Positions 1 through 64,000 of a stretch of 64,000 nt of DNA are shown one piece after another. A program made the translations under genes and the position numbers. The stretch's first letter is position 1; every line of letters begins with the position of its first letter. This DNA comes from Octopus vulgaris (Eukaryota): NCBI GenBank assembly GCA_951406725.2, contig OX597819.1, positions 30,628,001-30,692,000 on the forward strand, given 5' to 3'. The notes beneath the pieces were generated by a model. It had not been told where the DNA came from. It saw only the letters and a list, made by a program, of their open reading frames with translations, and searched no databases.

Positions 1-1660
1 GAGAGCATTTTTTATTTTTTCCATTATACACAGGTGCTGAAGTTAGTATTTTCCAGTTTAATCTAAAATCTAAGTTCTTACTTTTAAGTTCCCAAATATA
101 TGCACTTAGCCCTGTAGAGTACATTCTATTTTTATTCCTAAAAGTATATCTATGATAATTCCATCTTTGTTTTATGCTATTCATAGTTGCCCCGATATAC
201 ACTCTACTACTCAATTGTGTATCTACAGTGCATTGGTAAACTACCTCCTTCCTGAGGCATTGATTACCAAATACACATTTATTTTTATTTCTGCAATTAC
301 AAAGATTAACAGAATGAGGAAATCTAAGATTGGGCACCACCCCTATACTACTATTCACATTATAAGTGTTACAATTGTTATCATCATCCAAACCCAAAAT
401 CAACGAATGAGTTAATTCACCATTATCGGCTATATTCCTATCACTAGTACTAGTATTGGTAGTAGTGGTATGATCTATTACATTTATATTATCTCTGACA
501 GGTATGGTGCACTCATTATTAGTAAGGAGGTTGCTCCCATTTGTTCCAAGAAAATTTCTATTCCTATTATTAATGAAGGGGGGCAAGTTTTCCTGGTCTA
601 AATTCAATTTTCTATTCTTATAGAAGTGATCCAGTTTCTTGTTATTAAAAGAGGAGATGATGGTGGCTAGATTATGAGTAATGCTATATCCCACTCTAAC
701 AGTACCGTTGTTAATTAAAGGACTAAATTTATTCCTATCCTTACCAAAATGCCTAAAAATAATATTATGCAAAGCTCTCACTATGTTTGTTTTAATCTGC
801 ATTGCATACGGGATAATCAACCAAAGAGTATCCTTATCAGAATTAGGATTGCCTATAGAATTAATGTTATTTGTAAAAATCCTATTCGTAGACCAACTCA
901 TAGGATTACTATTCTTACCACTGTCATTGTTATATCTATCTATATCAATATTACCATGGTTATTGCGCAAGTAAACTTTACCATTATCATGTCTACCATA
1001 AGTTTTAATTCGTATATTATTATTAATATTACTACTACTACTCGTATGTTTAGATCTATTTGAGCTACCGTTCATCTTTCCAAGGTTAACGTCACTTCTA
1101 CATTTATTATAGGTGTTATCATATATTCTGTTTTTACTATTCTTATGTATATTGTTGATTATCCTAAATCTATTTGTGTTGTTCTTGATAGTTCTACCTC
1201 CATTAGGGGGTTCCCCTTAGGTATAAACCAAATCTTACTTTTATATCCTGCCTTAAGTAGTGCTGCATTGTATCTATCACAGTGTTTGTTAAAAATTTCC
1301 TCGTTTGAGGATAAACTAGAAATTCTTTGACTAATGCTACGCACTAGTGCATTTTTAATTTGAGGGGGGTGATTACTAGAACGGTTAATGTATATTAGGT
1401 TAGAATTAGGTTTAATATAGGGTTCATGTAAACCATATTAGTAATGTTACAATTAACATCTAAATAATTAGCAGAATAATTTTCACTTTCAATGATAATA
1501 GATAGGCCGAAGCTTTTAAAAAATTTGTTTATTCTTTTTTTCAGAAGATCTAATCTCCTATTTGATGTATTCCTAACACAAAATAAGGCGTCATCCCTGT
1601 ATAATCCGCCTTTTAATTCAGGGAATTCCCTACTAAAGTTATCTAATAGATACATCAGCT
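1..1660 (-). mobile_element. Penelope-like retroelement (RT C-terminal half + GIY-YIG endonuclease), 5'-truncated, runs off window start
   Basis: Minus-strand translation: GLYRDDAL (RT catalytic motif), NYLDV, YINRSSNHPPQI, SISQRISSLSSNEEIF, LWLIIPY...TNI, VRVGYS..NL..IISSFN, then CNCR..C....CL..EVVYQCTV...RVYIGAT...KQRW..H...GLSAYIWELK..WKIL (GIY-YIG). Frameshifts near 1430 and 1205; frame open from about 1203 to 1. Confidence 0.92.
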
Positions 1661-1797
1661 TCCGTCTAGCATATCCACTCACGAGGCTTTGGTCGGCCCG
1701 AGGCTATAGTGGAAGACACTTGTCCAAGGTGCCACGCAGTGGGACTGAACCCGGAACCATGTGGTTGGTAACCAAGCTACTTACCTCACAGCCACTC
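1655..1797 (-). mobile_element. SINE family A, tRNA-like head fragment
   Basis: Matches the heads of full copies (e.g. 32560..32990); A-box-like GTGGCTGTGAGG and B-box-like GGTTCAGTCCC on minus strand; abuts (CATA)n. Confidence 0.85.
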
Positions 1798-1858
1798 TCA
1801 TATACATACATACATACATACATACATACATACATACATACATACATACATACATACA

Positions 1859-1884
<26 letters not shown>

Positions 1885-1890
<6 letters not shown>

Positions 1891-2520
1891 CAGGGAAGAA
1901 GCTTTCTGTTTCTTCAGAGCTCCCGGTATTTCACCAACCTCATTGGACAATATTCTGGGAGTGGCAAAGTTGAACTGCTTTGAATTCCTTTGTTAGTTTA
2001 ATACGTGTTGGCGATCATATTTGAGTGAAAAAACCCAGAAGACTGCTGACGAATCTTCTCTCCGTGACTTCTTACAAAGCTTCATAACTTCTCTGGTTCT
2101 GAAAGTTCTAAGAATTCGTTCTGCCAATTGCCAATTGCCAAAGCATTGTTGCCACCTGAGTATTATGTGCATGAAACGATGCGTCATTATTTATATTCAC
2201 GCCCAAATTATGCACTGACTGCGACACAAACCCCGTAAACCCCCACCCTCTTGTCGTGTTTATCTTGGTTGCGAACGAACAGCGAAGCATTTCAAATTTC
2301 GAATTTCCTAGGATTAAATTCCGTGTTTGTTTGTTTTATTCAACCCACTTCTGTATTGCATTCAAGTGCGGTTGTAAATTTGCGACAACATCGGGGCTCT
2401 TTATTGCTTCTGATGATATTTTCGTATCGTTCGCATAGAATGAAGTAATAGTTGTCTTTGCAACTAAGAGTTTATCCTGGAGGGTCACGACAAACAGTAA
2501 TGCACCGAGACAGTTCCATT
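1885..2520 (-). mobile_element. Decayed CR1/L2/Jockey-group LINE RT fragment
   Basis: Minus-strand pieces LGALLFV, FYANDTKI..I.S....LQ..L..I.KW, KFEML, NLGVNI..D.SF..H, ILRTFRTR; contains stops and frameshifts. Confidence 0.72.
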
Positions 2521-2559
2521 AAGAATTATCATTAAGAATTGATATTTCCTTAGGCTGCA

Positions 2560-3415
2560 ACTGCCATTTCCTTTGGCTGCAACTGCTAACTTTTTCCTCA
2601 CAGACAGTCATGCAACTCCCCTCTAATTCACATGAGGTTATCTACCTCATGTATGCAGGCTTCATCTATGGTTGCGCTTTGACACTTTCGGGTTAGTAGA
2701 TGTCTTCAAAGGAATACAATGTGAGATTCAAATGATGTTTGAATCGATGTTAAGCGCTTGCCACTTTGTTTTCATTTTAAGTAGAAGTGATCTGTATCAG
2801 TGTTAATATGGAAATTTCTAGTGTTGGCTAGTTGTTTTTAGCTTAACATCAATTACTCAGAAGGTGTCTAGCGTAAAAGCCAGCTGCACAAATACTGATA
2901 AGAGTATTGGTATAGCAAAGATACTATGGGTTATGATTTATTGAAAACAAATAATTATGAGAACCATATTATCTGGGTGTTTTATACTATTGGTTGTATG
3001 TTTCTTGTTAAAAGTGCTACCATAGGATAGAATTTCGTCCATCCTTAATTACCTGTAATATTCCTCGTCGGATATTGCAGAAGTAGTCAGACTATTGACA
3101 GAGATCTTGCCAAACAGGCGTGTAGATTTTTCTCATTTTACCATCAATTAGGAATATTTATCCTGGCCAAACTCCATCTCTGTATTTTTTAGAGATATCA
3201 TAACCAGCTCAATACTCTTCTTCGTACCATTCAAATATTTTTAGCATATACTTTCAAGCTGTCTACCAAGAAGCTATCTATCGGGTTGGTGTTTCTATCT
3301 TCCTGTGAACCCTTCACCTACTCTCTAAATTTCCTCAAGAAAAAGGACACAGGATTTAGTAAAAATATAAACAGCAACGCAGATAAACTGTCGCCTTGAA
3401 AGATATCTCCGCGAT
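2560..3415 (-). mobile_element. Decayed R4/Dong-like (RLE-type) non-LTR retrotransposon RT fragment
   Basis: Minus-strand GDIFQGDSLSALLFIFLLNPVS and FLVDSLKVYAKN...MEFGQDK resemble GIFQGDSLSPLLF and LFMDDLKLYAK...GMEFGLDK of R4-clade RTs. Confidence 0.72.
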
Positions 3416-3828
3416 GTTAAAGGCGGTGCTCCAGCATGGCCACAGTCACATGACTGAAACAAGTAAAAGAGTAAAAGAGAGAGAGAGAGAAAGAGAGATG
3501 TTGTATGGCACCTGTGACTAAAAAACTAGTCCCCGTATTTTAAGTTGCGAATAGTGGCTGAGAGCAAAGTCATGTTGTCTATGGCCTTGATTATGGTACC
3601 TGGAAGAGTAGTAATTCGAAGAAACTCTAACATCCACAAGTCGGGAACAGAATTGACGTTTCCTTGAAATTCAGCCGAACTAAGTTCCTCCTATGTCACT
3701 GCCCTCTGACGTAGTATTGTTAATCAAAAGTTGCTCAACGCGTGCCCAAAAGCCTTTCATCTCAGGTTTTGTTCAGCTATGATGATATTATAGCTATCAT
3801 ATGATCATTGAGAATTAATTCATACAGG

Positions 3829-4055
3829 CTCTTTTACTCTTTTACTCTTTTACTTGTTTCAGTCATTTGACTGCGGCCATGCTGGAGCACCGCCTTTAAT
3901 CGAGCAACTCGACCCCGGGATTTATTCTTTTGTAAGCCCAGTACTTATTCTATCGGTCTCTTTTGCCGAACCGCTAAGTTACGGGGACATAAACACACCA
4001 GCATCAGTTGTCAAGCAATGCTAGGGGGACAAACACAGATACACAAACACACACA

Positions 4056-4090
<35 letters not shown>

Positions 4091-4253
4091 GACGAGCTTC
4101 TTTCAGTTTCCGTCTACCAAATCCACTCACAAGGCTTTGGTCGGCCAGAGACTATAGTAGAAGACACTTGCCCAAGGTGCCACGCAGTGGGACTGAACCC
4201 GGAACCATGTGGTTGGTAAACAAGCTACTTACCACACACACACTCCTGCGCCT
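3829..4253 (-). mobile_element. SINE family A, full length (tRNA head, CORE-like CCTTGGGCAAG, internal (TA)/(TG) tract, (AGTAAAAG)n tail)
   Basis: Near-identical to copies at 11551, 32560, 41491 and 54958; the same tail occurs as a fragment at 3418..3480. Confidence 0.9.
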
Positions 4254-4713
4254 ATATATATTATATACGGCTATATATATTATATATGTTCTTCAACTTC
4301 TGGCATGCAATTATTTGGTAGTTTTTTGCAACGAAAGTGGCTTTGCTTTTTGGTATTGGATTTGTTTCTGCTAATGCCAACCACCTTGGTGATGATGTTC
4401 AATAAGACAACCCACATCCCTACCCACCCACCCACTGACAACGTCAGTATTTTGTACCAATATCCGGCAAACAAATCTCTTTGTGGGCCTTTCTACTCCT
4501 GAAGTTTTTCTATCACAATCTAAAGGATATCACCATTGAAACCGTACGTGTGTATGTATGTATGTATGTATCAATGTATGTATGTATGTATGTATGTTTG
4601 TATGTATGTATGTATGTATGTGTATGCATGCATGTTTATATGTCTGTTCGTATGCATGAATGCATGTTTGTATACATGTATGTATATCTGCATGCTTGTA
4701 CGCATGTTTATAT

Positions 4714-4754
<41 letters not shown>

Positions 4755-4755
<1 letters not shown>

Positions 4756-5064
4756 TGTATTTGATGGCCTATAAGATGCACGAGTGCATAGGACACACCT
4801 ACCCTAGCCTATACTTTTGTAAAATAGTCACTAAAATAATGTTTTAATTCCTCCACTAACCTGTATAACTGTATGGTATATATAAGCAATTTATTTCATC
4901 CACATTCGATATAAACATACCGTAGGCGATTGTTCACCAATAGACGGCAGCACACGTTTTGTAAAAATACATACCGTTTTGAGCTGCAATGGATGCAGGG
5001 GGATTTTAAAGCCATTTTGGGGTAAAAAACAAAAAACGTGCATCTTATGGGCCGTCAAATACGG
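4755..5064. mobile_element. MITE (Tc1/pogo-type, TA target)
   Basis: Imperfect 28-bp TIRs CTGTATTTGATGGCCTATAAGATGCACG / CGTGCATCTTATGGGCCGTCAAATACGG, flanked by TA on both sides. Confidence 0.8.
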
Positions 5065-5303
5065 TATATGCGTGCGCGCACGCGTGTGTGCACTTGAAAA
5101 CGAGAATAGGGTGATATTAATTAAAGTAAACACATTAGGGTGTGTATCCATAAAGTTATATGCATATATCATATATCATATATCATAAATATTAGTATAT
5201 GCATATGTATGCATATACATATGTATACATAGATGAATGCATATGTATACACACCCACATATATATATATATACATATATCTATACACACACACACACAC
5301 ACG

Positions 5304-5361
<58 letters not shown>

Positions 5362-5397
5362 CATATATCTATACACACACACACGCACACACGCACG

Positions 5398-5461
<64 letters not shown>

Positions 5462-5859
5462 GCATATATACATACATACAGTGATAAGTATGTACGAGAT
5501 ATTTGACTTTTCTAGGAAATGAAGTCACTCATGTATGCATAGATTATTGCAATTTTAGTATATCATTTCAATACATCTAATAATCTGAGATGCCAACTTT
5601 TGTTATTCCAGACTGAAAGAGGCGGCTGTAACAGCACTTAGAACACACTTCACTAGTACTAATCACAGCTGACTAGTTTGCAGGATAACAGGCGAGAAAT
5701 GAAGACACTATGGTAGTTCGCTATACAACAAAATGTTGTGCTATACTGTGTACAAACGCTACAGACACTTATGATTATGGATTAATTTGTATAAGCCACG
5801 CACCTGGGACAAGAAGGTCAAGGACAGTAGGGAGGAGGATAAGTCTGGTTATCAGAGCT

Positions 5860-6250
5860 GGTTGCGAAAAATTGCAATTTTCTGGATGAAGACCGTCGTA
5901 TGTCTGTGGAGAGAATAAGCACACCGTTCGGAGTTGGGGTGACAACTGTACACGGAATTGTTGTCGAAGATCTAAACATGCGCAAAATTTGTGCAAAGTT
6001 TGTTTCCAGGGCGCTCAGTGATGAGCGTTCTGGTAACCAGAGAGTAGGCATCGAAACTGGACCTCACCCTCCATACAGTTCAGACCTTGCTCCCTGTGAC
6101 TCTTTTAATGTTCTCCAAGCTGAAAGAGAGCGTCAGGGGCAGTCATTTTGAAAATGTAGAAGGCTATGACAAGGACCTTGGACTTCTTCATTTTGGAAGA
6201 GTTCTATGGGGCTTTTCATGAAGTGGTTGGAACGATATAGCAAGTGTATT
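5860..6250 (+). mobile_element. Internally deleted mariner transposase relic
   Basis: DEDRRMSV..IS...GV...TVH.IV.EDLNMRKICAKFVSRAL (HTH and WVPREL-like) joined to PHPPYSSDLAPCD (YSPDLAPxD). Confidence 0.8.
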
Positions 6251-6289
6251 CTACCTTAAGAATTGTACACCCTTAAGAATTTAGTTAGC

Positions 6290-9228
6290 GCTTCGTCATT
6301 TCCTAGTGCGTTCCTTGCTTCTTTTTTTAGCGCTCGCTTGAAAGTATGTACGAATCATTCTGCTTGCCCATTTGACCTTGGGTGGTAGAGTGGGGTAAAT
6401 ATGTGCTTGATTTCATGCATTTTGAAGAATTTCTTGAACTCGTATCCTGTAAACTGTGCTCCATTGTCCAATACGTTGGTGTCCAGAACACCGTGTTGAG
6501 CAAAAAGTTCGTGCTGGAGTTTTATTGTTGCCTTAGAGGTATGTTGGCTGCACCTACATACTTCCGGTCACTGATAAAGCTATCAACAATGATCAAGTAG
6601 TACGCACCATCGCTGGTCCAGCGTCGTCTATATGTACCCTGGACCACGGACTATTCGTCTCAGGCCATGATTGGTATTTCACCGGTGGTGCCTTGGCAGC
6701 TAGCACACAACCGCTACATGATTTTACCAATTTTTCAATGTTCCAGTCCATCATTGGCCAATACACATAACTCCTCATCAAACCTTTCATTCTTGACGTC
6801 CCCGGGTGTCCTCTATGAAAGCCATATAATATCCGTTTCTGTAGTGCAGTTGGTACTACCACTCTTTGTGCGTACATTAATGCATCGTCGTAGAATAAAA
6901 ATAATTCGCATTCGTGTTTCTCTTTTGTTAATTTTTCAAGGTTTCCTTAATTTTTATGATGTATTTGTCCTCCGCTGATTTACTTTTTATATCTTGTACA
7001 GTCACTGGCAACTCCTGAATGACATAACGCAAAACGTTTTTAATTTCCTTTTCTAATTGTAATGCGGCTATCACCGTATCTTCCAGCGGTTCCGCATTCT
7101 TCGGAATTAGCCTAGATAAACAATCCGCATGGCCAATTTTCTTAAAAGGAATGTACTCCATCTTATAGTTGTAATTTGACAATATTGTACCCCAACGTTG
7201 TAATCTGTTAGCTGTATGGGTAGGGATTCTTTTCTTCGATCCGAAAATTGATAGTAGCGGCCGGTGGTCCGTCTGAAGCCGAAAACTTCTACCGTGGAGA
7301 AATCTGTGAAATTTCTTCACGGCAAAAATAATCGCTAGAGCTTCTTTATCTGACCTTAATTTTTTTCTGCTCCAATCAGAGCAGGTAAGGCATGAACCAC
7401 CGCCTTCATATTACCGTCTTTATATTTGTGTAGCAAAATTGCTCCTACGCCGAATTCAGAAGCGTCAGAAGCTACAACAATCTCCGCTGCAGGATCCAAA
7501 TGAACCAGCGACAAATGCGAAATTAATTTTTTTTAATATCCTGAAAAGTCCTTTGACAGTTATTTGACCAATTCTATTTGGCGTCTTTCTTTACCAAATT
7601 ATTAAGTGGAGCTCTCAATTCATACACGTTTGGTATGTAATTTTGTTCGGTAGGTCACGGAAAGCTTACAATATCGATTTGTTAGTTGGGGGAGGCATAT
7701 TTTTAATTGCGTCTGCCCTCTACAGGTCAGGTCCTCTTCCATTTTTATCTATAATTTGTCCCAAATATTTAATTTTAGGCAAAAAAATTCACATTTCTCT
7801 TCACTGAGTTTGAAACCGTAATCTCTTATTTTTTGAAACACACATTTCACATGTTCGACATACTGATCATGAGGTTCACTTTTAATTAATACATCATCGA
7901 GGTATGGAATTGCAAATTGACAGTCCACCAACATCGCATCAATAACCTGTTGAAATATTGCGGCTTTCAGACCAAATGGCAATCTATTATATTTGTAAAA
8001 TCCTCTATGCGTATTCACTCTTAGAAGCTTCGAGCATTCCTCGTCTACTTGAATTTGTAGATACGCATCAGATAGATCCAGTTTCAAAAATACTTTGCCA
8101 CCATTTAATTTTGCAAAAATGAGTAGACGATAGATAGCGGCACATTTTTAAAGTCATTCAAACCAGTAGAAAAATCGGCACACACCTTGGTTTTGCTATT
8201 TCTTTTAAATAGACACAGATGATGCTGCCGCCCACTTAGAATAATCTACTTTTTGGATAATTCCTAATTTCTCCAGTCTGTCTAATTCTTCCTGTATCTG
8301 CTTTATCGCAGCAAATGGTACCTTTCTATTAGGTTTGAATGCAGGTACGACGTTTTCCTTTATTTGAAAACAGGCCTCAATCTTAGAACAGAGACCTAAT
8401 TTATCCGACAGCACTTTAGGAGACAAGTTTTTAATCTTTTCTTCAATTCAACTGCTGAGTTATTTTCACTGATGGACAGCTGTTTATTTTTTTACAGAAC
8501 AGACTTATGGGGAGGCCCCATAAGTCAAACAACTCCAACCAGTTCGCACCGAACAGATTGATTGCGTTTTTTACCACGAAACGTTTACCACGAAAACGAA
8601 ATGTCATATCATTCTACATTTCGCCTACGAAATGTAGTTTTTCACCTGTCATGCCTCGTGCTATTTTTGGTGTTTTCTTAACGTAAGTTTCCCAGTTCTT
8701 TTCCATGTGTCGGTATTAATAATCGAGATCTTGCTACTAATATCTAGTTGTAATTTAATATTCACTCTGTTTACTTTTACAAGTACAAATTTCCTCTTTT
8801 CGGTGCCGCTTCTACTTTCTGTAGAGAAAACTTCAGAATTTTTTATGTTCCACCTTCCTAACTTTGCTCTGCAATATGAGCTCTTGTTTCCTACTTTTTG
8901 TCAACCGTAACATTTTTGAGATTTGAAAGGACAATCCTTTCTGAAATGTAGGGCTCCACTTCCGTAGCATGGTTTGGTCTTAACATTTTTATTGTTTCTT
9001 TATACCTTCCCGGTCGGCACACTTGTACTTGTGAGAATTCCTTCTCTTCAATTTTCTTTACGTCCTGACGCAAGTTAACATTCTTTGACACTCTTCTGCA
9101 ACCGTCTGCAGGGTTAAACTTTAGTCCGCTTGTTCAAGTTTTGTGAGAATTCTTACACGTATCTCCGTGTCTTTGTTTGCCGTAAGCTCTTGTACATAAA
9201 TGAGGCACTTCAGTTTAAACCTTTTGCA
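6290..9228 (-). mobile_element. Decayed Gypsy LTR retrotransposon internal region (gag-pol; Mag/K02A2.6-like), no LTRs seen
   Basis: RT KLDLSDAYLQ...YNRLPFGL...YLDDVLI; RNase H LQTDHRPLLSIFG...RLQRWG; integrase H-GHPG...YVYWP...C..C, PWSRVHID; gag FKLKCLIYVQ.L...D.EIR.RIL.KLEQ; many frameshifts. Confidence 0.92.
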
Positions 9229-9229
9229 C

Positions 9230-9415
9230 ATCTCGTAGATGTTCGGTGAACCGGTCGGCAGCCAGCGGCCCGTCTGACCAACGTAGAGATTAGACCTAAT
9301 GCAATAGATAAGGCTTGAAGAGGGGCAGGAGAAGGAATTTCTAATGTGAAGAGTGTGCTGGTTTGATACAGTGAGGGAGGCGGTGTTGGTGATGAAAGGG
9401 CAGGTGTGGCAGCCT
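9230..9415 (-). mobile_element. GIY-YIG endonuclease fragment of a Penelope-like element
   Basis: CHTCPFI...FSCPSSSLIYCIR...LYVGQTGR on minus strand. Confidence 0.78.
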
Positions 9416-9737
9416 ATATATATATATATGTATATATATACATACACACATATATATACGTAAATACATGTATATGTATTTATATTCATATATGTAAACG
9501 CATACATATGTATAAGTGTATGTGTGTGCGTGTGTGTGTGGTGTTATTTATGTATGTATATATGTATGCCATGTAAAGATATTAGACAGAATAATGGATA
9601 TAGCATTTTAACTATTTTTTTATATTGATGATAAGACAAATTCAGAACTTTCATAGTCTGTATATGTTTTCATATGCATTATGTAACCCTTGTAGTCGAA
9701 CTTCATGACATATCCGTCTGTTTTGCTTTTGTCTATT

Positions 9738-9792
9738 GCTGTTGTTGTTGCTGTTGTTGTTGTTGTTGTTGTTGTCGTCGTCGTCGTTGTCG

Positions 9793-9865
<73 letters not shown>
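9738..9865. repeat. (TTG/CTG/TCG)n trinucleotide microsatellite
   Basis: Direct inspection. Confidence 0.95.
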
Positions 9866-9869
<4 letters not shown>

Positions 9870-10174
9870 ATTTAAATATAAGTAAAAATGTATGACCTAT
9901 CTGATTTCCAAAGACAACTTGTTGAAGTGTGGAAGACTGGCGCTTCAGTCACTAAAACTGAATTGTTTAATGTTTCGAGAAGTATTGTTTCTGAAATTAT
10001 GTTGGTATTCCAAAACTAAGGTCAAATCAGAGAGAGAGACCACTGAATAGTGAAATGTATTGCGTCAAAGACCTATTGAAACCCAACGAAAGTGACAGCA
10101 GTGCTAAACCGCCATCTTTCCAAGCTTGTGTCAACTAAAAGCGCTTGTCGTGAATTCCGTAAAGTTAGATACCT

Positions 10175-10400
10175 ATTTCTTTATTACCCACAAGGGGCTA
10201 AACACAGAGGGGACAAACAAGGACAAACAAAGGGATTAAGTCGATTCTATCGACCCCAGTGCGTAACTGGTCCTTAATTTATCGACCCCGAAAGGATGAA
10301 AGGCAAAGTCGACCTCGGCGGGATTTGAACTCAGAACGTAACGGCAGGCGAAATACCGCTAAGCATTTCGCCCGACGTGCTAACGATTCTGCCAACTCGC
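10175..10400 (-). mobile_element. SINE family B with 18-bp target-site duplication
   Basis: Core GCCTTTCATCCTTTCGGGGTCGATAAATTAAG, resembling the conserved central domain of Meta/Deu/Nin-type SINEs; TSD CCGTAAAGTTAGATACCT at 10157-10174 and 10400-10417. Confidence 0.9.
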
Positions 10401-10763
10401 CGTAAAGTTAGATACCTTGAACAGGATGCAGTTGCTCAACATATCCGGTCTCAATAAAAATTGATAAGCGGAAAAAATGGCATTCAGATTATCAGAGTAA
10501 TCAATCGTTCAATGTAACAATGCCATCTCTAATGAGTCATCCTCATTCATGTGGTACAAAGATCGTTCCCTGATGGTAGGGCAATCTTTCAGGACGAAAA
10601 TGCGTCGATTCACACGAATAATGATATTCAAAATTGGTACAAAAACAAAAAAAAAAATAGGTAAACCATTTGGTTATCCCCACCCACCCATACACACACA
10701 CACACACACACATACATACCAATCACCGGTTTGCAATATTATCGAACATTTATAATGCATATT

Positions 10764-11132
10764 CTTTTCTACTCTAGGCACAAGGCTCGAAATTTTGGGG
10801 GAGAGGGCAACTGGTACTTAATTTATCAACCCCAAAAGGATGAAAGGCAAAGTCAACCTCGGTAGAATTTGAACTCAGAACGTAAAGACAGACGAAATAC
10901 CTATTTCTTTACTACTCACAAGGGGCTAAACACAGAGGGGACAAACAAGGACAGACATAGGTATTAAGTCGATTACATCGACCCCATCGCGTAACTGGTA
11001 CTTAATTTATCGACCCCGAAAGGATGAAAGGCAAAGTCGACCTCGGCGGAATTTGAACTCAGAACGTAGCGACAGACGAAATACCACTAAGCATTTCGCC
11101 AGGCGTGCTAACGATTCTGCCAGCTCACCATC
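10764..11132 (-). mobile_element. Composite (dimeric) SINE family B with about 20-bp TSD
   Basis: Two core units in tandem, flanked by GAACATTTATRATGCATATT at about 10744-10763 and 11135-11154. Confidence 0.85.
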
Positions 11133-11550
11133 TTGAACATTTATGATGCATATTGGAGTAGCAAGTGAGGAGTTGCTTCCTTCCGCCATCGTCTAAAAAC
11201 TAAAGCAGGTTTTACTTGAAGAATGGTTCAGAATACCGCAAACTTCCATTCAAAGCCTGTGCTTGGCAATTTCTTGGCGTATTACAGCTGTGATTGATGC
11301 CGTAGTTGCATCAGCTCTATTATTTCATACTTTCTCTACCATTGTGAGATAAAAAAAATCTTCGGACTAACCACTTTCTTTTTCTTTTACACAGCGAGAC
11401 TATAATTGTATATTCATCACAAAAAAGGCTACACCATACATCCAAAAGTACTGTATACTGCACTGGAATAGAAACATTAATCCAAGTTGTCAGTGTATGA
11501 ACTGTTATGCAAATTAGATTTACCCAGTTTTGTAGCGAGTCCTGAAATAT

Positions 11551-11948
11551 ACTCTTTTACTCTTTTACTTGTTTCAGTCATTTGACTGCGGCCATGCTGG
11601 AGCACCGCCTTTAGTCGAGCAAACCGACCACGGGACTTATTCTTTGTAAGCCCAGTACTTATTCTATCGGTCACTTTTGCCGAACCGCTAAGTGACGGGG
11701 ATGTAAACACACCAGCATCGGTTGTCAAGCAATGCTAGGGGGACAAACACAGACACACAAACATACACACACACATATATATATATACATATACATATAT
11801 ACGACAGGCTTCTTTCAGTTTCCGTCTACCAAATCCACTCACAAGGCATTGGTCGGCCCGGGGCTATAGCAGAAGACACTTGCCCAAGGTGAACCCGGAA
11901 CCATGTGGTTGGTTAGCAAGCTACTTACCACACAGCCACTCCTGCGCC
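11551..11948 (-). mobile_element. SINE family A, full length
   Basis: Same head, internal microsatellite and tail as 3829..4253. Confidence 0.9.
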
Positions 11949-12205
11949 TCTATATATATACACAATAAATATATACACAATAAATAACTTTAAGCTACAA
12001 ATTTCTCTGTAGACAGAAGATGGATATTTTTTTCTCAGATGTAAGTGTAAGAAGACTACAAACTACTCGTGTCAATTCCTTTTTCTGCCTAAGGAGAGAT
12101 AAAACATATATAGCCACTGTTTTTATTTTTCACAGCAGGATTATACATTTTCGCATATCTAAAAAAATGGATGCATCGCATTTCAAATGTGTACGCACAC
12201 AAATG

Positions 12206-12242
<37 letters not shown>

Positions 12243-12624
12243 GTGTATATGCAGACATGTATATTATTACACACACATAAATTCACATATATATATACAT
12301 ATTATATATATATATATATACGTATATGTACATGCGTATATATGTGTGTGCCATAATATACATTTATATATATGAATATAAATGTATGCATGTATTCCCA
12401 TCTGGGTATATGCATAATTATTATAATCGCTCCCTCACAACACACCCAAAAAACAACACTTCACCCACTAACGCAAGATAGAAATTCTGACAGCTCCATG
12501 ACTATTTTTTGTGTTTACTCAAACACGGAATATAACACACACACACACATGCATACATACATGTATATGTATATGTACATATAGATGTATATATATATAT
12601 ATATATATATACATACATATGTGT

Positions 12625-12700
<76 letters not shown>

Positions 12701-12746
12701 AATATCTATGTATATATGTATATATATACATATATATGTATGCATG

Positions 12747-12802
<56 letters not shown>

Positions 12803-13258
12803 CACATATATAAATATACATACGCTGAAACATACATATGCATGGCTACGCCTGTTATAATCGCTTTTGTGATGGCTGTCGTCATAAGGACTCCACCTCC
12901 ACCTCCTCATCATCATCATCATGTCATCGTCATCGTCGTTGTCGTCATCGTCATCGTCGTTGTCGTCATCGTCCACATTGTATCACCGGCACCACTTAAC
13001 CGCAACACGTTCTCTTCTGCAAGAATCACTACTAATACAAGCACTACCACAAACCACCACAGACACCATCTATCATCGCATACGCAAGGCACAGCAGTGA
13101 ACCAACTTCGTTTCATCATCATAATCACGATCATCATCATCATCATCATCATCATCATCGTCTTCATCATCATCATCATCATTATCACCATTTAAAATGT
13201 ATACTTGCGTAACTTTTCCTTTTAGATATTTTGCAGCTAACTTCTTCCGCTTCCCCCC

Positions 13259-13339
<81 letters not shown>

Positions 13340-13505
13340 CTTTCTCCCTTTTTGTCACTCTCCCTTTTTCCTCTCTCTCACTACATATACAAATATATGT
13401 ACACACACACACATACATATATACATATATATAAATATATAAATATATATATATTAAATTAGAGATAAAACCACTATTAATAAGTTTGGATTTACTCCCT
13501 AATAT

Positions 13506-13545
<40 letters not shown>

Positions 13546-13686
13546 GCACATGTACATTGATATACATTAAACCGACATATGTGCAGACATGCATATACAC
13601 ACATTAACACACGTGTGTAAATGTGTATGCGTGCGCGCACATGTATGTGTGTGTGTGTGTGTGTGCATATGTGTAGTGTGCGTGTT

Positions 13687-13717
<31 letters not shown>

Positions 13718-13820
13718 GTGTGTATGTGTGTGTGTGTGTGTATGTGTGTGTATGATTTCAAAATGTAACTACATGTGGACTGTTGGCGATTTGTTTCCTC
13801 TTGGACTTTCCTCTGTCTCC

Positions 13821-13856
13821 GTTTTCTGAAGAATAGTTTTGTTCGAAACGTAAAAC
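13821..13856 (+). ncRNA. Minimal hammerhead ribozyme motif (decayed stem II)
   Basis: gtttt-CTGAAGA-A-tagt-ttt-gttc-GAAA-CG-TA-aaac. Confidence 0.6.
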
Positions 13857-14013
13857 CCACTTTTCCCCTTTCCTGAGCGTCTGTTAATACATACTTTGCA
13901 TGTACCACATGCTTGCGCTGTTGATTTTTTGTTCTTGAGTTTTTTCTTCGTTTTTTTTTTTTTGTTAATTATATTCCTCTGTCTTCCCTTCTCGGGATCT
14001 TTCCTTCTCCTTT

Positions 14014-14048
14014 GTTTCCGACGAAGAGCTCCGCTCGAAACGTTAAAC
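14014..14048 (+). ncRNA. Minimal hammerhead ribozyme motif (U4C variant, extra A after A9)
   Basis: gttt-CCGACGA-A-GAGC-tcc-GCTC-GAAA-CG-TT-aaac; stems I and II pair perfectly. Confidence 0.75.
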
Positions 14049-14222
14049 CCCCCTTTTTCTTTCCTAAGCGTCCAATAATACTTTATTTGTTCCATGTCCT
14101 CGCGTTGCTGTGTTTTTTGTGTTTTCTTGTTTGGATTAACTATATATGTATATATATATACGCACACATACACATATTCATATACACACATATATATATA
14201 CACCCATGCGCGTGCACGAGAG

Positions 14223-14301
<79 letters not shown>

Positions 14302-14639
14302 ATAGATAGATAGATAGATATACATAGACAGCTGGACAGACAGACAGGTGACAAGTAAGGAGACAGAACGAACAGATAGACTGACTGACTGATAGATAAC
14401 TCAAGAGATTGAAGCAAAAACTTAAAATTTTGTAATTCTTAGTTACATGCCTCCGATTTTCAAAAGAAATTTGTGAATGAAATAGGAAATTGTTAATAAA
14501 CATTCAGATAATGAATATAGAAAGGAAGCATTTGATTAGATGCAAATGTAAAGATAAAATTAAGTAAATGTAAAATATTTCATTGGGTGCGTATGTAAAG
14601 ATAAAATCAAGTAACTAAAAGTCAATATAAAAATAATCA

Positions 14640-14800
14640 TTCGTCTGTCTTTACATTCTGAGTTCAAATTCCGACGAGGTCGACTTTGCATGTCATCCTT
14701 TTGGGGTCGATAAATTAAATACCAGTTGAGTACTGGGGTTGATTTAATCGACTGGCCCCCTGCCCAAATATGTTGGGCCTTGTGCCTAGAGTAGAAAAGA
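14640..14800 (+). mobile_element. SINE family B, 5'-truncated, second tail type
   Basis: Core plus GGCCTTGTGCCTAGAGTAGAAAAGA tail. Confidence 0.8.
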
Positions 14801-15029
14801 CTATAAAAAATAATCAACAGAATAATCCAGTCATATAAATTGCAAGCATTTTAGGTCATTTACAAAATACCATTCACTCTCAAATACTATAAACTGTTTC
14901 AAAAAATGTCATAAGAGAAGAAAATGAGCAAATGTGATATAGGATTTACGGCGAGAAAATTTGTTATCTTTGAAAACACCCCCAGAATTCGCTTTCCGTT
15001 CACAAACCCATATTTAATATATATGCTGC

Positions 15030-15373
15030 GTGGAGGCGCAATGGCCCAGTGGTTAGGGCAGCGGACTCGAGGTCATAGGATCACGGTTTCGATTCCCAGA
15101 CCGGGCGTTGGGAGTGTTTATTGAGCGAAAACACCTAAAGCTCCACGAGGCTCCGGCAGGGGATGGTAGTGATCCCTGCTGTACTCTTTCACCACAACTT
15201 TCTAAGGGCCGGCCTTGTCACTCTCTGTGTCACGCTGAATATCCCCGAGAACTACGTTAAGGGTACACGTGTCTGTGGAGTGCTCAGCCACTTACACGTT
15301 AATTTCACGAGCAGGCTGTTCTGTTGATTCGGATCAACCGGAACCCTCGTCGTCGTAACCGACGGAGCGCTTC
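15030..15373 (+). mobile_element. SINE family C (tRNA-derived)
   Basis: A-box TGGCCCAGTGG and B-box-like GTTTCGATTCCC; body matches 48948..49228 (-), 56220..56481 (-) and the 3' fragment at 18720..18782. Confidence 0.85.
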
Positions 15374-16030
15374 ATATATGCTGTTATATGATAATGAAAA
15401 GAAGGAAAGGTAAAGCAAAGAACACAAAAGAAAGCAAAAGTAAAAATGAGAACAAAACATGTGAGTAGGAGATACTTTGCGTCAAAAAGTTTCTATAACA
15501 TCTCTCATAAAAACTACATCGCAAATATTTTGTATTATGCAAGCAACTACAAAGAATATCATTTGTTGAATTCAAGCAGTTTCCTATTCAGGCTTTTCGG
15601 TTCAGCGAAGACGTCAACTAAGTTTATTTCTGCTGCTAACAAGCTTATAAGCGGTCGTGCAACTGTAAAAGTAGACCAAGTCATAAGTTTCTTTCAATGA
15701 ACAAATATATCTCGAAAGGCCAATCGGAAATTCTCTATTTTGGGACACGAGAAATGAATGCTTGTGCGAGTAATTCCACGAGTCAAATTCGATCGTTATC
15801 GCATCTGTGGTGAGTGTGAGTGCATGTGTGTATTCGTAAAAGTGGGGAATAGCTATTCTTATAGACATATATTGAAAATACCACAATGTTCTAGTATATA
15901 TTAAAGTTTTCTTCGTATTCTTCGTATTTTTGTATGAGATTCTTGCGGCTCTTTTGTAGCAATAAAGTCTCTACATCCATCATCAACGTTTCTAGACTTA
16001 CATAGTCTCACCTTCAGAATACGTAGAGTT

Positions 16031-16086
<56 letters not shown>

Positions 16087-16323
16087 ACACACACACACAC
16101 AAACGCGCACACACATACACACTCACACACATACATGTATGTCATTGTTCCCCTTCTCTCTCCCCCTCTTTCCTCCTTCCTCCCCCTCCCCCCTTCCTTC
16201 TCCCCCTCCTCTCCTCTTCCCCCCTTTTCTTCCCCTCCCCTTCTCTCCTCCCTCTTCTCCCCCTCCCCCTCTTCTCCTCACTACACCACACGACTTTACA
16301 CATCACATCATATATGATGTGCC

Positions 16324-16660
16324 ATACTAATACATACACCAACTAATACATACTAATACGTACTAATACATACTAATACATACTAATACATACACCAACC
16401 CTATACATACACACGTCCAGACCCCTCATACGCACTTATACTCTCTCATACACACACACACACACTTATACATACTAATACGTACTAATACATACTAATA
16501 CATACTAATACATAGACCAACCCCATACATACGCACGTCCAGACCAATCCTACGCACTAATACTCTCTCATACACACACACACACACACACCCTTATACA
16601 TACTAATACATACACCAACCCTATACATACACACGTCCAGACCCCTCCTACGCACTATTA
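16324..16660. repeat. Short tandem array (about 110-120-bp unit x3) with internal (TACTAATACA)n
   Basis: CATACACACGTCCAGACC..TACGCACT occurs three times. Confidence 0.75.
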
Positions 16661-16840
16661 GCTGGTCCTTCAACCCTATTATCAACCCTATTATCAACCC
16701 TATTATCTCCCCTTATTTCGCTCTCGCGTCTCATGTTTGATCTTTGACCTCTGGCCGAAATCAGATCGCCATGTTGATTCGTTAGCTACTGCACGCATTT
16801 TTTTTCTCTCCTTCTTTCTGTGTTTTTTTCTCTCTGTGTA

Positions 16841-16878
16841 TCTTTCTGTTGAAGAGCGTAGGCTCGAAACGTTAAAGA
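16841..16878 (+). ncRNA. Minimal hammerhead ribozyme motif (A6U variant) in a short element ending at (TA)n
   Basis: tcttt-CTGTTGA-A-GAGC-gtag-GCTC-GAAA-CG-TT-aaaga, followed by CCTGAGCG..TAATAC as in the 13.8-14.1 kb copies. Confidence 0.72.
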
Positions 16879-16975
16879 CTTGTTTTATTTATATTTCCTG
16901 AGCGCCATACTAATACAATTGTTCGTTTGTTTTCCACCTGCCTTCGTCTTTTGTCTATTTTCATAAAGCTTCCCG

Positions 16976-17027
<52 letters not shown>

Positions 17028-17269
17028 CAGTGATTAATGCTCTTTATTATTACTATCAATAGATGTTATTAAGTCTGCGAGTTGGCAGAATCGTTAGCAT
17101 GCCAGATAAATTACGTACCAGTTGAGTAGTGGAGTCGATGTAATCGACTATCTCCCCACCCTCTCAAAATTTCTGGTTGTTAATAGATGTTATTGAGAGC
17201 TAAAATCTTGAAACTTCAGAGTTTTCATTTCCAAAAATTGGTCGAAAATTAAGAAGCTATAATATCGGT

Positions 17270-17460
17270 TTCAAACTTTGGCACAAGGCTAGCAAGTTCG
17301 GCGGGGATGGACTAAGTGTTCAACTGGTATTCATTTTATTAGCCTCGAAAGGATGAAAGATGAAGTCGATCCCGGTGGAATTCGATCTCAGAACGTAAAG
17401 ATGGACAAAATGCCGCAAAGCATCTTACACGGCGTGTTAACGATTTTGTCAGCTCGCTGT
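17270..17460 (-). mobile_element. SINE family B, diverged
   Basis: Degenerate core CGAAAGGATGAAAG..AAGTCGA; a further fragment at 17075..17180 (+). Confidence 0.7.
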
Positions 17461-17940
17461 CCTAACTAAGAGGCTATGATATCAAAAAGATGTTTAAAGA
17501 CCACCGTAAGCAATATTCAGAGAATTTCACACTGACGGGCCTACCACACGTTTTTGAAACAAAAGATCGTGTTAAATAAATCGTATGATTGTTAAATATA
17601 GATGTGTCAGAAATTAAATAAATGAATTAATGAATGGAGAAAGAAAGAAAGAAAGAAAGAAAAAAAGGGAGGAAGGAAGGAAGAAAAACAAAGAAAGGAA
17701 GAAAGAAACTGAAGAAGAAGAAGAAGAAGAAGAAGAAGAAGAAGAAGAAGAAGAGAAATCCGCAGTGGTGCAGATGATGATGATTTTGATATCGCATTTG
17801 GAACACAGATGGCGTAAAATTTGACAGAATAAAAATACATATGAAAAGCGTCAAAATATGTTAGCCATCAAAAATATAGACGTGGGGGGAAACACACACA
17901 CACACATACAAACACAAGTACACACACAAACGCACACACA

Positions 17941-18000
<60 letters not shown>

Positions 18001-18022
18001 AACATTTGTACATACATATATA

Positions 18023-18235
18023 TTTCTTTATTGTCCACAGGGAGCTAAACACAGAGGGGACAAACATGGACTCACAAACGGATTAAGTCGATTACATCGA
18101 CCCCAGTGCGTAACTGGTACTTAGTTAATCGACCCCGAAAGGCTGGAAGGCAAAGTCGACCTCGGTGGAATTTGAACTCAGAACATAACGGTAGACGAAA
18201 TACCGCTAAGCATTTCGCCCGGCGTACTAACGGTT
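18023..18235 (-). mobile_element. SINE family B
   Basis: Matches 31184..31408. Confidence 0.85.
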
Positions 18236-19137
18236 GTGCATATGTGCAAGTATGTATATCAGTTCATCGATCTAACAACCAGAGCCCAACCACTGGTAAC
18301 CATGTAACCCAGTTCAATCTATGCCTGGTCGGTAACTGATCCGGCAACCCCCCACTAAGTCTGGTTAGTGAGGAGACAGCCTTATGGACACCCCGCCTAG
18401 TGAAAAATAAAACCTGCCTGTGGGCGGACGAACTCAAGAAAACTTACAGCTATCCAATGTGTCTGTATGTATGAGCATAACTGCTGCATTTAGATACCAT
18501 AATTTCTGTAAATCCCTCGCTCATGAAGGCATACAGGAAATCTAACATAGACATGAATGATCATGATTCCCCTGTCGGCCGCACGGTTACATCTCCTATT
18601 GACATGTCATGGGTGTCTGAGGACTAAAGTTTTAGTCTTGCCATATTGATGTATGTCTTCGTTATTCTTGTAGGAGTAACAGGAGACGCTGCATGTTTTA
18701 AAGGAAAGAAGGGGTGCGAAAGGCTGTTCCGTTGATCGGATCAACCGGAACCCTCGTCGTCGTAACCGACGGAGTGCTTCCACAATGACAGTAATAGTGA
18801 GATGTTGTTTGCGCGCTTTGCAGAATACTGCAAAGGATCATGGAAGTACTGAAATAACTAATAAAATCGTTGTCGACAGCTTAAAAACTGTTTAATTCCT
18901 GATAGATTTCGTACGTTATTTCCCATGTGCTGAATCTCTACGTTCATTTTCTTCTTGTTTTATCAATAAATCTTCCATAGTTTTACTTGCTTAGTTTTGT
19001 GTGGAATTCTATATAGGGTAATAGTGACCGTGCCTTACCCTTATTTATAGTTGTAAAAAATTATTACCGTTGTATGGTATTTATTCCCATGCTGGCCACT
19101 TGATAATATCGATATTCAAATATCGATATTATCCTTA

Positions 19138-19196
<59 letters not shown>

Positions 19197-20081
19197 GGCG
19201 TATCTTCGGTATCTTTTTGAACTGGTGGAGACTCTTTTCAGGTCAAAGCTGATTTCTCCCAAGAAGAAAGAAAGAAACAAACAAACAAACAAACAAACAA
19301 ACAAACAATCAAACAAAGTGAAGGATTAGCCCCTGTACAGCTTGGGTGTTTTATTTATCGTCATCGAGAGAATGAAAGGCAAAGTGGATCTCATTGATAG
19401 TCGAACTTAGATCAGAGTCAGTATTAATACTGCAAAGCAATTTCTCTGACGTTCAGATCCTGCCTTATAGGAAGATTGTGCTAGTAATTAATGGGTTTTT
19501 TTTTCATTTTTTTTTTTTTACTTCTTGCACTGTACACTATACTGTAAAAGCTCCTTGTTGTGAATACGTGGTAAATCAATAAGTAAGTATCGTATTTGTG
19601 TGTCCAATGTAACATCTTGAATCAGAAAACTTGTGATAACATGTTTACATTCAAATTTATATATTGCATTATTTGCATGAAGAACATTCTATGACTTTCG
19701 GATACGTGGTTTGATACTGATGAGAAGTATTTTCATTCTGGGGGGGGGGGGTTGTATTATATTCAAAATCTGAATTTGTGAATAAAGGAAATACATGAAT
19801 TCTGGTTTATGTATTTTTATTGACGTAGTCATCCATTTTGTAAGTACCGTATTTGTGCGGTTTGAGTATTTTTAATGGGTGTGGCTCTGTTATATCTGTG
19901 TGGATGAATATGTTCTTGCAACTCTCACTCTCTCTCTCTTTCTCTTTCTCTCACTGACTCAGTTTCTCTTTCTCCATTTTTCTCTTTTTCTCTCTCTTCA
20001 AACATTAACCCCAATCTAACCCAAAGCCTGTCACGTGTGTATACATACATACATACATACATACATACATACATACATACA

Positions 20082-20127
<46 letters not shown>

Positions 20128-20254
20128 CGTGTGTATGTACGTATGTATGTATAGTCGTTTCAAATAAACGAACAATAAATTTAACGATAACAGACAACAA
20201 GAGGACGTGCACGAGAAATGCATTAGTTTTGACGCTCAGTAAAAAGTGGGAGTT

Positions 20255-20287
20255 TTTGATGTTTCGAGCATAGCTCTTCGTCGGAAA
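20255..20287 (-). ncRNA. Minimal hammerhead motif within non-autonomous element at about 20160..20355
   Basis: Minus strand ttt-CCGACGA-A-GAGC-tat-GCTC-GAAA-CA-TC-aaa; element lies between microsatellites. Confidence 0.68.
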
Positions 20288-20352
20288 TGAGAAAGGAAAA
20301 AGTCCCCCCAAAAAGAAAAGAAATCGCCAACAGCATGTGTGTAGTTACATTG

Positions 20353-20439
<87 letters not shown>

Positions 20440-20734
20440 ATTTTTTTCAGAATGAGATAAAATTCCAAGGCTGTGAAAGATTTTAGAACATTTATAAAAG
20501 TTCTAAAATCTTTCACAGCCTTGGATTTCTATCTCATGTTGATATATGACCTACGTTGGACTCCTCATTCGCATATTCATCGAACCTAGAGCTTAACTAT
20601 AGTCTGTCCACAGCACTTACTCACCATTACCTAACACCTTTGGGTCTTATTGACACCATTACCTCTCATAACCCATATGTATGTGTGTGTGTGCGTATGT
20701 GTGTGTGTGTGTGTGTGTATACATACATATATTT

Positions 20735-20950
20735 ATAATTATGAATGAAAAGCAGCGTTAGTATTGTAAACATTATCGACCGCACATACTCAACATATAT
20801 GTGTGTGTGTGTGTGTGTTTTGCTTGTTCGCCGTTTCTCTGCGGTAAAGAGCTCTAAGGACGACTCCTTCGTAACACTGGATGTTAAAACACCAGAAAGT
20901 CATATACAAGCGAGACAACACGCCTCCAATCCTGTTCAGGAGCAATGCAT
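20735..20950. repeat. Dispersed repeat homologous to the 5' flank of the 5S pseudogene (24010..24200)
   Basis: AAAAGCAG..TAGT..TAAACATTATCGAC..ACATACTCAA..GTGTTTTGC.TGTTCGCC..CTGCGG..ACACTG..TGTTAAAACACC is shared. Confidence 0.7.
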
Positions 20951-21969
20951 ACTTCTCCCCTTCACCGTTCCTATCTGTCCCTCTCTCTCCCTCATACTTC
21001 CTCCTTGACTCTCTCGTTGCTCACACGGGACCAGCGGTCATCTTTCTTCTCCCAACTCGAATTTCTTTCTTCTAACTCGAATTTCTTTCTTCTAACTCGA
21101 ATTTCTTTCTTTTCGTTCAGGTACAAGAGATAACACGCATTTTCGGCTGTCTCCTGTCAAAGCTTGTTTTCCAGCGTTCACCACTTCACCTCGTTATGGC
21201 TTAACAGCCCTTACCGTTTGTTTTAACTGTCCTGTTTTTGTTACCAGCTTTGACTCTCTGCAAATCCCAAATTTTATGTAATTTGTTTTGCGGGGCGACT
21301 GTTTTGACGAAGATGCATCTTGTCCTAACACTCGAAATGCGGAGTAGATAAAACAGTGGACAACTGATGAAGGGATTGTTATTTATGTTGCCTGTCTCGT
21401 TTTTCTATTTGTTTCTTTCGTTGTTCAAAAAAAGTTCGTTTTCCATGTTTTTGTAATTCATGTTCTCGTTTTTCCTGTTTACGTTTTTCTGACGTCCTGC
21501 GCCCACATATATGCATGTGTATATACATATATATGAAAACCCACTAGAATGGGAGCAAGCGCTAATCCGAATGATATGATATATATGTAAAAAATGTAAT
21601 ATATAAATAAATATCTACAAATATGAACCATCTGATCTGATTACCTCAATTTTTCTAATATATAATACCTGTACATCATCTCCAAACCTTCCGATACATA
21701 TATATGTATATACATGTATGTATGTATATATGCATATATATTATTTATATTATATCATATATATACTCTTTACTCTTTTACTTGTTTCAGTCATTTGACT
21801 GCGGCCATGCTGGAGCACCGCCTTTAGTCGAGCAAATCGACTCCAAGACTTATTCTTTGTAAGCCCAGGGCTTATTCTATCGGTCTCTTTTGCTGAACTG
21901 CTAAGTTACGGGGACGTAAACACACCACCATCGGTTGTCAAGCGACGTTGGGGGGACAAACACAGACAC

Positions 21970-23694
<1,725 letters not shown>

Positions 23695-23887
23695 TATATA
23701 TATATATATATATATATATACGACGGGCTTCTTTCAGTTCCGTCTACCAAATCCACGGCTTTAGTCGACCAGAGGCTATAGAAGAAGAGACTTGCTCAAG
23801 GTTCCACGCAACGGGACTGACCACGAAACCATGTGATTGAGGAGCAAGCTTCTAACTACACAGCTACGCCTGCGCCCAAAAAGTGAG

Positions 23888-24007
23888 ATGCTTACATCAC
23901 CTCGGTTTGACAAGCGATCACCTGTCGAAGTCCTAACTAGATTCGATATTGCTTAACTTCAGTGGTCAGACGAGAACCGGTGCATTCAGCGTGATATGGC
24001 AGTAAGA
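23888..24007 (-). pseudogene. 5S rRNA pseudogene (full length, diverged)
   Basis: Minus strand CTTACTGCCATATCACGCTGAATGCACCGGTTCTCGTCTGACCACTGAAGTTAAGCAA...GTTAGGACTT...GGTGATCGC...GGTGATGTAAGC aligns to metazoan 5S; T5 run just downstream (23878-23882). Confidence 0.88.
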
Positions 24008-24520
24008 ATAAATTCAATTATGGATTAAAAGCAGAGCTAGTGTTATAAACATTATCGACTGAACATACTCAATGCATGTGTTTTGCGTGTTCGCCCCGTT
24101 TCGCTGCGGGGACAACTCCCTCTTAGCACTGCGTGTTAAAACACCTGGAAGTCATTGGCAGGTAAAATAACTCGTCGCCAGTCCCATTTAGGTGCGATAG
24201 ATACAGTTATTTCACCATTTTTATGGCTTATCAACATCACTGGCGTCAGACTTTATCTTTTTTATCTACCTCATAAATAAAGTGACAAACACCCCACATA
24301 AGGAAAGGTAAAGTGGACTTAGTGAAAATCTCTGAAAATTAAGATAACTGGAATTTACTATACCCGAAAATAAAATGTAATGAATGAACTTAAAAGAGAG
24401 ATATGAATCACTTTCATCAGTAGGGATTTTTATACAACCATTCAAAGTGAATGGTCAATCGTATATTATTGATGTTTTATAACCTGATCAGCAATGGCTA
24501 GTATTTTTATTAAGGGAAGT

Positions 24521-24960
24521 TTATTTATTTGTGTTTGGTCTGTGGTATTTGTCTGCACACTGATAAAGTGGAGAGACTATGAATTTGGGAAATTTGGTTG
24601 TGGTGCATATGTCCAAATGTTCTCTGTGTAAAATTTGTCTATTCCAGGAATCTCGTATTTGCTGTCGATAAATCGTTAATCTGATTCTTAAGGTGAGTTT
24701 CCTTTTCCCAATATAATCTTCGCTGCATTCGTTGTAGTTAATAGACATATCAATTTTTTTCACTGTAATTGTGAAATTCATATGATGAAATTTATATGAT
24801 TTGTCCTTAGTAAGATTTGTACAAATTCTGCAATTAGAGCGATCACACTTCCTAACTGTTAGAGCTGATAGTTTTGTATGTGCGAGTGCGTTTATAATAT
24901 ATAGTTTCGGTTTGATTTTTACCTCAGGCAAGTTCATTTACCATTTCCTTTTATATCAAG
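24521..24960 (-). mobile_element. Decayed Penelope-like element C-terminus (GIY-YIG)
   Basis: KCDRSNCRIC...C.EDYIGK.KLTLRIRL..YRQQI....R...EHLDIC; a CTGATGA core remnant lies downstream at about 24414-24420 (-). Confidence 0.75.
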
Positions 24961-25292
24961 GAGTATTTTGGAGAAGGAAAATTGACGTTAACGTGACATT
25001 AAAACTACATCACAATTGCGGTTTAGTTGGAAGTAGCTTCTTGATCCGAGCTTCTTGATACAATCTGCAACAATTTATTACTATATAATACCAATCGTTA
25101 TTTCTTTCGGCGTATATCTCCTTTCCACATTGAAAACTATTTGGTTTGGAAGGACTGGGTAAAAGGTGGTTCACATGAGGCCTGTTGAAAGACACAGCAT
25201 TTGACGAGAAGGGTACAAAGAGGAGTAACTAAGGAATGTGTGAATGGAATTGGCCCAAGACCAGGCAACTCTGAGAAGCACAAACCAGTAGC

Positions 25293-25898
25293 CAGGGCCG
25301 TCTTAGTAGCATTATAGGTCTCCAGGTAAATCAGTACTTTGGGTCATATAGTATTTATTTATAGACAGCAAGCTACAACATGCATAGGAAAGAACTGAGT
25401 TCTTTTCGGTTTGAACGGCAGTTTTTAACATAATTTCTAGGTAACTAAAAAATTTTAAACTTCGTATACTGGTAGAAGGTGTTTATAAAACATCTTTTTC
25501 TCTTGGCTTTATTGAGAAAATTCTATAGTTTGTAAGATATTTGTTGTTGTTTTTTCTTCAATTTCTGCAATTTCAACCAATCACTGACGTCTATTGAGGT
25601 AAAAAAACATTCTGTGCCGTATGAATATGTCCCTCGTTTAAGAAACAAATTGGGTTTATTTACATTTGTGAAGAAAAAAAGATACCCTTCTCCCCACCCC
25701 TAACACTAACAAACCCTAACCCTAAAACAGATTGAAATGCAATAGATCGATACTAGGGTTATAATTATGGGTGGCAATTTCATATGACACCACTAGAAAA
25801 AACTGCCGTTCAAACCGAAAAGATCCAAGAACTGAGCCCCTAGACTTGTGAGGCTCCTGGGCAACTGCCCAGTGTGCCCATGCCTTAAGACAGTGCTA
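25293..25898. mobile_element. hAT-like MITE (outer element of a nest)
   Basis: Degenerate TIRs CAGGGCCGTCTTA / TAAGACAGTGCTA. Confidence 0.5.
25398..25826. mobile_element. MITE with about 28-bp TIRs, 8-10-bp TSD and internal CCCTAA repeats
   Basis: TCTTTTCGGTTTGAACGGCAGTTTTT / AAAAACTGCCGTTCAAACCGAAAAGA; AAGAACTG(AG) on both sides; CCCTAACACTAAC..CCCTAACCCTAA at about 25698-25724. Confidence 0.85.
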
Positions 25899-26655
25899 CT
25901 AGTTGTAGTGGAGTAAACAGCAGAGTGACGAGACAATTCATCTATAGGTAAGCAGTAGCAATGTGTTGGCGAGTGACTTTATGCTAGTCATCACTCTGTA
26001 CATCATTAACATAAGTAGCATAAAGTACAGCATGAAATATCCGGTGTGTGCTATATACACTTCCCTCTGTAAAATCCCTGAGGTTACACATATATTAAGA
26101 ACTAAACATTAACTTCCGGTACTTTTATTAACAACAAAAAGTTTATTTTTTATTTTTGCTATATTTTCAGTTAAAAAGCGAAACCACCAAATTAAAGATA
26201 TGAAATAGAATAGGACAAGAGCCAACGAGAGCTTCTATGCGGCCACTCAAACGGCTAGAAATAACAAAATCTCCATAAAACACACTCTACCATCTGAAAA
26301 GAGTGATATATTGGATAAGGTAATCCTAAATATATGCTGCCAAGAAAAATGAAGAACAAAAAAGATAGATTGGCCATAGCAGACTCAGGAATCAAATAAC
26401 AAGAATATTACACAAGAATAACAGCCACAACAGTAAAAGCAACCTTCTTTTTTTATTATTTTGACTGGATTTTTTAGGGTGGGAGGAGAGGAATAAAATA
26501 TTATTATATGCCCGTACCTTACCCGGTGTTCATTAACTGTATGTATACTGGAAGTGAAAGAGATACAACCAGGGGTTTGAAACCAGGCCACAAAGGCAGC
26601 ACACTGGAAACTACTTAGGCTTATGCACTTGATAGCTAGTAACAGCAACAACAGC

Positions 26656-26687
<32 letters not shown>

Positions 26688-26844
26688 ACAGATAAAAAGA
26701 AAGCCAGGTTTAATAATAGTCACAATCTACTAATGATGACGGTTTGCAGTTGATCTTCACCAGCGGAAGTTGCCTTTAGAATATCAGATTAATACTCAAC
26801 TTGTCTAATATCTACATGCCATAACAGTCGTCCTCTTCATCGGC

Positions 26845-26935
26845 ATCAGCATCATCATCATCATCATCATTATCATCATCATCAACATCATCATCATTAT
26901 CATCAACATCAACATCAACATCATCATCATCATCG

Positions 26936-26967
<32 letters not shown>

Positions 26968-27080
26968 GTCGTCGTCGTCGTTGTCGTCGTCGTCGTCGTC
27001 ATCATCCACATCATCAATATCATCATCATCATCAACAATACTACCAGCACCTCAACCACAACCACAACCACCACCATCTC
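26845..27080. repeat. (CAT/CGT/CAA)n microsatellite
   Basis: Direct inspection. Confidence 0.95.
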
Positions 27081-27469
27081 TACATGCGTCATGATCAGGA
27101 AGCTTCTAAACGGTCTCTCAACCGACAAGAAATCCCAGCCAATACTTATTCAATATATTCCGCACACACCTCACACCCCACCCCACCCCACCACACCCCA
27201 CCCCACCATCGCCTTAAATATAAAATATATATCATTACTACTACCACACTACTGCAGCTACTGTTGCTGTTGGTACTTTTTCTCTTGTTTTATTTCTTTT
27301 TCGTATATTTTTCTTTTCTCCTTTTATCGCCATTACCACCACCACCATAATACCATCACCATCACCACTACCATCACCATCACCACTACCATCACCACCA
27401 TCACAATTGCCGACTTCACTACCATCACCCGCTGCCATCACCACAATCATCACTACCGTTTCCGCAACC

Positions 27470-29405
27470 ACCACCATCGCCACCATCACCAGTATCATCC
27501 CCCACCATCGCCACCATCACCAGTATCATCCCCACCATCGCCACCATCACCAGTATCATCCCCCACCATCGCCACCATCACCAGTATCATCCCCACCATC
27601 GCCACCATCACCAGTATCATCCCCACCATCGCCACCATCACCAGTATCATCCCCACCATCGCCACCATCACCAGTATCATCCCACACCATCACCAGTATT
27701 ATCACCACCATCGCCACCATCACCAGTATCATCCCCACCCTCACCAGTATCATCCCCACCATCGCCACCATCACCAGTATCATCCCACTATCGCCCTCAT
27801 CACCAGTATCATCCCCCATCATCGCCACCATCACCAGTATCATCCCCACCATCGCCACCATCACCAGTATCATCACCACCATCGCCACCATCACCAGTAT
27901 CATCCCTACCATCGCCACCATCACCAGTATCATCGCCACCATCGCCACCATCACCAGTATCATCCCCACCATCGCCCTGATTACCAGTATCATCCCCCAC
28001 CATCGCCACCATCACCAGTATCAACCCCACCATCACCACCATCACCAGTATCATCCCACCATCGCCCTCATCACCAGTATCATCCCCCACCATCGTCACC
28101 ATCACCAGTATCATCCCCACCATCGCCACCATCACCAGTATCATCCCCACCATCACCAGTATCATCCCCACCATCGCCACCATCACCAGTATCATCCCCC
28201 ACCATCGCCACCATCACCAGTATCATCCTTACCATCGCCACCATCACCAGTATCATCCCCACCATCGCCACCATCACCAGTATCATCCCCACCATCGCCA
28301 CCATCACCAGTATCATCCCCACCATCGCCACCATCACCAGTATCATCCCCACCATCGCCCTCATCACCAGTATCATCCCCCACCATCGCCACCATCACCA
28401 GTATCATCACCACCATCGCCACCATCACCAGTATCATCCCCACCATCGCCCTCATCACCAGTATCATCCCCCACCATCGCCACCATCACCAGTATCATCA
28501 CCACCATCGCCACCATCACCAGTATCATCCCCACCATCGCCACCATCACCAGTATCATCACCACCATCGCCACCATCACCAGTATCATCCCCACCATCGC
28601 CCTCATCACCAGTATCATCCCCCACCATCGCCACCATCACCAGTATCAACCCCACCATCGCCACCATCACCAGTATCATCCCCACCATCGCCACCATCAC
28701 CAGTATCATCATCACCATCGCCACCATCACCAGTATCATCCCCACCATCGCCACCATCGCTAGTATCATCCCCACCATCGCCACCATCACCAGTATCATC
28801 CCCACCATCGCCACCATCACCAGTATCATCCCCACCATCGCCCTCATCACCAGTATCATCCCCCACCATCGCCACCATCACCAGTATCATCACCACCATC
28901 GCCACCATCACCAGTATCAACCCCACCATCGCCACCATCACCAGTCTCATCCCCACCATCGCCCTCATCACCAGTATCATCCTCCACCATCGCCCTCATC
29001 ACCAGTATCATCCCCCACCATCGCCACCATCACCAGTATCATCCCCACCATCACCCTCATCACCAGTATCATCCCCCACCATCGCCACCATCACCAGTAT
29101 CATCACCACCATCGCCACCATCACCAGTATCATCCTTACCATCGCCACCATCACCAGTATCATCACCACCATCGCCACCATCACCAGTATCATCCCCACC
29201 ATCGCCACCATCACCAGTATCATCACCACCATCGCCACCATCACCAGTATCATCCCCACCATCGCCCTCATCACCAGTATCATCACCACCATCCCCACCA
29301 TCACCAGTATCATCCCCACCATCGCCCTCATCACCAGTATCATCCCCCACCATCGCCACCATCACCAGTATCATCCCCACCATCACCAGTATCATCCCCA
29401 CCATC
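27470..29405. repeat. 30-bp minisatellite CCCCACCATCGCCACCATCACCAGTATCAT, roughly 60 copies
   Basis: Direct inspection; frequent 31-nt and occasional shorter variants; flanked by (CAC/CAT)n. Confidence 0.97.
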
Positions 29406-30169
29406 TCAACCATCACCACCGTCACCACTACCATCTGCACCACCACCACCACCACCACCACCATCACTACCATCACTCCCACCGCTACCATCTCCAACTC
29501 CACTACTACGACCTCCACCACCGGCACCACCACCACCACCACCACCACTACCAGTACGTCCGTCGTTATCATCATCGTCGTCGTCATCGTCATCATCATC
29601 ATCAACATCATCATTTCCATCATCATCGTCATCATCACTACTATTTTCTTCCGTCTTTTTTCCTTCCTTCCTCACTTCTCTTCCTTGCCTTCATCTTCCT
29701 GTATTCTCCCTTCATCCTCTCATCCTCCCTCCCTCCGTCCCTATAACTACTTACCTTCCTACACATAACAAACACACACACACACACACACACTCACACA
29801 CACACACACACACACTCGCCACCCACTCATCCTCTGTTACACTACGCTATTCATAAACTCACCCCTCACACAGCCTTCCTCACTTCGCAGCGTACCTCCC
29901 TCATACTACATGTAACACCTTTCTCACAAACTTCACACTGTAATCGCCGCTCCCGCCAATCTCTTATCCCCACCTCAGCTACCTTTCTATATCTATGTCT
30001 GTCCTACTTAACTCTTAACAGAAAAACTCACCTAGTTTTGTCGCTGCTGTTATTTTTACATTTAATATGAAAAGTCTATCTTGCAACACATCCCACAACA
30101 TCCTTACAATAACATAATTACTCTATCTCTACATCTATCTATCTATCTTCCTCCCCCTGTCTGTCTCTC

Positions 30170-30757
<588 letters not shown>

Positions 30758-30875
30758 CACCTCTCTATTTCACTTTTTGTCTTTCTTTTTTCTTCCTCCC
30801 CTTCCTTTTTCTCTTTTATCAACTTTTCTCTCCCTCCTTATCTCTTTTTGTCTTTTACTTTAAAACTTTCTCTCA

Positions 30876-30915
<40 letters not shown>

Positions 30916-31183
30916 TTCCTTCTCTCTATCAGTGGCGTAATCTCAGTGAGGAAAAATCACAGCAAACTTGGGTAACGCTAGAATCGTGCAAACTACCAAG
31001 TGGTGCAGTTTTGTACTAACCAAAGATTATCATCTCAGATTATAAATCCCTACGGAGCCTTAATGTAATCGAAAGATCTAGGGTGAGGGAAAATGGGAGA
31101 GAAGACAAGAAACAGACAGACAGGCGGGCAGGCAGGCAGAGAGGCAGGCAGGCAGGCAGGCAGACAGGCAGACAGACAGATAT

Positions 31184-31408
31184 ATTTCTTTATTACCCAC
31201 AAGGGGCTAAACACAGAGGGGATAAACAAGGACAGACAAACGGATTAAGTCGATTACATCGACCCCAGTGCGTAACTGGTACTTAATTTATCGACCCCGA
31301 AAGGATGAAAGGCAAAGTCGACCTCGGCGGAATTTGAACTCAGAACGTAACGGCAGACGAAATACGGCTACGCATTTCGCCCGGCGTGCTAACGATTCTG
31401 CCAGCTCG
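31184..31408 (-). mobile_element. SINE family B, near full length
   Basis: Head GAGCTGGCAGAATCGTTAGCAC, B-box GAGTTCAAATTCC, core, first tail type. Confidence 0.9.
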
Positions 31409-31637
31409 ACAGGCAGATAGATAGAAAGGCAGGCGTGCAGGCAAACAGGCAGGCATGCAGGCAGACAGACAGGCAGGCATGCAGGCAGACAGGCTGACAA
31501 ATAGATAGATAAATTGATAGACAAGACAGACAGACAGACAAACAAACAAACAAACAAAGAGAAGAAACTCGTGTGTAATTCACTATGTAAATATGATATT
31601 TAGGGCACAGCCGCTGTTCGTTGTAAAAAAAAAAGTA

Positions 31638-32160
31638 CCGCAAATCCTCAAGTATAATCCGCATTTTTTCCCCAAAATTTAAAGGTCAAAATCCATAGTG
31701 CGTACTATATACGAAGTTAAAAATGAAAATTATTTTCTAAGTTATGTCTAAGTCTCTATTTGCTGTCCGGCAATGTTTATTCAGACGCATTTTGTGATAT
31801 CAGGCGCGAAAATATCTTAAGCTAAGCCTGAAAGCAATGAAGTCATAAAAGAATCATCCATAACTTGCTGTAAGCAACATTTATTAAACGTTATTACCGT
31901 TATTTCTTTATTTTCTGCAAACAAAATGCACAAAAAAGCTACACGTTTGCATTATGTTATATATATATAATAATAATAATAATAATAAAGGATGTTACCG
32001 CATACATTTTTACAAACCAAAGACATTACATAGAGCTCCTTGACTCGAGTTAGAGAAGGGGTGCATATTATACACAAGGTTTAGGTTTTTCAGATGTACA
32101 GCCCCCTAAAAATCCCCTACGTATTATACTCAAGGGCGGACTATACTCGAGGATTTACAG
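31638..32160. mobile_element. MITE (pogo/Tigger-type, TA TSD)
   Basis: TIRs CCGCAAATCCTCAAGTATAATCCGC / GCGGACTATACTCGAGGATTTACAG, flanked by TA. Confidence 0.8.
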
Positions 32161-32559
32161 TACTTTTCAACAAGTCAGTATGTGTTTGTGTGTGCGCGGA
32201 TCCTTGAAGAAGAACCACGACCGTGGATTGGAAGTGTCGTCGGAGCGTCGGACAAAATTCTTTGCGGTATTCCTACCAGCTCTTTAAGATCTGAGTCTAA
32301 ATCCCGTCGAGGGCAACTTTGCTTTTCATCCTTTCGGAGTCGGTAAAATGAAGTACTAATAAAGTATTGAGGTCGACTTAATCAACTAGACCCCGCCCCT
32401 CAAAAATTGTTATCCTTGTGTCTAAATTTGAAATTATCATATGCTTGGATTGGAGATGGTGCTCATATCATTGTATCTGAGGAGGAAATTGGATTTTGAT
32501 CTCAGCTCATGAAGAGGCATTCTCAAATCGGAGGCTTTTGAGAAAAGAAAATTATTATA

Positions 32560-32990
32560 TAGGCGCAGGAGTGGCTATGTGGTAAGTAGCTTGCTTGCTT
32601 ACCAACCACATGGTTCCGGGTTCAGTCCCACTGCGTGGCACCTTGGGCAAGTGTCTTCTACTATAGACTCGGGCCGACCAAAGCCTTGTGAGTGGATTTG
32701 GTAGACAGAAACTGAAAGAAGCCCGTCGTATATATGTATATGTTTATATGTGTGTGAGTGTGTATACGTTTGTGTGTCTGTGTTTGTCACCCCACCCCAC
32801 CAACATCGTTTGACAACCGATGGTGAATTTTTTACGCCCCCGTAACTTAGCGGTTCGGCAAAAGAGACCGACAGAATAAGCACTAGGCTTCCAAAGAATA
32901 AGTCCTGGGTCGATTTTTGCTCGACTAAAGGCGGTGCTGCAGCATGGCCGCAGTCAGATAACTGAAACAAGTAAAAAGAGATAAAAGAGA
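32560..32990 (+). mobile_element. SINE family A, full length
   Basis: GGCGCAGGAGTGGCTATGTGG...GGTTCAGTCCC...CCTTGGGCAAG...GAAACAAGTAAAAGAG. Confidence 0.9.
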
Positions 32991-33359
32991 GAGATATCTT
33001 ATTGAAGAGTGTTCATTTCGACTTTAACGTAAGAACAGATGATAGAGGAAGGCTTTTCAGGGTGCTGTGATTCTTAGCATGAAAACTTCTATGTAATGTT
33101 CGGCAGCAGGGTTTGAGAATGAAGACAAGGTTCAATTAGTAGTAAAAGCATGGTGATGAATGAAACAGATGTGGCAGGGAATTGTGTGAGGGTGAATTGT
33201 TACCAGTAAGTACTGAAGATCAAGGTATATTTTGACAGTGACCTAAGTAGAGAACAACGCATGGCAGTGCGAAAGTTAGTCATCGATTCTAATATTAACC
33301 CCTGACACATCAAGTTATCTTAACTGATACAGCTAGACGTTGGGTACCACCCTAGACGC

Positions 33360-33920
33360 ATTTTGCTCCCAGCCATCGTTACAGGTCTCTGTTCTCTGTC
33401 ATGCGTTCTCTGTTCTCTGCCATGCGTAGCAGGGTTGCGGTGTTCTGACCTGTCCAATCCTTGATGTTATCAGACCAGGATTTTCTCTGTCTAGCTCTTT
33501 TTCACCTCCCTCAACTGTACCCTGAAGGATAGTTTGGGACAGTGAGTTGTGGTGGGATACGTGACCATACCAAGCAAGCTTCCATCTTTTTACCTGCACA
33601 AGGAGTGGTTCCTCTCTGCCAGCAATTTTGTAACTTGTTGCTTGACAAAGCTGTTCGTTTTGTGCTCTGTGTACGGGATGTGTAACAGACTTCTGAAGCA
33701 CTTGTGCTCAAATGTCTGGATTCTTCCTTCCATGTCAGCTGTAAGATTCCAGCTCTCACACGTGTACAGAAAGCTCCAAGTTGCCTGAGACTTGTACACT
33801 TCCGGTCATGTTAGCAAATTAATGGAATTGCTTTTCCATAAGGTATCCAACTTCGTCATGGTAACAGAGGCTGAAGTGGGGCTTGTTCTTAACCCTTTTT
33901 GAGATCTGTTGTCCATGGTC
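33360..33920 (-). mobile_element. RTE-clade LINE 3' fragment
   Basis: FLYTCESWNLT...RIQTFEHKCFR.LL.I.Y.EHKTN; VKRWKLAWYGHVS.H..LSQTILQGTVEG. Confidence 0.88.
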
Positions 33921-34149
33921 AAATGCCATAATAGACACGAAGTCAAGATTTTACTTATCTAATTTTTTTAAAACGTCAGCGTTTTGGTGGTAGAGGGGGT
34001 TCCCACACTTCGACCGGTATCTTCCTGATAAAACTTGTTCCACCTAATGGCCTCTTCCTCTCTTATTCTTCCCTATTACTTATATTGTCGCACTCACTAT
34101 TACTCCCAATCTATTTATTACCACCACCTCTAGTAAGCATTTAATATCT

Positions 34150-34184
34150 CTCTCTGACGAAGAATTCTATCCGAAACGTCAGAG
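34150..34184 (+). ncRNA. Minimal hammerhead ribozyme motif (canonical core, GUC site)
   Basis: ctct-CTGACGA-A-GAAT-tct-ATCC-GAAA-CG-TC-agag; one mismatch in stem II. Confidence 0.78.
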
Positions 34185-34719
34185 TTATCTTCTTTATCGC
34201 GGCAAAATGATATATTCCATTTGGACTTTTTACGTCAATCAAGTTGAATGACTTTTTTTCCTATATGCGGTCGAGGATACGAGATAGAAAAATCTGAGTC
34301 AACTCAGATATAAAAAAAACTGTAGTCCATCGTTGCTCTGAGTTAATATTTTTCATGATCTTGAAGAGAAACAACTCACTTCCTGCATTGAAGACATCTC
34401 TCTTAATTCACCTCTCTCTTAGTTCGCCGTACCTAGAGACTTCAATTTACACAACCCCTACTGGCTCTCGCAGGCCATCATCACTGGCGCTGCTGGAACA
34501 GAAACCAAATCATTTACCACCCACGATTCTCAGCACCAGTTCGTAAGTATCCACACCTGCCCGTATGCTTACACAAGTTAGTTTTCACACTGACCCGTAT
34601 GTCTGCATCAATTATAATCAACTCCTACCATATTCCTAATACACACAACATACTGAATAACCTTGATTTATTTCTCACCTCCAAACCTAACCTTTATTCA
34701 TGCATTACTGTCTCTCAGT

Positions 34720-35053
34720 GAAGGCGCGTGGCTCAGTTGTTAGAGCGTCGAGCTTACGATCGTGAGGTTGTGAGCTCGAATCCCGGACCGGGCTGCGTGT
34801 TGTGTTCTTGAGCAAGACACTGTATTTCACGTTGCTCCAGCTCACTCAGCTGTAGAAATGAGTTGCGACGTCACAGGTGCCAAGCTGTATCGGCCCTTGC
34901 CTTTCCCTTGGACAACATCGGTGACGTGGAGAGGGGAGGCCGGTATGCATGGGCGACTGCTGGTCTTCCATAAAACAACCTTGCCCAGACTTGTACCTCA
35001 GAGGGTAACTCTCTAGGTGCAATCCCATGGTCAGTGTCTGACCGAAGGGGGTC
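34720..35053 (+). mobile_element. SINE family D (tRNA head, CORE/V-like central domain)
   Basis: GGCGCGTGGCTCAGTTGTTAGAGCG...GCTCGAATCCC, TGTGTTCTTGAGCAAGACAC...CAGCTGTAGAAATG; a head-plus-tail-only derivative at 46021..46108 (-). Confidence 0.82.
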
Positions 35054-35757
35054 ACACTCACACTGTCTCTCAATCCATTGTAACACCTGAGTACTGCCTA
35101 ATGAAGCCAACACATCACACCTCTTCCTATTGCTTCCTTCATACAATACGCGCAACCTAAACAGTCTTCTAAGTCAGCTCATTAACGGATGAGGAATCTT
35201 CTTGTTTTATTCGACTACCCCCACCTACCCCGAGAGCAAATATGTTATATACCAGAGTCACATGAAGCGACAAAGAGCTGACCGAAACCATTCTCCTAAA
35301 CATTACTCGCATAACCAAACTACGTAACTCCAAAATGCTGCGGCATTATAAGCAATGAACACTGCCTGCAACTCTTTCATCACAATGCCAATAAAATTTG
35401 TTAGAAAATAAAATCTTTTATGCAATGCAAAAATCTGAAAGCTTTTCCGAAAGTTCTGGAAGCTGTCAAGAGAATTTTTATCAACTTTGCAGTAACCTCC
35501 TACCTACAATTCTTTAACAAAGATGCCTCAGTCTGTAGCATATCCGTTGAAAAATGTTCCATTTGTTTGCTTGTTGCTTTGCCCTCAACTCCATATTGCA
35601 AACACTCAACAAAACTCCTCTGAAACTTTTCTTAGTCTTGTCCATTACGTAGAATCAGTTGCAAAGTACGAAATATGACTGGTTTTGACGAACTCCCTTC
35701 AGTCACCACTAAACAATGCACTTCAGAACTAGCTCCTGTCCCCGCTAAATTCTTCAC

Positions 35758-35823
<66 letters not shown>

Positions 35824-35901
35824 TCTCTCTCCCTCTCTCTAACTCTATCTAACTATCTATCTCCCTCTTTCTCTCTCTCACTCGCTTTCTCTTTTTTATG
35901 C

Positions 35902-35949
<48 letters not shown>

Positions 35950-35977
35950 CATGTATATGTATATGTATAAATATATG

Positions 35978-36055
<78 letters not shown>

Positions 36056-36062
<7 letters not shown>

Positions 36063-36170
36063 ATCACGTGACCGACCAGACCATCAGATGTTGCTACACA
36101 TCGCTGGTCACAATGCGTTCGCATTGTTTTAGTCTTCGAATGACGCCACCCCGCTGGCTAAGCGAGCAGG

Positions 36171-36172
<2 letters not shown>
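36056..36172. repeat. Short GC-rich structured island between (TA)n tracts; probable retroelement 3' end with (CACGTGAT)n tail
   Basis: CACGTGATCACGTG; hairpins GACCAG..GATGT..ACATC.CTGGTC and ACAATGCG-TT-CGCATTGT. Confidence 0.45.
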
Positions 36173-36234
<62 letters not shown>

Positions 36235-36587
36235 GGTACTTAGTTGTGCCATTTATTTACTAATCTATATATATCTATATATATATATATATATAATAAT
36301 AATGATAATAATAATAAAGGGTAAAATTAATTAATCAATTAATTAATAATTTTACCAATTAGTTCGGTATGTTAAAAGAACCATTATCGGTAAACTTATA
36401 CAAAAATTCTATAATTATGAGCATAATTATAATTTAGGCTCAGCAAAATTTGCTTCACCACATACCGAAATTTAGAAATGCCAGTTAAAATACTATTCTA
36501 CTACCATAAGATATTTCCCAGACAGCAATTCTCTACAACTCACGCCGGTAAAGAGAAAAACATAACGAATCCACCCGGCTTTGATTA

Positions 36588-36671
36588 ACTGTATACGCGT
36601 TTCGGGGTTAAAGAGATGTAAAAAGATGTAAAATCATATTTCTACTCACTTATTCCCTTCCTCAGTACAGT
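36588..36671 (-). ncRNA. Type-I hammerhead ribozyme (canonical core), minus-strand twin
   Basis: Reverse complement of 36827..36910 with one loop substitution. Confidence 0.82.
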
Positions 36672-36826
36672 ATTTCAAATTTTTAATTTGAGAGCACTGG
36701 CAATTAACATACGTACTCGACCAAGCGCCATCAAATAGCATATATCCAAAAAAAAACAGCTATTCAATGGCGCTTGGTCGAGTACGTATGTTAATTGCCA
36801 GTGCTCTCAAATTAAAAATTTGAAAT

Positions 36827-36910
36827 ACTGTACTGAGGAAGGGAATAAGTGAGTAGAAATATGATTTTACATCTTTTTACATCTCTTTAGCCCCGAAACG
36901 CGTATACAGT
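36827..36910 (+). ncRNA. Type-I hammerhead ribozyme (canonical core, palindromic stem III, GUA site)
   Basis: actgta-CTGAGGA-A-GGG-(about 48-nt loop)-CCC-GAAA-CGCG-TA-tacagt; perfect 6-bp stem I. Confidence 0.85.
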
Positions 36911-37064
36911 TAATCAAAGCCGGGTGGATTCTCTTTATCTGCGTGAGTTGTATGGGAGATATCTTATGGTAGGAGAATAATATCTTAACTGCTATTTCTA
37001 AATTTCGGTATGCAGTGAAGCAAATTTTGATGAACTCCAATTATAATTATGCTCATAATTATAG

Positions 37065-37119
<55 letters not shown>

Positions 37120-37368
37120 TGAAAGTCTTTGTGAAAATTATTTACTACAGTTTTAAGTGTAAAGGGATTTTTCTTTTAATTCCTTTTTTTAAAAAGTTAT
37201 AAAATCTTTTTACAGAATGCCACTAACCGTTTTAGAAGAAAAATTTTTCCTAGTGTGTATGAGCGCTTTCGATTAATCTTTTCAAACAAATGCTCTTGGA
37301 TTTTATAAATATATATGAATAAGGCTTCAACAAGTATAATAGCACTCGATCAGCTAAGACACACACAC

Positions 37369-37491
<123 letters not shown>

Positions 37492-38178
37492 CGCTTTGAT
37501 TTTCTCATCAGTTGGTTTCCGAGACGTCTTAGTGGTTTCGCGCTATTTAACACCAAGACCAATGTTATCAACGGGAGCGCCAGGGCATAAAGCTACAGAA
37601 AAAGGCTGACGAATGTGTGATAGGACAGGACAAAATAACATTGCGTCTACAATAAGAAACAATGTCAATATGTTGCAGACAAAGAATGGTACATATGCAA
37701 TATGTATATATGTATGTCCAGCCCAGTCTTTAAAAACGCGTTACAGTGCGTCCCGTGACCAAAGTAACCCCTCTGGTCCAGCAAACCACCGAGCTATTGC
37801 AGTCACTTCTAGCATCTTCTTGGTGATATAAATAATTGTCACCAATCACCTCTTTTGCCACCTTGAGTTTCGTTCCCTTCTGGGTGGCCAAGATCTACAG
37901 GCACTTTTCTTTTGTTTGTCACCGACGAAAGCAATAATTTCATTTGACATCAGTAAAGCCTCCTAACGTTTCTGACAAGAGATTCTCCTAACTTTGTTCA
38001 CCTATGGAATTCATTCTGCCCTCATTTTATTTTTATTTTTTTATTTTTTACTTTCTATACACTTCTCTCTAAATTTACATTGAACCCATGTACAGATACA
38101 TTCAAAGAATCACTAAACGTGGGACAAGAAAATATTGTGTCTTTCAATCGTGTAAACGCTCAATCTTCTGTGTGTGCA

Positions 38179-38239
<61 letters not shown>

Positions 38240-38539
38240 GTGTGTGTGTGCGTGTGCGTGTGTGCATACAAATATAGCCCTAGGTACGGCAATGTGATTA
38301 AGAACCTTGCTTCGCAATTACGAGGTGATATGTTCGATTGCACTTCATGGTAGCTTGGGCAAGTATCTTCCGTCAGCATTTCGAGTCGACATATGCATCG
38401 CGACAGGGACTGGATAGATTGTACCTGTTAGTCAAAGGGATATACTTGTTACTCACTGTTTCGCAATGATTAAGGTAAAGAATTACATGTCTATGGAATG
38501 CTAAATGCACTTATACTATAACATTATAAGTAGACAGTT

Positions 38540-39140
38540 TAAGGTAGTAAGCTGGCAGAATCGTTAACACGCCGAGCGAAATACTTAGCGGCATTTTATC
38601 CGTCTTTACGGTTTGAGTTCAAATTCCGTAGAGTAGTAAAATAAATATCAGTTGAGCACTGAGGTCGATTTAATCGACTTAGCCCTTCCCTCAAAATTGC
38701 AGGTTTTGTGCCAAAAATTTGAAAACAACGTTATGAGTAGACAGTTCAAGGCAGCGAACTGGGAGAACCGTTAGCACGCCGGGCGAAATGCTGAGCGGTA
38801 TTTCGTCTGCCGCTACGTTCTGAGTTCAAATTCTGCCGAGGTCGACTTTGCCTTTCATCTTTCGGGGTCAATTAAATAAGTACCAGTTACGCACTGGGGT
38901 CGATATAATCGACTTAATACCTATGTCTGTCCTTGTTTGTCCTCTCTGTTTAGCCCCTTTTTGGTAGTAAAGAAATGGGTATTTCGTCCCTCTTTACGTT
39001 CTAAGTTCATATTCCGCTGGGGTCGACTTTGCCTTTCGTCCTTTTGAAACCGATAAAATAAGTGACTGTTGTGAACTGGGTTCGATATCATCGACTAGCC
39101 CCTTTCCCCAAAATTTCAGACATTGTGCCTATAATAGAAA
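38540..39140 (+). mobile_element. Cluster of SINE B copies (one monomer plus one composite dimer)
   Basis: Three core units; AGTAGACAGTT at 38529, 38736 and 39149. Confidence 0.85.
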
Positions 39141-40434
39141 TGTTTACGAGTAGACAGTTAAGTTGCTTGAACTCCTAGAGTATTCATAGATGAATTCATA
39201 CGTACATCGTCAAACGCTTGCAAATGAACATTAGTGTTGTGTATATCTTTGGTCAAACTCTCTTGGAAGTCGAAGCAGATATCTAAACACTTCATCAAAG
39301 TTTGTCTTGTTTTAAAACTCGAAGTATGTAAACCAGTGTCTAATCAAACTGTATTTATGAATGAGAAAATATGTTTGCATGTACATATGTGTATTAAGTG
39401 TTATAGAAAGGGAGAGGTAGGATGTGTGTACCATCTTAAGAGTTCACCTTCGTGTTATGTTCTAGCTTAAACACTCAATGTCACACGGAAGATGTGTAAA
39501 TTTCCAAGACTCTGAACATCGTCTTTTAAACAAAGCAAGTAATCTTCAATACTGAAATGTTCCTATTGCTTGCAACGATTGCATACATGTTAGCAAATCC
39601 TACTTGCAACGTAATAAACTCTACTTGCAATATATGAATGACATGCAAAGAATTAGTGGAGGCAGATGCGCTGAGAAAAAGGTTCGTGCATCTAGTTTCG
39701 GCGAGGTGAATATAGCTTTATTGCTATATATGCTTTAGTGAATATATGCTTTATTGGCATTTTATATTATCAACCCCTAGAAAGATGGCAGGCAAAATCG
39801 ACCGAGGGAAGATTCAACCCAGAATGTAAACGTCCGTAACTACAAGGCCTTTTGTCCAACATTCAACCAATTTTCCGATCCACTGCTTATGACATTGATG
39901 TCACACTGACTGCGGACTAAGGAACAGTTTCATCATTGATAGTTCATTGTCGTTGTATATATATAGAGAAGAGATTGTCCTCCAGGATTTATTTATATCA
40001 CACAACAAAACCTTCACAACGATTCCTCTATACTCCTTTTATGATATCATTTTCGAGTAAATATTAATCCAGTGCTTCTGTGTTCACAACAAAAAGCACA
40101 CTGTAGTGTCGTGGTGAAACAATAAACCATCTGTCAAGGCTGTCTACAATGGAAAGTAATCATATACGCATCAGTTGGTTCTTAATTTTGCTGTATGCAA
40201 CCGTGAAGCCTATTACACCCACACACACACATACGCACACACACACATACGCACACATACGCACACACACACGCACGCATTTACACACCCACACACACCC
40301 ACACACACACGCACACACGCACGCACGCACACAATGAATATCACTGTGCACACAGAAAACATTCAATGATATACAATAATACACATCTTGACGTTTCGCG
40401 TTTGCAACTTGGATAAACACGACAATTGTCACAG

Positions 40435-40475
<41 letters not shown>

Positions 40476-41348
40476 TTTATCAACAGCTGAAAGCAGTAAT
40501 TACACGTGTCCTTCAGAATGTTGAGGACAACTGCTGCAATGTACCACCGATTTTCTCCTGGACAATGAGAATTAGTCAAATAAAGTGGCAATCTGTGCTT
40601 TGATTGCCGGATAAAAGTGCTGCTACCACCTTGCCACTAACTTTAATTTTCTGTCCCTGATATTATCACATTCAATTCACCAGCTAAGATTCACAGAACT
40701 AAATATATGCACCGACTTCCAGGTGAACATTAACTTGGTTAAAACTCGACTTAAACGAGTAATTGTAACTAATGAATTGCCCTGAAAACTAATGATAAGT
40801 TGGTTGTTTATTTTCTCGGTGAATTGTTATGTTTATTTCGGCCAATGTCAAGCTGAGGACACTGCTCACATTTCTTGGTATTTTTATAACAGAAATCCCA
40901 GCAATCCATTTTCTTACTGTCATCTTTACTTCAACAGCCGGATATTATTTATTTATTTATTTATTGTTGAAGTTTTGAGTCATTTTGCTCTACTTTTCTT
41001 TTTCTTTCCTTTTTTTTTTTTTTTTTGTTCTCTCTCTCTAATGAGTAATTTTAATGGTTACCAGTGTACCAGAGCAAGGATTTTATTGTGAAATAAGAAC
41101 TAAATGATTTCGTTAATCAATTAAATAAATTTCAGAGTTCTTTTGCAGAAAGACATATTTCATTTTTAAATCCATTTTTAGAAGTTTCATAATATTTTTT
41201 AAAAATATATTTCAATATAAAATATTTCTCTTAAACATGTCTTCAGAACCTGATCTTACGAAATACGATGAACAAGTTTGAAATATTTTGACCTGGTACA
41301 CAGCCTAACTTCAACAATATAGAATCAACCAACGATCCTTCTGCTTTC

Positions 41349-41443
<95 letters not shown>

Positions 41444-41444
41444 T

Positions 41445-42102
<658 letters not shown>

Positions 42103-42293
42103 GTATATATATGTATGTATGTATGTTTATACCAAGAATTCACAACGACCTGACCTCGAACACACAAGTGCAAACAAGAGAGACAGAGAAAGGCAAAAAC
42201 AAGGAAAATGCCACTTATATTTGAACACTATACATATATTCCTTTAAAAAGACTTTTCTTTTAATTTTTCTAAATTTAATTATTTAATCGTTA

Positions 42294-42331
42294 CAGTTGA
42301 AAAGGTCTCAAAATGACCGAAACCGGTACTG
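42294..42331 (+). ncRNA. Decayed hammerhead motif
   Basis: cag-TTGAAAA-GGTC-tcaaaat-GACC-GAAA-CCGG-TA-ctg; two core substitutions, intact stems. Confidence 0.55.
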
Positions 42332-42379
42332 AAATGTTCTTTATAAAATTATTTTAGCATTTTCTATCTTGACTTGTTT

Positions 42380-42414
<35 letters not shown>

Positions 42415-42653
42415 TTTCATTTCATCTAGTTTCAGCTCACGAGCTGTGGCCATGCTGGGGCACCGCCATATATATATATATATATATATATATGGAGAGA
42501 GAGAGAGAGAGAGAGGGGGGGAGACAGACAGACAGACATACAGACAGACAGACAGACAGATAGACAGAGACAAAGATAGACAGGCAGACAGACAGAGAAA
42601 GAGACACGTAAGATTCAAAACTAGATAGTAACAAAATTGTAGATATATATATA

Positions 42654-43037
42654 TCTCTCTCTATATAAACGGCAGTTTGTCTGTGTGTGTGTCTGTGTGT
42701 CTGTTTGGTTGTACCCTCACATTGACCACGGCTTTCAACCGATTCTGATGAAACTTGACACACACATAGCCCAATGTCATAATTCAAAACTAATGCAGCG
42801 AAAATTTTGAAAAGTTCCCCCAGTTCTGAAAAAAATCGATAAATTCGACATGGGGTCGAGAATCAGAAACACAAACCACAGACTGTCTAGGGGACGCAAC
42901 TCGACCTTTTTTAACTAAAAAAAAAATTTACTATCATTTTTTTTCCGTTTCTTTGCTATTTTTTGGCTATAACTCTCTAAAAATGCTTTATAGTTATTTC
43001 CCTTACAAACCTGAGCAACGCCGGGCGATACTGCTAG
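42654..43037 (+). mobile_element. Non-autonomous Helitron
   Basis: A/TC start, subterminal hairpin CCTGAGCAACGCCGGG, CTAG/T end; 3' end shared with copies at 49588 and 51337. Confidence 0.8.
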
Positions 43038-43109
<72 letters not shown>

Positions 43110-43364
43110 AAAGAACCTGTTTAGAAAGACATATTCTTGTTTGTTCCTGCTGAAGGAAGAAAAGTTATTTTCATGAAGCAAAACCTAATGGAAGTTGCAA
43201 ACATCGTCAACCTACTTCTTACGCTTAGAGGTAACATTAGACGTGGCTTCGAGTTTCTAATGGAAATCTTGATGGTGAGTATTCGTAAGTTTAATAATGA
43301 AGAAGAAAGAAGTTTTTCTATGAGTTGTTTGGCGTAGCAAGGTCTGTGTTTCGGAACTCTTGCA

Positions 43365-43565
43365 AGCATGGCTGTGTGGTAAGAAGCTTGCTTCCCAACC
43401 ACATGGTTCTCGGTTCAGTCCCAATGCGTAATACTCTTGGCAAATGTTTTCTACAGAAGCCTCAGACCAACAAAAGCCTTGTGAGTGGGTTTGGTAGACG
43501 GAGACTGAAAGACAAGAAGCCTGTCGTGTGTGTGTGTGGTGTATGTATGTGTGTGTGTGTGTGTG

Positions 43566-43609
<44 letters not shown>

Positions 43610-43885
43610 TGTGTGTGTGTCTGTGTCTGTGTCTATGTCTCTGTGTCTGTGTGCATGTGTGTTTTTGTCTGTGTTTCCCCACCACCACCACCACCACCGC
43701 TTGACAAGCGGTGTTAGTCTGTTTACGTCCTCGTAACTGAGCGGTTTAGAAAAAGAGGCCTATAAAATAAGTACTATGCTTTAAAAAAAAATAAGTACTG
43801 GGATCGATACATTCGACCAAAATTTCTCCAATGTAATGCCCCAACAGGACCTCAGTCTAATGACTGAAGCAAGTAAAACATAAAG
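43365..43885 (+). mobile_element. SINE family A, older diverged copy
   Basis: Head, internal (TG)n and tail are recognisable. Confidence 0.8.
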
Positions 43886-44823
43886 AAATAAGTTTGTCTA
43901 TGAGTTACTTGACTAAGCAAGGTGTGTGTTTTGGAGCTTTTGCCTGAAAAGACTGCTCAGAATTTTCTTTAAAATAATTATGTAGTAAGGATAAATATCA
44001 ATAAAAATAAAGCCACAATCATGCTAAGACCTTGGTGAGCTGTGTCTGCTGTTTTAATTGAGGTCCTTCAACTTAATTCATTAATATTCAAATCTGAACT
44101 GACTTAGATACTTAATTACTCTGTGTAGAAACGATTTTGCCCTGTTATTTCTTATTTGCTTACCGCAAGAAAGTATGAAAAATGGCAAATATTTCCTTCA
44201 AACTTTGCTTTTGTTACATTTATTCTAACACCAAAGAATCTCTCTCGACACATTGTTACGATGCTCCCTCACTATTCCTGCTCATGATCAGAGATGCACA
44301 TATTGTCAGCCACTAAGGGACATGCTCAAGTGGTTAAGGTCAAGAAAGTGACTAGTGAGATATTGAGCAGAATATTTGCTTTAACGATATTTCTGCTTCA
44401 TTAACTGAGCGCCGAATCTGTCTGAAATGTAATGGAAAATAGGTCAATTTCAAAACATTGATGTCTAGGTCCCAAAAGCAAAGTTCGAAGGGAATAGTAA
44501 TCACTTTCTTTCTAGATCTCTAGATAGAAGCAAATAGGAAATAGCGTTTGCTGACCAAATGTCACAGAGTGTTATAAGTTCAAGATCCTCTTTATAAAAC
44601 CATAAATGTCATAATCCCATGGGTCTAATGCTTACTTTAGAAAGACTGTTGTCAGGGCAACAAGTATCGTATCTGAATCTATCGCAGACTTACTTATTTG
44701 AGTAAATATCTCGTTCTGATACTATTTCATTTAATTTACATTACTGAAACCTTTGGGGGAACTATATAAGCTATACAATCTCATTCCCTTCTCTTATCCA
44801 TTTCATGGTGTCAGTTATCTCGT

Positions 44824-44888
<65 letters not shown>

Positions 44889-45023
44889 TGAAAAGGGAGA
44901 AAGAGAATTTCGATTATCCTCACGTGGTGAGTTGTAATGCAAAACATGTATATAAAATAAAAGAAGGAAAATGCACACAGTTTACATAGTTTTAATATGT
45001 TTTAAATGGAAAAGTATTGTGGT

Positions 45024-45056
45024 TGTCGACCGGTTTCGCTTTCGCTAATCATGACA
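45024..45056 (-). ncRNA. Decayed hammerhead motif
   Basis: Minus strand tgtc-ATGATTA-GC-GAAA-GC-GAAA-CCGG-TC-gaca. Confidence 0.45.
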
Positions 45057-45427
45057 TTGAAATTATTGTAATTTCTTATTTTCTTAAGAAGATTTTAGTC
45101 CAGGTTCTTGTATGAAAGTTTGTGAATGAATCAACAAGAAGAAAATCTAAGGGGAGGTAACTGGTGATAGTTATTACTCGGGACAGGGAAGGCAATTGCT
45201 CATTTTGAGGGTGGGATAAATAAACATACAAAAACTCATAATCTAAAGAGATGAGATGAAATATGTACAGTGATGGGTATGTGATTATGAATTAAAATAT
45301 ATACTGGTTATGCGTTCATATGTAGGCGTGCTCTGTATTTTTCGATAAATATATATTCTTTATTTAAACGTTCTTGTACAGAAATTGTTTCTTTGCACTG
45401 GTAGATGGAAAAACTGTGAAATTTCTT

Positions 45428-45458
<31 letters not shown>

Positions 45459-46204
45459 GTTGATCGTTTTCAACCATCACCAGTACCACCACCATCGCCA
45501 CCACAACTGCCATACACAAACCATTCTAACTTCTGGTGCTACCACCTTTGACCTCGCCTTTGACTTCACTCCTTCCCCTTCACCACCATCACCACTCTTT
45601 TTCATATCGCTTACTATCACCATTGTCCATGACTGCTTCACCTACCACCGCCACCACCATCATTACCAACGCCTCCGCCTCTATCACAACTACAGCTCAT
45701 ACTATTACTATCACCCCATTATCATCACAACTGTCAATCTACTACCGTCTCTATGCCTACTATTACACTGACCCCAACATGAGCAATAGTAGGAGTGTCA
45801 TTGAATAGTAAATGAGGGCGTTGAAGTGTGACACACTGACACACAGAAATTAGTTTTCGCATTTATTATATTAGATATACATATATAGTATATTATAGTA
45901 AAGCATAGTATAGTGTGGTATATTATATTATATATAGTTATACATATATAACCACACACGCACATACATACATACCTACATACATGCATACATACATACA
46001 TACACACATACATACATCTGAGACCGCCTTCGGTCTCACAACCTCACAACCTCGAGCTCACAACCTCACGATCGTAAGCTCGACGCTCTAACCACTGAGC
46101 CATGCGCCATACATACATACATACATACATACATACATACATACATACATACATACATACATACATACATACATACATACATACATACATACATACATGC
46201 ATAC

Positions 46205-46625
46205 ATGGGATATGTAACACACTGGCTAAATATCAACCTTGAGAAATTAGTCTTCTCAAAACCAGAAAGGAGAAAGCTAATTCGAAGACTACAGATCCAA
46301 TCCATCACTAGAGCTATTAAAATCTGTAAAACTTTCCAGAAGTTTATCATTTAAATATATATGAGCATGTCTAGATATGCGACTATATGCATGAGAAGAC
46401 ATACAAAGTATACAAATCTGCCCATATACATACATACATACATACATACATACATACATACATACATACATACATACATACATACATACATACATACATA
46501 CATACATACATACATACATGCAAAAATACCCTGTTGCTGATGTTAAAATTCCAATGAAGGAACCTTGAATGTAGGTTAGAAATCAACTCTTTCCCTATTG
46601 GCAAGAAATCTTGAAATAAAACTTA
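46205..46625 (+). mobile_element. 3' end of an RLE-type (R4/Dong-like) non-LTR element within (CATA)n
   Basis: GYVTHWLNINLEKL...LIRRLQIQSIT.AIKICKTFQKF* resembles RLE element C-termini; followed by a 3' UTR with (CATA)n and AATAAA. Confidence 0.5.
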
Positions 46626-46933
46626 TGCATACATAAGTAAGTACGTACAAATATCGCCATACACCAACAGAATGTATTATTAAACGCTTCCCATCTTTAG
46701 AACTGAGGGTTTTTATGAGAAGAACAGATGGAAGGCTTTGACTTTGAAAGAGAGCGAATGAGACCATATATCTAAACTAAAATTCGACTTCAAAACACAA
46801 TGCCTTTCTTCAACACACTTCTTGCCAAATTCGAACAGGACTTCTTCCAGTTAATAGGGAACGTTACCTACGTAAACAATTCTAACACTTCCCAGAAAAA
46901 CCTTCAAGAACAAACTATTATTTTTCTAAAACA

Positions 46934-47330
46934 AGGCAGGGGTCTGGCAGAATCGTTAGCACGCCAGGCGAAATGCTTAGCGGTATTTCGTCTGCCGCTA
47001 CGTTCTGAGTTCAAATTCCGCCGAGATCGACTTTGCCTTTCATCCTTTCGGGGTCGATTAAATAAGTAACAGTTACGCACTGGGGTTGATATAATTGACT
47101 TAATCTGTTTGTCTGTCCTTGTTTGTCCTCTCTGTGTTTAGCCCCTTGTGGGTAGTAAAAAAATAGGTATTTCGCCTGTCGCTACGTTCTGAGTTCAGAT
47201 TCCGCCGAGATTGACTTTACCTTTTATCCTTTCGGGGTAGATAAATTAAATATCAGTTGGGTACTAGAGTCGGTGTAATCGACTATCCCCCTCCCCAAAA
47301 TTTCAGGCCTTGTGCCTATAATAGAAAGGG
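46934..47330 (+). mobile_element. Composite (dimeric) SINE family B
   Basis: Same two-unit architecture as 10764..11132; flanked by TTTTCTAAAAC. Confidence 0.85.
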
Positions 47331-48365
47331 TTATTATTTTCTAAAACCAACGAGGTTCGCGTACTTTTGCATAAAATAAAAATTTTATATGAAACAAACC
47401 CCATTCCATAAAAAAATTTTTTTGAACACTATTGTTACCATTAAACAGACACCTCAAAAAATTACCAGAAATATAGGTATAGTTGATTGAGAAGAATCAC
47501 AAGCACGAACGAACCCAAGCAAAAAATATCAATAACCTATTTCTTTACTACCCCCAAGGGGCTAAACATAGAGAAGACAAACAAGGACAGACAAAGGGAT
47601 TAAGTCGATTATATCAACCCCAGTGCGTAACTGGTACTTAATTTATCGACCCCGAAAGGATGAAAGGCAACCGCAAACTCAACTCCCACACAAATTCGAC
47701 CAAGCCCCCAGCTAGTTTAAAATCAGCGAGACAATTTTTGACAGAATAATCCCCACCTTTAAGGGACTATTGAGGAACCCTTAGACAAAATAATCCCCGC
47801 CGTTAAGAGATTGCTAAGGGACCTCGCTGTCACCAATTTCTAGTTCATTGTCCTAATAAACAATTCTACGATGAACATTTCTTTCCTATCTCTGAGGAGC
47901 CTAGGGGCATTACCAGGAAAAACTTATTCTCGTTCAACAACACTGCCTGGATTAATAAATAAAACACTTTCTACTTCAACATGGGCTCCTCTGATTCCCC
48001 TGATGTAAGTAATATAGCTGGCTTCCTTCTCATCCCCAAAATACACCCTAAATTGCCATCAATCGACGGAGACCTCGAAAGAAATGGTAATCTTCTTATC
48101 ATTCAAAAACTGCCAATAGATTTAGAAAAGATTTTGCCTTTCTCATTTACTCTCTTTACTCTTTTACTTGTTTCGGTCATTTGACTGCGGCCATGCTGGA
48201 ACACCGCCTTTAGTCGAACAAATCGACCCCAAGGACTTATTCTTTGGAAGCCTAGTACTTATTCTATCGGTAAAATTCGGTTTTAACATAGCAGTATATT
48301 TACATATCAGTATGCCTGAGTGTCTATATGCTTCTTATGTGTATGTGTATATATATATATATATA

Positions 48366-48581
48366 TATTTCTTTACTACCCACAAGGAGCTAAACACAGA
48401 GGAGACAAACAAGGACAGACAAAAGGATTAAGTCAATTATATCGACCCCAGTGCGTAACTGGTACTTAATTTATCGACCCCGAAAGGATGAAAGGCAAAG
48501 TCGACCTCGGCGGAATTTGAACTCAGAACGTAACGGCAGACGAAATACGGCTATGCATTTCGCCCGGCGTGCAAACGTTTC

Positions 48582-48585
<4 letters not shown>
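48366..48585 (-). mobile_element. SINE family B
   Basis: Matches 31184..31408; further fragments at 47537..47670 (B) and 48150..48270 (A tail). Confidence 0.88.
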
Positions 48586-48669
<84 letters not shown>

Positions 48670-48947
48670 GTGTGTTTGTGTGAGTGTGTATATATGTATG
48701 TGTATGTGCATATATATTTATATATATGTATGTATTTATTTATTTAAACATGCACCTGTGTTTGCATCTGTCGAGCTCTGAGCATGAATTCCTTCTCTTC
48801 CCTCTTGCATACACACAATCCCCTGTTCCTCTCTGCCTCGCGATTCTAATCACCATTCTGCTTCAGCCTGGCTCATCTTCATTTCCTTTCCCACTCACTA
48901 CTAAATGTTTTATATTCTATCGCTTACTTGTTTCAGTCATTAGACTA

Positions 48948-49228
48948 GGAAGCACTCCGTCGGTTACGACGACGAGGGTTCCGGTTGATCCGATCAACGG
49001 AACAGCCTGCTCGTCAAATTAACGTGTAAGTGGCTGAGCACTCCACAGACACGTGTACCCTTACCGTAGTTCTCGGGGATATTCAGCGTGACACAGAGAG
49101 TGACAAGGCCGGCCCTTTGAAATACAGGTACAACAGAAAGAAGAAGTAAGAGTGAGAGAAAGTTGTGGTGAAAGAGTACAGCAGGGTCCGCCACCATCCC
49201 CTGCCGAAACCTTGTGGAGCATTAGATG
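48948..49228 (-). mobile_element. SINE family C, 5'-truncated
   Basis: Reverse complement of the 15140..15373 body. Confidence 0.85.
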
Positions 49229-49587
49229 TTTCAGTCGAAGTGGAAACTGAAGTCTGTTTAGTGTAAGTGGAATATTTGCATCAATTGGGCTAAGTTTTGG
49301 GAATTAGCCTGTTACTAATGATTCCTTTACACAAAGTTTATGAAGTGCGACTTCATCTTCTGTCTCCACAAGGAGGGACGAGTGTGTACTGTAATTTACA
49401 TTTACATGAAAAATTTTCTGGATTCGATAAATTACAATATTTACGATATTTTTTTAATATTTTGAGGTGTTCGTGGAGGCAGAAGATAAAGACACCGAAA
49501 AAAACCTTGCTGAAATCGTATTTCAGAGTAATTTCATCACAGTCATTTAAAAGCTACCCGAGGAAATTGCAATGCAAACTGTTTTTA

Positions 49588-49982
49588 TCTTTATATATAA
49601 AAGAGAGGTTGTGTGCTGTCTGTCTCCTACGATTTAGATTCCTAACTACTCCCACATTTTGCGGTGCAGTTTAACCAAAACCGGGTATCTTATAGTCGTG
49701 ATTCATATCGAGCCCTTCTGGGTATTAGCGCGCGTCTACGATGAGTCTACGATTTAAAAATAAATTTACCATCAATTTTTCCCATTTTTAATGCATTTTT
49801 AGCATATATAAGGGAAGTAACTCTCTAAAAATTTATTATTAAATCTCAGAACGTAAAAAGCTACAGTAACACCCCCCTTTGTGGTTAGCCATATTGAGAT
49901 GGCTATTATACTTTTCATCTCTAAAAATGCTTATATAGTTATTTCCCTTACAAACCCGAGCAATGCCGGGCGATACTGCTAG
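49588..49982 (+). mobile_element. Non-autonomous Helitron
   Basis: A/TCTTTATATATAAAA...CCCGAGCAATGCCGGG CGATACTG CTAG/T. Confidence 0.85.
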
Positions 49983-50492
49983 TAGCTAATAAATAAGTAG
50001 AGACGTTTTTTCCCACTTTTTCCAGTTTTCGATGCATTTCTTAAGACATTATATATTGTTGCTGAGATGTTACACCAGTTATTTTGCTGTCCATTTACAA
50101 CTTCTTCGCACTATCCCCACCACGAAATCGAAAAATCATGAAAAAGCGCTCCACCATAGTGTGCATGTGTTAGTGTGCATGCGTAAGTATGTGTGTGTGT
50201 GTGTGTGTGTGTGTTTCCGTTTGAGAAATGAAGTGTTTTGGTTAAGAACACAACGCATCGCTCGGTTTGAGATTCGAATAACGCCCTAAAAACTCGAGAA
50301 AAGCAACAGAATGGAGAGAGTATACCATTATGCCTCCTTGTGACATTAAATGAAATAAAAGATCCTGAAAATTAAAATATACTGAAATAATACAACTAAA
50401 ATAGTTTTTGCATATAAAAATTTGGAATTGCGTAAGCATATTTTACGGTCATTGATTTGTTTGTATGTGTTGACTTACATACTCGCATACAT

Positions 50493-50573
<81 letters not shown>

Positions 50574-50800
50574 CATATGCATAAATTTGCGCGTGACTTC
50601 AGGCTTCCTCTCTATAAACAGATATATAATATTCGTGTGTGTGTGTGTGTGTGTGTGTCTGTGTGTGTCTGTGTGTGTGTGAGTGTGTGTGTGTGAGTGT
50701 GTGTATGAGTGTGTGCGTGTGTATGTGTGTGTGAGTGTGTGTGTGTGAGTGTGTGCGTGTGTACTTGTGTGTGTGTGTGTGTGTGCGTGTGCGTGTGTAC

Positions 50801-50834
<34 letters not shown>

Positions 50835-51336
50835 GTACTTGTGTGTGTGAGAGTGTGTGCGTGTGTATGTGTGTGAGTGTGTGTGTGTGAGTGTGTGTGT
50901 GTGTACTTGTGTGTGTGTGAGTGTGTGCGTGTGTACTTGTGTGTGTGTGTGTGTGTGAGTGTGTGTGTGTACTTGTGTGCATGTGTGTGTACAGGTACGG
51001 GAATTACATTATTGAAACAGGATCTTATCGTGCTATAAACTTAACTATTTTCAAAAAATTGATAATTAATATATTATTAAGTAATTTAATATTTGGTAAT
51101 AAATATTTAATAATAATAATTTGTTAAATACGCCTATGTGAATTTGTTTTCAATTTAAAATGCCATACATAAACCCTCCCTCGATGAGTCTCTCTTTGTA
51201 TCTATATCCTTCTCTCACTCTCACTCTCTCTCTCCCTCTCTCTCACTCTCTCTCCCCCTCTCTCTCTCTCTTTCTGCATACACACACACACATACACACA
51301 CACAAACACACACACACACACACACTCACATATATA

Positions 51337-51632
51337 TCTTTATATATAAAAGTGAAGTTGTGTGTCTGTCTCCTACGATTTAGATTCCTAACTACTCCCA
51401 CATTTTGCGGTGCAGTTTAACCAAAACCGGGTATCTTATAGTCGTGATTCATATCGAGCCCTTCTGGGTATTAGCGCGCGTCTACGATGAGTCAACTATT
51501 TTTTAAAAAATTTACCATCATTTGTTTTCCATTTTAATGCACTTTTTTGCTAGTTTTTGGCTATAACTCTCTAAAAATGCTTATATAGTTATTTCCCTTA
51601 CAAACCCGAGCAACGCCGGGCGATACTGCTAG
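51337..51632 (+). mobile_element. Non-autonomous Helitron
   Basis: 5' about 150 bp nearly identical to the 49588 copy; same hairpin and CTAG end. Confidence 0.85.
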
Positions 51633-52452
51633 TAGTATATACAAATCGCAGTATGTGTGAGTGTAATGACTAACGCATACATTTCCACAATTCTCAACCG
51701 ATTTTCTCCAAACTTTACACATTCATTATGTCCCAAGGATGGTCATGCACTATAACATTTTGCCCAGAACTCCCGCGTAAATGGACGTAAATGGACATTG
51801 TCTTTTCTATGTAAGGTCTCCCATACTTTTTTAATCTTTTTGTAAAAGTGAAAGATTTTGTCTAGTTAGTTACTTCTACTGTGCACCTGCGTTGTGACCC
51901 AGTCAGGAAACAGGATTTGGAAGCTGCCATTTTGTTTTCCTGTATATAAATGTCTATGTTGATTTAAAAGATTTATCCAAAAAATCTTATTTAGCTGTTA
52001 TTTTTAGCACAACACGTTATGTCTCCGGTAATTTTCTCTCATGTAAATAAATGTTTATCTTAATTTAAAAAGTTTTCCAAATTCGTTGTATGTACATAGA
52101 ATATATATAATGATATATATTATTATAGATATATATTGTATTATATTATATTATATTATATTATATTATATTATATTATATTATATTATATTATTCGAAT
52201 GAAAATCTCGTAATGTGCATTTAAGAGTTCTTAAGTCGTAATTTGCTACTGCATGTTATCCTACAGAAGGCTATATTTCAGAGCTAGATACACATGCGGA
52301 ACTCCTCTTTGCATAAGATTAATACAAGAATAATATAACACGACGATGGAAGATATCAGACTTTATAGTTGATCACATTTGTTTCTGCACCACACACCAG
52401 CTTTAAGTTACTGAGCTTACATTCATATACCATTATAGGTCATTCGTTATAA

Positions 52453-53230
<778 letters not shown>

Positions 53231-53329
53231 CAAAACTTTCCGACTATAATAAAAGAATTCTGATATAATACTAAAAACATAGTTTCAGAATCGCTTTAAA
53301 GCAAGATACCCGATCCCAAATCAGAGACC

Positions 53330-53418
<89 letters not shown>

Positions 53419-53882
53419 ATACATACATACATATGAGAGGGATGACCACTATGTGGACAACTCTTACGCTAGAAGTAGATCCGCTATGGTCTTATCACTA
53501 AGAAAAATTTAGCAAATACCAGAACGCAAGAGAGCAAGCCAAATGAAAGTAATAAAAATATAGATTATTCACATACATGTTTCCCTATTAACAGATTACG
53601 TAATTTTACTTACGCAATTTGTCCGTAGATCTTCAGTGTGACCGTCAATACAAATATAATTTGCAGAACTATACATGGAGACGTCCGTATGTATGTATGT
53701 ATGTATGTATGTATGTATGTATGTATGTATGTATGTATGTATGCATGCATGTATAGCCGATTCAAATGAACAATCAATTCAAAAAAGCAATCAGTTAAAA
53801 AAGGAAACGAATAGTAAAACTAGAGGACAACAGCAGGACATGCACAAGGAATATATTAGTTTCACGCTCGACGAAGAGAGAG

Positions 53883-53915
53883 TTTGGCGTTTCGAACATG
53901 GCTCTTCGTTGGAAA
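53883..53915 (-). ncRNA. Decayed minimal hammerhead motif within non-autonomous element at about 53760..53985
   Basis: Minus strand ttt-CCAACGA-A-GAGC-cat-GTTC-GAAA-CG-CC-aaa; flanks homologous to 20160..20355. Confidence 0.55.
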
Positions 53916-54006
53916 AGGGGAAAGAGAAAGTTCGAAAAAGGAAAAGAAATCGCCAACAACATGTGTGTGGTTACATTGCTGTTTTTCTTTCAGTGATCTG
54001 AAGTTG

Positions 54007-54070
<64 letters not shown>

Positions 54071-54269
54071 AGAGTAAATAATATATTTAATGGTTTTTAC
54101 CTCTAAGGAACTATTTTTGTAATGCACATGGTAAAATTTTGGAGGGAAAATTTACGAATTCAATTGTCTATATAGGTTTAGCCTATGCTCGCTTTCTTCC
54201 ACTATTTTGATGTCACCTGGTCCAGGAAGTGGAGGCACGTAGCATTTGATAAATCTATTTTAGTGGAGG

Positions 54270-54335
54270 TTTACGCTGATGAAAGACATGAAATATATAT
54301 TCATAATATTTCTAATCTAGAAACGCGTTAGTAAA
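54270..54335 (+). ncRNA. Type-I hammerhead motif (canonical core)
   Basis: tttacg-CTGATGA-AAGA..TCTA-GAAA-CGCG-TT-agtaaa; downstream CTGCTATTTCTAA..TTTCGGTATGC shared with the 36.8-37.0 kb unit. Confidence 0.7.
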
Positions 54336-54512
54336 TGACCGTCAGACTTTGTTTTCCTTATTTATTCCTTCTGTTTTGCATATGTGAATTACAGGGATAT
54401 GTCGTATGTGGAGTCTCATTTGTAGAAAATAGAAATAAACAGTCTCTGACTGCTATTTCTAATTTTTTCGGTATGCGGCTAAGCAACCTGTTGCCTGCTT
54501 CTTTTATTTATA

Positions 54513-54551
<39 letters not shown>

Positions 54552-54561
54552 TGCCTGTCTA

Positions 54562-54639
<78 letters not shown>

Positions 54640-54831
54640 CAAGTAAAGGTAATAAACCTCATTAAGGGATCATAAATCCAATGAAAATATTGGTTAGTTA
54701 CTAATCTATAGATAGTTCAACATAAGGTAACCATATAAACCGTGGTTCACATTTTTATATATTTAAAGAACAAGAAGAAAATGGAGAGGTAATTAATAAA
54801 ATTATTTATTGATTATAAAATATGACAACAT

Positions 54832-54902
54832 CTCTGACAGCTGTTTCGATTCAGAAATCTTTAGATAATTAACTTCACTATAAGATGGATTTCTTCAGAG
54901 GT
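54832..54902 (-). ncRNA. Type-I hammerhead motif (palindromic stem III CAGCTG, GUC site)
   Basis: Minus strand acct-CTGAAGA-AATCC...GAATC-GAAA-CAGCTG-TC-agag; stems I and II partly decayed. Confidence 0.58.
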
Positions 54903-54957
54903 AGTAAAGATATACCGATTAGAAATACATATTAAGATAAGGGCTTATTCTTTATAT

Positions 54958-55498
<541 letters not shown>

Positions 55499-56219
55499 CT
55501 ACAGTGATCTGAAGTTGTTTCCTATATATATGAAACAACTTCAGATCACTGAAAGAAAACCAGATTTATCCTACCTTTTCTCCATAGTAAACTGAATGCT
55601 ATCATCACATTGGCTCTTTGTTAAATTCACAAGTCTACCCAAAACTTCTTCCCATAGGATAAAACAATAGTCTAAACATTTTGTCCAATTTTCTTTGAAA
55701 TAATTATAAAAATGGTTTCCAGATTCCTAACTGGATTTTCCATATATTTGTATCTGAAGGCTTTCTATTACTAAAGCTGCATTCCTTCGGACGATAAAAG
55801 TTCTTAATATCTATCTATATCTTTTATCTTTTACTTGTTTCTTTGGACTGCGGTCATGCTGGGGCACCACCTTAAAACGTTTAATGGAACAACTCGACCC
55901 CAGTACTTATTTTTTAAGCCTGGTATTTAATCTATCGCTTACTTTTTGCCGAACTACTAGGTTGCGGGGACGTAAACAAGGCGGTTACCAGGCGTTAGGG
56001 GGAAGGCGAGCTTAAACACAGAGACATACCCATAGATATATGAACATATATATACATGCTTACATATGTGCGTGTGTGCATATGTGCGTGTGTGCATATG
56101 TGCGTTTGTGCATATGTGCGTGTGTGATTGTGTATACATACATACATACATACATACATACATACATACATACATACATACATACATACATACATACATA
56201 CATACATACATACATACAT

Positions 56220-56481
56220 ACGTGCACCCTTAACGTAGTTCTCGGGGAGATTCAGCGTGACACAGTGTGTGACAAGGCTGGCCCTTTGAAATACAGGTAC
56301 AACATAAACAGGAAGAAAGAGTGAGAGAAAGTTGTGGTAAAAGAGTACAGCAGGGTCCGCCACCATCCCCTGCCGAAACCTTGTGGAGCTTTAGGTGTTT
56401 TCGCTCAATAAACTGTCACAACGCCCGGTCTGGAAATCGAAACCGTGATCCTACGACCGCGAATCCGCTACCCTAACCACT
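56220..56481 (-). mobile_element. SINE family C (head and body)
   Basis: Reverse complement of 15045..15270. Confidence 0.85.
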
Positions 56482-56885
56482 GTGCTCGCATTATCAGTAT
56501 CCTCTGTTTATACACGTTCGTTTAATTTACTTGTATTTATTTCATTCATTTGTTTATATCTACTTGTTTTTTCTTTCTATTTTTTGGTATTTAATTTAAT
56601 TTGATTTATTTTGTTAAAGTATATAGTTATTTAATTCCATTTATTTATCTGTGTATTGTATTGTATTCATATTATTATCAGTTTATGGGGATCTTATTCT
56701 GTCATAGGTTGTGGTGTGTTGGCTGTGTGTGCTAGTGTTCCATTCATCCATTAATAAAATAAATTAAATTAAAAAATAGGAAGAAAAAGAAAAGTAAGTA
56801 GATATACAAATGAATAAAATAAATAAAAGTAAATTAAACGAACGTGTATAAACAGGGGATACTGATAAGGCAGTCATATTTCCAC

Positions 56886-56923
<38 letters not shown>

Positions 56924-57703
56924 ACTAAACATAGACACACACACAGGGATATATATATGCATGCGCAAATAAAGACACATACAATAGCAATACAAACGGC
57001 AGATCATTAGTAAGGAGAGACACACAAAAAAGAAAGAAGAAAGCAAAGGACCACTGATGAGGTCACAGAAGTGAGAGGAAAGAACTCTGGTCGAAATACA
57101 ATTAATATAAAATAAAGCTGAAGCAAGTGAACACCAAATATATAGTGCGTGTGTCTTTATTGGCTAAACCAGCAACATGACAATATATATACAACAATAT
57201 ATATATATATAGTTATTCGCGACGGAAATAGTATTAGTAACGAATAGCAATTTTTATATCCTACTTAACGTAGATATAATTTAAGAATTCCATAAAACTG
57301 CGGTATTCGACCTGAGATGGCATCTCGCATCATCGCACCGCTAGATCTCATAATTTCAGAGTGCTTGCGCTTCCTCTGCAGCAAGTATCCACTATCACGT
57401 TTGCTAGCCAAATTTCGGCTGTACTGAAATACAGTAAAACAGAGACTAGTCACTGGTGTCGCAAACAGAAGGTAGGCTAGGCAAAAATATTTCTGTACAT
57501 CAGTACAGATGAAATTGGGCTAGTATATGGTGTTAGCGAATACCTATGCTGATGGCGCGCGAACACGCTGAAATCACACGATCTATCTGTTCCACCGCCG
57601 GTGCTGGACATTTTTTGTCCGCTGCTGATATTCTGTACTTTTTGGCACTATGCGATCTCGTGACTCCAGAAAACATTTATTAAACCAAAAGTGTATTGTT
57701 TCT

Positions 57704-57910
57704 TATTGTAGGGATAATAGTAATAATTATACACCCCTCACCCTTGACGAGTGGTATGTTCTAGTTGCTATAAATAAAGTAATGTCGGTCAGTATAGGAA
57801 AAGAATACGAAGTAGACAGGCCGTAGACAGTCGTGTCTTTACTGGTCTAACAACTATACTGCTATACTGATGAGGGCGTTATAACAATCCGAGAATAAAG
57901 GATGACAACA
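57704..57910 (+). repeat. 5' LTR
   Basis: Direct repeat of 62166..62370; ends in CA immediately before the PBS. Confidence 0.9.
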
Positions 57911-58390
57911 GTGGCGACGAGGAATTAACAAATATTTTTCTTTTTTGCGTGCGAATTTTACGAAAAAAAATCGTAAAACTATGGAAAATTTGTTGGCTGG
58001 TTTTCTCGAGTTGCAAAAACAGCAACGGAAAGAACAACAACAGCAGCAGCTGCAACTGCAAGAACAACAGAAGAAGCAACAACAACAACAGCAGCAATTA
58101 CTATTACAGCAACAAATGCTGCAATTAATGAATAGTAAGTCGTCAGGAAATGCTGAAAAAAAATTCTCAGCAGATTATGTTGCGAACTCGATAACAGAGT
58201 TTAAGTACGAACCAGACGAAGGAATTACCTTCGAGGCTTAGTATAGAAGATACGAATAAATCTTCGATAAGGAATACAAAGATTGGGACGACGATATGAA
58301 ATCGCGTCTAATCTTAAGAAAACTAGCAGCAGAAGAACATGAGCGTTACAGCAATTACTTACTCCCGAAAAAACCTTTTGACAAACTTTA

Positions 58391-58555
58391 TAGGCGTAGG
58401 AGTGGCTGTGTGGTAAGTAGCTTGCTTATAAACCACATGGTTCCAGGTTCAGTCCCACTGCGTGACACCTTGCGCAAGTGTCTTCTACTATAGCCTCGAG
58501 CCGACCAAAGCCTTGTGAGTGGATTTGGTAGACGGAAACTGAAAGAAGCTCGTCA

Positions 58556-58594
<39 letters not shown>

Positions 58595-58759
58595 CGAGAG
58601 AGAGAGAGGGGGAGAGGGAGAGAGAGGGAGAGAGGGAGAGAGAGGGGGAGAGAGAGTGTATATATGCTTGTGTGTCTGTGTTTGTCCCCCCCCACCCAAC
58701 ATCGCTTGACAACCGATGCTGGTGTGTTTACGTCCCCGTAACTTAGCGGTTCGGCAAAA
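58391..58759 (+). mobile_element. SINE family A inserted in Gypsy gag (tail missing)
   Basis: Head, (TA)/(GA) tract and part of the tail half. Confidence 0.88.
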
Positions 58760-59329
58760 TACGCCCGTGTTTTGTATGGGAATATAGTCAGTTCAGTCGG
58801 AGGTTCGAATGAGGCTGAGGGACTGAAACGAAAAATAAACATGTATTTCCAGATGTTTTCTCGGGGGAACTTGGTTGCTGCACGAAAGCAAAGGCAACCA
58901 GAAAAGCACTCGGAAAGCGCAGACTTCCACCAAGCAGCTCATTTCCACCCATATACACGCATTCTGAAACTCGCCCAATTTTCCAAGGCGACGCCGGCAA
59001 AAACATAACCTCCTTGTCGGGGTTAAAAAAAATATCACAGCCATATGATTTTTAAAGAAACTTTAAAAACAGGAATCATATGAAACAGTTATAATACATC
59101 AATGACAACTGCAAGTAGTTTCACCATACAACTAAAAAGAAACTTGAGTGTTAAGATAGATACGCGAGTAAATTTACTAATAGAGAAACGAAAATAAACT
59201 TTGGAAGCAGCAACGCCACCATAGGTTACGTGCAAACGATGAACGTGTTCTCAAGAGAAATAATCAAAGAAGGTAATACTTCATGTAAAGTAAATATAAC
59301 AAATGAAAAATCCTTCTAGAATCCATAAA

Positions 59330-59502
59330 AATTCCCGGATCACTACCAAAATTTCATTATCTGTTCCTTGTGTGATTCCCAACTTTTCCTGCAAGTTTCA
59401 TCAAATACCGTTCACAATTTTTGGAGTTATTTTGCACACAGGCGGACAGGCGGACAAACCAACGCCAATGAAAACATAACCTCCTTCCATGGCGTAGGTA
59501 AA
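59330..59502 (+). mobile_element. Probable non-autonomous (Helentron/HINE-like) element end inside the Gypsy
   Basis: AAGTTTCAT..ACAGGCGGACAGGCGGACA..GAAAACATAACCTCC..GGCGTAGGTAA hairpin end; similar end at about 58990-59025. Confidence 0.4.
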
Positions 59503-62165
59503 AATTGCAGTAAAGCAAAGTGCAACACCTACAATTTAAGCTAAAACGAAATGTACCGTTCGCGACAATAGACCAGATAAACAAGGGACTTGAAAGACTT
59601 GGAAGCCAAGGAATAATCGAGAAGACTGACCACTCAAACTGGTCAGCACCTAAAGTCTATGTAAAAAAAGAAAAATAACAAGTTAAGAGTTTGTGCAGAT
59701 TTTTCAACAGGTTTGAACGATCGCATAATCTCACATAACTACCGATTACCGAGTCATGGGGAAGTGTTTGCACAATTGAATGGAGGGAAATTTTTCTCAA
59801 AATTGAACCTCTCGGAGGCATATCTATAGATCTAAGCAAAAGAGGAATGCTCACATTAACCATCAATACCCACCGTGGCTTATTTAAATTTAAGTGACTT
59901 CCCTTTAGTGTAAAAGTGGCTCCTTCCATATTCCAGCAAGTAATGGATACAATGCTGGATGACTGATTTTGCTATCACCTATTTGGACGATATTCTAATA
60001 AAAAGCTAATCACATGAACAACATATAGAAGACGCTAAAAGGGTATTCGAGAAGATTAGAAAATACGGTTTCACGTTAATGGCAGAAAAATGTGAGTTCT
60101 TCATGACAAAAATTAAACAAGCCAGATAATAGATAACGAACGAAAACCGGATCCAGCCAGAGCAAGTGCGATAAAAAAATATGCCCACGCCAAATAATGT
60201 GACTATGCTACAAGCATTCTTGGGTTTAGTAAATTATTATCAAATTTACATTCCCAATATTCATAGGGTAAGAGCCCTGCTCAATAATTTGTTAAAGAAA
60301 AATAGAAAATAGTGTTAGACTGATAAGTGAGAGAAGGCATTTGACGAGTTAACGTCGGATTTATCGTTAATGCATTTTGGTCCGAAGTTGGATATTATAT
60401 TGGCTACAGATGCGAGTGATTACGTGTAGGAGCAGTGCTTCTGCACAAATATGACGATGGCAGTAAAAAGGCTATAACCCATGTGTCACGATCATTATTA
60501 CCAGCTGAAAGGAACTATAACCAGAAAAAAAAAGTAGCGTTAGCAATCATACTAAGTATGAAAAATTCCATAGATTTATTCATGGAAGAAGTTTCTGTCT
60601 ACAAACGTATCATCGCCCACAACTGTCAATATGCGGTTCTAAAAAAGGAATACCAACACACACAGCGAATATATTACAATGATCGGGCACTACATTATTG
60701 AATTATGACTACAAAATGGAATATTTACCATAAAAAAAACGAGGGCATATGGATGGCTTGTCCAGACTGATACCGAAACACTGTGAGCCATTCGAAGATA
60801 CGGTCATCCTAGCTTTTAGAGCAGAAAGAGAAATAAAGAATGTAATGTGGAATGTAGTACGCGAATTACCGGTAACCCTGGAAGACATAAAGTGAAATGC
60901 GGTAAAGGACAAATTCATAACAGAAGTTAAAAGAACACTGTGGTCAGGAAAAGTAAGTAGGAACAGGATTGGTGCGAAACGAAACAAAGACGTGAACCTA
61001 TGCTCAATTTGTGATGGCGTACTGATGTATGCACAGAGATCAGTGATATCTGACACACTACAAAAGAAAATGTTAAGGGAATTTCATGTTGGACATCCTG
61101 GTATTTCGAGGATGAAAGCTTTAATACGTAGCTACGTGTATTGGCCAAAAATTGGAAGAAAAATCGAAAATTTAGTGAAAGGCTGTAGAGGATGTGCTCT
61201 AGCGGCAAAACTATATAGAAGATATATTCCAAAAGTAGATGTTCAGTAGTCGAGACTACACATCGATTTCGCTGGTCCCTTAAACAGTTCATACTACTTA
61301 GTGACAGTGGATAGTTTCTCTAAGTGGCCAGAAATTTGTAAGTGTAAAAACACCAACCTCCTCAACTGTGACAAATTTCTTTACATGAGCTGTTTTTACG
61401 TGAACTGGTTGGCATCCCAGACGCCATGGTGTCTGATAATGGAACGCAATTTGTCTTTTGAATTTAAAGAATTTTGTAAAACATTCGCGGTAGAACATGT
61501 AACTACGGCGCCATACGTTCAAGAGAGCCCTAAGTAAGTCGAATAAGGATGTCTCGGATGAGGTAGCTCAACAACAATTCTTAAGAGTATACCGTGTGAC
61601 ACCAAATCCAAATACACTAGCGGGTATGTTACCAGCAGAGCTGATATTTGCGAGGAAAATAAAATCAGTCTTTGACAAATTGCTACCTGAGCAAGAAAAG
61701 AAAAATTGCAAGGGAAAATACAAGACTTGTCAAAATTGGTGAAATGGTATTTATGAAGGCATATAAGAACGGAAAACAGAGTTGGGAAGATGGCGTGGTT
61801 ACCAAACGCATAGAAAAAATGCTATCCTTGATAAAAAGTATAAAAAAAGGTGTATACAAGAGACACATGAACCAACTGAAAAAAAAAAAAGATTCATTAA
61901 GAGCGAACCGAAGAGAATGGAAGAACCAATGAAATGGTTGTATGATACTTTTGAAGTACCAACGCCACTACAAGTCATTGAACCCAGGCGCAAAAGCGTG
62001 AGAAAAAGATATACATGGGTTCCTGGAAATGGATGCCAAATAGGAAAATATTAAATGTGTGACTAAGAAAAAAACTCAAAAAGGGTGGTGGGTGATATAA
62101 AAAGTATTACTATTTAAAGAAATAAAATGACACTCCCTAAGAAAAAAGAAAAACTTAAAAGGATG

Positions 62166-62370
62166 TGTTGTGGGGATAATAGTAATAATGGTATACCCCT
62201 CCCACGTGACGAGTGGTATATGCTAGTTGCTATAAGTAAAGTGACGTCGGTCAGTATAGGGAGAGAGTACGAAACAGACGGTCTTTGATAGTCGTGTCTT
62301 TCCTGGTCTAACAACTATACTGCTATATCGAAGTGGGCGTTATAACAATCCGACATTAAGGATTAGAGCA
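62166..62370 (+). repeat. 3' LTR (TG...CA)
   Basis: Direct repeat of 57704..57910 with many substitutions. Confidence 0.9.
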
Positions 62371-63683
62371 TTTTTATTCCATTTTCATTCGGAATAATTT
62401 ACGTCCCGACTTAATTTAGGTCTACTATCATATATAATATTACCTCTCTTCTTATCCAATGAGTCTGTAACGAGGTGACATCCTGTATGCATATTATTTA
62501 TTAAATGAATGATAGTAGCAAACCATTACACACGTACATTGCTGGTATGTAATTATACATTTTGGAACATATAATCATATATTTTTGTAATTATGTACTT
62601 TGAAGCGTTTCATAATGTATATCGAACCGATTTGAATGGAATAAGGCACTTTGTAATATGTAATCGTGAATATCATATGAAATTTTGGAATATGTGAAAA
62701 GGATTTTTTTTTTTAATAATTTAACTGTGATAATCTTGTTTTGAACATTATTGTATTTTTACATGATCTGGTTGCAATAATGTACTTTGAAATTAATTAA
62801 CAGCAATGTGAAAAGAATAGCGAAATTTGTGTGTGTGTCTATGCGTACATGTGTGTAATTATTTTTGTTTGATAATTCAAAAACGAGAGCAATGGAACAC
62901 AGAGCGTCAAATAGGGCACATACATGTCTTATAAAATTCGAAATGTTCTCTGTATTAATTGCTAGCTTTTACAGCTAATAAACTACATGATCATTTGCAA
63001 TCGATGATGACTTGGTGTAAAAATGTACCGTGTTATCCCTAATATCTATAACTGGCCATGTAGCTGTGGACAAACACGGACAGCCTTTCGACCCTACCAC
63101 CTTTAATCAAGCAGAATATCAAGAATGACACGCACGAATGCAGAATAGGCTGCACCAATATTTCAATTATCTATCCCGGAAGAATGAAAGCAGAATTGAT
63201 TCTGTGAGGTTTGAACAAATACGGCAACAAATTCTATCCCACGCTCTCGCATTTTGTTAGCTAAACAGCAGCAGTTATATCTCCAAAATTTGTTTAATTA
63301 TCGTAAATATTTATCAAATATATACAAAGCTATTGAGGCCAAGACTAACATATAATCCTTCAAAATTTAACTCTTTGATACTGTAAGATTTATTTCTGTT
63401 GGCAAAGATACAAAAACAAGAAAAATAATTTCTAAACTGTATGTATCTCAGAGAACGATAAACATCCTAAAGTATGAAATGTGCACCACACCCTAAATTA
63501 GGGATTGCAAAATATCTACAAAATATCAACAAGAAAATATTTCCAATTCAATGCAGGAATTCTCAACGTTCTTCTGCGTCGTGACTGTAACAAATGTGAC
63601 TCTTGAAACATCTTATACTTAACTATTTTGATGCTAAACCCTCGTTCTTGAGTTACAAGTATATGTACATATTTATGCCTATG

Positions 63684-63740
<57 letters not shown>

Positions 63741-64000
63741 TAAAATAATAATCTATAATATAAATTGGACATGGGCGATCGTTGTATTCTTTCTTGTCTT
63801 GAGGTTAACAGCCGAACAGCTAGATGGATTCACGTGAAAAATGGCACACATGTGGAGACGGGTGCGTAGATTGGAATGCAGGTTATATTTTTTCCCTAGT
63901 CCCCATAGTTACTGAGAAAATCGATTAAAACTTTTCTAATGGAATTCCCCCTCCTTCTTCCGCCTTTAAAATAACCAGTTGCTCACACAGCCGGCATATA

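What the first reader, a model, noticed from the sequence alone, without database searches (positions are those of the whole stretch)
36405..37068. 660-bp palindrome encoding two near-identical intact hammerheads on opposite strands
Seen: inverted repeat with a 19-nt spacer. The inner 165 bp are identical but for one base and each arm has a complete core (actgta-CTGAGGA-A-GGG...CCC-GAAA-CGCG-TA-tacagt). The outer ~140-160 bp of the arms are clearly more diverged, with indels. Established: PLEs often carry inverted pLTR copies. Inference: a transcript from either strand would contain a ribozyme and its antisense, so folding could give either a long dsRNA hairpin (substrate for ADAR editing or Dicer) or self-cleavage. 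The abrupt step in identity suggests fold-back synthesis or gene conversion limited to the ribozyme-containing part.
Basis: partly seen in the sequence, partly recalled or inferred. Interest (0 to 1): 0.75.

Follow-up and report, generated by a model that had tools for sequence, protein, structure and literature searches.

The report
Head-to-head Penelope-type ribozyme repeat insertion
This mirror-image stretch is two head-to-head copies of a short ribozyme-shaped repeat that sits this way at many places in the genome; it was likely pasted in by Penelope-type retroelement enzymes and its inner halves likely re-copied from each other later, so it is probably an insertion scar, not an RNA switch.

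Summary
The palindrome is in the assembly as described; no sequencing run laid here covers its centre. Each arm is part of a dispersed, non-coding 572-nt tandem repeat with one type I hammerhead (1,276 candidate copies). Head-to-head pairs are common: 28 of 73 loci. In 19 of 20 classifiable pairs one arm ends short and the other carries a ~100-nt tail, in (TA)n at this locus and most others. A young autonomous Penelope-like element here follows the same rule at 10 of 10 loci. This is the known inverted-pLTR-plus-tail architecture, likely made by priming both cut DNA ends. The identity step is real (1/162 versus 16/140 differences) and recurs (3 of 21 inverted pairs), so later arm-to-arm copying is likely. 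In the clearest other case the tract runs ~110 nt past the ribozyme. An RNA switch is unlikely: the motif needs a same-sense partner, and the antisense arm is transcribed first on either strand. One independent run shows the outer right arm joined to a different repeat, which is unexplained. No autonomous partner was found. The scan noted such palindromes before in other genomes.

The parts
36266..36295 (.). (TA)n target remnant, left
   Evidence: sequence
36405..36569 (-). outer left arm (c171-335), 9 private changes against its subfamily majority
36570..36739 (-). inner left arm (c1-170)
36588..36671 (-). type I hammerhead motif, core intact; predicted cut between 36594 and 36593
   Evidence: cleavage untested
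36740..36758 (-). 19-nt spacer: continuation of the left copy into the unit's upstream part, with a lengthened T run
36759..36928 (+). inner right arm (c1-170); c9-170 differs from the left arm at 1 site and shares 3 rare changes with it
36827..36910 (+). type I hammerhead motif, core intact; predicted cut after 36904
   Evidence: cleavage untested
36929..37068 (+). outer right arm (c171-335), 10 private changes and two deletions; short 3' end without tail
   Evidence: 36907-37003 matched without difference by one contig of run X1
37069..37116 (.). (TA)n target remnant, right
   Evidence: sequence

Best explanation
The palindrome is two head-to-head copies of a 572-nt non-coding hammerhead-bearing repeat, likely inserted in one event by Penelope-like enzymes acting in trans, and its inner arms were likely made alike later by DNA-level copying from one arm to the other. 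Shown: the repeat family, its tandem unit, two preferred 3' ends, their one-long/one-short pairing, (TA)n targets and the identity step. Inferred: both ends of a cut (TA)n site primed reverse transcription at two start sites about 100 nt apart on the same RNA or on sibling RNAs, and the two 5'-truncated cDNAs were joined, here almost symmetrically. Inferred: the short-spacer palindrome later formed hairpins, and template switching or gene conversion overwrote c9-170. The hammerhead likely worked as a dimer in tandem source transcripts and is predicted to be trapped in double-stranded RNA at this locus.
For: Family: 1,276 candidates, 40 scored; unit 572 nt, 73 distinct loci mapped, 18 of them holding more than one unit. 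3' ends: 43 of 112 segments at c330-349 and 33 of 112 at c430-449. Head-to-head at 28 of 73 loci: 19 long/short, 1 short/short, 0 long/long, 8 with a non-standard end (p 2e-5 for 19 of 20). Young autonomous RT element (Pfam RVT_1): one end at 693 and one at 743 in 10 of 10 loci with both ends in view. Arms share subfamily alleles at 27 of 43 informative sites against 22% in shuffles, 0 of 5000 as high. Identical runs of 110 nt or more: 3 of 21 inverted pairs versus 2 of 557 unlinked pairs (p 0.007 without the window). Compensatory changes in stems I and II. Papers: inverted pLTR with one-sided tail (PMC3846280, PMC8557442); two RT start sites and extension of both strands (PMC11167929); homogenisation of inverted repeats (PMC8604942).
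Against: No autonomous partner with homology was found in three RT/GIY-YIG families examined, so mobilisation by a Penelope-like element rests on architecture. No run confirms the centre. One X1 contig joins the outer right arm at 36907 to another repeat rather than to the inner arm. 18 of 21 inverted pairs show no long identical tract, including near-symmetric L025 and L177. The inner tract carries fewer changes (3 of 162) than any of 17 subfamily copies (minimum 3.1%, mean 5.5%), which a single unbiased copying event does not predict. The end classes are broad: 4 of the 19 long ends stop at c398-416 and 2 short ends at c316 and c324. At L030 the shared changes could be inherited from the source.
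Confidence: 0.7

Rival explanations
1. The inner right arm is an assembly product (fold-back reads or mixed haplotypes) laid over a real but asymmetric inverted insertion.
For: No independent cover of the centre; X1 shows another junction at 36907, 22 nt from the end of the identical tract; the two similar cases come from the same assembly.
Against: The flanks differ. The outer right arm is confirmed by an independent contig. The spacer is family sequence. Two of the three inner differences are opposite-strand decays of one CpG. Near-symmetric junctions with diverged arms occur at other loci (L025, L177).
Confidence: 0.12
2. The right copy originally began at c149 beside a piece of another repeat (the X1 state), and a later fold-back replaced that centre with an inverted copy of the left arm.
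For: One event would explain both the step and the X1 junction; strongly asymmetric junctions are the commoner kind.
Against: The window junction offers about 1 nt of fold-back homology; no X1 contig matching the left arm's private changes is listed (about 80% of X1 was read); the X1 contig may come from another locus.
Confidence: 0.08
3. The step arose at insertion: the short-end cDNA began on one diverged source RNA and switched to the template of the other arm.
For: Several subfamilies exist; a recent insertion would leave the inner arms about 1% apart.
Against: No near-identical source for either arm: the nearest copies differ by 3.7-4.3% (inner) and 6.6-7.1% (outer) among those fetched.
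Confidence: 0.05
4. The inner hairpin is kept by selection as a regulatory RNA (ADAR or Dicer substrate, or a cleavage switch).
For: Low mutation load of the inner tract; both cores intact.
Against: 48 of 71 copies have an intact core, so intactness is ordinary; the antisense arm comes first on both strands and the hairpin wins by about 126 kcal/mol; similar tracts occur at other loci and extend beyond the motif.
Confidence: 0.05

Closest known systems
EN+ Penelope-like element insertions with inverted 5'-truncated pLTR and one-sided tail (PMC3846280, PMC8557442; passages read)
   Same: Head-to-head arrangement, partial tandems, 5' truncation, tail on one end only, (TA)n targets.
   Different: No ORF; tail about 100 nt rather than 30-40; arms overlap almost fully; partner not found.
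Two internal RT start sites of PAc/Poseidon (PMC11167929; abstract and results read, parts 1-2 of 4)
   Same: Two preferred 3' ends; both target strands extended in vitro; AT-rich targets.
   Different: Here both ends fall at T-rich/TATA sites that resemble the target, and the long and short ends are paired within single insertions.
Animal non-LTR retrozymes (PMC7229834, passages; bioRxiv 10.64898/2026.07.22.740005, part 1 of 5)
   Same: Non-coding tandem unit with one type I hammerhead; low GC; dimer-dependent helix III as in amphibians.
   Different: Unit 572 nt versus 170-400; fetched loci hold at most about 1.4 units in tandem; circular RNA and expression untested.
Metazoan PLE hammerheads (PMC4209133; parts 1-2 of 4 read)
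   Same: Type I, extra base after A9, palindromic helix III, compensatory changes, opposite-strand pairs 100-700 bp apart already reported.
   Different: Helix II is extended to about 54 nt; the 10.1-11.1 register is ambiguous.
Inverted-repeat arm homogenisation by template switching or conversion (PMC8604942 and PMC7999016, passages; PMC1803023, abstract and outline)
   Same: Short-spacer inverted repeats whose arms become identical.
   Different: Tracts of 115-260 nt in retroelement scars with an abrupt outer step.

Membership tests
Penelope-like element insertion | RT plus GIY-YIG ORF | tested here: not met
   No such ORF in the unit or at this locus; no homologous autonomous partner found.
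Penelope-like element insertion | partial tandems and inverted 5'-truncated copies | tested here: met
   18 of 73 loci hold more than one unit; 28 of 73 are head-to-head.
Penelope-like element insertion | tail at one end only | tested here: met
   19 of 20 classifiable pairs; tail longer than the published 30-40 bp.
Penelope-like element insertion | target-site duplication or AT-rich target | tested here: inconclusive
   (TA)n on both sides, so a duplication cannot be read.
Type I hammerhead ribozyme | core CUGANGA / GAAA / UH | tested here: met
   Both arms; 48 of 71 copies.
Type I hammerhead ribozyme | helices I and II supported by covariation | tested here: met
   93.5% of cells paired; both-side changes at c72-149, c84-134 and c89-129. 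These mark subfamilies, so they are few events, and the structure came from a fold of one member.
Type I hammerhead ribozyme | stable monomeric helix III | tested here: not met
   2 bp around a 2-nt loop; a 6-bp intermolecular helix forms in the predicted dimer.
Type I hammerhead ribozyme | self-cleavage | not testable with these tools
   Needs an assay; Rfam gives no hammerhead hit at E up to 10.
Non-LTR retrozyme | non-coding tandem unit with one type I hammerhead | tested here: met
   572-nt unit.
Non-LTR retrozyme | at least two consecutive hammerhead-bearing units; 170-400 nt unit | tested here: not met
   Longest tandem 821 nt among 73 fetched loci; longer arrays may exist unseen.
Non-LTR retrozyme | expression as linear and circular RNA | not tested
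   No RNA run was laid; both read-laying runs went to the palindrome's DNA.

The most novel reading that the evidence does not exclude
Head-to-head insertion scars repair themselves arm against arm and so keep their hammerheads younger than the rest of the family (3 of 162 changes versus a mean of 5.5%), acting as reservoirs of intact ribozymes. On this reading the X1 junction, 2 nt downstream of the predicted cut, is a fresh retrocopy of the self-cleaved RNA of this very arm.
Probability: 0.1. Interest if true: 0.65.

Novelty: new member of a known kind. Interest (0 to 1): 0.35.

Why it matters
The architecture is known. The added value is the paired count: one long and one short end in 19 of 20 pairs of a non-coding hammerhead repeat and in 10 of 10 loci of a young autonomous element in the same genome. 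This points to coordinated two-ended priming and ties a retrozyme-like unit to Penelope-type integration by its scars rather than by phylogeny. These dated palindromes also offer a natural series for measuring how often short-spacer inverted repeats are homogenised in an animal germline.

Tried and rejected
Rfam: only 5S rRNA at gathering score in the window, and only hairpin-shaped microRNA-type hits below threshold at the locus. Partner hunt: the old RT/GIY-YIG family beside L003, the young family and a third family share no sequence with the unit. A recalled Pfam accession was not in the library. Pfam on five ORF fragments gave no informative hit; PDB sequence search gave none. No RNA holder listed; this is no evidence on expression. 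Lack of cover at the centre proves nothing. I first read the shared changes at L030 as ribozyme-killing and withdrew this: two pairs of them are compensatory and helix III stays palindromic. I first read the X1 loose letters as a fold-back of the element; they resemble another old repeat, absent from the window at up to 3 mismatches and from the assembly exactly, with one 18-of-19 match that family resemblance or chance can give. 5' truncations are not enriched at the predicted cut: 0 of 112 start at c147-150. A MITE with long terminal inverted repeats is rejected: arms occur singly and in tandem, and centres vary. Literature searches listed no paper on this family or on homogenised Penelope palindromes; supplements were not opened and may list octopus elements or the partner.

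Full report
Observation. The inverted repeat is in the assembly as described. Coordinates 'c' count along the repeat unit: c1 is 36759 on + and 36739 on -. The arms differ at c7, c8 and c132, then at 16 of 140 aligned positions beyond c170, with deletions of 12 and 13 nt in the right arm; the step is significant (p 4.5e-5). The window lies in a 2.8-Gb animal genome; the label 'octopus-like' is recalled from SINE resemblance and appears in earlier scan notes, not in any call of mine.

The arm is a repeat. The right arm found 1,276 candidates, of which 40 were scored. Four DNA searches and a few fetched regions gave 73 distinct loci after duplicates were dropped; this is a sample of the best-scoring copies, not a census. 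The unit is 572 nt, runs head-to-tail into itself, and has one hammerhead at c69-152. Copies differ from the majority by 4-8% by region and fall into subfamilies. No ORF belongs to it.

Ends. Of 112 mapped segments, 43 end at c330-349 and 33 at c430-449, mostly running into (TA)n. 5' ends are scattered. 28 of 73 loci are head-to-head; with short defined as c310-350 and long as c395-456, 19 are long/short, 1 short/short, none long/long, and 8 have an end outside both classes. As a control I took head-to-head loci of a young autonomous element found (776-aa ORF, Pfam RVT_1; GIY-YIG and CxxC motifs recognised by eye, recalled), chosen by orientation only. In all 10 loci with both ends in view, one end lies at position 693 and the other at 743 of the reference; an eleventh had one end out of range. 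Published work describes inverted 5'-truncated copies with a tail on one end (PMC3846280 and PMC8557442, passages) and two internal RT start sites with extension of both target strands (PMC11167929). The two arms of a pair tend to share subfamily alleles (27 of 43 sites in 20 pairs; shuffles 22%), as expected from one RNA or from RNAs active at the same time. That young element shares no sequence with the unit, nor do two other families, so the partner is not identified.

Ribozyme. The core is complete in both arms, with cut triplet GUA. On 62 of 72 extracted motifs (copies with larger deletions left out) 93.5% of cells pair, with both-side changes in stems I and II; these are subfamily differences, hence few events. 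Helix III is a 6-nt palindrome that pairs between two molecules in the predicted dimer, as described for metazoan motifs that cleave weakly and as dimers (PMC4209133; PMC7229834 passages). The monomer fold is modest (z -1.96). 48 of 71 copies keep an intact core. In a transcript of the palindrome from either strand the antisense arm comes first; the hairpin is predicted at -484 and -497 kcal/mol, and forcing stem I alone raises the + strand to -359. Cleavage at this locus is therefore predicted to be blocked. Nothing here shows transcription.

The step. In c9-170 both arms share three rare changes (c39, c40, c56) and differ once; beyond c170 they carry 9 and 10 separate changes. Unlinked copies differ by 12% over c9-170, minimum 3.3% in 2,132 pairs. 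Two copies made together should drift apart evenly, so the inner tract was likely copied later. Identical runs of 110 nt or more occur in 3 of 21 inverted pairs (window 123, L030 114, L114 157) and 2 of 557 unlinked pairs (p 0.0004, or 0.007 without the window). At L114 the arms lie about 600 nt apart and the tract spans about 260 nt, well past the motif. At L030 the step also falls near c173, but its shared changes may be inherited. L025 and L177, equally symmetric, are not homogenised. Arm homogenisation by template switching or conversion is established for inverted repeats (PMC8604942 and PMC7999016 passages; PMC1803023 abstract). One point is unexplained: the inner tract has fewer changes (1.9%) than all 17 comparable copies, which would fit repeated repair toward the undamaged arm, selection, or chance.

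Reads. Only assembled contigs were available; two calls laid five runs in all. Run X1 holds a 116-nt contig that matches 36907-37003 without difference, across both private deletions, so the outer right arm exists independently. Its other 19 letters are not the inner arm but resemble an unrelated old repeat. This may be a rearranged allele, the ancestral state, or a daughter copy elsewhere; the junction lies 2 nt after the predicted cut. No run confirms the centre, so an artefact is not excluded.

Verdict. A real-looking but largely ordinary Penelope-type head-to-head insertion of a non-autonomous hammerhead repeat, with likely later homogenisation of its inner arms. It works like a Penelope-mobilised retrozyme; it fails the published size and multimer criteria for retrozymes among the loci fetched. 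Earlier scan notes reached the same two-ended reading in other genomes; I had reached it before looking them up, and they are not counted as support.

Noticed in passing
L101-L106, L218-L235 (e.g. G000:C26:33638800-33651000): Young, high-copy two-ORF RT element with a microsatellite-like 3' region, inserting in (TA)n; head-to-head copies have near-identical arms and a strict 50-nt one-sided tail; my pattern found no canonical hammerhead in it.
   Followed up: partly
L114:1445-2820 (G000:C4:171197440-171198820): Two inverted copies of the unit about 600 nt apart, near-identical over about 260 nt and then diverging.
   Followed up: partly
window 34150-34185 (+): Minimal hammerhead-like motif of another family.
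   Followed up: no
L134:1000-1430 (-): Another short tandem repeat ending in (TA)n with a hammerhead-like 3' half but an atypical 5' core, inserted in a GIY-YIG ORF.
   Followed up: no
window 23889-24007 (-): Degenerate 5S rRNA-like copy (Rfam 50.8 bits) downstream of a decayed GIY-YIG fragment at 24521-24937.
   Followed up: no
window 22365-23437 (-): Tc1-like transposase in two frames (recognised by eye).
   Followed up: no
window 26800-29900: About 3-kb C-rich degenerate tandem array with strong GC skew.
   Followed up: no
L205:1440-1590: Old repeat family (233 candidates, about 80% alike), some copies in close inverted pairs; resembles the loose letters of the X1 contig and the flank of L013.
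   Followed up: partly
family position c79-82 and c136: Core position 7 takes all four bases, and the c82/c136 bases opposite each other vary by subfamily (AC, CA, GC, AA, AT).
   Followed up: partly
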